From the NCBI GenBank assembly GCA_963815215.1, contig CAWFFU010000003.1:1-64000 (forward strand): a stretch of 64,000 nt of DNA, read 5' to 3'. Positions within the stretch are counted from its first letter, which is position 1, and every line of letters starts with the position of its first letter. The notes under the pieces were generated by a model. It did not search any database and was not told the origin of the DNA. It saw nothing but the letters and a program-made list of their open reading frames with translations. Of the stretch, positions 1 to 64,000 are shown one piece after another. The DNA comes from an uncultured Trueperaceae bacterium. GTDB lineage: Bacteria > Deinococcota > Deinococci > Deinococcales > Trueperaceae. The position numbers and the translations under genes were made by a program.

Positions 1-1406
1 CTCGAATCGCTCGACGCGCCCCTCCCACTCCGGCTTTCGCGCGAATTCGCGCTCGTGGCGAGCACGGCGCTCGAAGCGCACGATCCGGACCATTCCGTCC
101 GCCTGCGGCTCGAGCACCAGGCGCACACGGTCCCGTTCGAGAGGATGCGCTCCAGGACGCGGTGCTCAGGCATGGCGTCGGCTCCGCCGCGGCGTCCCTA
201 AGGACCTCGTCGAAGCCCTCCCGCTTGACCACCGTCCACGCCCACGCGACCGGCTTGCGCTTGCCCATCGCCCGCGCCTCGACAGCGAGGCTCGTGAAGC
301 GGGACAACAGCGACCAGGCGTAGGTCGAGCCCGTCTCGGCCTCGGCGCGCACCGCTGCCCACAGCGCCCGGCGCCACAGGTTGGTGAAGCCATCGATCGG
401 CACCGGGCGCGCTCGGCCGTCACGGAAGCGGTAGCCGGCGATGCCATCGCGGGGCTCGGGCAGCGGGGCGTGGTCGCGCGGTCGGTCGTCGCCGAAGCGA
501 CGCGCCAGGGTCGTGGCGGCAAGGTTCACCCAGCGCTTGCGGGCGCGGCGAACGCTCTGCCCGCGCGTCTCGGCCCGGCCCACGGCGATGGAAAGGTCCG
601 CACGGAGCGCGTTCAGCACGTGCGCATCCGGAATGTCGGCGTATAGGGTAGCGAGATCTTCTCTTACCGGCTCGAGCGAGCGGCCCACGTGCAGCATGAC
701 CCAGTTGTGGTTCCGGGCCTCCTCCCTCACGGGCCTATATGCCGACATTCGGGGGGAGCGCCGACCGTATCGGTCCCGCGACGGGTCGGCAGGCGCTCGT
801 GCGGCCGGCGTCGGCCTCCTCGATCAGGTCGCGCTCGCCCCAGCGCTTCACGCGCGCGTTCGGGCTCTGGCGGCCCCGCGGGAAGAAGCGGATGACGGTG
901 CCCACGATGCAGGGGCGCGAGGCGTCGCCGGCCTTGAGCTCCCCGTAGTTGTGGCGAACGTCGATGAGATGGCGGACGGTCGGGCTCCAGGGGTGGCCGT
1001 CTTCGACCAGGTGGCGCATCAGGGTGCGTTCGCTCTTGCCGGTGGCCTCGCTCAGGGTCCAGTAGGTGGTGAGGAGGTGCGGGGCCGGGTCCTCTTCGGT
1101 GGCGTGCTCGATCGACCAGCGGGCGAGGAGGTGGAGCGTGGGGTAGGCGGGGCCGAGGGCGTCGCGGTAGGGGGAGAGGAGAGCGGTTGCCTCGGCGTGC
1201 GACGGGTGGACCGCTGCCGCAGGGTGGACGGACGGCGGCGCGGAAGGGGTCTCGAGTGCGCTCTGGCCGGCTGGGCTTGCCCCGTGCGGCTCGAGCCCTT
1301 CGTCGCCGAACATGCGCCGGGCGAAGGCCTCGCCCTTGAGGCGGGCCATGGCGTCGAAGACGAGACGTTGGCTGTCCGGCGAAGGTTGACGATCGCTGGC
1401 GGTCAT
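1..1406 (-). pseudogene. Thermus/Deinococcus-type plasmid replication initiator (Rep), split by a frameshift; 3' part runs off the window edge
   Basis: ORF 735..1406 has an HTH-like segment (LSEATGKSERTL) and ends RDLIEEADAGRT. The +1 frame continues from about 790 downwards as RYGRRSPRMSAY..LYADI..LARRFGDDRP..GFTNLWRRALWAAVRA..KPVAWAWTVVKREGFDEVLR with no stop before position 1. Family recalled from memory of Thermus-type RepA proteins. Confidence 0.6.
631..750. repeat. 17-bp inverted repeat (16/17 match, 86-bp spacer) inside rep; candidate Rep-binding origin
   Basis: GAATGTCGGCGTATAGG at 631-647 and CCTATATGCCGACATTC at 734-750. Confidence 0.85.
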
Positions 1407-1479
1407 GGGCGGCCGCCGGTCGTGTATGGGCCCGTGGATGGATGTATAGCAGCCGAAAAGCAGCCGTTGGGTAAGACGG

Positions 1480-1510
1480 AGGCCGAGCGCGCCTGTTGGC
1501 GGCTCGGCCT
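1480..1510 (-). terminator. Hairpin downstream of tRNA-Ala
   Basis: AGGCCGAGC..CGCC-loop-GGCG..GCTCGGCCT stem. Confidence 0.5.
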
Positions 1511-1535
1511 TTCGCGTGTGCGACGTCCTTCTCTT

Positions 1536-1611
1536 TGGTGGAGCCTGCCGGATTCGAACCGGCGACCCTTCGCTTGCAAAGCGAATGCTCTCCCAGCTGA
1601 GCTAAGGCCCC
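1536..1611 (-). tRNA. tRNA-Ala (UGC)
   Basis: Reverse complement reads GGGGCCTTAGCTCAGCTGGGAGAGCATTCGCTTTGCAAGCGAAGGGTCGCCGGTTCGAATCCGGCAGGCTCCACCA. Cloverleaf, TGC anticodon, encoded CCA. Confidence 0.97.
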
Positions 1612-1668
1612 GAGGTGGGTGCACGGACTCGTGCGGAACGCCGCCGACGGCGCCGCCGTGCGCCCCTG

Positions 1669-1697
1669 AGGATACGCGCGACGCGCAACCCTGTCAA
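1669..1697 (-). promoter_or_regulatory. sigma70-type promoter for tRNA-Ala
   Basis: TTGACA-17 bp-TATCCT on the minus strand. Confidence 0.75.
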
Positions 1698-1746
1698 GCG
1701 CAGGTGTGAACGTGCAGGACGGTCTTTCCGGGGGTGGTCGGCCCGT

Positions 1747-2817
1747 TCAGCCGAGGTCTTCGGCCGCCGTAACGGGGCGGGCGAAGATCATGCGACCCAT
1801 GTTGGTCTGCAGGCTGCTCGTCACCGCCACCTCGATGGTGCGACCGACGAGATCGTTGGCGTCCTCGACGACGACCATGGTGCCGTCCTCGAGGTAGGCC
1901 AGGCCCTGGCCCTGCTCGCGGCCCGTCCGTACGATGCTCAGCGAGAGCTTCTCGCCCGGCAGGAAGGTGGCCTTCACGGAGTTGGCGAGCTGGTGCAGGT
2001 TGAGCACGCGCACGCCCTGCAGGGCGGCGACGCGGCTGAGGTTGTAGTCGGTGGTGATGAGGTCGGCGCCGCGCGCCTGGCACACCCGGACCAGCTTCTC
2101 GTCGACCGCGGAGGTGGTGCCCGGGTCGTCCTGGATGACCTCGGTAGGGATGCTGCGCTCCTTGGCGATGCGGTCGAGCACCTCCAGGCCGCGACGGCCG
2201 CGTTGGCGCCTCAGCGGCTCGTCGGAATCGGCGATGCGCTGAAGTTCGCTCAACACGAAGTTGGGGATGAGCAAGGTGCCGTCGACGAAGTTGGACTCCG
2301 CGACGTCGGCGATGCGCCCGTCGATGATGGCCGAGGTGTCGATGACCTTGTCACGGAGGCTGCCCGGCCGGGGCACCACCGGTCCCTGGGACCGACTGAA
2401 GGTGAACAGCTGGCGGTTGACCACGAAGAACGAGGACGCTGCCCCCACCAGCACCAACGCGATGAGCAACGACCAGTACCAGGTGAAGCCCGGCACCGTG
2501 GCGAGCAGGTTGTTGAGCAGCACGGTCACCAGCAGCGCCAGCGTGGCGCCGGTGCCCGCGGCGAGCACGGCCTCGGGTGGCGTCTTGGCGGCCCGGGCCA
2601 TGAGACGTCCCCAGGCTCCCGCGGTGCGGTGGGCCAGGGTGCCGCCTGCCAGGTAGGCGAAGAGCAGTCCCAGGAGCGTGAGGTAGAGCAGGTTGTTGGG
2701 ACCCGTCAGCAGGCCCCGGTCGAGCAGCAGCACGGCCAGGCCGTACCCCACCAGGCCGCCGATCAGGCTGAAGACCGCCCGGGCCAGGAACGTGGCGGTG
2801 TTCGCCGAGTCGCTCAC
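1747..2817 (-). CDS. Membrane PIN/TRAM-domain protein (YacL-like)
   Basis: N-terminal TM helices, PIN motif DTSAIIDGRI, C-terminal TRAM (GLAYLEDGTMVVVE..GRMIFA). GTG start overlaps the radA stop. Confidence 0.9.
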   Translation of the reverse strand: MSDSANTATFLARAVFSLIGGLVGYGLAVLLLDRGLLTGPNNLLYLTLLGLLFAYLAGGTLAHRTAGAWGRLMARAAKTPPEAVLAAGTGATLALLVTVLLNNLLATVPGFTWYWSLLIALVLVGAASSFFVVNRQLFTFSRSQGPVVPRPGSLRDKVIDTSAIIDGRIADVAESNFVDGTLLIPNFVLSELQRIADSDEPLRRQRGRRGLEVLDRIAKERSIPTEVIQDDPGTTSAVDEKLVRVCQARGADLITTDYNLSRVAALQGVRVLNLHQLANSVKATFLPGEKLSLSIVRTGREQGQGLAYLEDGTMVVVEDANDLVGRTIEVAVTSSLQTNMGRMIFARPVTAAEDLG

Positions 2818-4151
2818 GAGACCTCTCCCCACACGCGCTCGATCGCCTGACGCAGGTCGGCTACGCCGCCGTCCAGTTCGCGGGAGCGGGGGCCCACCAG
2901 GAGCGGGTGGTCCGCGCGACGCGCTTCTTCGAGGCGGCGCCCGAGATGACCCACCGAACGGACCTCGCCCGCCAGCCCCACCTCGCCCACCAACGCGGTG
3001 CGCTCGGGCAGGGGGCGGTTGGTGACGGCGGAGTAGACCGCCAGCGCCACCGCCAGGTCGGCTCCGGGATCGGTGAGCCGCAGGCCGCCGGCGACGTTCA
3101 CGAAGATGTCGAGGTCGGCCAGCGGCAGGCCGAGCCGGCGTTCCAGCACGGCCAGCACCACATCGACGCGGCGCTGCTCGAGCCCTTGCACCACACGCCG
3201 CGGCGACGCGTAGGGCGTCTTCGAGGCCAGCGCCTGCACCTCCAGCAGCAGCGGCCGCTGCCCCTCCAGGGCAGCCACCACCACCGACCCCGGTACGCCG
3301 TGGGGACGCTCGGCCAGGAACGCTTCCGACGGGTTGGGGACCGCGCGCATGCCGGACTGGGCCATATCGAAGACGCCCACCTCGCCGGCCGGGCCGTAGC
3401 GGTTCTTGATGGCCCGGAGCACCCGCAGGCCGGCCGCCGACTCCAGAGCGAAGGTGGCGTCGACGACATGCTCGATGACCTTGGGGCCGGCGATCGACCC
3501 TTGCTTGGTGACGTGACCGATGAGCACCAGCGTGCTGCCGCTCTCCTTGGCCGCCGCGACCAGCAGGGCCGTGCCGTCGCGCACTTGACTCAGCGTGCCG
3601 GGCGTGCCCTCGGGGTCGGCCAGCAGGGTCTGGATGGAATCGACGATGACGAGGTCGGGGGCGGCGGCGCGCACGTGCTCGGCCAGCGCACCGGCGTCGG
3701 TCTCGCGCGTCAGCAGCACGCCGTGCGACAGCCCCAGGCGCTCGGCGCGAAGGCGAACCTGCGCCAGCGACTCCTCGCCTGCCACGTACAGGGTGCTGCG
3801 CCCCGCCTCCACGGCGTGGTGGGCGAGTTGCAGCAGCAACGTCGACTTGCCGATGCCGGGTTCGCCCGCCAGCAGCAGCGCCGAGCCCGGCACCCAGCCG
3901 CCGCCGAGGACGCGGTCGACCTCGGCGTCACCGGAGCTCAACCGGACCAGCTGCGCGTCGGTCACGGATTCCAGGGCGATGGGCACGACGCGGTGCAGCG
4001 CGCCGCGCGACGCCTTTCTCGGGCCGCTGTCGGCGCCGAGGACCTCCTCGTCGAGGCTGTTCCAGGCGCCGCAACGGGGGCAGCGCCCCATGGGCGTGGC
4101 GGAGTGCCCACCGCATTCGCGGCACACGTACCGGAGGCTCACGCGAGCCAT
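2814..4151 (-). CDS. radA: DNA repair protein RadA/Sms
   Basis: C4 zinc finger, Walker A GEPGIGKST, KNRYG motif, Lon-like C-terminal domain. Confidence 0.95.
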   Translation of the reverse strand: MARVSLRYVCRECGGHSATPMGRCPRCGAWNSLDEEVLGADSGPRKASRGALHRVVPIALESVTDAQLVRLSSGDAEVDRVLGGGWVPGSALLLAGEPGIGKSTLLLQLAHHAVEAGRSTLYVAGEESLAQVRLRAERLGLSHGVLLTRETDAGALAEHVRAAAPDLVIVDSIQTLLADPEGTPGTLSQVRDGTALLVAAAKESGSTLVLIGHVTKQGSIAGPKVIEHVVDATFALESAAGLRVLRAIKNRYGPAGEVGVFDMAQSGMRAVPNPSEAFLAERPHGVPGSVVVAALEGQRPLLLEVQALASKTPYASPRRVVQGLEQRRVDVVLAVLERRLGLPLADLDIFVNVAGGLRLTDPGADLAVALAVYSAVTNRPLPERTALVGEVGLAGEVRSVGHLGRRLEEARRADHPLLVGPRSRELDGGVADLRQAIERVWGEVS

Positions 4152-4292
4152 GGCGTCACCCTCCCCCGGGGCACAGTCGCCCACATGCCGCCCACGATAC
4201 CGCGCGACGTACGCTGCGGACCGACGTTCTGGGCAGGGATGCGTTCCCGGACCGACGCGCGGACGACGAGCCGGACGCGCGCCATCGGCCGA

Positions 4293-6500
4293 TCAGACCA
4301 TGGGCACGGGCCGTGCGAAGACCACCCGGCCCTCTTCGACGGTCACCAGCAGCGGTTCCTCGGAGCCGTGCTGCAGGATCTCCAGTGACAGCGGGTCCTC
4401 GATGTGCTCGCGGAGGATGCCTCGTATGGGGCGAGCGCTCTCGCCGCGCGGCAGCTTGTCCACCAGGAACTCGGCGACCTCCTTGGAGAAGGTCACGTGG
4501 ATGTCCCGGCCGGCGAGCTCACCCCGGATGTCCTCGAGCATCTGCTGGGTGATGACGACGATGCCTTCGCGGTCGAAGGTCTCGAACACGATGACCTCGT
4601 CGAGGCGATCCAGGAACTCGGGACTGAAGATGCCCTTCAGCGGCGAGTTGGAGTCCTGCTTGCCCTCCTCCTGGAAGCCGATGGTGGAGCCGCGATTGAA
4701 GCCGGTGTTGCTCGTCATGATCAGGATGACGCGGCGGAAGTCGACCGTGCGCCCCAGGCCGTCGGTGAGGCGGCCGTCGTCGAGCACCTGCAGGAAGGTG
4801 TTGTAGATGTCGGCGTGCGCCTTCTCGATCTCGTCGAGGAGCACCACGCTGAACGGCTGCCTGCGAACCGCCTCGGTCAGTCGGCCGCCCTGCTCGTGCC
4901 CGACATACCCGGGAGGGGCACCGATCAGCTTGGAGATGCTGTGGGACTCCTGGAACTCGGACATGTCGAGCCGCACCAGCGCCCGCTCGCTGCCGAACAG
5001 CTCGAGGGCGAGCTGCTTGGCCAGGAACGTCTTGCCGACACCCGAGGGCCCCACGAACATGAACGACGCGGCCACCCGGGTCCGGCCGCCGAGGCCGACC
5101 CGCGCGCGCCGCAACGCCGAGGCCAGGGCGCGGATGGCCTTACTCTGACCGACCACGCTGCGCTCCAGGTTCTCCTCGATGTGGGCGAGCTTCTCGGAGT
5201 CGGTCTCGTCGACGTAGATGCCCCCCCAGGAGTTCACCACCGCCTCCAGGTCCTCGCGGGTGACGACGGGCGTGCCGTCCTCCTCCTCGACCACCGGGAA
5301 GCCGAGCGACTTGTTGAGGCGGGTGCGGGCGGCGGCCTCGTCGATGAGGTCGATCGCCTTGTCGGGGAAGTTGCGGCCCGGCAGGCTGCGCTCGCCGTAG
5401 CGCACCGACATGCGGAGCATCTCCTGGGGGATGATCACGCCGTGGTGGGACTCGTACTTCTCGCGTAGGCCCTCGAGGATCTCCAGCGACTCCTCGGGGG
5501 AGGGCTCGAGCACGATGACCGGCTGGAAGCGCCGCTCCAGCGCGGCATCCTTCTCGATGTACCGGTGGTACTCGCCGGTGGTGGTGGCACCGATCACCTG
5601 CACCTCGCCCCGCGACAGGGGAGGCTTCAGGATGTTGGCGGCGTCGAGCGTGCCTTCGGCGCCGCCCGCACCCACGAGCGTATGCAGCTCGTCGATGAAC
5701 GCGACCACCTTGGCGTTGCGCAGCTCCTCGATGACCTGCCGCAGGCGCTCCTCGAACTCGCCGCGGTACTTGGTGCCGGCCACGATGTTGCTCAGGTCGA
5801 TCGAAAGCACCCGCACGTTGGCGAGGTTGGGCGGCACCCGGCCCTCCACGATGGCCTGCGCCAGTCCCTCGACGATGGCGGTCTTGCCGACCCCCGGCTC
5901 GCCGATGAGCACCGGGTTGTTCTTGGTGCGGCGCGTCAGGATCTGGATGACGCGCCGGATCTCTGCGGTGCGGCCGATGACCGGGTCGAGCTTGTCCTCG
6001 CGCGCCTCCTTGGTGAGGTCGCGGGCGTACTCGTCCAGGAACGGCGTGTTGACCGTCTCCGTCTGGTTCTTGGGATCGGCGGCAGCCAGGATGCGCCAGC
6101 GCACCGTGTCGACGTCGCGCGTCAGGTTCTGGAGGATGCGGTAGGCAACGCCGTCGCCCTCGCGGATGATCCCGAGCAGGATGTGCTCGGTGGCGATGAC
6201 ATTGCTGCCCAGGCTGCGCGCCTCGGACCCCGCCAGCTCCATCACACGCCGTGCGCGCGGGGTGATGGCCGCCGTCTCGTTGCGGGGCAGACCGTCCCCG
6301 CGCCCCACCATCTCCTCGACCTGCCGACGGAAGCCCTCGAGGGTCGCGCCGAACTCGGCCAGCACCTTGCTGGCCGTTCCCCCCTCGCGCATCAGGCCCA
6401 GAAGCAAGTGCTCGGGACCGATCATGGCGTGCCCGAGCTTGGAGCCCTCCTCGCGGGCGAAGTGGAAGACCAACCTCGCTCGATCGTCGTACCTGTTCAA
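4293..6500 (-). CDS. clpC: ATP-dependent Clp protease ATPase subunit (ClpC/ClpA type)
   Basis: Clp-N repeats and two AAA+ modules (GEPGVGKT, GPSGVGKT). TTG start at 6500 after GGAGG; the upstream part of the 1056-aa ORF is antisense to glyQ. Confidence 0.92.
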   Translation of the reverse strand: MNRYDDRARLVFHFAREEGSKLGHAMIGPEHLLLGLMREGGTASKVLAEFGATLEGFRRQVEEMVGRGDGLPRNETAAITPRARRVMELAGSEARSLGSNVIATEHILLGIIREGDGVAYRILQNLTRDVDTVRWRILAAADPKNQTETVNTPFLDEYARDLTKEAREDKLDPVIGRTAEIRRVIQILTRRTKNNPVLIGEPGVGKTAIVEGLAQAIVEGRVPPNLANVRVLSIDLSNIVAGTKYRGEFEERLRQVIEELRNAKVVAFIDELHTLVGAGGAEGTLDAANILKPPLSRGEVQVIGATTTGEYHRYIEKDAALERRFQPVIVLEPSPEESLEILEGLREKYESHHGVIIPQEMLRMSVRYGERSLPGRNFPDKAIDLIDEAAARTRLNKSLGFPVVEEEDGTPVVTREDLEAVVNSWGGIYVDETDSEKLAHIEENLERSVVGQSKAIRALASALRRARVGLGGRTRVAASFMFVGPSGVGKTFLAKQLALELFGSERALVRLDMSEFQESHSISKLIGAPPGYVGHEQGGRLTEAVRRQPFSVVLLDEIEKAHADIYNTFLQVLDDGRLTDGLGRTVDFRRVILIMTSNTGFNRGSTIGFQEEGKQDSNSPLKGIFSPEFLDRLDEVIVFETFDREGIVVITQQMLEDIRGELAGRDIHVTFSKEVAEFLVDKLPRGESARPIRGILREHIEDPLSLEILQHGSEEPLLVTVEEGRVVFARPVPMV

Positions 6501-6677
6501 GGTGCCCTCCGAAGGGGAGAAGGAGGCGTCGGTCGATTCGGCCCCATGCTGCTCGCCTTTCGTGGCCGAATCATGATGGTATAGTACCCGCCTGATGTGA
6601 GTCCAGAAAGGGCCTTCGTTACGTTTGCCCCGCGCTGGACCCGAACTGGAACGCTGCGCACGCTTCGAGGAGCTTCT

Positions 6678-7546
<869 letters not shown>

Positions 7547-7547
<1 letters not shown>

Positions 7548-9673
7548 TGCCGGACCTGCTGTTCGAGATCGGCACCGAGGAGCTGCCGAGCTGGTACGTC
7601 GACGAGGGGCGCGCCGCGCTGGCGCAGCTCTTCGAGGAGCGGCTGGCGATCGCCGGTCTGGCCGCAGAGCGAGTGCGCGGCTTCAGCACGCCCCGCCGGC
7701 TGGCGGTGCTGGCCGAGGGGTTGCCGGAGCGTAGCGAGGTCCGCGAGGAGCTGCGTCGCGGTCCGGCCGCCGACGTGGCCTTCGACGACAGCGGCGCGCC
7801 GACGCGCGCCGCGCGCGGCTTCGCAGCTTCCAGCGGCGTCGAGCCGACCGAGCTGGAGATCCGCGACACCGAACGCGGGCGCTACGTCTTCGTGCGCCTG
7901 AAGCGCGGTGGCGACCCGACGTCGGGCGTGCTGCCGGGACTGCTGGCGGAGCTGGTGGGGGACCTGCCGGCGCCCCGCAAGATGCGCTGGGCGGACGTGG
8001 AGACGCCCTTCATGCGGCCCGTGCAGTGGTTGTTGGCGATGCTCGACGACACCGTGCTGGAGTTCCAGGCCGCAGGCGTGCGGTCGGGAGCCACCACCCG
8101 TGGCCACCGTTTCCTGGCGCCAGGCGAGGTTCGCCTGCGCCACGCCTCGAGTTACCTCGACACACTGCGGGAGGCCTCGGTACTGGCCGACCCCGACGAA
8201 CGCGACGAGGCGACCTGGGGCGCGGTGTGCGAGGCGGCCGGCCGGGAGGGCCTCACGGCTCATGACGACCCCGCCTTGCGCGCCGAGGTCCGCAACCTGG
8301 TGGAGTATCCGGTGGCGGTGCTGGGCCGCTTCGACGAAGGCTACCTGGAGCTCCCGGACGAGGTGCTGAGCACGGTGATGATCCACCACCAGCGCTTCTT
8401 CCCGACCCACGCCGCAGACGGGACCTTGGCGCGCTACTTCGTGGGCGTCTCCAACAACCGCGTGATCGACGAGAAGGTCGTGCGTGCCGGGTACGAGCAG
8501 GTCCTCGAGGGACGGCTCTACGACGCGCGCTTCTTCTGGGATACCGATCGTCGCAAGAGCCTGTCGCAACACGCGTGGGGCCTGTCGGGGATCGCTTTCC
8601 AGAAGGATCTGGGGAGCATGGCCGACAAGATCGCCCGCGTCAGCGACGTGGCCGCCCGGCTGGCGGAGGCGTTGGAGCTGCCCAAGGAGGGGCGGGCGGC
8701 GCTGGACCAGGCGTTGCCGATCTTCCGCGCCGACCTGTCCACCGACATGGTGTTCGAGTTGCCCGAGCTGGAGGGGGTCATGGCCCGGGCCTACGCCCGC
8801 GCCGAGGGGCTCTCCGAGGAGGTCGCGCAGGCCCTGGAGGACGGGGTGCTGCCGCGCGGCCCGGGCGACCGTCTGCCGGCTACCGCCATCGGCGCGGTGC
8901 TGGCGGTGGCGGACCGCATCGACAAGGTGATGGGCTTCTTCGCGCTGGGTAAGCGCCCGTCCGGCTCGGCCGACCCCTTCGCGCTGCGGCGCGACGGCCT
9001 CGGCATCGCGCGGGTTCTCAACGCACAAGGCTGGCGGCTGCCGCTGGCCGATCTTGTGCTCGAGGGTGCGGCCCCGCACCGCGCCAATGGCCTCGACATC
9101 CCGGCCGAGGGCGAGGCTGAGGTGGAACGCTTCCTCTGGGACCGCGTCGGCTCGCTGCTCAACGATCAGGGCATGCCCGTTGCCGTGGTGCGGGCCGCGG
9201 TGCAGGGCAGTCGGAGCGTCATCGACGCTTCACGGCGGGCGCACCTGTTGCGCTCGCTGATGCGCCAGGAGGAGTTCCCCGACCTGATGGCGCTGTACAA
9301 GCGCGCGGCCAACCTCGCCCGCCAGGAGGAACGGCGCCGCAACGTCAAACCCGGCCTGTTCCGCAACGAGTATGAGGCGCCTCTGTTCGAGGCGCTGCCC
9401 GAAGCTCGTCGAGGCGTGGAGGCGCTGCTGGCGCAGGTGCGGGAGGCGCTGCCGGGTTGGGATCTGGCGCAACCGCCCGAGACGCCGCTGGGTGAGCTGG
9501 GCGACGAGGTCCGCGCCGTGCTGGCGCTCAAGGCACCGCTCGACGCCTTCCTCGACAACGTGCTGGTGATGGTCGACGAGCTCGAGGTACGCGGCAATCG
9601 GCTGGCGCTGTTGCGCGAGGTGACCGAGGTGCTGCGCGAGCTCGGCGCGCTCGACCAGCTCGAAGGGGCCTGA
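7547..9673 (+). CDS. glyS: Glycine-tRNA ligase beta subunit
   Basis: LLFEIGTEELP, TPRRLA and SGSADPFALRR motifs. TGATG overlap with glyQ. Confidence 0.96.
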
Positions 9674-9697
9674 GGCCGGGCCGGATCGAGGAGCCCT

Positions 9698-9985
9698 GTG
9701 GACCTCGCCTTCGAAGGGCCGCTGTTCAGGTGGGTGGGTCCCGCGCCCTGGTACTTCGTGGCCGTCCCGGTCGAGCACTGTGACTTCCTGCGGCATGCGT
9801 CGCCGGTCGTGAGCTACGGCTGGGGCATGATCCCGGTCACGGTCCGCATCGGCGGCACGGCGTGGAGGACCTCGCTGTGGCCCAAGGACGGCGTCTACCT
9901 GGTGCCCGTGAAGGCGGCCGTACGGAAGGCGGAGCGGCTGGCCGAGGGCGATACCGTCGAGCTGCGGCTCGAGGTCGGCCCCTGA
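9698..9985 (+). CDS. DUF1905-family protein
   Basis: GWGMIPVTVRIG..WRTSLWPK..YLVPVKAAVRK pattern. Confidence 0.75.
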   Translation: MDLAFEGPLFRWVGPAPWYFVAVPVEHCDFLRHASPVVSYGWGMIPVTVRIGGTAWRTSLWPKDGVYLVPVKAAVRKAERLAEGDTVELRLEVGP

Positions 9986-10052
9986 GTCGGAGAGCCGTCG
10001 GCCCCCACCGCACCGGTGCAGGGGCCGACCTCGTCAGGACGCCCGTGCTGGG

Positions 10053-11456
10053 CTAGCCTTGCTTCAACGCGTCGCCGTGCTCCGCGATCGCCTGCAGCAG
10101 CCTCACGGTCGCGAGCGTGCCGCGCCGGATCGTCTCGATCCGGAAGAACTCGTTGGGCGCGTGGATGCTGTTGTCGGGCTCGCCGAAGGCGAAGTAGAGG
10201 CACCACATGCCGAGGATGGAGCGGAAATCCGACGTGACCGGCACGGTGCCTCCGACCCAGACGAGCACCGGTTCCTTGCCGTAGACGTCCTCGAGGCAGC
10301 GCGCGGCGATGGGGAGGGAGGGATGGTCGACGGGCATCTGGTAGGCGCGCGCCTTGCCCGCCAGGCGGGTGACCCGTACCTGGAGCCCGGCCGGCGTCAA
10401 CGACGTGACGTAGGCCTCGATCGCATCCAGGACGTGATCGGGGTCCTGTCCCTCCACCAGGCGGCAGGTGATCTTGGCGTGGGCAGCGTTCGGCAGCACC
10501 GTCTTCACGCCCTCGCCCTGGTACCCGCCCCACATCCCGTTGATCTCGAAGGTGGGCCGGACCCAGCGGCGCTCGAGCGGCGAGTAGCCTTCCTCGCCGA
10601 TCCACGTCGTCAGCCCGACGGCCGACGGTTCCTCCCGCATACCGGCCGGAAGCGCCGCCAGTGCGTCCCGCACCGCTTGCGAAGGCTCCTGCACACCGTC
10701 GTAGAAGCCCGGCACGGCGATCCGGCCGTGGTCGTCGCGCATGGCGGCCAGGATCTGTGCCAGCCCCTCGAGCGCATTGGGCACCACGCCGCCGTACATG
10801 CCGGAGTGGAGGTCGCTGGCCGCGCCCACGACATCGATCTGGCAGCCCGCCAGGCCGCGCGTTCCGACCGTGAGGGACGGCTGATCGGCGCTGTACATGC
10901 CTCCGTCGGCACTGATGGCGAGGTCGCCGGCGAGGAGCTCACGGTGCTCGCGCAGGACGCCGGGCAGGTGGGGGCTGCCGATCTCCTCCTCGCCCTCGAT
11001 GATGAGGGTGACGTTGACGGGAGGCCGGCCGGCCGCCTCGACCCACGCCTGCACCGCCTGGATGGCGGTGAGCACGCCGCCCTTGTCGTCGGCCGCACCA
11101 CGACCGTACAGCCGCCCGTCGCGGACGGCCGGTTCGAAGGGGGGCGAGGTCCAGAGCTCGAGCGGCTCGGGCGGTTGCACGTCGTAGTGCCCGTAGATGA
11201 CCACCGTGGGGAGCGCGGCGTCGACCGACCAGCGCCCGACCACCACCGGGTTGCCGGGGGTTTCGATGGTCCGCACCTCCGGGAACCCCGTCCGTTGCAG
11301 GCGCGCCGCCACCCACGCGGCTGCGGCGGTGATGTCGGCGCGGTGCTCCGGCGAGGTGCTGACGCTGGGGATGCGCACGAACGCGGCGAGGTCGTCGGCG
11401 TACGTCGGTGCGTGCGCCTCGACCGCGTCCAGTGCGGCGCGAAGTGGGTCGTCCAT
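10053..11456 (-). CDS. M20-family dipeptidase
   Basis: YGHYDVQP, GRGAADDKG, EGEEEIGS and HAPNE motifs. ATG at 11456 after GGAGG. Confidence 0.9.
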   Translation of the reverse strand: MDDPLRAALDAVEAHAPTYADDLAAFVRIPSVSTSPEHRADITAAAAWVAARLQRTGFPEVRTIETPGNPVVVGRWSVDAALPTVVIYGHYDVQPPEPLELWTSPPFEPAVRDGRLYGRGAADDKGGVLTAIQAVQAWVEAAGRPPVNVTLIIEGEEEIGSPHLPGVLREHRELLAGDLAISADGGMYSADQPSLTVGTRGLAGCQIDVVGAASDLHSGMYGGVVPNALEGLAQILAAMRDDHGRIAVPGFYDGVQEPSQAVRDALAALPAGMREEPSAVGLTTWIGEEGYSPLERRWVRPTFEINGMWGGYQGEGVKTVLPNAAHAKITCRLVEGQDPDHVLDAIEAYVTSLTPAGLQVRVTRLAGKARAYQMPVDHPSLPIAARCLEDVYGKEPVLVWVGGTVPVTSDFRSILGMWCLYFAFGEPDNSIHAPNEFFRIETIRRGTLATVRLLQAIAEHGDALKQG

Positions 11457-11574
11457 GGGTCCTCCACCCTCCGCCGTATGCCGTTCCGACGGGTGTCGCC
11501 TGCGCCGGCGCGGGGGCCACCGGGCGGCCCGACGCACCTCCGTGTCGACTCCTGGTTCGCATGCGACAGCGTCC

Positions 11575-11603
11575 AAGCTACCCGTGGGTCCGTCGCCCGT
11601 CAA
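11575..11603 (-). promoter_or_regulatory. sigma70-type promoter for the dipeptidase
   Basis: TTGACG-17 bp-TAGCTT. Confidence 0.6.
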
Positions 11604-11676
11604 GGGAGGCCGGGCGAGCGTTGCCGAGCGGCGACGGCCCCGCGCGGGGCGACCGGTACCGGCGTGCGGACGCCGA

Positions 11677-11719
11677 CAAGCGTTCGGGCGGCTCTCCTGC
11701 GAGGCCGCCCGAACGCTTG
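11677..11719. terminator. 16-bp stem hairpin downstream of tRNA-Leu
   Basis: CAAGCGTTCGGGCGGC / GCCGCCCGAACGCTTG. Confidence 0.6.
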
Positions 11720-11737
11720 CTTCCGCCGTGCTTTGCA

Positions 11738-11824
11738 TGGTGCCGAAGGGGGGACTTGAACCCCCACGACCTTGCGGTCACATGACCCTGAATCATGCGC
11801 GTCTACCAATTCCGCCACTTCGGC
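11738..11824 (-). tRNA. tRNA-Leu (CAG)
   Basis: Reverse complement reads GCCGAAGTGGCGGAATTGGTAGACGCGCATGATTCAGGGTCATG..GGTTCAAGTCCCCCCTTCGGCACCA. Long variable arm, CAG anticodon. Upstream TTGCGC-17-TAACAT. Confidence 0.97.
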
Positions 11825-11891
11825 GTCCACGCGCGGTCGCGAGTTCGCATGTTACCACGCCCCGCCAGCGGCGCAAGGGGGCGCGGGCGCC

Positions 11892-12980
11892 TCACAGCAG
11901 GAAGCGCCCGCTCTCCTGGACCGGCTCCCCGTCGATCAGCAGCGAACCGCCCCGGCGGAGGTCGCACACCAGGTCCCAATGGATGGCGCTGTCGTTGACA
12001 CCGCCGGTCTCCGGGTAGGAGCGTCCCAGCGCCAGGTGGACGGTGCCGCCGATCTTCTCGTCGAAGAGCGTGGAGCGGGTGGGGCGCTGGATGCGCTCGT
12101 TGGTCCCGATCCCGAGCTCGCCCAGGAAGCGAGCGCCCGCGTCGGTGGCGAGCTGGGCATCGAGTACCTCCTGGCCGCGCCCGGCGTGGGCGTCGACCAC
12201 CTTGCCGTCGCGGAAGGTCAGGCGCACGTCGTCGACGTCGACGCCTTCGACCGTGCTGGGCACGTCGAAGCGGATCGTCCCCTCGGCGCTCGATTCGATC
12301 GGGCCGGTGAACACCTCGCCCGAGGGCATGTTGCGCTTGCCGTCGGAGTTGATCCAGGTACGCCCCCGGACGTCGAGGCGCAGGTCGGTGCCCTCACCTA
12401 GGATGCGTACCTCGCCGGCACGCTGGAGGCGTTCGATGATGCGCGCCTGATGCGCGCGCAACTCTCGCCAGCGGCCCGAGGGGTCGTCGTCGAAGAGGTA
12501 CATCGCGTCGAACACGAAGCGCTCGTAGTTCTCGAGGCTCATGCCGGCGTCCTGGGCGCCGCCGCTCGTGGGGAAGAGGGTGCTCACCCAACGGGTACGG
12601 TTGACGCGCTCCTCCTGGACCGGTTGGTTGCGCCGCCGCCAGCGCGTCATGCGCTCCTTGTCGATGCCTTGCAGGACCCGGCCGCCGTCGGGGGCGGCGA
12701 CCCTGATGTAGGCGTCCATGCGCCGCATCTCCTCCAGTTCCAGGTCGGGACGGCCGTCGAGGAGGCCGTCGCTCGCCAGCTCCAGGACGTCGCCGGCGTA
12801 CGCGGGGTAGGCGAGCCGCAGGTGGGGCTGGGCGCCGGCCCGCAGCACCGTGCGGACCAGGGCGCGCGCCAGCTCCATCGCCGGCGTGTCGACGGAAAGG
12901 TAGACGTGCTCACCAGGGGCGACCTCGGTGCAGTAGCCCACCAGTAGCTCGGCGTAACGCTCGAAGATCGGCAGGATCAC
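11892..12980 (-). CDS. M29-family (AmpT/AmpS-like) aminopeptidase
   Basis: NMPSGEVFTGP, LGELGIG, FDEKIGGTVHLALG and SAIHWD motifs. Confidence 0.92.
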   Translation of the reverse strand: MILPIFERYAELLVGYCTEVAPGEHVYLSVDTPAMELARALVRTVLRAGAQPHLRLAYPAYAGDVLELASDGLLDGRPDLELEEMRRMDAYIRVAAPDGGRVLQGIDKERMTRWRRRNQPVQEERVNRTRWVSTLFPTSGGAQDAGMSLENYERFVFDAMYLFDDDPSGRWRELRAHQARIIERLQRAGEVRILGEGTDLRLDVRGRTWINSDGKRNMPSGEVFTGPIESSAEGTIRFDVPSTVEGVDVDDVRLTFRDGKVVDAHAGRGQEVLDAQLATDAGARFLGELGIGTNERIQRPTRSTLFDEKIGGTVHLALGRSYPETGGVNDSAIHWDLVCDLRRGGSLLIDGEPVQESGRFLL

Positions 12981-13036
12981 GGCAGCGAGGCTATCACGAC
13001 GTTGGGTTACCGCGGGGTTGCATCTGGGTTGCAGGG

Positions 13037-13468
13037 TCAGCGTGCGACGTGGAAGGCGTTCGAGCCCAGCGCGATGAGCTCGCCGTCGTCGTCGCGGACG
13101 ACGGTACGCACCACGATGACGCGGCGACCCGTGCGCATCACCTCGGCCTCGGCGTGCAGGGACACGCCTCGCGCCGCCCGAAGGTAGTCCACCCGCATGT
13201 CGATGGTGGCGACGCGATCGGCGAGCGACAGGTCGTCGAGCGAGAGCGCGGCCGCGGCGCCCGCCGTGGCGTCGATCAGCGCCGACACCACCCCGCCATG
13301 TGGCATGTCGCGCAGAGCGTTACCCATGAACTCGGGACGCAGCACCAGGCGTGTGCCGAGCCTGCCGGCAGCCCGGTCCACGCTGGCCAGGCGTACCCCA
13401 AGGAAATTGTTGAACGGCACCAGATCTTCGATGAGGGTCCGTAGGGCGTCTGGGTCGAGCGCATCCAT
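13037..13468 (-). CDS. PaaI-family hotdog thioesterase
   Basis: HGGVVSALIDA and TIDMRVDYL motifs. Leaderless TAGACT-7-ATG. Confidence 0.85.
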   Translation of the reverse strand: MDALDPDALRTLIEDLVPFNNFLGVRLASVDRAAGRLGTRLVLRPEFMGNALRDMPHGGVVSALIDATAGAAAALSLDDLSLADRVATIDMRVDYLRAARGVSLHAEAEVMRTGRRVIVVRTVVRDDDGELIALGSNAFHVAR

Positions 13469-13619
13469 CGCAGTGAGTCTACCGGCTCGACGCGGGCGCT
13501 GCGGGCCCGACCGACGCCGGCGCGGGGGCATGCGTACAATGGCGCAGCATGATCCTGAGGAGCTATCCCTTCGTGCTTGCCGGCGGCGCGGCGCGCGTCA
13601 CCTGCGGCCGGCGCGGGCT

Positions 13620-14351
13620 GTGAGCGCGGGCGGCCGGGCGAATCCGAGCGGGGGGCTCGAGGGCGAACGCCTCCAGAAGCTGCTCTCTCGCGCCGGAGTA
13701 GCGAGTCGCCGCAAGGCCGAGGACCTCATCCGAGCCGGACGGGTGACGTTGAACGGCCGAGTGGCCCGTCTGGGCGAGCGAGCGCGGCTCAACGACGACG
13801 TCCGCGTCGACGGACGGAGCATCCGCCAACGCGTCGAGCACGTCACCTTCCTGTTGAACAAGCCGCCGGGTGTGGTGAGCACCGCGCGCGACGATCGCGG
13901 GCGTCGCACCGTGCTCGATCTGCTGCCCGACGTGCCCGGATTGCACCCCGTGGGGCGGCTCGACATGGACTCGGAGGGCCTGCTGCTCGTCACCACCGAC
14001 GGTGATCTCACGCTCGCACTCACCCATCCTCGCTACGGCCACGAGAAGGAGTACCGCCTGTGGTGCCGGCAAGGCACCGTCGATCCGTCGGCTTTGGCGA
14101 CGCTGGCGAGTGGCGTCGAGCTCGACGATGGCCCTGCCCGCGCCGGCATCGTCACGGCCGCGCAGGGCGGTTGCGTGCTGGTGTTGACCGAAGGCCGCAA
14201 CCGGCAGGCGCGGCGGATGCTGGAGGCGGTCGGCTACAGCGTCACGCGGCTGCTGCGTATCCGCCAGGGACCGCTTCGCCTGGGGGACCTACCCTCCGGC
14301 CGTTACCGCCGTCTCACGGAGCGCGAGCTGGCGCGGCTGCGGGTCGGCTGA
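13620..14351 (+). CDS. rluB: rRNA pseudouridine synthase (RsuA/RluB family)
   Basis: S4 domain (RLQKLLSRAGVASRRKAE), catalytic GRLD, EGRNRQ. Exact subfamily uncertain. Confidence 0.85.
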   Translation: MSAGGRANPSGGLEGERLQKLLSRAGVASRRKAEDLIRAGRVTLNGRVARLGERARLNDDVRVDGRSIRQRVEHVTFLLNKPPGVVSTARDDRGRRTVLDLLPDVPGLHPVGRLDMDSEGLLLVTTDGDLTLALTHPRYGHEKEYRLWCRQGTVDPSALATLASGVELDDGPARAGIVTAAQGGCVLVLTEGRNRQARRMLEAVGYSVTRLLRIRQGPLRLGDLPSGRYRRLTERELARLRVG

Positions 14352-14475
14352 GGCGCGTTCCACTCCGTTTCCGCCCGGGCCGCCGAAGGCGGCGGGCTCG
14401 GGTATACTCGCGCAAGCCGAGCCGGGACGGCGCGTCGTCCGCACCAGCCGGCACCCCCACCGAGAAGGACGCGTC

Positions 14476-15021
14476 ATGTCCGACACCAGTATCTTCCGGG
14501 CCGGCGACGGCCCCGTTCAGATCACCCGCGAAGAGATCCAAGCCCGCATCGCCGAGCTCGGAGAGCGCATCCATGCCGAACACCGCGAGCACGAGCTGCA
14601 CCTGATCTGTGTGCTCAACGGCGCCTTCATGTTCATGGCCGATCTCGTGCGCGCCATCGATCTGCCCCTCACCGTCGACTTCCTGTCGGTCTCGAGCTAC
14701 GGCTCTCGCACGGAGTCCTCGGGCGAGGTCAGGCTCGTCAAGGATCTCGACCAGAGCCTCAAGGGCCGGCACGTCCTGCTGGTCGAGGACATCGTGGACA
14801 CCGGCCTCACCATGCAGTACCTGCTGGGCTACTTGCGGGGGCGCGGGCCGCTCTCCGTCGAGGTCGTGACCCTGCTCTCCAAGCCGTCGCGGCGCGTGGT
14901 CGATGTTCCGCTCGATTACGTCGGGTTCGAGATCGAGGACGCCTTCGTCTACGGCTATGGCCTGGACGTCGCTCACCGGTATCGGAACCTGCCGTTCGTG
15001 ACGAGCCAGAGCGAGGCATGA
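14476..15021 (+). CDS. hpt: Hypoxanthine phosphoribosyltransferase
   Basis: VLLVEDIVDTGLT PRPP motif and FVYGYGLD. Confidence 0.95.
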   Translation: MSDTSIFRAGDGPVQITREEIQARIAELGERIHAEHREHELHLICVLNGAFMFMADLVRAIDLPLTVDFLSVSSYGSRTESSGEVRLVKDLDQSLKGRHVLLVEDIVDTGLTMQYLLGYLRGRGPLSVEVVTLLSKPSRRVVDVPLDYVGFEIEDAFVYGYGLDVAHRYRNLPFVTSQSEA

Positions 15022-16160
15022 GGCGCCTTCGCAGACCCGCTTTCATCCTCCTCGTGATCCTCAGCGCCGCCCTCGCAGGGCTGGCGGTATCGGAGGCGAG
15101 GCGCGACACCACCCCGCCCAAGCTCTACATCGAGGCGCCGCAGCGGGCCGAGAGCGGCGTCGGCACGCAGGTGCTCATCACGGCCGACGAGCCGGTCACG
15201 TACCACGTGCGCTACGGGAGCTTCGACGGCACCAAGGTGACGCAGGACTGGAACGTCTCGCTGACAGCCGAGGCGGGCTCGAACCCGGTCTATATCGTTG
15301 CCACCGACGCCGCCGGCAACAGCACCGACCAGCAGGCCACCATCGACGGTGTGGCGCCGCCCGTTCCTCAAGTCAGCTCCGAGCGTCAGCTCACGGCCGG
15401 CGACCCGTTGGGGGTGCGCGTGACCTGGCCTACCGACAGCGCCCACGTGACGCAGGTGCAGGTGAGCTTCGCGGGCAAGAGCGAGCCGCTGCTCAGCGGC
15501 GCCGACGGCGCACGTGCCATCGTGCCGGTCCCGCTGGCGACCGCGGCGGGCGCCTACACTCTGGCGGTGAGCGTGACCGATGAGTTCGGCATCACGCATC
15601 GCGATACGCGGACCATCGCCGTGTTGCCGCTGAAGAGTGCGGTCGAGACCATCGACCTGCCACCCAAGGTGCTGGCCGCCGACACCCCGCAGGCGTGGGC
15701 CACCGAGCAGCAGGTCCTGGCGACGACGTTCGCGCAGAGCGCACCCCAGCCGCGCTGGACGGGCCCGTTCGAGATCCCCATCAAGGGGGTCGAGTCGGCG
15801 GGGTTCGGCTCCGCCCGACGCTACGCCCCGGGGGGGCCGGTGTCGTACCACACCGGTCTCGACCTGGCGGCGCCGGAGGGCACCCCGATCCACGCCGCCA
15901 ACGACGGGACCGTGCTGCTGGCCCGTGAGCTCCCCATCTCGGGCAATGTCGTGGCGATCGACCACGGCGACGGCGTCGTCAGTCTCTACTTCCACCAGTC
16001 GAAGATCCTGGTGCACGAGGGCGAGAGCGTGAAGCGGGGCGAGATCATCGGCCTGGTGGGAACCACGGGGCTCAGCACGGGGCCGCACCTGCACTGGGAG
16101 ATGCGCGTCAACGGTGTGCCCACCAACCCACTTGCGTGGGTGGGACACGCCTTCCCCTGA
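15018..16160 (+). CDS. Secreted M23 peptidase with Ig-like N-terminal domains
   Basis: Signal peptide; HTGLD, YFHQS and GPHLHWE M23 motifs. Confidence 0.88.
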   Translation: MRRLRRPAFILLVILSAALAGLAVSEARRDTTPPKLYIEAPQRAESGVGTQVLITADEPVTYHVRYGSFDGTKVTQDWNVSLTAEAGSNPVYIVATDAAGNSTDQQATIDGVAPPVPQVSSERQLTAGDPLGVRVTWPTDSAHVTQVQVSFAGKSEPLLSGADGARAIVPVPLATAAGAYTLAVSVTDEFGITHRDTRTIAVLPLKSAVETIDLPPKVLAADTPQAWATEQQVLATTFAQSAPQPRWTGPFEIPIKGVESAGFGSARRYAPGGPVSYHTGLDLAAPEGTPIHAANDGTVLLARELPISGNVVAIDHGDGVVSLYFHQSKILVHEGESVKRGEIIGLVGTTGLSTGPHLHWEMRVNGVPTNPLAWVGHAFP

Positions 16161-16302
16161 GCCGGTCGCGTCGGGCGCCTGCGCGTTGGCGGGCGGTGTG
16201 CTTCGCGCCGGAGCGCGGTTGAAGGTTCGGCCTGTCACCTCGCGGTCCGTGCTCGTGGTGTGGTCTAGCATGTGCGCATCGCCCTGAGAGGCTGGTGCCG
16301 TC

Positions 16303-17649
16303 ATGGAGCCCGACGAGCGGTCGGTGAAGCGGGTCCGCGGGTACTGCGCGCTGTGCGTCTCACGCTGCGGGTCGCTCGCCGTGGTCGACGGCGGCCGCTT
16401 CGTGCGGCTGGAGCCGGATCCGGCGCACCCCACCGGCAAGGCGCTGTGTGCGAAGGGGCGGGCGGCGCCGGAACTCGTCGAGCATCGGGAGCGGCTTCGC
16501 CACCCGTTGCGACGCACGCGACCGAAGGGGAGCGCCGATCCCGGCTGGCGGGCCATCAGCTGGGACCAGGCCCTCGAGCTCGCCGCCGGACGTCTGCGCA
16601 CCATCGCCGAGCGCCACGGGCCCGAGAGCGTCGCGTTCAGCGTGGCGTCGCCGTCCACCTCGGCATCGGACGATGCCAACGTGTGGATCCAACGACTCAT
16701 GAACGCGTTCGGGACCCCCAAAGCGGTCACCTCGATGGAGCTGTGCGGATGGGGCCGCTTCCTCGCCACCCAGTACACCTTCGGGGCCGGGGTACCGGGC
16801 CACTACATGCCGGATCTCGAGCAGGCGGGATGCATCCTGTACTGGGGGTACAATCCGAACCTCGCTCGACTGGTCCACGCCACCGCCACGGTCGAGGCGC
16901 AGAAGCGCGGCGCCCGGCTCATCGTCGTCGACCCTCGACGCACCGTTCCGGCCCGGGACCGATGCGGCTCTGGCGCTCGGGCTCACCCACGTCATGATCG
17001 AACGGGGCTGGTACGACCGGGCGTTCGTCCGCGACTGGACCAACGCGCCCCTCCTGGTACGGGAGAAGAACGGCCGGCTGCTGACCGAGCGCGATCTACT
17101 CGGGTGCGGCAGCGAACAGGGGAACGTTGCCTGGGACGAGGATCGGGGACGGCCGGTCGTGTGTGCGCCCGGCCCGCAGGTGGCCGGAGGTGGCCCGCGG
17201 TTGGCTCTGACGGGCTCCTACACCATCGACACGGTGCAAGGTCCGGTCGCGTGTCGGCCCGTGTTCGAGCTGGTGAGCGCCGCTTGCCGCCGCTACCCGC
17301 CCGAGCGATCGCGCAGCTCTACGCCTTGACGGGCAGCATCGACGCGCCAGGTGGCAACGTCAGGTTCGCGGTGGCGCCGACGGCGGATGTCTCCGGGGCC
17401 GAGTTGCTCCCGGCCGAGCAGCGCGCCAAGACGCTCGGCTTCGCTGACCGCCCCCTCGGTCCGGCACGCTTCGGGCATGTGACCTCGGGCGACCTGTACG
17501 ACGCCATCCTCGACCGACGTCCCTACGCCGTGCACGGTCTCGTGGGCTTCGGCGCCAACCTCAACCGCATCATCGGGCGCCGCGAGGTCGATCCCGTCAG
17601 TGGATCGGTCCCCCATCGCGCCTACCTGTGCCAGGTCGAGCGTGCCTGA
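16303..17649 (+). pseudogene. Molybdopterin oxidoreductase remnant with internal deletions and frameshifts
   Basis: N-terminal CxxCxxxC..LCAKG Fe-S domain. The RPGTDAALALG..WTNAP segment is in a different frame (16949-~17305). The sequence then jumps from GFGANL to the C-terminal DPVSGS..LCQVE. Confidence 0.85.
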
Positions 17650-17759
17650 GGCCATGGCGCCCGCCCCGACGGCGACCCCCCGACGGCGGCACCCCAATGG
17701 CGGAACCCGACCGACGGTGAGGAGACGGTCGGCCGAGGGTCCGTCGGTATACTCACCGA

Positions 17760-18809
17760 ATGAGCGATGCCGACCCGGAAGTCATGCCACGTTTCGTGTC
17801 CACCACCGCCTCGACGGCGAAGCCCCGCGTCTTCTCCGGCATCCAACCCACCGGCGACCTGCACCTAGGCACTTACCTCGGGGCGCTACGTCAGTGGGTG
17901 GAGCGTCAGGATGAGCGCGACAACGTCTTCTGCGTGGTCGACCTGCACGCCCTCACCATCCCCGAGAACGTCGATCCCAAGCGCCTGAAGGATGACGTCC
18001 GCCGCGTTGCCGCGCTCTACCTGGCGGTAGGACTCGATCCGGACAGCAACACCATCTTCGCGCAGTCGCATCTGCACGAGCACGCGGAGCTCACCTGGCT
18101 GCTCAACTGCGCAACTCCGTTGGGTTGGCTCTACCGCATGACGCAGTTCAAGACCAAGGCCGACGGACGGGAGAGCGTCGGCACCGGCCTGCTCGCTTAC
18201 CCGGTGCTGCAGGCTGCCGACATCCTGCTCTACGACACCGAGATGGTGCCGGTCGGCGAGGATCAACGGCAGCACATCGAGCTCACGCGCGACATCGCCG
18301 TGCGCTTCAACAATCTCTTCGGCGAGGTGTTCGTGCTGCCGCAGGCGGTGGTGCCGAGCGTGGGCGCGCGCATCATGGGGCTCGACGACCCCGAGGTCAA
18401 GATGTCCAAGAGCATCGGCGCCCAGCGTGCCGGGCACGCCGTCAACCTCCTCGACGACGAGCGCGTCATCCGCAAGACCATCATGTCGGCGGTGACCGAC
18501 TCCGGTCGCGAGGTGCGCTACGAGCACGCCTCTCCCGGGGTCCGGAACCTGCTGAGCATCCTGCAGACCCTCGATGGACGGCCGATGGAGGCCCTGGAGC
18601 AGGCGTTCGAGGGCAAGGGCTACGGCGATCTCAAGAAGGCGGTTGCGGAAGCCGTTCTCGACACGTTGACGCCGATCCGTCAGGCCTTCGAGGCGACCAT
18701 GGCGGAGCCCGGCCGGATCGACGAGTTGCTGGCGCACGGAGCGGAGCGCGCGCGGACGATCGCCGCCCCCACCCTGGCCAGGGCCAAAGAGGCGATGGGG
18801 GTTGGTTGA
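17760..18809 (+). CDS. trpS: Tryptophan-tRNA ligase
   Basis: SGIQPTGDLHLG, YPVLQAADIL, VPVGEDQRQH and KMSKS motifs. Confidence 0.96.
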   Translation: MSDADPEVMPRFVSTTASTAKPRVFSGIQPTGDLHLGTYLGALRQWVERQDERDNVFCVVDLHALTIPENVDPKRLKDDVRRVAALYLAVGLDPDSNTIFAQSHLHEHAELTWLLNCATPLGWLYRMTQFKTKADGRESVGTGLLAYPVLQAADILLYDTEMVPVGEDQRQHIELTRDIAVRFNNLFGEVFVLPQAVVPSVGARIMGLDDPEVKMSKSIGAQRAGHAVNLLDDERVIRKTIMSAVTDSGREVRYEHASPGVRNLLSILQTLDGRPMEALEQAFEGKGYGDLKKAVAEAVLDTLTPIRQAFEATMAEPGRIDELLAHGAERARTIAAPTLARAKEAMGVG

Positions 18810-19728
18810 GGGCGTCGCAGACCGGGAGCACGCTGCTCCTGGCCGGGTCGTGATGGTGTTCCTGGACGGCGTCGGGTTGGGTGACCCCGACCCCGAGCGG
18901 AACCCGCTGGCGGCGGCCGAGCTGCCGCGCCTGCGCGAGCTCGTCGGCGGCGTTCCCGCGGCGGGCGCCGCCGCCCGGAGCGAGCCCGGGCTGGTCTTCC
19001 GGCCGATCGACGCGCGACTGGGTCACGAGGGCCTGCCGCAATCGGCCACGGGCCAGACCAGCCTGCTGACCGGACGCAACGGGGCGGCGATCATGGGCCG
19101 GCACTACGGTCCCTGGCCGGGGCCGACGCTGATCCGGGCCCTTCAGCACGACACGCTGTTCCACCATGCCGGCGGTTCCGCGGCGATCGCCAACGCTTAT
19201 CCGCAGGGGTACTTCCGGGCGTTGGAGGCGCGTCGCCTGCGGCCCAACGCACCGGTGACCGCGGCCCGGGCTGCGGGCGTGTCGCTGTTCGATATCGACG
19301 CCTACCGCCGTGGCGACGCTCTCGCGGCCGACGTTACCGGGCAGGGGTTCCGGGAGCACGCGCCGGCGCTGGCGGTGCTGACAGCGGATGAGGCGGGGCG
19401 CCGGCTCGCCCGCCTGGTGGCGCGCCACGCGTTCACGTTCTACGACGTGTGGCTCACCGATCAGCTCGGGCACCAGCAGCGCTTCGCCGAGGGCGTGCGC
19501 CTGCTGGAGTCCATCGACGGCCTGCTGGCGGGGTTGCTCGCTGAGCTGGGCGGTGCGACGCTGGTGCTCACGTCCGACCACGGCAACTTGGAGGATCTGG
19601 GGTCATCGCGCCACACGCGCAACCCCGTGCCGCTTCTGGCGGTGGGTCCGGGGGCGGGGGCGTTCGCCGAGGCGGGAGATCTGATGGACGTCGCCGTGGC
19701 CAGCCGGCAGCTCCTGCTCCAGCCGTGA
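18802..19728 (+). CDS. Alkaline-phosphatase-superfamily metalloenzyme (phosphopentomutase/iPGM-like)
   Basis: FLDGVG, PQSATGQT, DQLGH, TSDHGN and HTRNPVP motifs. Start uncertain (18802-18852). Confidence 0.8.
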   Translation: MVEGVADREHAAPGRVVMVFLDGVGLGDPDPERNPLAAAELPRLRELVGGVPAAGAAARSEPGLVFRPIDARLGHEGLPQSATGQTSLLTGRNGAAIMGRHYGPWPGPTLIRALQHDTLFHHAGGSAAIANAYPQGYFRALEARRLRPNAPVTAARAAGVSLFDIDAYRRGDALAADVTGQGFREHAPALAVLTADEAGRRLARLVARHAFTFYDVWLTDQLGHQQRFAEGVRLLESIDGLLAGLLAELGGATLVLTSDHGNLEDLGSSRHTRNPVPLLAVGPGAGAFAEAGDLMDVAVASRQLLLQP

Positions 19729-19737
19729 CGCGCTGGC

Positions 19738-20994
19738 TCAGCCGCCCAGACGGAGCACGATGAACGCCTCGTACCAGGCGCCCAGCAAGAGCATCACCAT
19801 TGCGAAGGGCAGCATGGTGGCCAGCTTTCGGAACGCCTGAGGCAGGGCGCCGAGGCCGCGCCGCACCAGCGTGGCGAGGAACATGCCGCCGCCGGCGACC
19901 ACGATGAAGTACGAGCTGAGCTCGATCAGGAGCAGGATCAACACCAGGACCAGCTGGCCCACCGAAGCCGTGCCGATCAGGCCGAACGGGATGCCCTGAA
20001 CGAAGTACGACGCGGCGCTCAGCAGGTAGGCCGGCACGCCGAACAGCAGCGCAAGCGTGAAGGTGACCGACAGCGTGACGACCACGAAGTTCTGGTAGTA
20101 GGTGGTGACGGCCGCCCGGACGATGTCGCCGCTGCCGTACGCCTGGGTGGCCCCAACGCTGGTGACCGCCGTCTTGACGACGCTCACGATGGCGGTCTCG
20201 CACTCCTTGGGGAGCCCTGAGCCGACCAGTGCGCCCAGCGCGAACATGGCGTAGAGGAACACGAAGGTGCCGATGACCAAGCGGCGGTGCTCCCGGATGT
20301 AGCCCCAGCCCTCACGCAGCCAGCGACGCAGTGGGCTGGGGCGCAGCAGACCGAGCAGGATCAGGAGGCTGAAGCCGATGAACAACCACGAGGCCGAGCT
20401 CCCCTGCAGCCAGCTGCGCACGCCGCCGGGCTGCACGGTGGTGCGATAGCCGACGTCGTCGACGGTCCAGGTAGCGCCCTTGCGGCTGAGATCGACCTCC
20501 ACCACATCGAGCTGGTTCCCGGGGCGCACGGCGCTGTAGGTGAAGCGTTTGCGGTTCGGATCCTGGGTGGGCTGTTCCTGGCGGTCGTTGAGGTGGACCT
20601 GCGTGCCCGCCTGGGGCGCCGGATGCGTGATCATGCCGGGTAGAGCCTGGCACAGCTGGCGCGTGTCGAGGGCGGAGAGGTGCTCCAAGGTGACAGGGCT
20701 TCGCTTGAGCCAGGTCCGTACGGCGAGATCGGCCAGTGCGGCGGGGTCGCTGCCCGTCATACCGAGCGCGGACGTCGTTTCCGACGCCACCCCGCTGCCC
20801 GATGCGGGGGCGGCCGTGACGGTGCCGGCGGAAGGCGTGCCGGTGCCGGCGGAAGGCGTGCCGGTGCCGGCGGAAGGCGTGCCGGCGGAGGTGTCCTGGC
20901 CGGCGGCTGTGCCCTGAGCGCCGGCGCTGCCGACGAGCAGGGCCGCGACGACCATCAGGACGAGGAGGGCAGGGGATGAACGGCGCTGGTGCAT
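19738..20994 (-). CDS. Membrane protein with signal peptide, extracytoplasmic domain and SpoIIM-like C-terminus
   Basis: Signal peptide and multiple TM helices with LIELSSY and AWYEAF. Confidence 0.7.
   Translation of the reverse strand: MHQRRSSPALLVLMVVAALLVGSAGAQGTAAGQDTSAGTPSAGTGTPSAGTGTPSAGTVTAAPASGSGVASETTSALGMTGSDPAALADLAVRTWLKRSPVTLEHLSALDTRQLCQALPGMITHPAPQAGTQVHLNDRQEQPTQDPNRKRFTYSAVRPGNQLDVVEVDLSRKGATWTVDDVGYRTTVQPGGVRSWLQGSSASWLFIGFSLLILLGLLRPSPLRRWLREGWGYIREHRRLVIGTFVFLYAMFALGALVGSGLPKECETAIVSVVKTAVTSVGATQAYGSGDIVRAAVTTYYQNFVVVTLSVTFTLALLFGVPAYLLSAASYFVQGIPFGLIGTASVGQLVLVLILLLIELSSYFIVVAGGGMFLATLVRRGLGALPQAFRKLATMLPFAMVMLLLGAWYEAFIVLRLGG
20820..20885. repeat. 21-bp tandem repeat x3 (encodes TPSAGTG)
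   Basis: CGGTGCCGGCGGAAGGCGTGC at 20820, 20841 and 20862. Confidence 0.95.
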
Positions 20995-21135
20995 CGGCAG
21001 GGCTCCATCGGGGGCGCGCTGGGCGCCCGCCGGATCGCGCCAGCAAGCATACCCTAGAGCGGGCGGTAGGCCGAACCGAAGGCGGCGTCGTGACCGGTTC
21101 GGCGCCGGGCGGGAAGCGGTAGACTCGTCTCCGCG

Positions 21136-21630
21136 ATGGCTCGGCCGACGGTGTGGTATCTCAACGCGGCACGGCGGACGGTGCGCGCGGTGGCCCCCTG
21201 GTTGGCGCCGCCCGACGACGCCTTCGCCCGGTCACACCTACCCGCCGCGGAGTTCCGTCTCTACCAGGCCATGGATCCTCGCGACCGGCAGCATGCCTGC
21301 GAGGTCGCCAGGGCGCTGTTGGCCCGCCACCCCGGCGTCACGGACGAACTCGTGCGGGCGGCGTTGCTCCACGACGTCGGCAAGTCGGGGCGCCGCTACC
21401 GTGTGCTCGAGCGCATCCTGGTGCACCTGTTGCCGGAACGGCAGCTCGCCCCCGAGCCGCGCTTGCCGGGCCTGGCCGGGGCGCTCCAGATGAAGCAGCA
21501 CCACCATGCCTACGGCGCGGAGATGATCCGCGCTGCCGGCGGCAGCGAAGGGGTCGCCCGGCTCGTCGCCCACCACCACGTTGCTGGCGGCGAGGCCGAG
21601 CTGTTGCGGCGGATCGATGACGAGACCTGA
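21136..21630 (+). CDS. HD-domain phosphohydrolase
   Basis: DRQHA..LLHDVGK..H..HH..D pattern. Confidence 0.85.
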   Translation: MARPTVWYLNAARRTVRAVAPWLAPPDDAFARSHLPAAEFRLYQAMDPRDRQHACEVARALLARHPGVTDELVRAALLHDVGKSGRRYRVLERILVHLLPERQLAPEPRLPGLAGALQMKQHHHAYGAEMIRAAGGSEGVARLVAHHHVAGGEAELLRRIDDET

Positions 21631-22897
21631 CAGCGGCGACCTTCTGGGCTGGGTGCTCGGGCGTCAGCGCTTCGGCGTTCACCTGGGGTTGGAACGGATG
21701 CGTCAGCTTCTCGACGCGCTCGACCGCCCCGAGCGGGCATACCGGGCGGCACTGGTGGGAGGGACCAACGGCAAGGGGAGCACGGCCGCCGTGCTGGCGG
21801 CGGCCCTGGGGGCCGCCGGCGAGCGCGTGGGGCTCACCACCAGCCCCCACCTGGTGCGCTTCTCGGAGCGCTTCGTGGTCGACGGCGCGCCCGTCCACGA
21901 AGACGCCCTGATCGCCGTGCTGGCCAGCGTGCGCCCCGTCGCAGAACGGCTGGGCGCCACCTTCTTCGAGATCGTCACGGCCACCGCCCTGCTGCTGTTC
22001 GCTGAGGCCGGGGTCGACACCGCGGTGCTGGAGGTGGGGTTGGGCGGGCGCTTCGACGCCAGCAACGTCGTCGACCCGGTTCTGTCGCTGATCACGGGGG
22101 TGGCGCTCGACCACACTGGCGTGTTGGGCGGAACGTTGGAGAAGATCGCCCACGAGAAGGCAGGGATCCTGCGCGCCGGCGTCCCGGCCTGGACCGGTGC
22201 CTCCGGTGAGGCTCTGGCGTGGTTGCAGGCGGACGCTGCCGACCAGGGCGTGGCGCTGCGGGCGTTGGAGCGCGAAGTCGAGATGCGGGTGGTCGAGCGT
22301 GGATGGCAGGGTCTGGAGCTCCGCCTCGCCACGCCATTCGGGTCGGTCGAGGCCGTCACCGCGCTGGTCGGGCGCCACCAGGCGCGCAACGCGGCGCTGG
22401 CGCTGATGGGTGCGGCCGAGCTGGGGGTGCCGCTGGACGTGGCCGCGCGCGGCGCCGCGGAGGCTCGCTGGCCGGGGCGGCTCGAGCGCCTGCGATACAA
22501 CGATCGTTGGCTGGTTCTCGACGGCGCCCACAACCCCGAAGCGGCGGCCGCCCTGGCGAGTGCCCTGACGACCCTGGAGGGGCGGGTGCCGGTGCTGGTG
22601 CTGGGGCTCTCGGCCGACAAGGACGTCGCGGGCGTGGCATCGGCGCTGACCGGCGTGGCCGAGCGGACCATCGCGACGCGCGCGAGCTCGAGCCCACGGT
22701 CCATGGCGCCCGAGGCGCTGGCACCGCTCGTCCGGGCCGACGCCGTGGCCGCTGACCCGCCGGAGGCGCTCCGGCTCGCAACGCGCTGGGCAGGGCCGGA
22801 CGGTACCGTGGTGGTGGCGGGAAGCCTCTTCCTGGTGGGTGAGGTGCGCGCCCTGGCACTCCACCAGAGGCTCGAGGGCAGTGAGCGCTGGCAGTGA
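21617..22897 (+). CDS. folC: Folylpolyglutamate synthase / dihydrofolate synthase
   Basis: GTNGKGST, LEVGLGGRFDASN, WPGRLE, LDGAHN and GSLFLVG motifs. Confidence 0.94.
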   Translation: MTRPDSGDLLGWVLGRQRFGVHLGLERMRQLLDALDRPERAYRAALVGGTNGKGSTAAVLAAALGAAGERVGLTTSPHLVRFSERFVVDGAPVHEDALIAVLASVRPVAERLGATFFEIVTATALLLFAEAGVDTAVLEVGLGGRFDASNVVDPVLSLITGVALDHTGVLGGTLEKIAHEKAGILRAGVPAWTGASGEALAWLQADAADQGVALRALEREVEMRVVERGWQGLELRLATPFGSVEAVTALVGRHQARNAALALMGAAELGVPLDVAARGAAEARWPGRLERLRYNDRWLVLDGAHNPEAAAALASALTTLEGRVPVLVLGLSADKDVAGVASALTGVAERTIATRASSSPRSMAPEALAPLVRADAVAADPPEALRLATRWAGPDGTVVVAGSLFLVGEVRALALHQRLEGSERWQ

Positions 22898-22912
22898 GCG
22901 CTGGCAGTGAGC
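22877..22912. repeat. 13-bp tandem repeat (~2.8 copies) across the folC stop
   Basis: GGCAGTGAGCGCT x2 plus GGCAGTGAGC. Confidence 0.9.
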
Positions 22913-22975
22913 TGCGGTTGTGAGCGCCGGCCGTTAGCGCGGGCAGCTCAGTGGGGCCGCGGCCGCGGCATCCGT

Positions 22976-23623
22976 TCAGCGGACGCGTTCGCGTTCGCGT
23001 CGGAATGCCAGGTAGTGGCGGTAGAGCGCCACCAGCGCCATCGACGCGACCCCTGCGGCGATCTCCCAGGAGACAGCCGCGCCGCGCCCGCGGGCGAGTT
23101 GCGAAGCCAGCACCAGAGCCGGGTAGAGCGCCACCGTGATGACGGCGGCCAGCCCGGACCGGTGGCGCAGCGCCAGGGTCAGGACGAGCAGCACGCCGGC
23201 ACCGAGCAGGCCCCCGAGCGGGTAGAGCGGCAACGAGACCCCGAAGGCGGCGGCGAGCCCCTTGCCGCCACGGAAGCCGATGTACAGCGAGAACGCGTGG
23301 CCGAGGACGGCGCCCAGCCCGGCGGCGAGCGCGGGCAGCAACCAGGTCAAGGGGCCGTTGGGCGCTGTCGGCGACTGTGCCAGCAGTAGCCCGACGCCGG
23401 TCGCCGCGGCGCCCTTGGCGGCGTCGAGAAGCAGGACCAGCGCGCCCAGACCGAAGCCGAGGTTGCGCGCGGTGTTCATGGCGCCCATGTTCCCGGAGCC
23501 GATCTCGAAGATGGTGGCGCCGCGCACGCGCGCGATCCAGGCCGCGAAGGGCAGCGACCCCAGGAGGTAGCCGGCCACCAGCGCTGCGACGACCTCAAGC
23601 ACCGGCGGCTCCCGCGGCGGCAT
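22976..23623 (-). CDS. plsY: Glycerol-3-phosphate acyltransferase PlsY
   Basis: YLLGSLP, GSGNMGAMN, DAAKG and FRGGKG motifs. Confidence 0.92.
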   Translation of the reverse strand: MPPREPPVLEVVAALVAGYLLGSLPFAAWIARVRGATIFEIGSGNMGAMNTARNLGFGLGALVLLLDAAKGAAATGVGLLLAQSPTAPNGPLTWLLPALAAGLGAVLGHAFSLYIGFRGGKGLAAAFGVSLPLYPLGGLLGAGVLLVLTLALRHRSGLAAVITVALYPALVLASQLARGRGAAVSWEIAAGVASMALVALYRHYLAFRRERERVR

Positions 23624-24329
23624 GCCGCGGCGTGGCGAAGGCGTGAAGCTCCCGCACGTGGTAGGTGACGTAGCGCTCGAGCACCCGCCATTGGAGCTCC
23701 CGGTCGACGGGCGGTGTGCGCAGCAGAGCGTGAAGACTGCCGGCGACGAGCCGGCGTAGCTCTGCCGCCCCGTCGGGCCCCAGGCTCATGCCGCGGGCGC
23801 AGGCGCTGCAAGCGAGGCCGCCGCCGGCGACGTCGAGCGCGACCAGCGGACCTTCGGCGCGACACTGCAGGCACACGTCGGTGGAGGGCGCCAGGCCGGC
23901 CAGGCCCAGCAGCTTCCAGGCGTAGGCGAGCGCCACCAGGTCGGGGTCCGGGTGCCGGTTCAGCCCCCGCAGTCCGCTGGCGAGGTAGGCGTAGACTTGC
24001 TCGCCGAGATGGACGTCAACCGTCAGGGCGTCGGTGAGTTCGGCCAGCACGTGGGCATACGGATAGATCTCGGGCTTCGCGAGGTTGGGCAGCGCTCCGT
24101 TGAGGCGCACCTGGGTGAGCAACGCGAGATCGTCCTCGTGCTTGCGGTAGTACTGCACGGTGACGTCGTGGAAGAGACTGAGGCGCCCCAGGTTGCCGCC
24201 CGGCAGGCGGCCCTTGCGGGCGATGCCGCGCCACTTACCGTGCTCGCTCATGAGGGTGGCGACCAGATCGCCGCTCGGCAGGACCTTGCGCCGGATGACG
24301 ATGCCCTCGGTTACGGATGTGCGCCGCAC
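23595..24329 (-). CDS. recO: DNA repair protein RecO
   Basis: OB-fold N-terminus and CxxC..CxxC zinc motif, as in Deinococcus-type RecO. Confidence 0.9.
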   Translation of the reverse strand: MRRTSVTEGIVIRRKVLPSGDLVATLMSEHGKWRGIARKGRLPGGNLGRLSLFHDVTVQYYRKHEDDLALLTQVRLNGALPNLAKPEIYPYAHVLAELTDALTVDVHLGEQVYAYLASGLRGLNRHPDPDLVALAYAWKLLGLAGLAPSTDVCLQCRAEGPLVALDVAGGGLACSACARGMSLGPDGAAELRRLVAGSLHALLRTPPVDRELQWRVLERYVTYHVRELHAFATPRHAAAGAAGA

Positions 24330-24358
24330 GGCTCCAGTCTACGGGGCTAGGCCGCGCT

Positions 24359-24658
24359 TCAGGTGTCGGCGGTCGTTCTCCAGACGACCAGGGCTTCGCC
24401 CTCGACGGCCTGCAGCGTCAGCTCGAGCCCGGCCGGCAGGTGTAGGGCGTCCCCCCGCTCCAGGATCCGGAAATCGCCATGTGGGAGGTCGACGATCAAG
24501 CGGCCCTCGAGCACCAGCAGCCAACTCGCGGCCGACGTCCGTTCCTGGTGCTGCTCGGCCAACCGGCGGACGCTCAGGTCGGTGCCCGGCACCAGCGCGG
24601 GGCGTTGGCCCGAGGCGCGCGCCAACCCCAGCAGGTTGAGGGGCTCGCCGACGCTCAT
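24359..24658 (-). CDS. Small cupin-like hypothetical protein
   Basis: WLLVLEGRL..LERGDALHLPAG cupin pattern; directly downstream of topA. Confidence 0.65.
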   Translation of the reverse strand: MSVGEPLNLLGLARASGQRPALVPGTDLSVRRLAEQHQERTSAASWLLVLEGRLIVDLPHGDFRILERGDALHLPAGLELTLQAVEGEALVVWRTTADT

Positions 24659-24673
24659 GGAGCTGTGTTTCGC

Positions 24674-27610
24674 TCAGACCGGCTCGGCCTGAGGCTCCTG
24701 GTTGCGATGCTTCCCGAAGGCCATGCGCAGCTTGAACATTCCCCGCTTGTGCAGGCGCACGACTTCGTCCTGGCTCACCTGCAAGGCCCTGGAGACGTCC
24801 TCCTGCGGCTGAGCCGGGTAGCCGTTCATGCCCTCGATCCGCGCCACCGCCTCGGCGACCTGCGGGTCGAGCTCTCCCAGGAAGGGAGCGAGGTCGGCGT
24901 TGCTGGCCTTGGGGCGCTTGGTGCCGGCGCTCCTCGAAGCCTTCTTCGCGCGCTTGGCGGTCGCCTTACCCTTCTTGGCAGTGCCTTTGCCCTTGCCGCC
25001 GCCCTTGACGCTCTTGCCGGTCTTGGCCGCGCGCGCGGCCAGCAGCTCGACGGCTTGCTCCAGTGTGACGTCGTCGGGGGAGACGTCGTTGGGCAGCGAG
25101 GCGTTGAGCTTGCCGCTCTTGACGTAGGGTCCGTAGCGCCCGTCGCGTACTTCGATCGCCGTGCCGGCCTCGGGGTGCTCGCCGAGCACCCGGAGAGCCT
25201 TGTTGCGCGAGGCCTTCTTGTGGAGCAACTCGACGGCCTGGTCGAGGGCGACTTCGAGCACGAAGGTGTCCTTGGGGATGGAGGCGTAGACGCCCTGGTG
25301 GCGCACGTACGGCCCGTAACGTCCCACGCCGATCTCGACCGCCGCCCCCGTCTCGGGGTGTTCCCCGATACTCGCCGGCAGCGCCAGCAAGCGCGCGGCA
25401 AGCTCGGCGTGCATGTCGTGCGGGGAGACGCCGGGCGGCAGCGACACGCGCTTGGGCTTGACCTTCTTGTCACCCTTCTTGCCGCCCGTGCCGGCGTCCG
25501 CCGGGACCTCGCCGAGCTGAAGGTAGGGCCCGTAGGGCCCGCGCTTGAGCAGCATCGGCAAGCCCGACGCCGGTTCCTCACCGACGACCACATCGCCCTT
25601 GTTGCCTTCCAGCAGGTACTGCTCGAGCATCTCGCGGGTGACGTCGCCTGGGGCGAGGTCGTCGGGGAGGGAGGAGGTCTTGAGCTCACCCGCCTCGACC
25701 GGCCCCTCCACGTAGGGACCGTAGCGCCCGACCCTCACCACGTACGGGTCCCAGGGCCCATTGTGGATGGTCGAGATCTCGCGCGCGTCGATGCCTTCGA
25801 GGCCTTCGCTGACGCGCGCGTCGATCCCGCCTTCACCAAGGAAGAAGTCGCGCAGGTAGGGCTTCGAGGCCAGCGAGCCGGCCGCGATGTCGTCCAGCGC
25901 CGACTCCATGTTGGCCGTGAATTCCGTGTCGACCAACTGCGAGAACTGCCGCTCGAGCAGGTTGTTGGTGGCGAACGCCATGAAGGTCGGTACCAGCTGG
26001 GAGCCGTTCTTGCGGGCATAACCCCGCCGCATGATGGTGTCGATGATGCTGGCGTAGGTGCTGGGGCGGCCGATACCCTCGCTCTCCAGCAGCTTGACCA
26101 GCGAGGCCTCGGTGAAGCGGGCGGGGGGTTTGGTCTCGTGGCCTTCGGCGGTGACATCGTTCATGCTCAACGCGTCGCCCTGCGCCAGTTCGGGCAGGGG
26201 CTGATCTCGATCGTCCAGGGCGGCGTCGGGATCATCCGAGCCTTCGACGTAGGCACGGAAGAACCCGGGGAACAGGATGGTGCGCCCGCTCGCCCGGAAC
26301 GTGCCTTCGCCCAGCGAGGTGCTTGCGGCGATGCGCGCAGTGACGAACTTCAGGCGCGCGTCCGCCATCTGGGTCGCCAGCGTGCGCTTCCAGACAAGCT
26401 CGTACAGCGCCGCCTGCACGCCTCTCAGGCCGTGCTCCTCGGCGGTGAGCATGGCGCGGCCGGCGGGCCGGATGGCCTCGTGCGCTTCCTGAGCGTTGCG
26501 TGCCGTTCCCTTGAACTGCCGCGGATTCGGGCTGAGGTAGTCGCTGCCGTAGCGCTTTCCGATCGCCTCGCGGCTGCCTTCGATGGCTTCCTGCGAGAGG
26601 TTGGTGGAGTCCGTGCGCATGTAGGTGATGTAGCCGTTCTCGTAGAGCTCCTGCGCTACGCGCATGGTGTCCTTGGCGGCAAGGCTGAGCTTGCGGCTCG
26701 CCTCCTGCTGCAGCGTCGAGGTCGTGAACGGCGCCGAAGGGGAGCGTGTGGAGCTGCGTTCCTCGACCGACGCGACCCGCCAGGCGGCGCTGTGCGCGGC
26801 CTCGGCCAGGCCGCGCGCTCGGGCCTCATCGAGCAGTAGGACGTCCCGCCCGGGCTCGAGGCCGTCTCTCAGGCGGCCGGTCTCGGCGTCGAAGTCACGG
26901 CCGCCGGCCAGGCGGACACCGTCCAAGTGCGTCAGCACCGCGGCGAACGGGCTCGAGTCCTTACGGAGCCTGGCCTGTAGGTCCCAGTAGCCCGAGGGAA
27001 CGAAGCGCATCCGCTCCTTCTCGCGCATCACCAGCAGCCGTACCGCCACGCTCTGCACGCGTCCCGCGGAGAGCTTGGGGGCGATCTTCTTCCACAGTAG
27101 CGGGCTGATGCTGTACCCGACCAGGCGATCGAGCACGCGGCGCGTCTCCTGCGCATCGACCAGGTGCACGTCGATGTCGCGGGTCGCGTCGAGCGCACCC
27201 CGGATGGCGTCCTCGGTGATCTCGTGGAACACCATGCGCTTCACCGGCACGTCGGGCTCGAGCACCTCCACCAGGTGCCAGCCGATCGACTCCCCTTCGC
27301 GATCCTCATCCGTTGCGATGTAGAGCTCGTCGGCGTTCTTCAGTGCCGAGCGCAGGCTACTGACCACGCTCTTCTTGCGAGGCGACACCACGTACAGCGG
27401 CTTGAATCCCTGGTCCACGTCGACGCCGAGGCGAGCCCAGCTCTGCCCCTTGAGCTCCTTGGGGATCTCCGCGGCGGAGGCGGGCAGGTCGCGCACGTGG
27501 CCCATCGAGGCCTCGACCTGGTACTGGGCCGGTAGGAAGCGCCGGATGGTCCGAGCTTTGGTCGGCGATTCCACGATGACGAGGCGTTTGGTCTGTTTCT
27601 GAGCAGTCAA
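24674..27610 (-). CDS. topA: DNA topoisomerase I with four GRYGPY-type C-terminal repeats, a Lys-rich linker and an extra C-terminal HTH domain
   Basis: IVESPTKA, ATDEDREGE, SAGRVQS, ITYMRTDS and GIGRPSTY motifs. Confidence 0.97.
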   Translation of the reverse strand: MTAQKQTKRLVIVESPTKARTIRRFLPAQYQVEASMGHVRDLPASAAEIPKELKGQSWARLGVDVDQGFKPLYVVSPRKKSVVSSLRSALKNADELYIATDEDREGESIGWHLVEVLEPDVPVKRMVFHEITEDAIRGALDATRDIDVHLVDAQETRRVLDRLVGYSISPLLWKKIAPKLSAGRVQSVAVRLLVMREKERMRFVPSGYWDLQARLRKDSSPFAAVLTHLDGVRLAGGRDFDAETGRLRDGLEPGRDVLLLDEARARGLAEAAHSAAWRVASVEERSSTRSPSAPFTTSTLQQEASRKLSLAAKDTMRVAQELYENGYITYMRTDSTNLSQEAIEGSREAIGKRYGSDYLSPNPRQFKGTARNAQEAHEAIRPAGRAMLTAEEHGLRGVQAALYELVWKRTLATQMADARLKFVTARIAASTSLGEGTFRASGRTILFPGFFRAYVEGSDDPDAALDDRDQPLPELAQGDALSMNDVTAEGHETKPPARFTEASLVKLLESEGIGRPSTYASIIDTIMRRGYARKNGSQLVPTFMAFATNNLLERQFSQLVDTEFTANMESALDDIAAGSLASKPYLRDFFLGEGGIDARVSEGLEGIDAREISTIHNGPWDPYVVRVGRYGPYVEGPVEAGELKTSSLPDDLAPGDVTREMLEQYLLEGNKGDVVVGEEPASGLPMLLKRGPYGPYLQLGEVPADAGTGGKKGDKKVKPKRVSLPPGVSPHDMHAELAARLLALPASIGEHPETGAAVEIGVGRYGPYVRHQGVYASIPKDTFVLEVALDQAVELLHKKASRNKALRVLGEHPEAGTAIEVRDGRYGPYVKSGKLNASLPNDVSPDDVTLEQAVELLAARAAKTGKSVKGGGKGKGTAKKGKATAKRAKKASRSAGTKRPKASNADLAPFLGELDPQVAEAVARIEGMNGYPAQPQEDVSRALQVSQDEVVRLHKRGMFKLRMAFGKHRNQEPQAEPV

Positions 27611-27637
27611 TGGGGTTCCACCTTCAAATGCGCCGCC

Positions 27638-27665
27638 ATTATACGGACCGCCCCGCGTCTGTCAA
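27638..27665 (-). promoter_or_regulatory. topA promoter
   Basis: Perfect TTGACA-16 bp-TATAAT followed by GGCGGCG. Confidence 0.8.
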
Positions 27666-27748
27666 CTGTGGCGTGGCCACCGGTCGAGGCCCTGCGGCGC
27701 GCCCGAGGCCGGCGCTGGTCCGCGGCGCGACCGCGCCGGCGGGCCGGA

Positions 27749-28351
27749 TCAGAGCGGGCGGCGGTGGCTGATGGCACGTCCCAGGGTCACCTCGTCGGCG
27801 TACTCGAGGTCGCCCCCCATGGGGAGGCCGTAGGCGATCCGCGAGACCGACACGTCCCGCTCGCCGAGCTGTCGCGCCAGGTACATCGCGGTGGCTTCGC
27901 CCTCGACCGTGGTGGAGGTGGCGAGGATGACCTCGCGGATGTCCGGGCTCCCGGTCCGCTCCATCAGCGCGCCGATGGTGAGCTGGTCCGGCCCGACACC
28001 GTTCATGGGGCTCAACGCGCCGTGGAGCACGTGATACAGACCCTGGTACTCACCGCTTCGTTCGATGGCCAGCACGTCCGCCGGCTGCTCCACCACGCAC
28101 ATCACCGATCGCTCGCGTAGGGAGTCCGAGCACACCGCACAGGACGGCTCTCCCTTGGTCATGACGTTGAAGCAGACCGGGCATCGGTCCAGGAACGCTT
28201 TCGCGTCCCGGATGGAGTCCGCAAGGCGTCGAACGTCCTCCTCGGGCTGGTTGAAGAGGTAGAAGGCCAGGCGCTGAGCGCTCTTGGGGCCGATACCCGG
28301 CAGTCGTCCGAGCTCCCGGATGAGGGTGACCAGCGCCGTCGGGTACTTCAT
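27749..28351 (-). CDS. recR: Recombination mediator RecR
   Basis: LPGIGPKSAQRLA, C4 zinc finger, Toprim domain, GGDLEYADEVTL. Confidence 0.96.
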   Translation of the reverse strand: MKYPTALVTLIRELGRLPGIGPKSAQRLAFYLFNQPEEDVRRLADSIRDAKAFLDRCPVCFNVMTKGEPSCAVCSDSLRERSVMCVVEQPADVLAIERSGEYQGLYHVLHGALSPMNGVGPDQLTIGALMERTGSPDIREVILATSTTVEGEATAMYLARQLGERDVSVSRIAYGLPMGGDLEYADEVTLGRAISHRRPL

Positions 28352-28370
28352 GCTCGCGATGCTCCTGCGA

Positions 28371-28691
28371 TCAGAACGGGCCGCCCATGCCGCCGAGCCC
28401 GGAGAGGCCACCCATGGCGCCGCCGAGCTCCTGCTCCTGCAGCTCCTTGACCTTGCGCTGGGCGTCGTTGATCGCGGCGGTGACGAGATCCTCGAGCATC
28501 TCCAGGTCGTCGGGATCGACGGCCTTGGGGTCGATGTGAACGCGCGTCACGGTGCCGTCGCCGTTGGCGCTGGCCCGCACCATGCCGCCCCCGGCGCTGC
28601 CTTCGACGGCCATGCCGGCGAGGCGTTCCTGCGCCTCGGCCATCTGCTTCTGCGCGCGCTGCGCTTCCTTCATCAGTTTCTGGATGTTCAT
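28371..28691 (-). CDS. ybaB: YbaB/EbfC nucleoid-associated protein
   Basis: AGGGMV..DLEMLEDLVTAAINDA, in dnaX-ybaB-recR synteny. Confidence 0.95.
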   Translation of the reverse strand: MNIQKLMKEAQRAQKQMAEAQERLAGMAVEGSAGGGMVRASANGDGTVTRVHIDPKAVDPDDLEMLEDLVTAAINDAQRKVKELQEQELGGAMGGLSGLGGMGGPF

Positions 28692-28709
28692 ACGTTCTCC
28701 CAGGGCAGT

Positions 28710-29717
28710 CTAGCCCGCGTCGTCGCGTCGGGGGGTCGTGTCTCCGGCCTCGTCGGCGTCCTCGCCCTCGGGGTCGCCGGCGCCGGCGCCGGCCTCTTCA
28801 CCGGTCTCCGTGCCGTCCTCGCCGTCTCCTGCGCGCGGCGTGACCGCGAGCAACTCGCCGGGGAACAGCTCCTGAAGGGCGTCCACGGTGTCTCGTAGGG
28901 CCTCGGGAAGCTCATCGGCCGTGGCCTCGCCGCCGAGCAGGGCGCGCTCCAGGTCCCCACCGGTAGCAGCGTCGCTCGTTCCTGTGTCAGCTGTGCCCGC
29001 TTCGACTTCACCTTCGCCGCTCGCGCCGCCTTCCGGCGGTCGCTGTTGGGACTGCGGGCGCGGGGCTCGCTCGCGCGGAGATTGGGCGCGCGGAGATTGG
29101 GCGCGCGGAGAGTGCGGGCGTGAGGAGCGCGATGGTGCGGACGGCGGTGGCGCGTCCCAGAACCCGGGCGGGAGCTCCTCGACGCCGGTCGCGACGTCAT
29201 CGGGGATACCGGGATCCCGGTCCTGGTCCCTGGCCCCCGATTCGGGTACTTCGCTTGCCGGCGCCGCGCCCTCCTTGGCCTCCATCTTGGACGCTCGGGT
29301 CGTGGACGCTTCGGTCACCGAAGTAGCGGGCGCCGGCGACCCGTCATCGGCGGTCTCGTCGTCGGGCGCTGCCTCCTCGGGCGCTGCCTTCTCGGGCGCT
29401 GCCTTCTCGGGCGCTGCCTCGTCGGGCGCCGGCTCCTCGGGCGCTGCGTGCTCGGCCGCCGTATCCAGAAGCGCCGTGTTCCGGGCCGCCGTGTCTTCGG
29501 CCGCCGTGTCTTCGGCCGCCGTGTCCTCGGTCGCCGTGTCCTCGCGTGCGTCCTCGGGAGCTCCGCGCTCGGGCGCACCGTCGTCCTGGGCGTCGCCCTC
29601 CGGGGATGGGGAGGACGCGCCGGACGGCAGCGGTCGATCCCGTTGTGGCGGGTTCGCGGCCGCCGCAGTTCGTGGGGCTGCCGGGGCTCCCGCCGCGCGG
29701 GGCCCCGTCAGGCTATT
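28710..29717 (-). CDS. dnaX: C-terminal -1-frame extension of DnaX (tau-specific part), reached by frameshift or slippage
   Basis: The -1 frame is open for 335 codons from the A8 run (NSLTGPRAAG..) through ORF 28710..29318 to TAG. It ends in a small folded-looking segment (LPEALRDTVDALQELFPGELL) and an acidic tail. Confidence 0.8.
   Translation of the reverse strand, partial: NSLTGPRAAGAPAAPRTAAAANPPQRDRPLPSGASSPSPEGDAQDDGAPERGAPEDAREDTATEDTAAEDTAAEDTAARNTALLDTAAEHAAPEEPAPDEAAPEKAAPEKAAPEEAAPDDETADDGSPAPATSVTEASTTRASKMEAKEGAAPASEVPESGARDQDRDPGIPDDVATGVEELPPGFWDAPPPSAPSRSSRPHSPRAQSPRAQSPRERAPRPQSQQRPPEGGASGEGEVEAGTADTGTSDAATGGDLERALLGGEATADELPEALRDTVDALQELFPGELLAVTPRAGDGEDGTETGEEAGAGAGDPEGEDADEAGDTTPRRDDAG
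29362..29540. repeat. Degenerate 15-bp coding tandem repeats (EDTAA / AAPEK)
   Basis: GGCCGCCGTGTCTTC and GGGCGCTGCCTTCTC units. Confidence 0.85.
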
Positions 29718-29723
29718 TTTTTT
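29682..29723 (-). promoter_or_regulatory. dnaX recoding signal: A8 run plus downstream GC hairpin
   Basis: CCA AAA AAA ATA GCC TGA, with hairpin CGGGGCCCCGC-GCG-GCGGGAGCCCCG at 29707-29682. Confidence 0.75.
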
Positions 29724-31483
29724 GGTGCGCCCCCGTCGGGACCTTCGATCAGGATCGTGTGGCCGGGGCCGGCGACCTCGTCGACCAGGGCGGCGAGCTC
29801 CTCGGAGCGCCCCAGGAGCTGAGCATGATGGAAGCGGTGGACGGCGTCGTACGTGAGTCGCACCACGTCTCCGTCGACGCTCTCGTGCGCCGGCTTGAGG
29901 AAGGCCTTGAGCTGCGCGCCCGCCTTCGCCTTGACGGCCCGCCAGGACAGCGGCTTGCGCGGCGTGTCGGTCGTGTCCGCGTGCGACGCTGCGTGCGATG
30001 CTGCGGGCGATGCCGGTTCGGAGTCCGAGGCGGCGTACGTACTCGCGTTCCGATCGGTGTCTGGATCGGTGTCTGGATCGGTGTCTGTACCCGCGCCGGG
30101 CGACGCTTCCGGCGGTGTGCTCGCCGTCGCCTCTGTCCGCGTACCGGCTGCCGCACCCGCACTTTCGGCGGACGCGCGCTTACCGGAGCGGCCGCGGCGC
30201 CCGCCGTTCGGTTCGAAGGGAGGCGCCGCCGGCGCACCGGGGCGGCCGGCGCCGGCGTCACGGGTGGCGAAGTCGCCCGGCTCTTCTGCGCTCGCTCCCG
30301 AGCCCGACTGCGTGACCGCGGCTGGGTCCACAGCTGGGTCCGCGACAGTGTCCGCGACAGTGTCCGCGACAGTGTCCGCGGTCGTGTCCGCGGTCGTGTC
30401 CGCGGCCGGGGCCCCGGTCCCCTCGCCGGCGGAACCCCGCCCCGCCCCCTCGCGCAGCGCGTTGAGGCCCTTGATGAGGGCCACCTCGAGCGCGTAGAGA
30501 TCGTTGTGCCGCAAGAAGCGCTCCATATCGTCGTCGAGCGCCTGGATGACGCGCATCAGGGCGGCATCGTCGATCGCGAGACGGAAACCCCGTCCACTGA
30601 CCGAGCCCACCAGGGCGTCGCGCAGGGTGCGCGTGAGTTGTTCAGCCAGCGTGCGCGGCGAGAACCCCTCGCGATAGAGCGCGGCGGCTTCGTCGAGCAG
30701 CGTCGCCAGATCCTGCTCGGCGAGCGCGCCGCCCATCGTCCGTAATCGATCGTTCGGGGGCAGCCCCAGCGCCTCCTCGGCGGCACCCGCGGTGATGCCG
30801 TCGTCGAGCAGCAGCAGCCGTTCGAGCATCGACTCGGCGTCGCGCATTCCGCCGTCGGCAACCCGCGCCACCAGCCGGAGGGCTTCCGGCTCCGCTGCGA
30901 CGTCGGCCGCCGCCGCCAGCGCCTCCAGCTTGCCCGCGATCTCATCCTCGGAGAGGCGCCGGAAGCGGAAGTGCTGGCAGCGCGACAGGATCGTCGGTGG
31001 CAGCTTCTCTGGTTCGGTCGTCGCCAGGATGAAGAGCAGGCCTGGAGGGGGTTCCTCGAGCGTCTTCAGCAAGGCGTTGGCGGCCGCACGGCTGAGCATG
31101 TGGGCCTCGTCGAGGATCCATACCCGGGTGCCGCCGCGCAGACCCGCCAGGCCGACCTTCTCACGCAGATCCCGAACGTCGTCGACCGAGTTGTTGGAGG
31201 CCGCATCGAGCTCGGTCACGTCGGGGTGCGAGCCCTCCTGCACCAGGCGGCAGGATTCACAACGACCGCAGGGCCGCGCGGCCGGGTCCTCGTCCTCGCA
31301 ATTCGCCGCCATCGCCAGCAGGCGTGCGGTCGTAGTCTTGCCCACCCCCCGCGGGCCGGAGAAGAGGTAGGCGTGACCGATGCGGTCGCGGCGAACCGCC
31401 GAGCCCAGCACCTCGATGACATGTTCCTGGCCTACGACCTCGTCGAAGCGGACGGGGCGGGCTCGTTGGTACAGCGCCGACAT
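29708..31483 (-). CDS. dnaX: DNA polymerase III subunit gamma/tau (zero-frame product, 591 aa)
   Basis: GPRGVGKTT, ELDAASN, DEAHML, LLKTLEEPP and SRC motifs. Confidence 0.96.
   Translation of the reverse strand: MSALYQRARPVRFDEVVGQEHVIEVLGSAVRRDRIGHAYLFSGPRGVGKTTTARLLAMAANCEDEDPAARPCGRCESCRLVQEGSHPDVTELDAASNNSVDDVRDLREKVGLAGLRGGTRVWILDEAHMLSRAAANALLKTLEEPPPGLLFILATTEPEKLPPTILSRCQHFRFRRLSEDEIAGKLEALAAAADVAAEPEALRLVARVADGGMRDAESMLERLLLLDDGITAGAAEEALGLPPNDRLRTMGGALAEQDLATLLDEAAALYREGFSPRTLAEQLTRTLRDALVGSVSGRGFRLAIDDAALMRVIQALDDDMERFLRHNDLYALEVALIKGLNALREGAGRGSAGEGTGAPAADTTADTTADTVADTVADTVADPAVDPAAVTQSGSGASAEEPGDFATRDAGAGRPGAPAAPPFEPNGGRRGRSGKRASAESAGAAAGTRTEATASTPPEASPGAGTDTDPDTDPDTDRNASTYAASDSEPASPAASHAASHADTTDTPRKPLSWRAVKAKAGAQLKAFLKPAHESVDGDVVRLTYDAVHRFHHAQLLGRSEELAALVDEVAGPGHTILIEGPDGGAPKKIA
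30052..30403. repeat. 12-bp coding tandem repeats in the DnaX linker (DTDP; ADTV/ADTT)
   Basis: GATCGGTGTCTG x3 at 30052-30087; GTCCGCGACAGT-type units at about 30337-30403. Confidence 0.85.
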
Positions 31484-31603
31484 CAGGGGTCACTGTACCA
31501 CCGGGCAATCGTCTTCCCGGCACCGCCGCAGGCGCTGAAGGGCGCGTCCAGGCGCGCAACGCGACGACGCGCGCGGGGAGGCCTGCGTTGTAGCATGGTG
31601 CTC

Positions 31604-32515
31604 ATGAAGGCGGCCGCAGCCCATGGCGTCCGGCCGCGTCTCGGGGTGGCGTTCAGCGGCGGCACGGCCCGTGGCCTGGCGCACATCGGGGCGCTCAAGG
31701 TGCTCGAGGCCGAGGGGGCCACGCCGAGCGCGCTGGCGGGCACGAGCTACGGGGCGATCATCGCCGCTCTCTACGCGCTGGGCATGCCTGCGTTGGAGCT
31801 CGAGAGGCTGGTGCGGGAGCAGGACACCGGGGAGATCTGGCGGCAGGGCATCGACTTCGGCATCCACCGCGGCAGCCTCATCCACGGCCGGCGCTTGGCG
31901 CGCTGGCTCGATCGCAAGTTCTTCTTCGGGGCCACGTTCGCCGATACCGAGATCCCCTTCGTGGTGGCCTGCACCGATCTCTCGACGGGGCGACTGCGGG
32001 TGATCCGGGAGGGGAGCATCGCGCAGGCGGTGCAGGCGAGCATCGCGCTGCCGGGCGTGTTCGCCCCCGTGCGACGGGAAGGCCGCGTGCTCATCGACGG
32101 CGGTTTCGTGGAAACGGTGCCGTTCCGCGCGCTGTCCACGCTGGATCCGGACATCGTCATCGGGCTCCACGCCGGCATCGACGTGGAGCATTCACGCCTC
32201 GTGCGCTTCATCCGGCGCTTCAACGCCTCGCGCTGGGGCCGGCGCTACCAACGGCTGGCCGCCCGCAGCAGGGCGAACGGACCGTTCGGCCAGATGGCCC
32301 GCGGGTTGGCGATCTCGCTGCGCTCGTACAGTCACGGGCTCCGGGCGCCGCGCGGCGGGCTGCTGGTGCGTGAGGATCCGCCCACGGCCTGGTGGGACTT
32401 CCACAAGTCGCCGCAGGCGATCCTTGCCGGAGAGCAGGCGATGCGTGCGGCGCTGGCCGCCGCTCCGGAGTTCGCCTGCCGGCTGCGCGGCGAGGAGGTG
32501 CCGTGCGGCCGCTGA
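31604..32515 (+). CDS. Patatin-like phospholipase
   Basis: SGGTARG, GTSYG (GxSxG) and DGG motifs. Confidence 0.88.
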   Translation: MKAAAAHGVRPRLGVAFSGGTARGLAHIGALKVLEAEGATPSALAGTSYGAIIAALYALGMPALELERLVREQDTGEIWRQGIDFGIHRGSLIHGRRLARWLDRKFFFGATFADTEIPFVVACTDLSTGRLRVIREGSIAQAVQASIALPGVFAPVRREGRVLIDGGFVETVPFRALSTLDPDIVIGLHAGIDVEHSRLVRFIRRFNASRWGRRYQRLAARSRANGPFGQMARGLAISLRSYSHGLRAPRGGLLVREDPPTAWWDFHKSPQAILAGEQAMRAALAAAPEFACRLRGEEVPCGR

Positions 32516-33735
32516 TGGTGCTCAGGGGGTTGGAGCAGCGCCCCACCTGGCCGGCCCTCAGAGCTCTGGACGCGGCCCTGCAGGGACGGTACCCGGAGCC
32601 GGTCGAAGCGGCGTATGTGGGCGTTGTGAGGGCGTTGCTGGCCGAGCAGCGCGCCGATCTGGCGTCGGCCTTTGCGGGCGCCCTGCTCGGGGTGGACAAC
32701 CCTCTGGTCCGTGAGACCGATCCTCCTGCCGGCCTTCTCGAAGCGGCGCGCGCCGACCTGGAGGGGATCGCGGGTACCCTGAGGCGCAACTGGTGGTCCG
32801 AGGCGAAGGCGCAGGGCGCAGCCGATCTGCCGCTCTTGCGGGAGCTCGCGCGCCCCCCCGAGCGAGACCCGTGGGAGGACGCCGTGGCGGTGCTCGCCGA
32901 GGCGCTCATGGTAGAGCCGGCGGACGCCCTCCTCGGGCACCTGCTCGCCCGCTACCGCGAGCACGGCGCCGGCGCGCCCGCCCGCTACGTGGCGCTCCGC
33001 TGGCAGGACGGTGCGCTCCTCGGCATCCCCCATCCCGCCGTGGCCGACGCCGCCACGCTGGTGGGTGTCGACGATCGGCTCGCCAGGCTCTTCGCCAACA
33101 CCGAAGCGCTGCTGGCGGGAGCCCCGGCCCACAACGTCCTGCTCTACGGGCCGCGCGGCAGCGGCAAGTCCACGGCGGTCCGCAGCCTCCTGCCGCGCTA
33201 CGGGGAGCGCGGGCTGCGCCTGGTGGAGCTGTCGGGGGACGCGCTGCAGACGCTGCCGGAGGTGGTCCAGCAGCTGCGCGCGCTCCCGCAACGCTTCGTG
33301 CTCTACGTCGACGATCTCAGCTTCGAGAACGACGACCGCCGCTACCACCCCCTGAAGACGTTGCTGGAGGGCAGCCTCACAGCCCGTCCGGCCAACGTCG
33401 TGCTCTACGCCACCAGCAACCGCCGTCACCTGCTGCGCGAGCGTCTCTCCGAGCGGCCCCAGCCCGGCGAGGACGACGATGTGCATGCCTGGGACACCCA
33501 CAACGAACGGCTCGCGCTGGCCGACCGCTTCGGACTCACGCTCACCTTCCCCAGCGCCAGCCAGCGTCGCTACCTCGACATCGTCGAGGCGCTGGCGGCG
33601 CGTGAGGGGATCGCCGCACCGGACCTGAGCGAGCGTGCGGTTCGTTTCGCCGACTGGGGTAACGGTTACTCGGGGCGGACCGCGCGTCAGTTCATCGATG
33701 CGGTTGTGCAGGAGCGGGCCGCCGGACGGACCTGA
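32503..33735 (+). CDS. DUF815-family AAA+ ATPase
   Basis: VLLYGPRGSGKST, YVDDLSFE, YATSNRRHL, LADRFG and SGRTARQF motifs. Confidence 0.88.
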   Translation: MRPLMVLRGLEQRPTWPALRALDAALQGRYPEPVEAAYVGVVRALLAEQRADLASAFAGALLGVDNPLVRETDPPAGLLEAARADLEGIAGTLRRNWWSEAKAQGAADLPLLRELARPPERDPWEDAVAVLAEALMVEPADALLGHLLARYREHGAGAPARYVALRWQDGALLGIPHPAVADAATLVGVDDRLARLFANTEALLAGAPAHNVLLYGPRGSGKSTAVRSLLPRYGERGLRLVELSGDALQTLPEVVQQLRALPQRFVLYVDDLSFENDDRRYHPLKTLLEGSLTARPANVVLYATSNRRHLLRERLSERPQPGEDDDVHAWDTHNERLALADRFGLTLTFPSASQRRYLDIVEALAAREGIAAPDLSERAVRFADWGNGYSGRTARQFIDAVVQERAAGRT

Positions 33736-33756
33736 GGGCGGCGCACGTGGGCGGCG

Positions 33757-35631
33757 CTAGTGGGTCGTGGCGCCGCCTGCCAGACGTGCGACGCCGGCGG
33801 CCAGATCGTAGGCCTGCCCCCGGTTCAGGGGGGCCGATGGAGCGAAGCCGGCGGGCACCAGGCCGGCTCGCTGCAACGCGCTCCAGGTAGGTTCCGCCGG
33901 GCAGGCGCCGAGCCGGCAGGCGGCGTCGTAGACCGCACTCAGCGCGATGGCCGGGCGCAGTGGCGCGGTGCTGGTGCCGTAGCGCGCGACCAGCGTCGGG
34001 CCGGTGTCGACATCGCCGAAGAAACGCTGTGCCACGTTGCTGAGCAGGTACAGGAAGCTCAGCTGGGTAACGGGCCGGGCGAGGTGAGGATCGTTGTCGT
34101 AGCCGCCGACGGCCAGGCCGCGGCTGAGCAGGAGACGGTAGGCGTCGTAGTACGGGCTCGTGACCGGTCCGACCGGGGCGCGCGGCTCCACCGTGGGCAG
34201 GTAGGCGCCGCGAGCGCGCAGCGTGGCGCGCACCGCCTGCACCTGGGCAGGGTCGCGCGCCAGCTTCGAGGGATCGAGGCCGAGCGCGGCCCCGCGGGCG
34301 GCGGCTACCCCGACGGCCTCGGCCAGGGCCATCCCGAACGGCACCACGCGGGCGCTGGCGAACGCGATGGGGTCGAACCCGGCCGTCTTGCCCACCACCC
34401 ACAGCGGTGCGGGCGAGGGCGACACGCTCATGCACAACCGCGCCCCGTACACCTCGGGCGTGCCGTAGACGAAGCCGCTGTCGTGCTCGGTCAGGCTCTG
34501 GACGTCGAGCGGGTAGCCGCCCGCCGCCACGTCCTGGTCGGTGACGAGGTTGTCCAGCACGTCGCCGACGTGCAACACGCACTGCGCCTCGAGGTGGCGC
34601 GACTCCCGCACGTACAGCCTCGGAGCCACCCCGCTCAGGCGGGCGTTCTCGAGCCCCGGGATGCCCGCCGCCAGGTAGCGCACGACCGACGGCACCTCGG
34701 CGGCCGCGCGTCGGTGGGCGTCGGCGCGGCTGGCGGGATCGAGCGGGTCGTCGCCGAACACCAGCAGGGCGTTCACCAGCACCGTGCCGTCACTCTCGCG
34801 GCCGAGGTTCAACCCTCTCAGGCGTAACCCGCTACGGCTGGGAACGTACGCCGCGGGGTAGCCGCCGAACGGACCCCACACCACGTTGTCCCGCACTTCG
34901 GCGTATGCCGCGCCGCGGGCCTGCACGGCTCGCGTCAGCGCCGGCCAGTCGACGCCGTGGAGAGCGAAAACCAGGGTGTCGGCCATACGCTGCTTCACGC
35001 CCAGCGACTCCCAGCCAACCGTGAACGGTGCCCCGGCGGCGGCCGCGAAGCGGCCGTCGGCCTGTCCGTCGATGACCTGTTTGGCGAGCAGCGTCCGGTC
35101 GCCGGCGCGTGCGCCGAGCAGACGGCCGTCGGCATCGAGGAGCGGGACAGGCTCGGCGGAACCGAGGATCACCTCGACGCCGGCCCGGCTCAACATCGAC
35201 GTGAACGCGCGCTCTGCCGCGTCGACGTCGAAGGCCGGACGCTGGCCGACCTGCCGCCACCAGCGCAGGAACAGCCCGCGCTGGTACAGCTGCGGCTTCG
35301 TTCGCAGGTCGAGAACGTTGAGTTCGCCCAGCACGAAGAGCCCGCCGAGGCGCGTGTCGGTGGTGAGGAGCGCGGTCCGAGCGCCCTGCTCGGCCGCCGC
35401 CACCGCGGCGATGATCGCTTCGGGTTGCGAGCCGACCACGAGGACGTCCACGCTCTCGGCGCCCACGGCGGTGGGAGCGCTCGGCGTCGAGACGTTCGGG
35501 GAGGGCTGGGCGGCTGCCAAGGTGATCAGGGCCAGGGCCGCCAGGCTCAGGGCCGTGAGGGCGAGCCGGAAGCCTACCGCTCGTCGGGCCGGCTTCCAGT
35601 CCTCGTGACGGCGCATCCGAAGGGGGATCAT
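33757..35631 (-). CDS. Exported FAD-dependent oxidoreductase
   Basis: Signal peptide; VLVVG..AAVAAAEQG, LYVRESRH and SARV motifs. Confidence 0.8.
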   Translation of the reverse strand: MIPLRMRRHEDWKPARRAVGFRLALTALSLAALALITLAAAQPSPNVSTPSAPTAVGAESVDVLVVGSQPEAIIAAVAAAEQGARTALLTTDTRLGGLFVLGELNVLDLRTKPQLYQRGLFLRWWRQVGQRPAFDVDAAERAFTSMLSRAGVEVILGSAEPVPLLDADGRLLGARAGDRTLLAKQVIDGQADGRFAAAAGAPFTVGWESLGVKQRMADTLVFALHGVDWPALTRAVQARGAAYAEVRDNVVWGPFGGYPAAYVPSRSGLRLRGLNLGRESDGTVLVNALLVFGDDPLDPASRADAHRRAAAEVPSVVRYLAAGIPGLENARLSGVAPRLYVRESRHLEAQCVLHVGDVLDNLVTDQDVAAGGYPLDVQSLTEHDSGFVYGTPEVYGARLCMSVSPSPAPLWVVGKTAGFDPIAFASARVVPFGMALAEAVGVAAARGAALGLDPSKLARDPAQVQAVRATLRARGAYLPTVEPRAPVGPVTSPYYDAYRLLLSRGLAVGGYDNDPHLARPVTQLSFLYLLSNVAQRFFGDVDTGPTLVARYGTSTAPLRPAIALSAVYDAACRLGACPAEPTWSALQRAGLVPAGFAPSAPLNRGQAYDLAAGVARLAGGATTH

Positions 35632-36788
35632 TCGGCCGGATCGGCCTCGAGCAGCTCGGTGCGCACCGATTCCGCCACGGCGCGGGCCGCGTCGGGTCGC
35701 CCCATCTTGCGTGCCGCCTCCGCCATGGCGCTGCGCCGCGCCGGGTCACTGAAGAAGCTGCGTAGTTTGTGGGCGAAGGTGGTGATCGGCGCGATGCGCA
35801 TGGCGGCGCCGTGCTCCAGGAGTACGTTGGCGTTGGCTTCCTCCTGGAGAGGATAGGGGTGGACCACGGCCAGCGGCAGGCCGGCCGCCAGCGCTTCGCT
35901 ACTGGTCAACCCCCCCGGCTTGCCCACCAGCAGATCGGATGCCGCCATCAGCAGCGGGATGTCGCCGCGGCGCCCCTGGACCTCGAAGGCGATCGGCCCT
36001 TCGTAGCCCTCGACGGCTTCCTGCGCGACCGCTACCAGGCCGGGGCTTCGCCCGCATACCACGTACACCAGGAGGGGCCAGCGTAGTTCGGTGAGCTGCT
36101 CCAGCAACGCCCGCAGGGAGCTGGCATCGAGGCCTGAGGCCATGAACAGCAGAACGTCACGCTCGGCGCCGATGCCCAGCTCGGCGCGGGCCTGCGCCTT
36201 GCCGGGGAGCAGCGCGAACCGTGGATCGACCGGGATCCCGGTGACGCGGACGCGTCCTGCCTCGACCCCCGCCGATCGCAGATGCACCGCGACCTCGTCG
36301 CTGGCGACGTAGTAACGCAGGAGGCCCGGCTGCAGCCATAGGCTGTGCGCGAAGAAGTCGGTGATGACCTCGACCTGGGGCGGAGTCTTCCGCTTGCGCC
36401 GCATCCGGCCCGCGAGGATCTCGGGGCCGAGGAAGTGGGTATGGACGAGCACGTCGGGGTAGGCCATGGCGATCCGGTCGGGCAGCTCGTAGCTGAGCAT
36501 GCGCGTGAGCCGGGCCCGCACGCGCTGCTGGCGCGACTTCTCCTCACTCGGCATCTTGTCGAGACGGCGGCCGACCCACTCGACCAGATCGGGCACGGTG
36601 CGGACCAGGTCGAAGTAGGACTGGCGGTACAGGCGCCGGAAGGGCGCTGCAGTGTACTCGAGCAGATCGACGTGGTCGGCGACCATGCCGGCCTCGTCGA
36701 AGGCGGCCTGGAGGGCGTGTCCCGCCGCCACGTGCCCCCCTCCGATGGAGGCCGAAACGATCAGGATGCGCTTGCCCCCTGGCGACAC
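35628..36788 (-). CDS. MGDG-synthase/UgtP-family glycosyltransferase (GT28)
   Basis: SASIGGGH, ITDF..H..W, TGIPV, KPGGLTSSEA and QEEANA motifs. Confidence 0.9.
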   Translation of the reverse strand: MSPGGKRILIVSASIGGGHVAAGHALQAAFDEAGMVADHVDLLEYTAAPFRRLYRQSYFDLVRTVPDLVEWVGRRLDKMPSEEKSRQQRVRARLTRMLSYELPDRIAMAYPDVLVHTHFLGPEILAGRMRRKRKTPPQVEVITDFFAHSLWLQPGLLRYYVASDEVAVHLRSAGVEAGRVRVTGIPVDPRFALLPGKAQARAELGIGAERDVLLFMASGLDASSLRALLEQLTELRWPLLVYVVCGRSPGLVAVAQEAVEGYEGPIAFEVQGRRGDIPLLMAASDLLVGKPGGLTSSEALAAGLPLAVVHPYPLQEEANANVLLEHGAAMRIAPITTFAHKLRSFFSDPARRSAMAEAARKMGRPDAARAVAESVRTELLEADPAE

Positions 36789-36887
36789 GCCCGCAGCATA
36801 TCAGGGGGACCCGCGTCCGGAGGGGCCGACGCCGTCCCTCAGCGGGTTCTCAGGCACGCAGTGATAGCATGCGCGCAGGAGGTACGC

Positions 36888-37949
36888 ATGCGTTTCGCCT
36901 TGCCGGCACTGGCCGTGCTCGTCCTACTCGCGGGCTGCGCACCGGAGTCGGGGCCGAAGCTCCACGACGTCACGGTCTACGGTGCCTTGAACGCCCGGCT
37001 GAGCTACCTGTACGGATCGCCGAGGAAGTTCGACCTGGACGGGAAGCAGGTGACCCTGACCCAGGGGACTTCGACGGCGCCGTACGCCGTCGACAGCGCA
37101 CTGCTGGTCGACGGTCAGGCGTTCGTTCGGACCTCCGTCACCCCGCTCGAGGCCGCGCCGGTCGTGGTGTCGCGCATCCCGCTCACCACCGATCTGCGGC
37201 TGGAAGCCCGCAGCGACGTCGAACAGGTCGTCTACTTCGACGGCAGTGATTACTTCCGGCTGGTGAGCGGCGCCAAGGCCGGCACCAGCCAGACGGTGGT
37301 GCCCACGCCGCGGCTGAACCGCCTGCGCGGGCTCGGGGAGCTCACCGACCGCGAGGCGGACGCGCTGGCCAACGGGCTCGAGCAGGGCGGCAAGCCGTAC
37401 GTGCTGGCGGTGCTGCCGAGCACGACGCTGCCCAAGCACAGCGTGAACGGCACCAGCGAGTACCTGCAGACCGGCGTGTACGTGCAGCAGGGGCTCGAGA
37501 CCGCCGCCGCAGCGCCCGGTAGCGCGGCCCAACAGGTGGCCTGGGAGACGCTGGCGCAGGGGCAGAAGGCGGTCGGATTCGACAAGCCGCAGTACCTGCT
37601 GGTCAACAGCCAGGACCAACTCACCAACCTCTGGTACAAGGCCTACGGCTCGCAGCTCACCGTGCCGCCCGTGCCGAGCATCGACTTCTCGCGCGAGACG
37701 GTCCTCGCCGTCTTCGACGGGCAGAAGTCCACCGGGGGCTACGGCCTTCAGGTGCGCAGCGTGACGGTGGAGAACGGCGAGCTCTACGTGGACCTCGTGA
37801 AGCAGCAGCCCCAACAGGGGCAGGTGACGACCCAGTCCCTGACCAGCCCCTGGCTCTTGATCCATGTGCTGCGGGGCGGCTTCGACGTGGCCTGGTTCCG
37901 GAATCCGGACGACGGTAGCCTGATCGCGGTGGCGCGGGCGACGCAGTAG
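36888..37949 (+). CDS. Lipoprotein with PrcB-like C-terminal domain
   Basis: Lipobox LAGC; PSIDFSRETVLAVFDGQKSTGGY..TQSLTSPW. Confidence 0.75.
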   Translation: MRFALPALAVLVLLAGCAPESGPKLHDVTVYGALNARLSYLYGSPRKFDLDGKQVTLTQGTSTAPYAVDSALLVDGQAFVRTSVTPLEAAPVVVSRIPLTTDLRLEARSDVEQVVYFDGSDYFRLVSGAKAGTSQTVVPTPRLNRLRGLGELTDREADALANGLEQGGKPYVLAVLPSTTLPKHSVNGTSEYLQTGVYVQQGLETAAAAPGSAAQQVAWETLAQGQKAVGFDKPQYLLVNSQDQLTNLWYKAYGSQLTVPPVPSIDFSRETVLAVFDGQKSTGGYGLQVRSVTVENGELYVDLVKQQPQQGQVTTQSLTSPWLLIHVLRGGFDVAWFRNPDDGSLIAVARATQ

Positions 37950-37967
37950 CGCCGCGCAGCCGGTCGC

Positions 37968-39116
37968 TCAGGTCAGGACGTCGGGGTCGAACAGGCGCCG
38001 GTACTCCTCGCCGGCATAGCGGTCGGTCATGCCGGCGATGTAGTCGGTGACGGCCCGTTCCAGCCCCAGCTCGTCGGCCTGGCTCTGCACGTCGAACGGC
38101 AGCATGTCCGGCGATCGGACGTAGGCGTGGTACATCCGCTCCAGCAGGGCGTCGGCCTTGTGGGTCATGCGGATCTGCCGGTAGTGGAAGTAGAAGCGAT
38201 CGAACAGGAAGGCCTTCAACTCGGCCAGTTTCTCGCGCATGGCCGGCGAGTTCGCGACCAGCTTCCCCGGCGCCTCGCGCACGTCGGTCGCGTCGCGCAC
38301 GCCCGACTCGCGCAGGCGCGCGTCTGTGTTCTCCGCCGCGTCCGTGATGACCTCGCCCAGGAGCTCGCGCACGAGGTAGTAGCGCTGTGTGTTGGCGAAA
38401 TCCAGGGGATCGATCCCCAGCCGGTCCATCAGCTCCCGCACGATGCGGACCTCGACGATGGCGCGCGGCGACAGGTGGCCCGACCGCAGACCGTCGTCCA
38501 GGTCGTGGGCGTTGTAGGCCAGCTCGTCGGCGACGTTGACGACCTGCGCCTCCAACGAAGGTTGGCGGTCCGGCTCCCAGCTCGGGTCGGGCAGGTCGTA
38601 CTCGGTCTCGTGCTTCATGATCCCCTCGAGCGTCTCCCAGCTCAGGTTCAGCCCCGGGAAGGCGGGGTAGCGCCGCTCCAGCTCGGTGACGATGCGAAGG
38701 CTCTGCTTGTTGTGGTCGAAGCCGCCGATCCCCTGCGCCAGGCGGTCGAGGGCGCGCTCGCCGGCGTGACCGAACGGCGGGTGGCCGAGGTCGTGGGCCA
38801 GCGCGATCGTCTCGGTCAGGTCCTCGTTGAGGCCGAGCGCTCGGGCGATGCTCTTGCCGACCTGCGCCACCTCGAGCGTGTGCGTCAGGCGCGTGCGATA
38901 GTAGTCGCCCTGGGTGTTGACGAAGACCTGCGTCTTGTACTCCAGGCGGCGGAAGGCGCTGGTGTGGATGACCCGATCGCGGTCCTTCTGGTAGGCCGTC
39001 CGGTACAGGCTCTCCTCCTCCGGGTGCAGCCGGCCACGGGACGCCGACGCGAGGCTGGCGTAGGGTGCGAGGGACTGGCGCTCGTGATCCTCGAGCAGGG
39101 GGCGCTCGTAGAGCAT
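37968..39116 (-). CDS. dgt: dGTP triphosphohydrolase
   Basis: AFRRLEYKTQV, RLTHTLEV, HDLGHPPFGH and DYIAGMTD motifs. Confidence 0.94.
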   Translation of the reverse strand: MLYERPLLEDHERQSLAPYASLASASRGRLHPEEESLYRTAYQKDRDRVIHTSAFRRLEYKTQVFVNTQGDYYRTRLTHTLEVAQVGKSIARALGLNEDLTETIALAHDLGHPPFGHAGERALDRLAQGIGGFDHNKQSLRIVTELERRYPAFPGLNLSWETLEGIMKHETEYDLPDPSWEPDRQPSLEAQVVNVADELAYNAHDLDDGLRSGHLSPRAIVEVRIVRELMDRLGIDPLDFANTQRYYLVRELLGEVITDAAENTDARLRESGVRDATDVREAPGKLVANSPAMREKLAELKAFLFDRFYFHYRQIRMTHKADALLERMYHAYVRSPDMLPFDVQSQADELGLERAVTDYIAGMTDRYAGEEYRRLFDPDVLT

Positions 39117-39205
39117 GATGGGTGCATCGTACCATTCGCGTGGTAGGCGCACTTCCGCGCCCGGGCGGCGCGACCCGGCGCCCGGGCCGGTCAAGGAGGC
39201 AGGGC

Positions 39206-39982
39206 ATGGCAGAGGATCCCCTCGACGTTGCGATCCGCACGGCCTACGAGGCCGGGAGGCAGACGCTGGCGAGCTTCCGGACCGGCGTGCAGGCCGAGTA
39301 CAAGGACGACGACAGCCCCGTCACGGCCGCCGACCGGGCCGCCGAGGAGCTCATCCGCGAGCGCCTCCACGCGGCCTTCCCCGACGACGGCATCCGGGGC
39401 GAGGAGTACGGCGAGGAGCGCTCGCAGAGCGGACGGAGCTGGTGGGTCGATCCGATCGACGGCACCAAGAGCTTCATACGTGGCGTGCCTCTGTACGCCG
39501 TGCTCATCGCGCTCGAGGTCGAGGGGCGCATCGACGTGGGCGCCGCCTACTTCCCGGCGCTCGACGAGATGGTGTACGCCGCGCGCGGACGCGGCGCCTT
39601 CCTCGACGGGAGGCGCATCCAGGTGACGCAGACCGCTACGTTGGAGCGCGCCTTCGTGTCTTGCACCGACCCCGGCAGCTTCGCGCGGCACGGCCGGGAG
39701 GGCGCGTGGCAGAGGCTGCAGGCCGCCAGCTACGCGGCCGTTGGCTGGGGCGACGCCTACGGGCACGCGCTGGTGGCCAGCGGCCGGCTAGAGCTCATGC
39801 TCGACCCCACCATGCACCCCTGGGACTGCGGCCCCTTCGGGATCATCCTGCCCGAGGCCGGCGGCTACTTCGGAGACTGGTCGGGGCGCGAGACCATCCA
39901 CGGCGGCGAGGCGATCAGCACCACCCGCCGCCTGCTACCCGAGGTGTTGGAGCGCATCCGCGGCGAGGGCGACAACGGTTGA
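39206..39982 (+). CDS. Inositol-monophosphatase-family protein (possible histidinol-phosphatase HisN)
   Basis: GEE, WVDPIDGTKSF, GDAYG and WD motifs. Confidence 0.85.
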   Translation: MAEDPLDVAIRTAYEAGRQTLASFRTGVQAEYKDDDSPVTAADRAAEELIRERLHAAFPDDGIRGEEYGEERSQSGRSWWVDPIDGTKSFIRGVPLYAVLIALEVEGRIDVGAAYFPALDEMVYAARGRGAFLDGRRIQVTQTATLERAFVSCTDPGSFARHGREGAWQRLQAASYAAVGWGDAYGHALVASGRLELMLDPTMHPWDCGPFGIILPEAGGYFGDWSGRETIHGGEAISTTRRLLPEVLERIRGEGDNG

Positions 39983-40057
39983 CGGCGATCGAGGCGAGCC
40001 GGGCGATGGTGCCGCACGGACCACGGGCAGCGGGTCCCGCGCCGGTAGACTGAAGCG

Positions 40058-41275
40058 ATGAGCATCCCGCGCCGACGCACTCCCACCGTACGGGTCGGCT
40101 CCGTCCCGGTCGGCAGCGACCACCCCGTGGTCGTCCAGTCGATGACCAACACCGACACCGCCGACGCGCCGGCCACCGCCGAGCAGGTGGCAACGCTGGC
40201 CCGCGCCGGCAGCGAGATCGTGCGCGTGACGGTCAACAACGACGCGGCTGCGCGGGCGCTCCCCGAGATCCGGGCGCGCCTGCGTGACGCGGGCGTCGAG
40301 GTGCCGCTGGTGGGCGACTTCCACTACAACGGCCACAAGCTGCTGACGGCGCACCCCGAGGCCGCGGAGTTGCTCGACAAGTACCGGATCAACCCGGGCA
40401 ACGTAGGCGTGGGGAAGCGCCGCGACGACAACTTCCTCGCCATCATCGACGTCGCTCGCGAGCACGCCAAGTCGGTGCGCATCGGCGTCAACTGGGGCTC
40501 GCTCGATTCGGACCTGCTCACGCGCCTGATGGACGAGAACGCCCGGCGCCACGACCCGTCGGATGCCAGCGAGGTCCTGGTGGAGGCGATGCTGCAATCG
40601 GCGTTGCTCTCCGCGGAGCTCGCTGAGGAGCGCGGCCTGCCGCACGACGCCATCATCCTTAGCGCCAAGGTGTCCGGGGTGCGGGCGCTGTGGGACGTCT
40701 ACCGCAAGCTGGCGGCGCGCTGCGATTACCCGCTGCACCTCGGTCTCACCGAGGCCGGCATGGGCGACAAGGGGGCGGTCTCGAGCAGTGCTGCGCTCAG
40801 TGCGCTCCTCGCCGAGGGCATCGGGGACACCATCCGAGTGTCGCTCACGCCCGACCCCGGCGCGCCGCGCGAGCGGGAGGTCGAGATCGCCCAGGAGATC
40901 CTGCAGGCGCTCGACCTGCGAAGCTTCGCTCCGACGGTGACCGCCTGCCCCGGCTGCGGCCGCACCACCAGCACGCTGTTCCAGGAGATGGCGCGCGACA
41001 TCCAGGCCTACCTGCGTGCGCAGATGCCCGTCTGGCGCGAGCGTTACCCAGGTGTGGAGGGGCTCCGCGTGGCGGTGATGGGGTGCGTCGTGAACGGGCC
41101 GGGTGAGTCGAAGCACGCCGACATCGGCATCAGCCTCCCAGGTAGCGGTGAGTCTCCTCGGGCTCCGGTCTACCGCGACGGCGAGCTGGTCGCCACGCTG
41201 CAGGGCGCCACCATCGTGCAGGACTTCAACCGCATGCTCGACGCATACGTCGAGCGGCGGTTCGGGCGGGCCTGA
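40058..41275 (+). CDS. ispG: HMBPP synthase IspG
   Basis: [27 protein letters not shown] and GCVVNGPGE motifs. Confidence 0.96.
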
Positions 41276-41360
41276 GCCGCCGGCACGTCCACGCGCGAGG
41301 TGCCACCGCTTCCGTTGGCCGCGGGAGGCCCGGGCGGGTCCCGACGCACGGAGCGGCGGA

Positions 41361-42497
41361 TCAGGCGCCGGTCCCGTCGCCACCGCTGTCGACGGCGGCC
41401 GCCCACTGCGAATGGCTCGCCGGAGCCAGCAGCGGAGGGCGCTCGCCGCCCTCGACGAAGAGCGTCTGGGTCGGGAAGGCGAACTCGATGCCCTGACTCA
41501 GGAAGAAATCCATGAGGGCCAGGTTGATGCGTTGTTGGATGTCCATGTACAGGGTGTAGTCGGGATCGAGCACCCAGTAGACGGTCTCGAAGTTGAGCGA
41601 ATACGGGCCGAACTCCTTGAAGTGGCTGCGGTCGAAGCGCACCTTCTCCTCGGCCTCGATGATCTTGCGGATGGTGCCGGGGATCTGCTCCACCTGCGCG
41701 CGCGGCGTGCCGTAGGTGACGCCCACCGAGAACACCACGCGCCGCTCAGCCATGCGCTTGTAGTTTCGGACACGCGCCTTGATGAGGTCGTTGTTGGCGA
41801 ACACCAGCTGCTCGCCCGACAGGCTTCGGATGCGGGTGGTGCGCAGCCCGACGTGCTCGACGGTCCCGAGGTGCTGGTCGACGATGATGAAGTCGCCGAT
41901 CTCGAAGGGTTTGTCGAACACGATCGACAGCGAGGCGAAGAGGTCGCCGAGGACGTTCTGCAACGCCAGCGCTACCGCCAGCGAGCTGATGCCCAGACCT
42001 GCGAGGAGTGTGTTGACGTGGATCCCGAGGTTCTCCAGCGTCAGCAGCAGCACCACCGTGAACAGCACCAGCCGCCCCACGAAGCCGATGGCGGCCAGGC
42101 CCGTGCGCCTTCCGGGGCCGAGCGACTCGTCGGCGTGGTAGCGGTCCAGCAGCGCCTGCAGCGCCTGGTTGGCCCACAGCGCGAACTGGATCAACAGCAC
42201 CACCACGAAGCCGCGCGCGATCATCTCGTGGGCGCGGCCTCCGACGACCAGCGCCTGCGAGCCCAGGTAGACTGCGGCGGCCAGGAACGAGATCGTGTGC
42301 GTGGCCCCGAGCACGCTCACGACCACGTCGTCGAACGCGAAGGTGGTGCGCTCTGCGAAGTGGGCCAGACGTCTCCGGACCAGACCTCTGACGGTGCGCA
42401 GCGCGAAGTAGCTGCCCACCGCTACGGCCAGCGCGATCAGCCAGCGCAGGAGGTCGTTGCCCAGGATGGAGGTGTGGAGGATCGACATCACGGTCAT
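41361..42497 (-). CDS. MscS-family mechanosensitive channel
   Basis: ALALQNVLGDLFAS..KPFEIGDFI..GIEFAFPTQ. Confidence 0.92.
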   Translation of the reverse strand: MTVMSILHTSILGNDLLRWLIALAVAVGSYFALRTVRGLVRRRLAHFAERTTFAFDDVVVSVLGATHTISFLAAAVYLGSQALVVGGRAHEMIARGFVVVLLIQFALWANQALQALLDRYHADESLGPGRRTGLAAIGFVGRLVLFTVVLLLTLENLGIHVNTLLAGLGISSLAVALALQNVLGDLFASLSIVFDKPFEIGDFIIVDQHLGTVEHVGLRTTRIRSLSGEQLVFANNDLIKARVRNYKRMAERRVVFSVGVTYGTPRAQVEQIPGTIRKIIEAEEKVRFDRSHFKEFGPYSLNFETVYWVLDPDYTLYMDIQQRINLALMDFFLSQGIEFAFPTQTLFVEGGERPPLLAPASHSQWAAAVDSGGDGTGA

Positions 42498-42555
42498 CGC
42501 TGACGTCAGTCTACCCGAGGCTGCAGAAGCGTTCGCAGCGGGCTATCCTGCGACC

Positions 42556-43134
42556 ATGAAGATCTACACCCGCACCGGAGACGACGGCGACACCGGGCTG
42601 TTCGGCGGTGATCGCGTTCCCAAGAGCGACGTCCGGGTGCGCGCCTACGGTGCGGTGGACGAGGCCAACGCCGTGCTGGGCGTGGCACGGGCCGCGCTGC
42701 GTCGTGACGAGGTCGTCGACGAAGCGCTGGACGAGGAACTGGCGGCCCTTCAGAGCGCGTTGTTCGACCTGGGTGCGGACCTGGCGACGCCGCTGGACGC
42801 CAAGGCGCGGCGCGTGGTGACGGCCATCGACGAGCACGACGTGCATGCCTTGGAGCTCCGCATCGACGCGCTCGACGCGGAGCTCGAGCCCCTCACCAGC
42901 TTCGTGCTGCCCGGCGGTGAGGCCGCGGCGGCCGCCCTCCACCTCGCGCGTACGGTGGTGCGGCGCGCCGAGCGCGACGCCGTGGCGCTGGCCGAGACCA
43001 CGGCCATCAACCCGCAGGCCCTGCGCTACCTGAACCGCCTGTCCGATCTGCTGTTCACGCTCGCCCGCGTGGTCAACGCACGGGCGGGCCGCCGGGACGT
43101 GGCGTGGCGGCCGCGGCCGCGTGCCGGCTCGTGA
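42556..43134 (+). CDS. PduO-type cob(I)alamin adenosyltransferase
   Basis: KIYTRTGDDG, YGAVDEAN, RRAER and YLNRLSDLLF motifs. Confidence 0.93.
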   Translation: MKIYTRTGDDGDTGLFGGDRVPKSDVRVRAYGAVDEANAVLGVARAALRRDEVVDEALDEELAALQSALFDLGADLATPLDAKARRVVTAIDEHDVHALELRIDALDAELEPLTSFVLPGGEAAAAALHLARTVVRRAERDAVALAETTAINPQALRYLNRLSDLLFTLARVVNARAGRRDVAWRPRPRAGS

Positions 43135-44185
43135 GCTCGGCCACGTTCGCCAGGCCGCGCCGGTCGAGCGCCGCCAGGATGTCGCGGTGGGCGCTGCGAA
43201 GCATCCCCGGACCGCGGTAGATGAAGGCGGTGTAGACCTGCACCAGGGTGGCGCCGGCCTCCAGCCGTTCGACCACGTCGGCGCCGTCGAACACCCCACC
43301 GACCGACACCAACGGCAGGCGAGTGGCGCTGCGGAGCACCCGTAACGCCGCCAGCGACGCGGCCGCCAGCGGCCGTCCCGACAACCCACCCGCCTCGCCC
43401 GCCAGGGGCGAGCGCAACCCGTCGCGGGCGATGGTGGTGTTGGTGGCGATGAGGCCGGCCGTCCTGGAGCGCTCGGCCAGCTCCGCCACCTCGAGCAACT
43501 GGTCGCGGGTGAGGTCCGGCGCGATCTTGAGCAGCACCGGCTTGGGTCCCAGCTCGTCCTGCAACCGGTCCGCGAGGCCGAGCAGCGCCTCGAGGGGGCC
43601 GCGCTCCTGTAGCCGGCGCAGGCCGGGCGTGTTGGGCGAGGAGACATTGAGGGCCAGGTAGTCGGCCACCGCCCACACGCTGCGCAGTGCGCGCTCGTAG
43701 TCGTCGATGGCGTCCTCGAGCGGGACCACTCGCGACTTCCCGACGTTGATCCCGAGCGGCACGTCCACGCCGCCGGCGGCCCGCAGGCGCAGCAGACGTC
43801 CGGCCATGGCGGCGGCGCCCCGATTGTTGAAACCCATGCGGTTGATGATGGCCTCGTCGCCCACGAGGCGGAACAGGCGCGGGCGGGGATTGCCGGGTTG
43901 CGGGCGAGCCGTGACGCTTCCGAGCTCGAGGTGGCCGAAGCCGAGGGCGCCGAAGGCGCGCACCGCCACACCGTCCTTGTCGAGCCCGGCGGCGAGGCCG
44001 ATGGGGGAGGGGAAGCGCAGGCCGAACGCTTCGACCTCGAGACGCGAGTCGTGCAGGGCGTAGACGCGCTCCAGGGCGCGCACCGCCAACACGCTCCGAC
44101 CCGCCCAGGCGAGGCCTCCGATCACGAGTCCATGGGCGCGCTCCGGCTCGAGCCGGAAGAGCGCGCGGCGCACCGCTCGATACAT
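43073..44185 (-). CDS. pyrD: Quinone-dependent dihydroorotate dehydrogenase
   Basis: GLAAGLDK, INRMGFNN, NVSSPNTPGLR and GGLSG motifs. Confidence 0.95.
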   Translation of the reverse strand: MYRAVRRALFRLEPERAHGLVIGGLAWAGRSVLAVRALERVYALHDSRLEVEAFGLRFPSPIGLAAGLDKDGVAVRAFGALGFGHLELGSVTARPQPGNPRPRLFRLVGDEAIINRMGFNNRGAAAMAGRLLRLRAAGGVDVPLGINVGKSRVVPLEDAIDDYERALRSVWAVADYLALNVSSPNTPGLRRLQERGPLEALLGLADRLQDELGPKPVLLKIAPDLTRDQLLEVAELAERSRTAGLIATNTTIARDGLRSPLAGEAGGLSGRPLAAASLAALRVLRSATRLPLVSVGGVFDGADVVERLEAGATLVQVYTAFIYRGPGMLRSAHRDILAALDRRGLANVAELTSRHAAAAATPRPGGPPVR

Positions 44186-44226
44186 GCCGCCAGTCTACCG
44201 GCCGGCAGCCCCCGACGCCCTTCGCG

Positions 44227-44943
44227 CTAGCTGCCCGGCGGTCGGCTGGGCCGCACCTCGATCTTGCTGGGCAGGGTGCGCTGCGGGGTGCGCAGCAGGT
44301 ACAGCACCATCTCCGCCAGGTCCTCGGGCTGGATCTTCCAGGCCTCGTCGGGGCCGGGAGCCTTGCCCGAGAAGTGCGTCGCGACCGAGCCCGGCATGAT
44401 GGTCGACACCTTGATGCCGTGCTTCCTCAGGTCGAGCATGACGGCCTGGCTGAAGCCGGTGAGGCCGAACTTGCTGGCGTTGTAGGCGGCGCCCCCGGCG
44501 AAGAAGTTGGTGCCGGCCAGGCTGCCGATGGTGATGATGGTCCCCTGGCTCCGCTTGAGCGGCTCGACCGACGCCTTCACGGTGTGGAACACGCCGGTGA
44601 GGTTGGTGTCGATGGTGGCGTGCCAGGCGTCGACGCTCAGGGTGTCGATGGGGGCGAAGGCGCCGATGCCGGCGTTGGCGACGACCGCGTCGAGGCTGCC
44701 GAACGCCTCCAGGGTGGCGGTCACGGCGCGCTCGAGCGCATCGAACTGGCGTACGTCGCACGCCACTCCCAGCGCCCGGCCGCCGCCAGCGGCGCCGAGC
44801 TCGTCCGCGACGCGCTCGACGTCGTGGGCGTTGCGCGAGGTCAGCGTGACGTTCATGCCTGCGGCGACCAGGGCTTGGGCGACGGCGCGGCCGATGCCGC
44901 GGCTCGCGCCGGTGACCAGGGCTGTCTTGCCGGATACGTCCAT
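44227..44943 (-). CDS. SDR-family oxidoreductase
   Basis: TGASRGIG, ANAG and YNASK motifs. Confidence 0.92.
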   Translation of the reverse strand: MDVSGKTALVTGASRGIGRAVAQALVAAGMNVTLTSRNAHDVERVADELGAAGGGRALGVACDVRQFDALERAVTATLEAFGSLDAVVANAGIGAFAPIDTLSVDAWHATIDTNLTGVFHTVKASVEPLKRSQGTIITIGSLAGTNFFAGGAAYNASKFGLTGFSQAVMLDLRKHGIKVSTIMPGSVATHFSGKAPGPDEAWKIQPEDLAEMVLYLLRTPQRTLPSKIEVRPSRPPGS

Positions 44944-45043
44944 GTGGCGACCGTAGCACGCTCGGAAGAGCGTTCTGCACGCTGTGGCGACACGTTCGTC
45001 CGGGCGCGCGCGACGGCGCCCGGACTGGTAGACTCGGGGCCGG

Positions 45044-45661
45044 ATGCGCCGCCTCACGCTGATCCGTCATGCGCTCACCGACTGGAACCTCAGCGGCCGG
45101 TTCCAGGGGCACAGTGACGTGGCGCTGTCGGAGAAGGGGCGGAGGCAGGCGCGTCGCCTGGCCCGCCACGTGCACGGCCTGGAGCCGGATGCGATGGTCT
45201 TCTCGAGCCCGCTGGGCAGGGCGCGGGAGACCGCCGAGATCGCGTTCCCGGAGCGCGAGATCCGGCTCGACGCCCGGCTCGCCGAGCTCGATTTCGGCGC
45301 CTTCGAGGGGGCGACCCAGCAACAGAACGAACTGCGCGCCGAGTGGGCCTGGTGGATCGCCGATCCGTACGAGCGCCCGACGCCCGGCGGCGAGTCCTAC
45401 CGCCAGCTCCGGCAGCGCGTGGTGGCATGGATGGACGAGCTGGAAGGGGCCGAGCACGTGGTCGCCGTCAGCCACTCGGGCACCATCCAGATGCTGCTGG
45501 CGCACGTACTGGGGGTCGAGCGCCCGCGCTGGCGCAAGCGCATCTACCTGCGCCACACCGGCATAAGCCGGGTGCTGTTCCGGGGCGACGAGGCGATCGT
45601 CGAGCGGGTCAATGACACCCGGCACCTCACAGCGGAGGGCGCCGACCCCTTCCTCGACTGA
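45044..45661 (+). CDS. Histidine phosphatase family protein
   Basis: LIRHALT, SSPLGRARET, GES and SH motifs. Confidence 0.9.
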   Translation: MRRLTLIRHALTDWNLSGRFQGHSDVALSEKGRRQARRLARHVHGLEPDAMVFSSPLGRARETAEIAFPEREIRLDARLAELDFGAFEGATQQQNELRAEWAWWIADPYERPTPGGESYRQLRQRVVAWMDELEGAEHVVAVSHSGTIQMLLAHVLGVERPRWRKRIYLRHTGISRVLFRGDEAIVERVNDTRHLTAEGADPFLD

Positions 45662-45710
45662 CGCAGTCGCGGCGCTCGGAGCCGAACGCAGCCGGTGGTA
45701 GACTCGCCGC

Positions 45711-46502
45711 GTGACCGACGCGGCCACGTTCACTGTCGAGCAGGAGCACTTCCAGGGGACGCTGGGTGAGCTCGCGCACGCCTTGCGCAACGGGGACCTG
45801 GCGCCACGCCGCCTGGACCTGTACCGCCTGGTCCGCGACTACCTGGGGTTCTTCGACGTCGTCGCGGATCGGGATCTCGAGCTGGCCAGCGAGGCGTTGC
45901 CGCAGGTCGCGCAGGTGATCGAACTCAAGGTTCGGCTGCTGCTGCCGCGGCCGCCGCGCGAGGAGACCGACGACGGCGAGGCGCTGGAAGAGGTCCTGTC
46001 GGCCGTCGCCTTGCTGGAGGAGCTGGAGGAGGCGGTGCAGTTCCTGCGGTCTCGACGCGAGGAACGGCGGCTGGTCCTCCCGGCGCGCGCACCCCGGCCC
46101 GACTACCCTCGGCCGGAGCGACCGCTCCGAGCCCGACCCGCCGATCTGGCGAGGCTCGCCGGGCGCTACCGCGTCGGGAACTACTTCGAGCTGGCGCTCG
46201 AGCGCCTCACCCTGGCCGGCGCCATGCGGCGCGTGATGACGGCCCTGCGCGACCTGGGACGCGGCTGGCTCTACGACCTGGCCGACGCGTCGGACTGGTC
46301 GAGCCGCACCGTGAGCTTCGCGGCACTGATGGAGCTGGTGCGTCAGGGGCGGGCTCGTGCGGATCAGGACGCACCGTACGCGCCGATCATGGTCGAGCGG
46401 GGGGCTCGGGCCGATGCGCCGCCGGACGGCTCCGACACGGAGCGCGCACGCCCGCCGACGCCGCGCGCGTCGCCCACGACGCCGGTCGCCGAGCCCAACT
46501 GA
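45711..46502 (+). CDS. scpA: Segregation/condensation protein A (kleisin)
   Basis: FQGTL..L..ELKVRLLLP N-terminus and FAALMELVRQG winged helix. Confidence 0.8.
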   Translation: MTDAATFTVEQEHFQGTLGELAHALRNGDLAPRRLDLYRLVRDYLGFFDVVADRDLELASEALPQVAQVIELKVRLLLPRPPREETDDGEALEEVLSAVALLEELEEAVQFLRSRREERRLVLPARAPRPDYPRPERPLRARPADLARLAGRYRVGNYFELALERLTLAGAMRRVMTALRDLGRGWLYDLADASDWSSRTVSFAALMELVRQGRARADQDAPYAPIMVERGARADAPPDGSDTERARPPTPRASPTTPVAEPN

Positions 46503-46557
46503 TCGTCGCCGGATACTGGGGGGACACGTCCGGCCACGGCCCGCAGGCGGGCCGTGC

Positions 46558-48363
<1,806 letters not shown>

Positions 48364-48487
48364 TCGGTCTCCGGGGGTGCGGGCGCCCCCTTGGGGGCGA
48401 TCGGTGTCGGGCGGCGTGGTCGCCTGCGTTCCAACGCGGCAGTATAGCGGACGCGGCCGCCAACGCGTGCAGCGCGGAGACATGGTG

Positions 48488-48546
48488 CATCCGCGCCACG
48501 GCGAAGGCGGGACCGGTATGGCCCCGCCTTCGCCGTTGCGCGGATG
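48488..48546. terminator. Long hairpin between the fasciclin gene and typA
   Basis: CATCCGCGC..ACGGCGAAGGCGGG / CCCGCCTTCGCCGT..GCGCGGATG. Confidence 0.55.
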
Positions 48547-48581
48547 GAGGGTGAGGGTCCGCCGGAGCGGACCCGGTCGGG

Positions 48582-49088
48582 TCAGTTGCTGGTGCCGGCG
48601 CCCATCGTCATGCTCGGGGGCAGGATGACCTTGTCGATGACGTGGATGACGCCGTTGGAGGCCTCGATGTCGGTGGCGGTGACGTGGGCGTCGTTGACCA
48701 TGACGCCGTCGGCGCCGGCGTGGATGGCGATGGGCTCACCCTGGACGCTCGTGGCCGAGGAGAGGCCCACGACGTCCGCGGCCATCACCTTGCCGGCGAC
48801 CACGTGGTAGGTGAGCAACGCCACGAGCTGCTCCTTGTTGGCGAGCAGCGCCTGGAGCTGGCCCTCGGGCAGGGCGGCGAAGGCTTCGTTGGTCGGCGCG
48901 AACACCGTGAACGGACCGTCGCTGTTCAGCGTGTCGACCAGGCCGGCCTCGGTCACGGCCGTGACGAGGGTGCTGAAGTCCGGGTTGGCGGCCGCCACCT
49001 CGACGATCGTCTGGGCCGTGGCGGTTCCGAAGGTGAGGAGCGCGGCCAGCGCGGCTCCGGCGAAGAGGGTCCTCAGGGTGTGTCTCAT
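48582..49088 (-). CDS. Secreted fasciclin (FAS1) domain protein
   Basis: Signal peptide; FTVFAPTNEAF, LLTYHV and NGVIHVIDKV motifs. Confidence 0.93.
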   Translation of the reverse strand: MRHTLRTLFAGAALAALLTFGTATAQTIVEVAAANPDFSTLVTAVTEAGLVDTLNSDGPFTVFAPTNEAFAALPEGQLQALLANKEQLVALLTYHVVAGKVMAADVVGLSSATSVQGEPIAIHAGADGVMVNDAHVTATDIEASNGVIHVIDKVILPPSMTMGAGTSN

Positions 49089-49420
49089 ACGTCCTCCAGT
49101 TCGTTTGGGGTCGGTCCCGTCGCCTGTCGCTCCAGGGGGTGGGGTGCAGGGAGGGATCGCAGGGTGTGGGGCTTGTCCGACCTTGAACAAAGGGTATACG
49201 CAACCATTACGCCCACACCGCGGCCGGGGCCACAGTCTGTCCGCCGGGGAAGTGCGTGGCCCGCTAGCTCCGTGGCGGACGGCTCGGTGGCGCCCGATGC
49301 CGCGCGGTACCACGCGTGCTTCCTGGTTGACAGGGCCGTGAGCCGGCGTCTGATAGGTTCGTGTGCAGTGCATGAGCCGTCCCTGCCGCAGGGACCGGTC
49401 CGACACCCCGGAGGACTCCG

Positions 49421-49687
49421 TTGCAGAACCTTCCCTTGACCATGTACACCACCCGCTGGTGCGGAGATTGCGTTCGCGCCAAGAACTTCCTGCAGAAGTT
49501 CGCGATCCCGTTCGTCGAAGTCGACATCGAGCAGGATCCCGAGGCGGCGAACTACGTCCAGAGCGTCAACGACGGGCGGCGCAGCGTTCCCACCCTGGTG
49601 GTGGAGGGACGCGCCACCAGCCTGTCCGGCTTCACCCGCGAGAAGTTCGACGCCTTCCTCGACCAGCACGGACTGCGCAACGGGTGA
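49421..49687 (+). CDS. Glutaredoxin/mycoredoxin-like protein
   Basis: WCGDC, VDIEQD and SVPT motifs. TTG start after GGAGG. Confidence 0.88.
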   Translation: MQNLPLTMYTTRWCGDCVRAKNFLQKFAIPFVEVDIEQDPEAANYVQSVNDGRRSVPTLVVEGRATSLSGFTREKFDAFLDQHGLRNG

Positions 49688-49706
49688 CGAGTGCGCCCGG
49701 GATACG

Positions 49707-49742
49707 GCGTTCGGGCCACAGCGTTCGGGCCACGGCGTTCGG
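49707..49742. repeat. 14-bp intergenic tandem repeat (~2.6 copies)
   Basis: GCGTTCGGGCCAC(A/G) x2 plus GCGTTCGG. Confidence 0.8.
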
Positions 49743-49807
49743 CACGCTCGGCAGCGGCGCGGCGCCCCGTCGGGCCGGTTCCCACGGGGCGTGGTAGCCT
49801 CGTGAGG

Positions 49808-50527
49808 ATGGCGTCGGCCGGGCGGGTCCCCAGCGACAAGGCGACGGAAGTGCGGGCGATGTTCTCGACCATCGCTCCGCGTTACGACGCCCTCAACCGG
49901 CTTCTCAGCTTCGGCGTCGATCGCCGCTGGCGTGCGCAAGCCGCGCGCGCGGCGCTCCATGGTGGGGCGCGGCGCGTGCTCGACGTAGCGACCGGCACGG
50001 GCGACCTCGCCTTCACCCTCGCCGCCATGGCGCCGGACGCCGATATCGTGGGCGTCGACTTCGCGGAGCCCATGCTCCAGCTCGCCAGCGCCAAGGCGGA
50101 GGGGCGCCGTGGGCGCGTACGCTTCGAGGTCGGCGACGGCACCCGTTTGAGCTTTCCGGACGACAGCTTCGACGCGCTGACCATCGCTTACGGCCTACGG
50201 AACTTCGACGACCTCGATCGTGGCCTGCGCGAGTTCTTTCGTGTGCTTCGACCGGGCGGCAGGCTGGTGGTGCTGGAATTCCCGCCGCCCCCCGGCGGAT
50301 GGTTCGGGGCCCTGTACCGCACGTACTTCACCCGCGTCTTGCCCGCCGTCGGCGGGCTCGTCTCGGGCCGCGGGAGCGCCTACCGCTACCTGCCGGCGTC
50401 GGTGCTGGCGTTCCCCGACCCCGACGCTCTGGCCGAGCGCATGCGGGCGGCCGGGTTCGCGGACGTGCACTTCCGCTTGCAGACCTTCGGCGTCTCAGCC
50501 ATCCACCAAGGAGAGAAGCGCGTATGA
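49808..50527 (+). CDS. menG: Demethylmenaquinone methyltransferase (MenG/UbiE)
   Basis: YDALNRLLSFG, LDVATGTGD, YGLRN and AYRYL motifs. Confidence 0.92.
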   Translation: MASAGRVPSDKATEVRAMFSTIAPRYDALNRLLSFGVDRRWRAQAARAALHGGARRVLDVATGTGDLAFTLAAMAPDADIVGVDFAEPMLQLASAKAEGRRGRVRFEVGDGTRLSFPDDSFDALTIAYGLRNFDDLDRGLREFFRVLRPGGRLVVLEFPPPPGGWFGALYRTYFTRVLPAVGGLVSGRGSAYRYLPASVLAFPDPDALAERMRAAGFADVHFRLQTFGVSAIHQGEKRV

Positions 50528-51123
50528 ACCTCTTGGACGTCACAACGAGCGGCTTCGAGCTCAACACCGACGCCTCCCTGGTCAACCCTGACTGGGAGGA
50601 CTTCGCGGAGGCGCACGATCGGCGTTTCGGGCTGGCCATCTCGCACTTCAAGAGCCTGGTGAAGGGGCGCGCCTACGACAATCAGGTGATGCGCCTGCGC
50701 GTGGGCCGCGAGGGATTCTATGCCCAGGCCCGCAACTTCCCTGCCGCCTTCTTCGGCGACACCCGCTCGCCGGAGGTCGTCACCGTGCCCGAGGCCGATG
50801 CCCAGGCCGCGGTGTGGGAGGCGGTCGCCCACTACCGTGCCGGGGAGGCGCAGTCCTTGACCACCATCTACTCGGGGGACGATCCCCCCGACGTGTTCTT
50901 CGGCTACCGTCTCACCGGTGAGCGTCGCTACGAGCTGGGTCACGTGCGCACCTCGCTACCGCTTCACCTGCGCGTCCTGGTGGACGCGCCCGAGGAGAGC
51001 ACCCTGGTGGGCGCGTCGGCGGGCGTGCTCATCTATCAGCGCACGCGGCGCGGCGAGCACGTCTTGATCCGGGCCGCCGGTAGGCGCCAGCCGCTGCTGG
51101 CAGGCGTCCAGCTCGCCGACTGA
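50524..51123 (+). CDS. Hypothetical protein
   Basis: ATGA overlap with menG and coding-like codon usage. No family recognised. Confidence 0.75.
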   Translation: MNLLDVTTSGFELNTDASLVNPDWEDFAEAHDRRFGLAISHFKSLVKGRAYDNQVMRLRVGREGFYAQARNFPAAFFGDTRSPEVVTVPEADAQAAVWEAVAHYRAGEAQSLTTIYSGDDPPDVFFGYRLTGERRYELGHVRTSLPLHLRVLVDAPEESTLVGASAGVLIYQRTRRGEHVLIRAAGRRQPLLAGVQLAD

Positions 51124-51132
51124 GGCCGCCGC

Positions 51133-51882
51133 TTGCCGACGTATCCTACGCGCGGTCACCGATACGACGTCATCGTCGTGGGAGCCGGCATCGCCGGCAG
51201 CGAGGCGGCGTTCGCGTGCGCCCGTGAGGGCCTCGACACGCTGCTGGTCACCACCAGCCTGGACACCGTCTACAACGCGATCGGCGATACCGTTGCGCTG
51301 TCGCCTCCCGAGGGCACGCTGATGCGCGCGCTCTGGCAAGAGCATGCCGACGGCGGCGGACGCATCGCCAGCGCCGAGCTCCACCGCGCGGCGAAGTACG
51401 CCCTGGAGCGCCAGGACGGGCTCCACCTGCTGCAATCCAACGTGACGGCGTTGCGCGTGGACGATCGCGGTCGCGTCGACGGTGTCGAGACCTGGGAGGG
51501 CGTGGCCCGCTCGGGGAGGCCGGTGGCGCTCTGCGTCGGTAGCTTCCTGCACGCGCGCCTCACCGTCGGGTCGCTCGCCGAGGTCGCGGGGCGGCTGAGC
51601 GAGATGGCCTACGACGAGCTCTACCTGGACCTCGAACAGCGCGGCATCAACTTCCGCGACGTCACGCTCTCGGCCGACCCCACCGGCGGATCGCTTCCCT
51701 ACGAGGTGCGCTGTCGCGTGCTCGAGCCCTCCGGGGTGGGCGGCGACGGCTTCCACCTTCCCGAGTTGCCCGGACTGTACGCCGCCGGATTGTGCGCGCG
51801 CGGTTACCTGCCGTTCGAGGAGGCCGCCCTGGACGGCGTGCGGCTGGCCCGCGCCCTGGTCGCCGTGCGGTCGCGCCGTTGA
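51133..51882 (+). CDS. Short GidA/MnmG-related FAD-binding protein
   Basis: YDVIVVGAGIAGSEAA, GSFL..G..AGRL and GLYAAG motifs. Only 249 aa. Confidence 0.82.
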   Translation: MPTYPTRGHRYDVIVVGAGIAGSEAAFACAREGLDTLLVTTSLDTVYNAIGDTVALSPPEGTLMRALWQEHADGGGRIASAELHRAAKYALERQDGLHLLQSNVTALRVDDRGRVDGVETWEGVARSGRPVALCVGSFLHARLTVGSLAEVAGRLSEMAYDELYLDLEQRGINFRDVTLSADPTGGSLPYEVRCRVLEPSGVGGDGFHLPELPGLYAAGLCARGYLPFEEAALDGVRLARALVAVRSRR

Positions 51883-51901
51883 CCGAACGCCGGGACTCGC
51901 C

Positions 51902-52102
51902 TCAGATGCCCTGAGTGTCGTCGTGCGGTCGGGTGTAGGCGTCGATCTTGTGGATCTCGTCGGCGCCGGCCCACACCATGCGAGCGCCGTCCGGCGTCGT
52001 CGCGAGCAAGCGGTACCGGTACGGGGTCTGAGCGCGGGCGGTGCTGATCACGTAGCGCCGACCTTCGAAGAGCACTTCCTCACCCACAGTGAAGCTCGCC
52101 AT
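51902..52102 (-). CDS. Small hypothetical protein
   Basis: 66-aa ORF preceded by TAAGGT-7-ATG. Confidence 0.6.
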   Translation of the reverse strand: MASFTVGEEVLFEGRRYVISTARAQTPYRYRLLATTPDGARMVWAGADEIHKIDAYTRPHDDTQGI

Positions 52103-52207
52103 GGTGCTCACCTTACCGCTCGACGGCGAAGGGGATGAAGGGGCCAGACGTCCTGAGCCCGTGGGCAGGGAGGCGGCACTGCAGCGGCGCTCGGCTCCGG
52201 CTGTGCG

Positions 52208-52726
52208 TCACAGGGTCGACGGCGCTACGCTTCGTGATACCGCGACCTCCGGGGGGCTACGGAGCGTCTGATACACGACGCAGTAGCGTTCGGTCAGCCG
52301 CTGCAGGGTCGCGAGGTCTTCCTCGGAAGCGTCGGTGTCGAGCGCGAAGTCCAGACGGATGGACTGGAATCCGACGGGAACGTCCTTCGCCACCCCCAAC
52401 GTCCCGCGGAAGTCGAGATCGCCTTCGGCTCGGACGGTGCCACGCCGGATCTCGATGCCGATGGCCGTCGCGACGGCGGCCAGCGTGACGCCAGCACAGG
52501 CCACCAGGGCCTCCAGCAGTAGATCGCCCGAGCAGACCGACAGACCCGTCCCGCCGGTTGCGGGGTGCAGCCCGGCCTCCACCAGCGCGCGGCCCGTCTC
52601 GACCCGGCAGTGCACGCCCTCGCCGAGCTGGCCCTCGGCCCGAAGCGTGATCCGCGCGGCCTCCGGCTCCACCCGATAGTGCGCCTTCAACGGTGCCTGG
52701 ACCGACCTGAGCTCTTCGCTGTTCAT
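52208..52726 (-). CDS. OsmC-family protein
   Basis: LLEALVACAGVT and ERYCVVYQTL motifs. Confidence 0.88.
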   Translation of the reverse strand: MNSEELRSVQAPLKAHYRVEPEAARITLRAEGQLGEGVHCRVETGRALVEAGLHPATGGTGLSVCSGDLLLEALVACAGVTLAAVATAIGIEIRRGTVRAEGDLDFRGTLGVAKDVPVGFQSIRLDFALDTDASEEDLATLQRLTERYCVVYQTLRSPPEVAVSRSVAPSTL

Positions 52727-52826
52727 GGCCCCTCCGACTCCGCCCACGAGGGCGGCATCACGACGGTTTCGGTGGCGTCGATGATACGCCACGGTGGGGC
52801 AGCGCGCGCAGCCCGAGAGGCACTGC

Positions 52827-53690
52827 CTAGGTGCGGTGTTCGTCTGGTAGGAAGAGCGGTTCGCGGGGCGGCGGGAAGAGCCCCTGCTCGACGCCTCGTC
52901 GGAGCAGCGTCTCGGCGGCCCGCACGCCGTCGGGCCCGACCTCGAGCGAGTACCGGTTCACGTAGAGGTCGATGTGCCGCTGTCTCACGCTCTCATCCAT
53001 CTCCTGGGCGTGTTGTGCCACGTAGGCGCGCGTCGCGCCGGGGTTCTCCCAGGCGTACGTCAGGCTCGCCCTCAGCATGGCTTGAAGGCGGCCAAGGAGA
53101 TCGGAGCCGAGGTCGCGCCGGGCGACGATGCCGCCGAGGGGAACGAGCTCGCCGGTGGCCTCCTCCCACCAGGTCCCCAGGTCGAGGAAGCAATGCAGCC
53201 CGTGGTCGAGATAGGTGAACCGGCTCTCGTGGATGATGAGGCCCGCGTCGACCTCGCCTGCGGCCACCGCAGGCATGATGCGGTCGTAACGCATCTCGCT
53301 CAGGCGCGCCGAGGGTTGCGAGATGCGGAGGAGCAGGTTGGCGGTGGTGCGCCCCCCTGGGATGGCGATCGACTTGCCGGCGAGATCGTCCAATGGCTCG
53401 CGGGTGACGATCAGCGGTCCCACGCCGCGTCCCAAGGCGCCTCCCGCGCGCAGCATGATGTAGCGGTCGGCGAGGTAGCCGTAGGCGTGGTAGCTCACCT
53501 TGGCGACGTCGAGCTCGCCGCGGTCGGCGGCACGGTTGAGGGCTTCGACGTCGTCCAGCGCGATGTCGAAATGCACCTCGGGCTCCCGCCCGTCGTGGAC
53601 GAGGCCGTGCGCCAGCGCATAGAAGATGAACGCGTCGTTGGGGCACGGCGAGTAGCCGAGGCGGAGCGTTCGCGTCCCGGCGCCGCTCAT
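52827..53690 (-). CDS. mqnD: 1,4-dihydroxy-6-naphthoate synthase (futalosine pathway)
   Basis: GYSPCPND, GGALGRGVGP, IIHESRFTY and HIDLYVN motifs. Confidence 0.92.
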   Translation of the reverse strand: MSGAGTRTLRLGYSPCPNDAFIFYALAHGLVHDGREPEVHFDIALDDVEALNRAADRGELDVAKVSYHAYGYLADRYIMLRAGGALGRGVGPLIVTREPLDDLAGKSIAIPGGRTTANLLLRISQPSARLSEMRYDRIMPAVAAGEVDAGLIIHESRFTYLDHGLHCFLDLGTWWEEATGELVPLGGIVARRDLGSDLLGRLQAMLRASLTYAWENPGATRAYVAQHAQEMDESVRQRHIDLYVNRYSLEVGPDGVRAAETLLRRGVEQGLFPPPREPLFLPDEHRT

Positions 53691-54142
53691 CCCGGCGCCG
53701 CCCCACTGAAGTCGGCGACCGCTCGCCGGTGCTCGATCTTCGTGCACCGGTCCTGGACGACGATGATTCCGGCCGCGCGCAGCCTGCGCGCGGCGTCGTC
53801 GTTGCGGATCCCGAGCTGGAGCCATACGGCTGCGGGCAGCGGCCGCATCGCCAGGATCTCCTCCACGTGGTCGTCGACGTCCTCCGCCCGGCGGAAGACG
53901 TCGACGATGTCCACGGCTTCCGAGATCTCAGCGAGCGAGGCCAGCACCGTTCGCCCGTGGAGTTCTTCGCCGGCGTACCGTGGATTGACCGGGATGATCT
54001 CGTAGCCGTGGCGCGCCAGGTAGGCCGTGACCTCGAAGGAGGGTCGGTCGCGTCGGGCGCTCGCGCCCAGCACGGCGATGCGGTGCGAATGTGCGAGGAG
54101 CTCGCGTGCGCGATCGTCGAGCGAGTCGTCGTGCTCGTCCAT
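53687..54142 (-). CDS. CoA-binding protein (YccU-like)
   Basis: AVLGAS..PVNP..DIVDVFR..WLQLGI..DRC. Confidence 0.9.
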   Translation of the reverse strand: MDEHDDSLDDRARELLAHSHRIAVLGASARRDRPSFEVTAYLARHGYEIIPVNPRYAGEELHGRTVLASLAEISEAVDIVDVFRRAEDVDDHVEEILAMRPLPAAVWLQLGIRNDDAARRLRAAGIIVVQDRCTKIEHRRAVADFSGAAPG

Positions 54143-54295
54143 GGCTCCAGGGTATCGCGGTGGCTCGCGCCTCCGCGTAGGCCCGGTGGCCCCCTCGCGC
54201 CGTCGACCTCGCGTTGCCGGGCAGGGGATCATCTGCTAGACTGAAACGCTATGTGTCGGGCCTAGGCACCGGCACGGCCCTTGGAGGTGAAGTCC

Positions 54296-54808
54296 ATAGC
54301 GAGAGAGTTGAAGGTGAACGAACAGATCCGCGCCCGTCAGGTGCGTCTGATCACGGAGTCCGGGGAACAGATCGGAATCATCGATACCCGTGACGCCATG
54401 AAGCGCGCTCGCGATGCGGAGATGGATCTCGTTCTCGTGGGTGAGAGTGCGGAGCCGCCTGTAGCCCGCTTGATGGATTACGGCCGTTACCGTTTCGAGC
54501 TACAGCAGCAGGCCAAGGAGGCCCGCAAGCGCTCTCGCCAGCAGGAGATGAAGTCGATCAAGTTCCGCGTGAAGATCGACGACCACGACTACGAGACCAA
54601 GGTCAATCACATCCGCCGCTTCCTCAAGGGCGGCCACAAGGTCAAGGTCACGATCATGTTCCGCGGTCGCGAACGTACCCATCCGGAGCTGGGGCAAGAG
54701 ATCCTCAACCGGGTGGCGAACGATCTCACCGAGTTCGCGGTGGTGGATTCCGCACCCATCATCGCCGGCATGGACATGAACATGATCCTTCGTCCCCACG
54801 ATATGTAA
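54296..54808 (+). CDS. infC: Translation initiation factor IF-3 (probable ATA start)
   Basis: VNEQIRA, PPVARLMDYG and KVKVTIMFRGRE motifs. GGAGGTGA lies 5 nt before an in-frame ATA. Confidence 0.95.
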   Translation: MARELKVNEQIRARQVRLITESGEQIGIIDTRDAMKRARDAEMDLVLVGESAEPPVARLMDYGRYRFELQQQAKEARKRSRQQEMKSIKFRVKIDDHDYETKVNHIRRFLKGGHKVKVTIMFRGRERTHPELGQEILNRVANDLTEFAVVDSAPIIAGMDMNMILRPHDM

Positions 54809-54924
54809 GAGGCCTGTTCGAAACCCTTTCACTCTGAGACTTGGAGCTTCCCGGTCCAGGGAGATACGATCGGCGCCACCGTTGTGACGTCGGGTCGCCC
54901 GAGCGGCGGCCGAGGAGAGACATC

Positions 54925-55122
54925 ATGCCGAAACTCAAGACCCACAAGGGCACCAAAGCCCGTGTCAAGATCACTGGGCGAGGTAAGGTCAAGGCGATGC
55001 GCTCCGGCAAGCGGCACCTGAACTTCAAGAAGTCGGGTGACCGGATCCGGAGAGGCAGGACCGGCCTACTGCTCGCCAAGCCCGAGGCGGAGCGCGTCAA
55101 GGCGCTCCTGCCGTACGACTAG
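54925..55122 (+). CDS. rpmI: 50S ribosomal protein L35
   Basis: MPKLKTHKG..KRHLN..LLPY. Confidence 0.96.
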   Translation: MPKLKTHKGTKARVKITGRGKVKAMRSGKRHLNFKKSGDRIRRGRTGLLLAKPEAERVKALLPYD

Positions 55123-55132
55123 GAGGTAGGTC

Positions 55133-55486
55133 ATGCCACGCGCCAAGACCGGTGTGGTGCGCCGCCGGCGTCACAAGAAGATCCTCAAACGCGCCAAGGG
55201 TTTCTGGGGGTTGCGCTCCAAGAGCGTGCGGACCGCCCAGCAGACCCTTCTCAACGCTGCCGACTACGCCTACCGCGACCGCCGCGACAAGAAGGCGCAG
55301 TTCCGGCGCCTGTGGATCGCCCGGATCAACGCGGCCGCCCGCGCCGAAGGGATGAGCTACTCCCGCTTCGTCGACGGCCTGCGGCGCGCCGGGATCGAGG
55401 TCGACCGCAAGATCCTCGCCGATCTCGCCGTCCGGGAGCCCGAGGCTTTCAAGGGTCTGGTCGAGAAGGCTCGCGGGGTCGCCTGA
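55133..55486 (+). CDS. rplT: 50S ribosomal protein L20
   Basis: [27 protein letters not shown]. Confidence 0.97.
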
Positions 55487-55521
55487 GCAGGAACGGACGG
55501 CGGGCCGAGGTCGAACCCGCC

Positions 55522-55558
55522 CGGCGCGGCCTGCCAACGATGGCAGGCCGCGCCGTTT
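55522..55558 (+). terminator. Intrinsic terminator after rplT
   Basis: 15-bp stem CGGCGCGGCCTGCCA / TGGCAGGCCGCGCCG followed by TTT. Confidence 0.75.
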
Positions 55559-55588
55559 GACGTCCTGGGCCCACGGTAGAATGCCGGC

Positions 55589-56254
55589 GTGTCGTCCTCA
55601 GGGAGCCTCCGCGAGCGCAAGAAGGCGGACCGGCGCCAACGCATCTTCGACAGCGCGATGCGTCTGTTCCAGGAGCGTGGCTTCCAGGCGACGACCTTCA
55701 GCGACATCGCGCGCGCGGCGGACGTGTCGCGCGGCACCGTGTTCAACTACTTCCCTTACAAGGAAGCCCTTCTGATCGAGTTCTTCGGGCGCCACCTGGA
55801 GGCGTTGCGGGAAGGGCTGGCGCGCCGCAGGAGCGAAGCCGGGGGCCCTGCTGCGGAGGCCGGGAACGAGCCGTGGAGCGGATCCGGGGAGGAACTGGCG
55901 TTCCTCTTCGACGCCCTCGCCGCGTTCGTGGATGCCAACCGCGACCTGGTGCTGCCGCTGAGCTACGAGCTGCTCAATCCCGATCCCGAGCGCTCTCGAC
56001 GGGCCTATCTCGCGTTGCCGCTGGGCGATCTGTTGCGTGACGTGCTGACGCGGGCGCGCGCCGCCGGGACGGTGCGAGACGACTATTCGCGCGAGCGTCT
56101 GGCCAGGACCCTGGAGAACGTCTACTTCATCACCGCCATGCAGTGGGCGGCCTATCGCCGGGACCGCTCCATCCGCGACGAGTTGCGCAAGGCGCTGGTG
56201 CTGACCTTGGAAGGCATCGCCACGCCGGCCCGGTCGCCGGCCGTGACCGCGTAG
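55589..56254 (+). CDS. TetR-family transcriptional regulator
   Basis: LRERKK..TFSDIARAADVSRGTVFNYFPYKE. Confidence 0.92.
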   Translation: MSSSGSLRERKKADRRQRIFDSAMRLFQERGFQATTFSDIARAADVSRGTVFNYFPYKEALLIEFFGRHLEALREGLARRRSEAGGPAAEAGNEPWSGSGEELAFLFDALAAFVDANRDLVLPLSYELLNPDPERSRRAYLALPLGDLLRDVLTRARAAGTVRDDYSRERLARTLENVYFITAMQWAAYRRDRSIRDELRKALVLTLEGIATPARSPAVTA

Positions 56255-56324
56255 GCCCGGCCCACCGTCGGCAGAGCGAGGGCGACTGCGGTCCCGCCCG
56301 TAGCCCGCCGGTATGATGGCGGGC

Positions 56325-57617
56325 ATGCGTTGGATCGAATCGCTGGAAGCCGCTCTGGAGACGTTCCGAGAACGCTCCGTGGAGACCGTCGACCCCGAGG
56401 TCTCACGCCGCGTTCGCGCCCTCATCGACGAGGTGCGCACCGGCGGCGACGACGCGGTGCTCGCCATCACCGAGCGCCTGGACGGGGTGCGGCCGGCCGC
56501 CCTGGCCGTGTCGGCCGAGGAGATCGCTGCGGCCGGGGCCGGGATCGGAGCGGAGCTCGCCGACGCCATCCGCCTGGCCGTGGAACGGGTTCGCGCCTAC
56601 TACGAGCGGCAGCCCTCGAGCGGCTTCCTCGAGCAGCAGCCCGGCGGCCTGCTGGGGCAGCTGGTCAGGCCGTTGACGCGCGTGGGCTGCTACGTGCCGG
56701 GTGGTACCGCCCCGCTGTTCAGCAGCCTGATCATGACCGCCGTACCGGCTCGCGTAGCGGGCGTGCGCGATGTCGTGGCGGCTACGCCGCCGCGCGCCGA
56801 CGGCAGCGTGGCGCCGGAGATCCTGTTCGTCGCCTCGCTCCTGGGCGTGACGGAGGTCTACCGTATGGGGGGTGCCCAGGCGATCGCGGCGCTCGCCTTC
56901 GGTACCGCCAGCGTGGCGCCGGTCGACAAGATCGTGGGACCGGGAAACCGCTACGTGGTCGCGGCCAAGCGGGAGGTGTTCGGACGGGTCGGCATCGAGT
57001 CGCTGCCCGGACCCACCGAGACGTTGGTCCTGGCCGACGACGGCGCCGACGTGCGTCACGTGGTGGCGGATCTGCTGGCGCAGGCGGAGCACCTGGGTGC
57101 GCAACCGGTGCTCGTCACGCCCAGTCGGCGTCTGGCACGGGCGGTGGAGGCGGCGCTGCCTGCCGCCATCGCCGACCTCCCCACCGCCGTGGCTGCGCGC
57201 GAGTCGGTCGAGCAGCGCGGCGCGATCGTGATCGTGCGCGACCTGGCGGAAGGCATGGAGGTCGCCAACGCCTACGCGCCGGAGCACCTGTGCCTGCTGG
57301 TGCGCGACCCCTGGTCGTGGGTGCCCGAGGTCGTCAACGCGGGCGGCCTGTTCGTGGGCGAGCACAGCATGGAAGCACTCGGCGACTACCTGGCAGGCCC
57401 CAGCCACGTCATGCCCACCACCGGGACCGCGCGCTACGCCAGCTTCGTGAACGTGCGGGACTTCCAGAAGGTGATCCCGCTGGTGGCGTTCGGCCCTGCG
57501 GTAGTGGCGGAGGTGGGACCGTCGGCCGCGCGCATGGCCCGGGCCGAGGGGCTGGAGGCACACGCGCGGGCCATCGAGGCGCGCCTCGAGAGCGACGAGG
57601 GCGAGCCGCACTCCTGA
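56325..57617 (+). CDS. hisD: Histidinol dehydrogenase
   Basis: YVPGG, GGAQAIAALAFG, GPGN, QAEH, APEHL and GDYLAGPSH motifs. Confidence 0.95.
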   Translation: MRWIESLEAALETFRERSVETVDPEVSRRVRALIDEVRTGGDDAVLAITERLDGVRPAALAVSAEEIAAAGAGIGAELADAIRLAVERVRAYYERQPSSGFLEQQPGGLLGQLVRPLTRVGCYVPGGTAPLFSSLIMTAVPARVAGVRDVVAATPPRADGSVAPEILFVASLLGVTEVYRMGGAQAIAALAFGTASVAPVDKIVGPGNRYVVAAKREVFGRVGIESLPGPTETLVLADDGADVRHVVADLLAQAEHLGAQPVLVTPSRRLARAVEAALPAAIADLPTAVAARESVEQRGAIVIVRDLAEGMEVANAYAPEHLCLLVRDPWSWVPEVVNAGGLFVGEHSMEALGDYLAGPSHVMPTTGTARYASFVNVRDFQKVIPLVAFGPAVVAEVGPSAARMARAEGLEAHARAIEARLESDEGEPHS

Positions 57618-57645
57618 CATCCGGCGGGGACCGGCCCCGCCGTGC

Positions 57646-58272
57646 TCAACGTTCGATCAGGAAGGGATTGGTGCGCTTCTCGTGGCCGATGGTGGTCTCA
57701 GGGCCGTGGCCCGGCAGCGCGCGGGTATCGTCGGGCAGGATCAGCAGCCGCTCCCCGATCGAGCGCAGCAGGGTGTCGGTGTCGCCGAACGGCCGGTCCG
57801 TGCGTCCGATCGAGCCCCGGAAGAGCGCGTCTCCCGTCAACACCAGCCCCTCGCTCGGAAGGTGGAAGGCGACGTGACCGGGGGCGTGCCCGGGCGTGAA
57901 CAGGCAGCGGGCGAGCACGCCGGCCAGCTCGAGCTCCATCCCGTCGGCGAGGGGTCGCGTGGCGGTAGGCGGCTCGGCGATCGTGATCCCGAAGGCGGCT
58001 GCCTGGCGCGCGGCCGATGCCAGCAGCGGAGCGTCGGAGGGGTGAAGGTAGACGGGCACGCTGCTTGCCTGGATTACGCCGGCCAGGCCGCCGACGTGGT
58101 CGAAGTCCGCGTGGGTGAGCCACACCGCTTCGAGCCTGGCGCCGTGCCCTTCCACGGCGGCCAGCAGGCGATCGGCCTCGGCGCCGGGATCGACCAGGAC
58201 GGCGCGACCCTTCTCCACCAACAGGTAGGCGTTGGCCTGGAGCGCACCCACCGGGTGCCGTTCGACGATCAC
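57646..58272 (-). CDS. MBL-fold hydrolase (glyoxalase II-like)
   Basis: THADFDH, TPGHAPGH, GDALF and PGHGP motifs. Confidence 0.9.
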   Translation of the reverse strand: MIVERHPVGALQANAYLLVEKGRAVLVDPGAEADRLLAAVEGHGARLEAVWLTHADFDHVGGLAGVIQASSVPVYLHPSDAPLLASAARQAAAFGITIAEPPTATRPLADGMELELAGVLARCLFTPGHAPGHVAFHLPSEGLVLTGDALFRGSIGRTDRPFGDTDTLLRSIGERLLILPDDTRALPGHGPETTIGHEKRTNPFLIER

Positions 58273-58973
58273 GCTCCGCCCACCCGGCCGCGCCACAGGG
58301 CGCGCACGATGTCGCGGTACATCGCCGCACGCAGCGACAGGCCCGTGAGCCAACCGCGTTTCTCCTCCTTCATGACCTGCGACACGCCCTCGAGCGCGAC
58401 GTCGCGGCCACGCAGGCCACTGCGGCGCGCGTGCTGGCCGATGGCGACCTCGACACCGTAGCGACTGGCGCCGATGCCCGGCACGCGCAGGAGGTCCGCG
58501 CGCCGCATGCCCCGCTGGCCGTTGAGCTGCGGAGTGAGGCGCTGAGCTGCGGTGGTCCGCCAGCGGCCTCCGCGGAACACGCCGCGCGTCATGTCGGCGT
58601 CGCCGACGAGCACAGGCTCGGCAAGGGCGCGCACGTGGAACGGTTCCAGGCCCACCAGATCGGCGTCGAGCAGGACCAGGACGTCCGCGTCGAGGGTGCG
58701 GGCGGCGGCGAGCAGCGCGCCCCCCTTGCCCACGTTCCTGTCGAGCGCGAGCACATGGGCGCCGGCGGCGCGGGCGACCTCGGCGGTGCCGTCGGTCGAG
58801 CCGTCGTCGACGACCCAGACCGGTCCGATCTCGCTGGAGAGCGCGGCCGCCACCACGTTCCCCACGCCGGCGGCCTCGTTGAAGGCGGGAACGACCACCG
58901 CGCAGCGCGAGCTACCGGCGGGAAGGGCGGCCTCAACGGCCGCCTCAGCCGTGTAGGAGTCCGCTGATCTCAT
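58269..58973 (-). CDS. GT2-family glycosyltransferase
   Basis: PAFNE, VDDGSTD, GKG and LDAD motifs. Confidence 0.88.
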   Translation of the reverse strand: MRSADSYTAEAAVEAALPAGSSRCAVVVPAFNEAAGVGNVVAAALSSEIGPVWVVDDGSTDGTAEVARAAGAHVLALDRNVGKGGALLAAARTLDADVLVLLDADLVGLEPFHVRALAEPVLVGDADMTRGVFRGGRWRTTAAQRLTPQLNGQRGMRRADLLRVPGIGASRYGVEVAIGQHARRSGLRGRDVALEGVSQVMKEEKRGWLTGLSLRAAMYRDIVRALWRGRVGGA

Positions 58974-60036
58974 GGACGGTGACGAGGACGATCAACGCCA
59001 GTACGGCCATGATGCCGATGAAGTGGAACTGTTCCTCCTGGCCGGGCTTGAACGGCCGGCCCCGGATGGCGACGACGCCCGCCAGAAGCATGCGCCCCCC
59101 GTCCAGGCCGGGGATCGGGAGCAGGTTGAACACCGCCAGCGAGAAGTTGATGATGGCGGCCAGGAACAGGACCGAAGCGATGCCGACGTGGGTGGCCTGG
59201 TTGACCAGCCCGACGATGCCGACGGGACCGGCGACCTCGCTGTTCTGTCGGCCGGTGAGGGCGGCGGCGAACCCCTGCACGAAGCCGCGCACCATCTCGG
59301 GGATCACGCGCACGCCGAACCAGGCCGATTCGGCGAGAGCCTGCGGCGCCGAGACGCCCTCGAAGACCGCGGCCACGTTCACGCCCAGGAGGGGCTTCCC
59401 ATTGGCGTCGGTGAGCACCTTGGCACCTGTCGGGGGCCAGGGGGTGGACACGACGCGGCGCTTGCCGTCGTTCATCAGCGTGAGGGTGAGCTCGTTGGCG
59501 CTGTGGATGGTCTCGACCACCTGTTGCGGCGTGGGGTCCTGGATGCCGTTGAGGCCGACGATGTGGTCGCCCGTACGGATGCCGAGCCGTGCGGCCGGGG
59601 AGCCGTCCATCACGCTCAGCACGGAGCTCCCGCGACCGACGTTGGCGCCGGTCGTGAAGGCGCGGTAGCCGGGCTGCAGCATCACGGCGGTGGTCAGCAG
59701 CACGACCCCCAGCACGAAATTGGCGAGGATGCCGCCCATCAAGATCCAGAGCTTGGCGCCCAACCCCTTCTTGGCCATCCCCTCGTCGGGGTGCTGAAGG
59801 TTGCCGTTCTCGTCCACCTTGGGTGCCATGCCCGGCAGGTCGACGTAGCCGCCGATGGGGAAGACGCCGATGCGCCACTCGGTCCCGCGCCAGCGGCGGC
59901 GCCACACTATGGGGCCCATACCGATGCTGAACGCGCGCACCGGTACGCCGACGCTCCTGGCGTTGAAGAAGTGCGCCCCTTCGTGCACCAGCACGGCGGT
60001 GAACAGGATGAGGATGAAGGTGATGGCTGTCAGCAT
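58945..60036 (-). CDS. rseP: RseP-type M50 intramembrane protease with PDZ domain
   Basis: HEGAH, FSIGMGP, PIGGYV, PDZ domain and NLLPIPGLDGG. Confidence 0.9.
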   Translation of the reverse strand: MLTAITFILILFTAVLVHEGAHFFNARSVGVPVRAFSIGMGPIVWRRRWRGTEWRIGVFPIGGYVDLPGMAPKVDENGNLQHPDEGMAKKGLGAKLWILMGGILANFVLGVVLLTTAVMLQPGYRAFTTGANVGRGSSVLSVMDGSPAARLGIRTGDHIVGLNGIQDPTPQQVVETIHSANELTLTLMNDGKRRVVSTPWPPTGAKVLTDANGKPLLGVNVAAVFEGVSAPQALAESAWFGVRVIPEMVRGFVQGFAAALTGRQNSEVAGPVGIVGLVNQATHVGIASVLFLAAIINFSLAVFNLLPIPGLDGGRMLLAGVVAIRGRPFKPGQEEQFHFIGIMAVLALIVLVTVHEISGLLHG

Positions 60037-60119
60037 GGAGGACTCCGGGCGTCACGCCCTAGCGTCAGTATGGCAGAGGTCGGCCGCCTGCACGGTGGGC
60101 TGCTGTACCGAAGCCGCCC

Positions 60120-61271
60120 TCAGCCGGGCCCGCCCATCGGCCCGCCGCCTCGCGCCACGTCGTCGGGCCCGCCGTGCTCGCGCAGGCGGCGGATCAGATC
60201 GGTCTTGCTGACCACGCCGAGCAACGTGCCGGCAGCGTCCACGACCGCCAGCCGACCGATCTCCCCCTCGCCGATGCGGCGCAGCGCCTCGGTGGCCTCC
60301 TCGTCCGGAGCGATGGTCTCGGCCCGCACCATGACGTCCTCCACGACCCCGTTCTCGTCGCCCTCGCGGGCGTCCTGGAGCCGCGCGAAACCGAGGAGAC
60401 GGCCGCCGTCGTCGACGACGGGGTAGCCGGTATGGCGCCGGAAGAACATGAGCTGCGCGAACTGCGCCAGGGGCATATCGGGCCCGACGGTCACCGGGCC
60501 CGGGGTCATGAGTTCGCGGACGCGGTAGCCCTCGAAGGCGTCGTGGACGATCGCGGCACGCGTCTCGGCATGGCCGGCGTTGTACACGAAGAAGGCGATC
60601 ACCACCAGGAAGAGGTTGAGCGAGAAGAAGCCGTAGATCCCGAGCAGGACCGCGATGACGCTGCCGACGGAGCCGGCCGTGCGGGTGGCTCGGAGGTGGG
60701 GCATGACCAGGGCGAGCAACGAGCGGAGCACCCGGCCGCCGTCCAGCGGCAGCGCCGGTAACAGGTTGAACAGAGCCAGGCCGGCGTTGGTGAGGGTCAG
60801 GTAGGTGAGTACGAAGAGCGTCGCTCCGTGGCCGGCGGCGAGCGGCCAGCTGAGCCAGGTCAGGAGCGCCAGCAAGGCGCTGGTGATGGGGCCGACGATG
60901 GCCACCACGGCCTCGGCCCCGCGCTGCCTGGGCATGGCGCTGAACTGGGCGACGCCGCCGAGGAACCACAGCGTGATCTCGCGCACCTCGACGCCGTATC
61001 TGCGTGCCACGACGGCGTGCCCCAGCTCGTGGACGAGCACGCTCAGGAACAGCCCGACGGCGCCGACGAGGCCCAGCAGGTAGGGGGTGGCACCGTGCTG
61101 CAGTGCAGCGCCGTCGATGGCGATGCCGGCGCGCTGGAACAGCGCCACGTAGCCGGTGATCTGCGAGCCGATCAGGTAGGCGAACAGCGGCAGTACCAGC
61201 AGGAAGGAGGTGTCCAGGCTGACGGGGATGCCCAGCAGCTTGAACGGCAGGTGCAGCGCGTGCCGGAACAT
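60120..61271 (-). CDS. Site-2 protease (M50) with CBS pair
   Basis: HELGH, FNLLPALPLDGG and C-terminal CBS domains. Confidence 0.9.
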   Translation of the reverse strand: MFRHALHLPFKLLGIPVSLDTSFLLVLPLFAYLIGSQITGYVALFQRAGIAIDGAALQHGATPYLLGLVGAVGLFLSVLVHELGHAVVARRYGVEVREITLWFLGGVAQFSAMPRQRGAEAVVAIVGPITSALLALLTWLSWPLAAGHGATLFVLTYLTLTNAGLALFNLLPALPLDGGRVLRSLLALVMPHLRATRTAGSVGSVIAVLLGIYGFFSLNLFLVVIAFFVYNAGHAETRAAIVHDAFEGYRVRELMTPGPVTVGPDMPLAQFAQLMFFRRHTGYPVVDDGGRLLGFARLQDAREGDENGVVEDVMVRAETIAPDEEATEALRRIGEGEIGRLAVVDAAGTLLGVVSKTDLIRRLREHGGPDDVARGGGPMGGPG

Positions 61272-61321
61272 GCTCCACGATAGGGCATGGGGAGGGGGCG
61301 GACTGCAGCCCGGTGGCCGCT

Positions 61322-62476
61322 TCAGGTGGCCGGGCGCCAGGCCTCGGCCAGCGCGCGCGCCGTGGCATCGGCTTCGAGGAGCGCGTCCCAGCCGAGCGCC
61401 TCGGCCGGCGCATCGTCGAGCACGGCGTCGAGCAGGCGCGGGATGTCGGTGAAGCGCAGCGTGCCCGCCAGGAAGCGCGACACCGCGACCTCGTCGGCCG
61501 CGTTGAGGAACGCGGGCGCCAGGCCCCCGAGCTCGCCGGCACGGTAGGCAAGCTGCAAGCTGGGGAAGCGCTCCAGGTCGGGCGCCGCGAAGTCCCAGCG
61601 TCCGCTCAGCGGCAGGGGAGGCAGTGGCGTGGGAGGCCGGTGGGGGGCTTCGAGCGCGTACTGGATCGGGAGGCGCATGTCGTGCGGCCCGATCTGCGCC
61701 TTGATGCTGCCGTCGGCGAAGCGGACCAGGCCGTGTACCAGCGACTGCGGGTGCACCACGACCTCGATGGCCGCGAGCGGCAGGTCGAACAGGAAGTGCG
61801 CCTCGAGGACCTCCAGCCCCTTGTTGAACAGCGTGGCCGAGTCGATGGTGACCTTGCGCCCCATCGACCAGGTGGGGTGGCGCAGCGCCTGCTCCGGGGT
61901 GACCTGAGAGAGATCGGCGGGGCCCACGCGGAACGGACCGCCGGACGCGGTCAACACCAGCGAGCGCACCGCGGCTCGCGGCTCGCCGACGAGCGCTTGG
62001 AACAGCGCCGAGTGCTCCGAGTCGACGGGCGTGATGCGTGCGCCGCTGGCGCCGGCGAGCTCCCACATGAGGGGGCCCGCCACCACCATCGCTTCCTTGT
62101 TGGCCAGCGCCAGGTGGCGGCCGGCACGCAGGGCGGCGGCGGTCGGCGCGAGGCCGTCGAAGCCGGGGATCGCGGCCACCACGGCGTCGGCCTCGTGGAC
62201 GGCCGCCTCGACGAGGCCCTCGGGGCCGGTGGCCAGGCGGGTACCGGCCGGCAGATGGGGGGCCACTCGCTCGGCGACGTCGACGTCGCACACCACCAGC
62301 TCGGGACGGAACTCGGCGGCCTGGGCGACGAGGGCCTCGGCGTTCCGGCCGGCGGTCAGCGCGACCGGCCGGTAGCCCTGCCAGCGGGCGACGTCCAGGG
62401 TCTGTCGGCCGATCGAGCCGGTGGAGCCCAGCACGACGATGCGTTTCGAGGGGCCGGTGGCGCTGCTGCTCGGCAT
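61322..62476 (-). CDS. dxr: 1-deoxy-D-xylulose-5-phosphate reductoisomerase
   Basis: [28 protein letters not shown] and NKGLE motifs. Confidence 0.96.
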
Positions 62477-62562
62477 GCCTCCATTCTGGCACGCGTCCCG
62501 TCTGGCCCGGCGTTCCTGCACGCCGGGGTGCTATCCTTGAGCGGTTCCGCAAGGAGGAAGGC

Positions 62563-63192
62563 ATGCTTGTTCGTGAGTGGATGACCCCGAATCCCCAGAC
62601 CGTCACCGCCGACACGCCCGTGATGGAAGCCATGCAGCGTCTGCGTGAGGGCGGCTTCCGACGTCTCCCCGTCACTCGCGACGGCAAGCTCATCGGGATC
62701 GTCACCGACCGTGACCTCAAGGAGGCCACGCCTTCGAAGGCGACCACGCTGTCGGTCTACGAACTCAACTACCTGCTGAGCAAGCTCCTCGTGAAGGACG
62801 TCATGAAGGCCCCGGTCATCACCGTGCGGGGCGACGATCCCATCGAGCACGCGGCGCTGCTCATGGAGGAGCATCGCGTCTCGGGTCTGCCGGTTTTGTT
62901 GGGCAGCGAGCTCACCGGGATCGTCACCATCACCGACCTGATGAGGGCCTTCGTGTCGTTCCTGGGCATGCGTGAAGGCGGTATCCGCGTGACCGTCGAT
63001 CTGCCCGACGAGCCCGGCGTGCTCGCCCGGGTGGCCGAGGCGGGCCCGCCCTCCAACATCATCGCGGCGGTGACCACCGGCGTGCAGACCGGCCACCGGC
63101 GCCGGCTGGTGCTGCGGGTGACCGGCGAGGACGCGGAGGGCTTCCCGGAACGCCTGAAGGCCGCATCCGTCGAGATCGTCGACGTTCGCTAG
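62563..63192 (+). CDS. CBS-pair + ACT domain protein (AcuB-like)
   Basis: Two CBS domains, PSKATTLSVYELNYLL, and ACT motif DEPGVLA. Confidence 0.88.
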   Translation: MLVREWMTPNPQTVTADTPVMEAMQRLREGGFRRLPVTRDGKLIGIVTDRDLKEATPSKATTLSVYELNYLLSKLLVKDVMKAPVITVRGDDPIEHAALLMEEHRVSGLPVLLGSELTGIVTITDLMRAFVSFLGMREGGIRVTVDLPDEPGVLARVAEAGPPSNIIAAVTTGVQTGHRRRLVLRVTGEDAEGFPERLKAASVEIVDVR

Positions 63193-63199
63193 GCGCGTC

Positions 63200-63922
63200 G
63201 TGGCCAAGGGATCGGGCTCGCGGGCTCCTGCCGATACCGAGGCGCTCGCCCGCGCCGCGCGCGGCGGTCGGGTCGCGCACACGGCCTTCCTGGAGCCGCC
63301 GGACGCCGACGCCCTGGTGGCCTCGCTGCGTGCGTTGGGTGTGCCGGTGTCGGTGGACGGAGGTGTCAGCGCCGCCCGCAGGCGGGTGGTGGTGGCGCGC
63401 CCGGAGCACGTGCCGGCAGCGACCGTAGGCATGGCGGCGGTGTACTTCGAGGGGGTGGAGGACGCCGACGCTTTGCGCGTGGCGGCGCGCGCCGCCGGTG
63501 TCGATCCGGCCAGCATCGGCGATGCCGTGCGCCATCAGGACGGCATCTCCCTGATCACGCTGGCGCCTCCGCCCGAGCCGCTGCTGACGCTGGCGCGCGT
63601 GGCCGGACGTCCGGTAACGCCGTTGGCCGTGCCGTTGGAACGCGTGGCGGGGGGGAGCGAGCGCGACCTCGAGGTCGTGGTGCCGTCGCTGCGCGTCGAT
63701 GTGCTGGGGGGCAAGGCCTTCCGGGTCTCGCGCAGCTATTTCGCCAAGGGCGTCGCTGCCGGCCGCGTACGCCTCAACGGCGAGCGCGCCGACAAGGGCG
63801 CCACGGCGGGGGTGGGCGACGAGGTCTACGCCGAAGGGCTGGGCCGCTTCCGCATCGTGCGTGTCGAGGGGCAGACGCGCCGCGGCAACCTCAGGGTGAC
63901 GCTGCACGCCGAGCGCGCCTGA
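63200..63922 (+). CDS. YlmH-like S4 RNA-binding protein
   Basis: TAFLEP, and SLRVD..FRVSRS..GRVRLNG..GLGRF S4 domain. Confidence 0.82.
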   Translation: MAKGSGSRAPADTEALARAARGGRVAHTAFLEPPDADALVASLRALGVPVSVDGGVSAARRRVVVARPEHVPAATVGMAAVYFEGVEDADALRVAARAAGVDPASIGDAVRHQDGISLITLAPPPEPLLTLARVAGRPVTPLAVPLERVAGGSERDLEVVVPSLRVDVLGGKAFRVSRSYFAKGVAAGRVRLNGERADKGATAGVGDEVYAEGLGRFRIVRVEGQTRRGNLRVTLHAERA

Positions 63923-63932
63923 GCGCACGCGA

Positions 63933-64000
63933 TCACACCCGCACCTTCTTCCCGCCGCCCTTACCGCGGGACTTGAACACCATGCGGAACGGCACCTCGG
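63933..64000 (-). CDS. 3' end of a gene entering from the right, possibly the Der/EngA GTPase
   Basis: Reads ..EVPFRMVFKSRGKGGGKKVRV*, which resembles the Der C-terminus. Confidence 0.45.
   Translation of the reverse strand, partial: EVPFRMVFKSRGKGGGKKVRV

Follow-up and report, generated by a model that had tools for sequence, protein, structure and literature searches.

Recruitment of topoisomerase I (TopA) to transcribing RNA polymerase (RNAP) varies by phylum, and its mechanism is unsettled. Coupling through the C-terminal domains of TopA is documented for Escherichia coli and Mycobacterium smegmatis in the consulted part of a review (PMC10969213). In E. coli, the relevant extension consists of zinc-ribbon domains (D5-D9) that have been proposed to position the enzyme behind the transcribing polymerase. 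As described in the available portions of the sources, the cryo-EM structure of RNAP with TopoI places the last C-terminal domains at the upstream fork and on the duplex (10.1101/2024.10.07.617030), with D5 touching beta-prime (10.1101/2024.10.07.617030; PMC10969213), and the protein contacts between the two enzymes are small and DNA-dependent (10.1101/2024.10.07.617030). Mycobacterial and Streptomyces TopA instead carry cysteine-free G(R/K)(Y/F)GPY repeats and a Lys-rich segment, and the actinobacterial enzymes described in the same review stop at this basic tail (PMC10969213). A precedent for a lineage-specific helical fusion of the chromatin or transcription type is the C-terminal SWIB domain of Chlamydia trachomatis TopA (NF004966; PMC12445093, in the part consulted).

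Here, we describe a TopA of Deinococcota that shares the cysteine-free repeats and Lys-rich segment with the actinobacterial enzymes but continues into a folded domain resembling region 4 of sigma-70 (sigma-4). This helical element is unrelated to the zinc ribbons of E. coli TopoI, which include no sigma-like element, and belongs to a different family, in a different phylum, from the chlamydial SWIB domain. In the literature searched, which covered few subscription journals, we found no description of a sigma-like domain on TopA, in line with the original prediction that the fusion was not known to have been described. The terms Deinococc-, sigma, helix-turn-helix, HTH, helical and Thermus never appear in the main text of a survey of TopA C-terminal regions (PMC9369019), and in the consulted part of the review, Deinococcus radiodurans TopA (1021 aa) appears only in a table (PMC10969213).

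TopA Architecture in an Uncultured Trueperaceae Bacterium

The window analyzed here is a 64,000-nucleotide stretch of a contig from an uncultured Trueperaceae bacterium, in which the topA gene occupies positions 24674..27610 on the minus strand, as do all features given below. The open reading frame comprises 978 codons and a stop, with a TTG start, and the 978-aa product scores 769.2 bits against the TopA family model TIGR01051 (topA_bact; curated cut-off, 456.4), which identifies it as a bacterial TopA. The database version of the protein (P0002) has 943 aa and begins at Met36, a start at which the beginning of the Toprim domain would be cut off. This domain spans aa 10-131 (27218..27583; PF01751, E 1.5e-19) and is followed by the Topoisom_bac catalytic core at aa 146-585 (25856..27175; PF01131, E 3.8e-116). 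The core contains the motif GYITYMRTDS, the Tyr of which is presumably the catalytic one, as in E. coli TopA, and the translation also includes VIVESPTKA and ATDEDREGE, which presumably provide the Toprim acidic residues.

Downstream of the core lie four cysteine-free, DNA-binding repeats of the Toprim_C_rpt type (25028..25768; PF13368, four stretches, E 3.3e-56), with G[RP]YGPY motifs at aa 628, 691, 763 and 824, a pattern that qualifies the region as Topo_C_Rpt. They are followed by a flexible Lys/Arg-rich linker of 42 residues (aa 862-903; 24902..25027), of which 16 are K or R and none is D or E, and then, at the extreme C-terminus, by the sigma-4-like domain of about 70 aa (aa 904-971; 24698..24901). 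All relatives that were read have a comparable basic linker ahead of the domain. Thus, the four GRYGPY-type repeats and the Lys-rich linker are present as originally predicted, and the tail peptide quoted in that prediction (LGELDPQ...MFKLR) is found exactly, at residues 911-962 (24725-24880). TopA does not, however, end at KLR: 16 further residues (MAFGKHRNQEPQAEPV) follow, and neither the block of conservation nor the last helix of the prediction stops there, both extending through MAFGK.R to residue 971.

No match to Sigma70_r2 or Sigma70_r3 was found by Pfam anywhere on the protein; the domain is not the C-terminal part of a sigma factor. We also considered that the tail might be a separate small gene, a possibility that was rejected: its reading frame here is that of TopA, and in 134 genomes it forms the end of an open frame 816-1317 aa long.

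The C-terminal Domain Is a Diverged Sigma-70 Region 4

The AF2 model of the tail is confident (pLDDT 92.2, pTM 0.78) and consists of four helices (aa 904-913, 916-926, 936-943 and 947-971) that include the helix-turn-helix (HTH) of region 4.2. Foldseek searches with this model returned a top list made up almost wholly of sigma-4 domains, with a probability of 1.00 and TMq of 0.60-0.75. Among the top matches were 5ipl (TMq 0.74) and chimeras of sigma-4 with the beta-flap tip, such as that of Klebsiella sigma-S (6ido), which superimposes with an rmsd of 1.1 Å over 58 columns at 31% identity. The four-helix fold and the helix order are shared with this chimera and with region 4 of Thermus aquaticus sigma-A (1ku3/1ku7).

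Sequence comparisons point to the same family. The original prediction had aligned the tail to region 4 by eye without gaps, and BLASTP against the primary-like sigma factor of this genome reproduces such an alignment, with 57 aligned residues, no gap and the loop length of group-1/2 sigmas, albeit at 19% identity and an E of 0.022. The Pfam Sigma70_r4 model (PF04545) matches aa 913-962 (24725..24874), with an E of 0.13 when the whole TopA is searched and 0.0042 for the isolated tail (17.0-17.5 bits), which is below the gathering cut-off of 24.1; when the genome as a whole is scanned, the tail comes in 19th place (E 0.0126). The signal strengthens at the family level. The model matches 20 of 26 tails (E <= 1; best E, 2.2e-8), and one database relative (P0015) carries a precomputed PF04545 match. 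A profile built from the 26 tails (A1) retrieves from the PDB region 4 of RpoS, SigB, RpoH, RpoD and SigA, with E from 2.5e-5 to 0.07; each of these matches lies at the C-terminus of the sigma factor and is in register across regions 4.1-4.2. Among 1.84 billion proteins of a representative library, the sigma factors follow the TopA tails themselves, at E of about 1e-8 to 1e-5. The language-model clusters nearest to the tail are likewise Sigma70_r4 proteins (score 0.94). With profile matches and fold in agreement, the homology is solid despite the subthreshold single-sequence score: the TopA tail is a genuine, diverged copy of region 4 of the sigma-70 family, which upholds the proposed degenerate sigma-70 region 4 on TopA.

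An origin from LuxR/GerE-type HTHs was rejected, the per-member Pfam, PDB and library matches all being sigma factors rather than response-regulator HTHs. An alignment of putative sigma-4 sequences from the same genome (A6) turned out to hold mostly LuxR/GerE-type HTHs and was therefore discarded as input for a profile-profile comparison.

Distribution and Lineage-Specific Forms in Deinococcota

The domain is by no means unique to this assembly. A search with the single tail found matches in 30 of 41 relatives, and profile A4 matches 147 of 151 Deinococcota genomes; in 134 of these 147, the match lies at the end of a TopA-sized open frame. The fusion goes back to the ancestor of Deinococcota and has been kept by nearly the whole phylum; it occurs behind C-terminal domains of both the Toprim_C_rpt and the Zn-ribbon type. 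The phylum carrying this TopA tail presumably includes Thermus and Deinococcus, for which mature RNAP structural biology and genetics are at hand. Three Trueperaceae genera (G014, G017 and G021; 92-97% complete) have a TopA that ends in a Lys-rich tail with no such domain; lineages in which the domain has been lost retain or lengthen that tail. Conversely, two tandem copies of the domain occur in g22 (8 of 15 genomes) and in g17 (3 of 77), and G013 has at least three.

Three lineage-specific forms of the tail can be distinguished, each highly conserved internally. For instance, GLDVKKAKGMALQASKKLNQAARG is nearly identical across 10 g17 genomes, and the form of the putative Thermus group (g19) has 27 invariant columns among 11 sequences. 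The forms differ strongly in the last helix, which reads GMALQASKKLNQAARG in the presumed Deinococcus form versus KRGMFKLRMAFGKARK in those of Truepera and presumed Thermus. The g19 tail is reduced to three helices: the first HTH helix is missing, whereas helices 1, 2 and the last one are kept. Foldseek found no significant match for the AF2 model of this tail (all E >= 1), and the reduced form is therefore unassignable by fold alone; the top rows of its list are nonetheless Thermus sigma-A, with TMq of 0.45-0.48.

One might ask whether the likeness to sigma-4 is due to chance or whether the tail is a functionless relic. The low identity to the genome's own sigma, the single-sequence Pfam score, the three genera that have no domain and the unmatched g19 fold could all be read in this way. 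Nevertheless, the profile E-values against the PDB and the 1.84 billion proteins, the homogeneity of the Foldseek matches for sigma-4, and the near-ubiquity of a domain (147 of 151 genomes) that has been strongly conserved by purifying selection and duplicated more than once effectively refute this explanation, which we regard as highly improbable.

Loss of Promoter-Reading Residues

We take R584, E585, R586, R588 and Q589 (E. coli sigma-70 numbering) to be the recognition-helix contacts to the -35 element. Across 28 aligned tails, the position of R584 is never R or K and is E in 14; that of R586 is D or E in 24; and that of R588 is R or K in only 6. Thus, acids have replaced the arginines, which agrees with the change from RERVRQ to QDEVVR noted for this one sequence in the original prediction, and the recognition helix starts with S-E-E-E in most tails. 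From these column counts, we infer that the domain has ceased to read promoters. As a consequence of this loss, the domain may serve as a docking or anchoring module, and it is also a case of a sigma domain taken up by a protein other than a sigma factor and stripped of its DNA-reading residues.

In the signature GMFKLR(M) of the last helix (aa 956-962; 24725..24745), F, K, L and R are conserved in 27, 28, 26 and 24 of the 28 tails, respectively, and the recognition helix ends in KL(R/K) as in sigma-4. In contrast to sigma-4, the Phe, which is probably exposed, takes the position of the exposed R596 of sigma. Group-1 sigmas have a further, C-terminal helix after KLR (...YHESRTRKLRDFLD in the own sigma) that is without counterpart in the tail, which continues instead as one long basic helix with a GKARK-like end. 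The charge is distributed unevenly, with an acidic body (mean net charge, -4) and a basic last helix (mean, +5).

Candidate Partners of the Tail

The flap tip of RNAP, the normal seat of sigma-4, is occupied in elongation complexes by the N-terminal domain of NusA as well. Our preferred reading, to which we assign a probability of roughly 0.4 and which we place ahead of nonspecific DNA anchoring, is that the tail docks TopA on the beta-flap. The sigma-4-derived domain would have been retained as a protein-docking adaptor for the flap-tip helix, the seat on which would become free when sigma-4 is displaced at promoter escape; with the linker of some 40 residues as a tether, docking would keep TopA near the upstream DNA, the site at which negative supercoils and R-loops form. 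Such an arrangement would be a structural solution to TopA-RNAP coupling different from the zinc ribbons of E. coli and the C-terminal region of the mycobacterial enzyme. In its full form, namely, that Deinococcota TopA occupies the sigma-4 seat on the flap tip of core or elongating RNAP through this adaptor, in competition with sigma and NusA, the proposal is possible and is put forward more tentatively. If it were true, TopA, which removes the negative supercoils that transcription generates, would be built into RNAP physically as an exchangeable factor resembling a subunit, and promoter escape, pausing and supercoil relief would be linked through a shared site. A phylum-wide, sigma-4-derived end of TopA provides a concrete, testable hypothesis for another coupling mechanism.

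The contacts of sigma-32 with the flap tip include L225, L278 and W244 (PMC10216364, in the part consulted). The first two align with L11 and L65 of the tail, which are invariant and nearly invariant, respectively; this correspondence, the conserved, probably exposed Phe and the helices retained in the g19 form would fit a docking role, as would the TopA-RNAP coupling documented for E. coli and M. smegmatis. Flap docking fits poorly, by contrast, with the position of W244, which aligns with a conserved Glu/Gly (EG of R.EGM), and the absent C-terminal helix after KLR, the three Trueperaceae genera that have no domain, and the neighbors of topA (dnaX, recR, recO and plsY), which are not transcription genes, also count against it. 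Within the order, the flap tip does not vary at all, and the divergence of the last helix is unexpected for a single fixed partner surface; one flap per polymerase makes tandem copies not obviously useful; and the tail would need to compete with NusA. Complex prediction for the tail (A1) with the own beta-flap domain (149 aa, A2) gave a score of 0.00 in both runs, which were made without controls and are uninformative either way.

The internal conservation of each of the three forms, exemplified by the g17 sequence, rather suggests coevolution with a lineage-specific partner than with the invariant flap tip. The sigma-4-like surface might thus be recognized by another protein: a sigma-4-binding regulator of the anti-sigma or activator type, a different element of RNAP, a recombination or replication protein, or the TopA core itself, in an autoregulatory interplay with the Lys-rich linker. 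The conserved Phe and the juxtaposition of an acidic body with a basic linker would be compatible with such a partner, as would the location of topA, which is flanked by recR and recO and lies downstream of dnaX, but gene order alone is weak evidence. No candidate emerged, and the analyses point to no specific regulator; we consider this explanation unlikely.

Flap docking remains the reading we favor; an alternative is a nonspecific nucleic-acid anchor, in which the domain, the Lys-rich linker and the basic last helix would bind DNA (or RNA or an R-loop) and raise the affinity or processivity of TopA. We regard this explanation as doubtful. The net negative body disfavors the canonical mode of an HTH in the major groove, even though the fold derives from an HTH that binds DNA, and the acidic start of the recognition helix, with D/E at the R586 position in most tails, is similarly at odds with it. 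The g19 form has lost one HTH helix and is still strictly conserved, and the invariant Phe-Lys-Leu would be needless for purely electrostatic binding. Even so, a tail that did no more than anchor TopA to DNA would still represent a new class of C-terminal element for TopA, one that is unlisted in the consulted portions of PMC9369019 and PMC10969213. Anchoring would agree with the basic linker that always precedes the domain, the charge and GKARK-like end of the last helix, and tandem duplication, the usual route to avidity for a polymer. It would also agree with the Lys-rich tail that is kept or extended in the lineages that have no domain; for Streptomyces TopA, processivity conferred by lysine repeats is documented in the consulted part of the review (PMC10969213).

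Topoisomerase I and its gene neighborhood

The topA gene occupies a 978-codon open reading frame with a TTG start on the minus strand (24674-27610), and its product is assigned to topoisomerase I by a TIGR01051 match of 769 bits (cut-off 456). The Toprim domain (aa 10-131) comes first and is followed by the Topoisom_bac domain (aa 146-585). Behind these lie four Toprim_C_rpt repeats that contain no cysteine and bear G[RP]YGPY motifs at aa 628, 691, 763, and 824, and then a 42-residue linker (aa 862-903) containing 16 Lys or Arg residues and no acidic ones. The sigma-4-like tail peptide quoted in the original prediction is exact in the translation (aa 911-962, nt 24725-24880, minus strand), but TopA does not stop there, as had been claimed: 16 further residues follow, and the conserved block takes in ...KLRMAFGK.R. 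The database form of the protein, P0002, has 943 aa, with Met36 of the frame as its first residue, and would leave out 27506-27610 (minus strand). Such a start would cut into the front of the Toprim domain, as both the Pfam and the TIGR01051 match already set in at aa 10 and include VIVESPTKA; the TTG at 27610 is the more likely start. The long plus-strand frame that overlaps topA (24479-26839) is most likely just a shadow frame, as GC-rich genes produce.

On the minus strand, topA lies in a co-directional DNA-metabolism cluster (22976-31483), with dnaX (29708-31483) at the upstream end, then recR (27749-28411), topA, a 99-codon frame lacking a family match, recO (23595-24329), and plsY (22976-23623). 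None of these neighbors, from dnaX to plsY, is a transcription gene.

Homology of the tail to sigma-4

By itself, the window sequence is only suggestive of a sigma resemblance. The Pfam Sigma70_r4 model matched the whole TopA with an E-value of 0.13 and the tail alone with 0.0042 (17 bits), both under the 24.1-bit cut-off, and the tail ranked 19th when its own genome was scanned with this model. BLASTP aligned the tail to the primary-like sigma factor of the same genome over 57 residues (19% identity, E = 0.022) without a gap, in agreement with the gapless alignment originally made by eye.

Once relatives are included, the sigma-4 relationship is firm. A profile of 26 tails gathered from related genomes matched region 4 of RpoS, SigB, RpoH, RpoD, and SigA in the PDB (E-values of 2.5e-5 to 0.07), every match being in register and at the sigma C-terminus; the only non-sigma entries near the top were designed repeat proteins, which matched in several weak segments. 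Among 1.84 billion representative proteins, the profile retrieved 387 at E <= 0.001, with TopA tails ranked first, many-repeat sigma-4-like proteins second, and ordinary sigma factors third (~1e-8 to 1e-5). Individually, 20 of the 26 tails matched Sigma70_r4 (best E-value, 2.2e-8). AlphaFold2 modeled the tail as a confident four-helix domain (pLDDT 92.2, pTM 0.78), for which Foldseek, one of the checks originally proposed, returned sigma-4 domains nearly throughout (6ido, rmsd 1.1 Å over 58 columns; 5ipl, TMq 0.74), with the modest E-values (0.01-0.17) expected at 60 residues. Sigma70_r4 clusters are also the language-model neighbors of the tail and, in a joint alignment, the loop of Trueperaceae tails equals in length that of the group-1/2 sigma motif G-L-x-D-G-x-x-x-T-L-E-E-V-G.

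The many-repeat proteins, whose scores fall below those of the TopA tails but above those of ordinary sigma factors (P0025, P0028, P0033, P0038, P0043, P0049, and others; ~600-1700 aa, from AT-rich sources), carry 5-9 tandem sigma-4-like repeats, in some cases behind a complete sigma factor N-terminus.

Distribution and lineage forms

The domain is not confined to this assembly. The window tail alone, used as a query, found matches in 30 of 41 related genomes; among the 5 of 11 nonmatching genomes inspected, two (G025 and G027) encode divergent versions, and in three from Trueperaceae genera (G014, G017, and G021) TopA ends in a Lys-rich tail without the domain. A scan of species-representative genomes, covering the FKL(R/Y)(M/N)-type motif only, yielded 90 relatives, all named ones belonging to Deinococcota (Trueperaceae, Calidithermus, Meiothermus, and Oceanithermus). 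Once the divergent forms were built into the profile, a match at E <= 0.001 was present in 147 of 151 Deinococcota genomes, each at least 90% complete, and absent from four. Among the 150 matches listed, 134 genomes had theirs at the end of an 816-1317-aa open frame and one in a 666-aa frame; the remaining 12 of the 147 had weaker matches outside that listing. TopA identity was verified in the frames read and, by Lys-rich context, in 20 further tails. Among the best 150 of the 387 library matches, no TopA-repeat protein without the Deinococcota-type motif and no fusion outside Deinococcota was seen. The domain sits behind both Toprim_C_rpt-type and Zn-ribbon-type C-terminal domains and therefore predates the difference between them.

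Two side observations concern TopA-like genes. G025, from the inferred Deinococcus genus, encodes a second TopA-like protein (L114, G025:C18:38082-42791; 702-aa frame, 44% identity over the catalytic core) without the long C-terminal region. In P0047, a 371-aa library protein and possibly an assembly or gene-call chimera, ~150 N-terminal residues unlike TopA precede a TopA C-terminal fragment with a sigma-4-like tail.

Three tail forms occur across the phylum: a Truepera/Meiothermus-like form (...HKRGMFKLRMAFGKARK); a near-invariant form, FTWADLKPHLGVLS...GLDVKKAKGMALQASKKLNQAARG, in 77/77 genomes of g17 (by inference Deinococcus); and a form ~15 residues shorter in 24/27 genomes of g19 (by inference Thermus), modeled by AlphaFold2 with three helices (pLDDT 73 overall, 82-88 in the core). 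Two tandem copies are present in 8 of 15 genomes of genus g22 and 3 of 77 of g17, and a Trueperaceae TopA (L015, G013:C365:1-3600, minus strand) has at least three, with a short Lys-rich spacer in front of each copy, in an array that reaches the contig end. The 141-aa TopA C-terminal fragment P0034, from the representative library, combines two unlike forms in tandem, first the ...NFKLYALYR type that family f5 also has and then the inferred-Deinococcus type ...ARKLNQAYRGE, which hints that the forms may have arisen through duplication and divergence.

Possible functions of the tail

The original observation that RERVRQ has become QDEVVR holds family-wide. In E. coli sigma70 numbering (R584 to R599), among 28 tails Arg or Lys is found at position R584 in none (Glu in 14) and at R588 in 6, and R586 is Asp or Glu in 24. 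The end of the domain is conserved, with Phe at R596 (27/28), Lys at K597 (28/28), Leu at L598 (26/28), and Arg at R599 (24/28); mean charge is -4 in the domain body and +5 in the last helix. Judging from these residues, canonical -35 reading is unlikely, and so, probably, is canonical HTH-in-groove binding.

We give docking of the tail on the beta-flap, as originally proposed, or elsewhere on RNA polymerase a probability of about 0.4. Of the reported sigma32/flap-tip contacts (A221, L225, W244, L245, L278, and E283; PMC10216364), two speak for docking: L225 falls on an invariant leucine of the tail, L11, and L278 on a nearly invariant one, L65. Docking is further favored by an aromatic residue fixed where the sigma position is exposed and by the g19 form, which lacks the first HTH helix yet keeps helices 1 and 2 and the last one. 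The geometry is plausible: a cryo-EM preprint on E. coli RNAP-TopoI (10.1101/2024.10.07.617030) places the last TopoI domains on the upstream duplex and fork. Against docking, W244 falls on Glu or Gly, the tail lacks the additional C-terminal helix that group-1 sigmas have, and its last helix differs greatly by lineage whereas the flap tip is invariant in the order. NusA would also compete for the same flap site. The tandem copies and sporadic loss better suit a polymer-binding accessory, and a nonspecific nucleic-acid anchor acting together with the Lys-rich linker is a tentative alternative. Binding to another protein partner is unlikely, and a tail without function highly improbable.

Relation to known TopA C-terminal elements

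Zinc ribbons, Topo_C_Rpt, and lysine repeats (PMC10969213) and, in Chlamydia, a SWIB domain (PMC12445093) are described as C-terminal elements of TopA, and TopA-RNAP coupling through C-terminal domains is documented (PMC10969213; PMC12445093). The present case adds another accessory domain that is specific to one lineage and sits at the C-terminus of TopA; put the other way, it is a sigma-4 domain on a protein that is not a sigma factor. As originally supposed, the fusion seems undescribed: full-text literature searches returned no description of a sigma-like domain on TopA, and a sigma-like or HTH domain goes unmentioned, and Deinococcota TopA undiscussed, both in the main text of PMC9369019, which surveyed C-terminal motifs of TopA in 2022, and in a 2024 review (PMC10969213), where D. 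radiodurans TopA (1021 aa) figures in a table only. Automatic annotation has nevertheless flagged the domain, as a precomputed PF04545 match, in at least one database entry (P0015), so it already sits in public databases, undiscussed though it may be.
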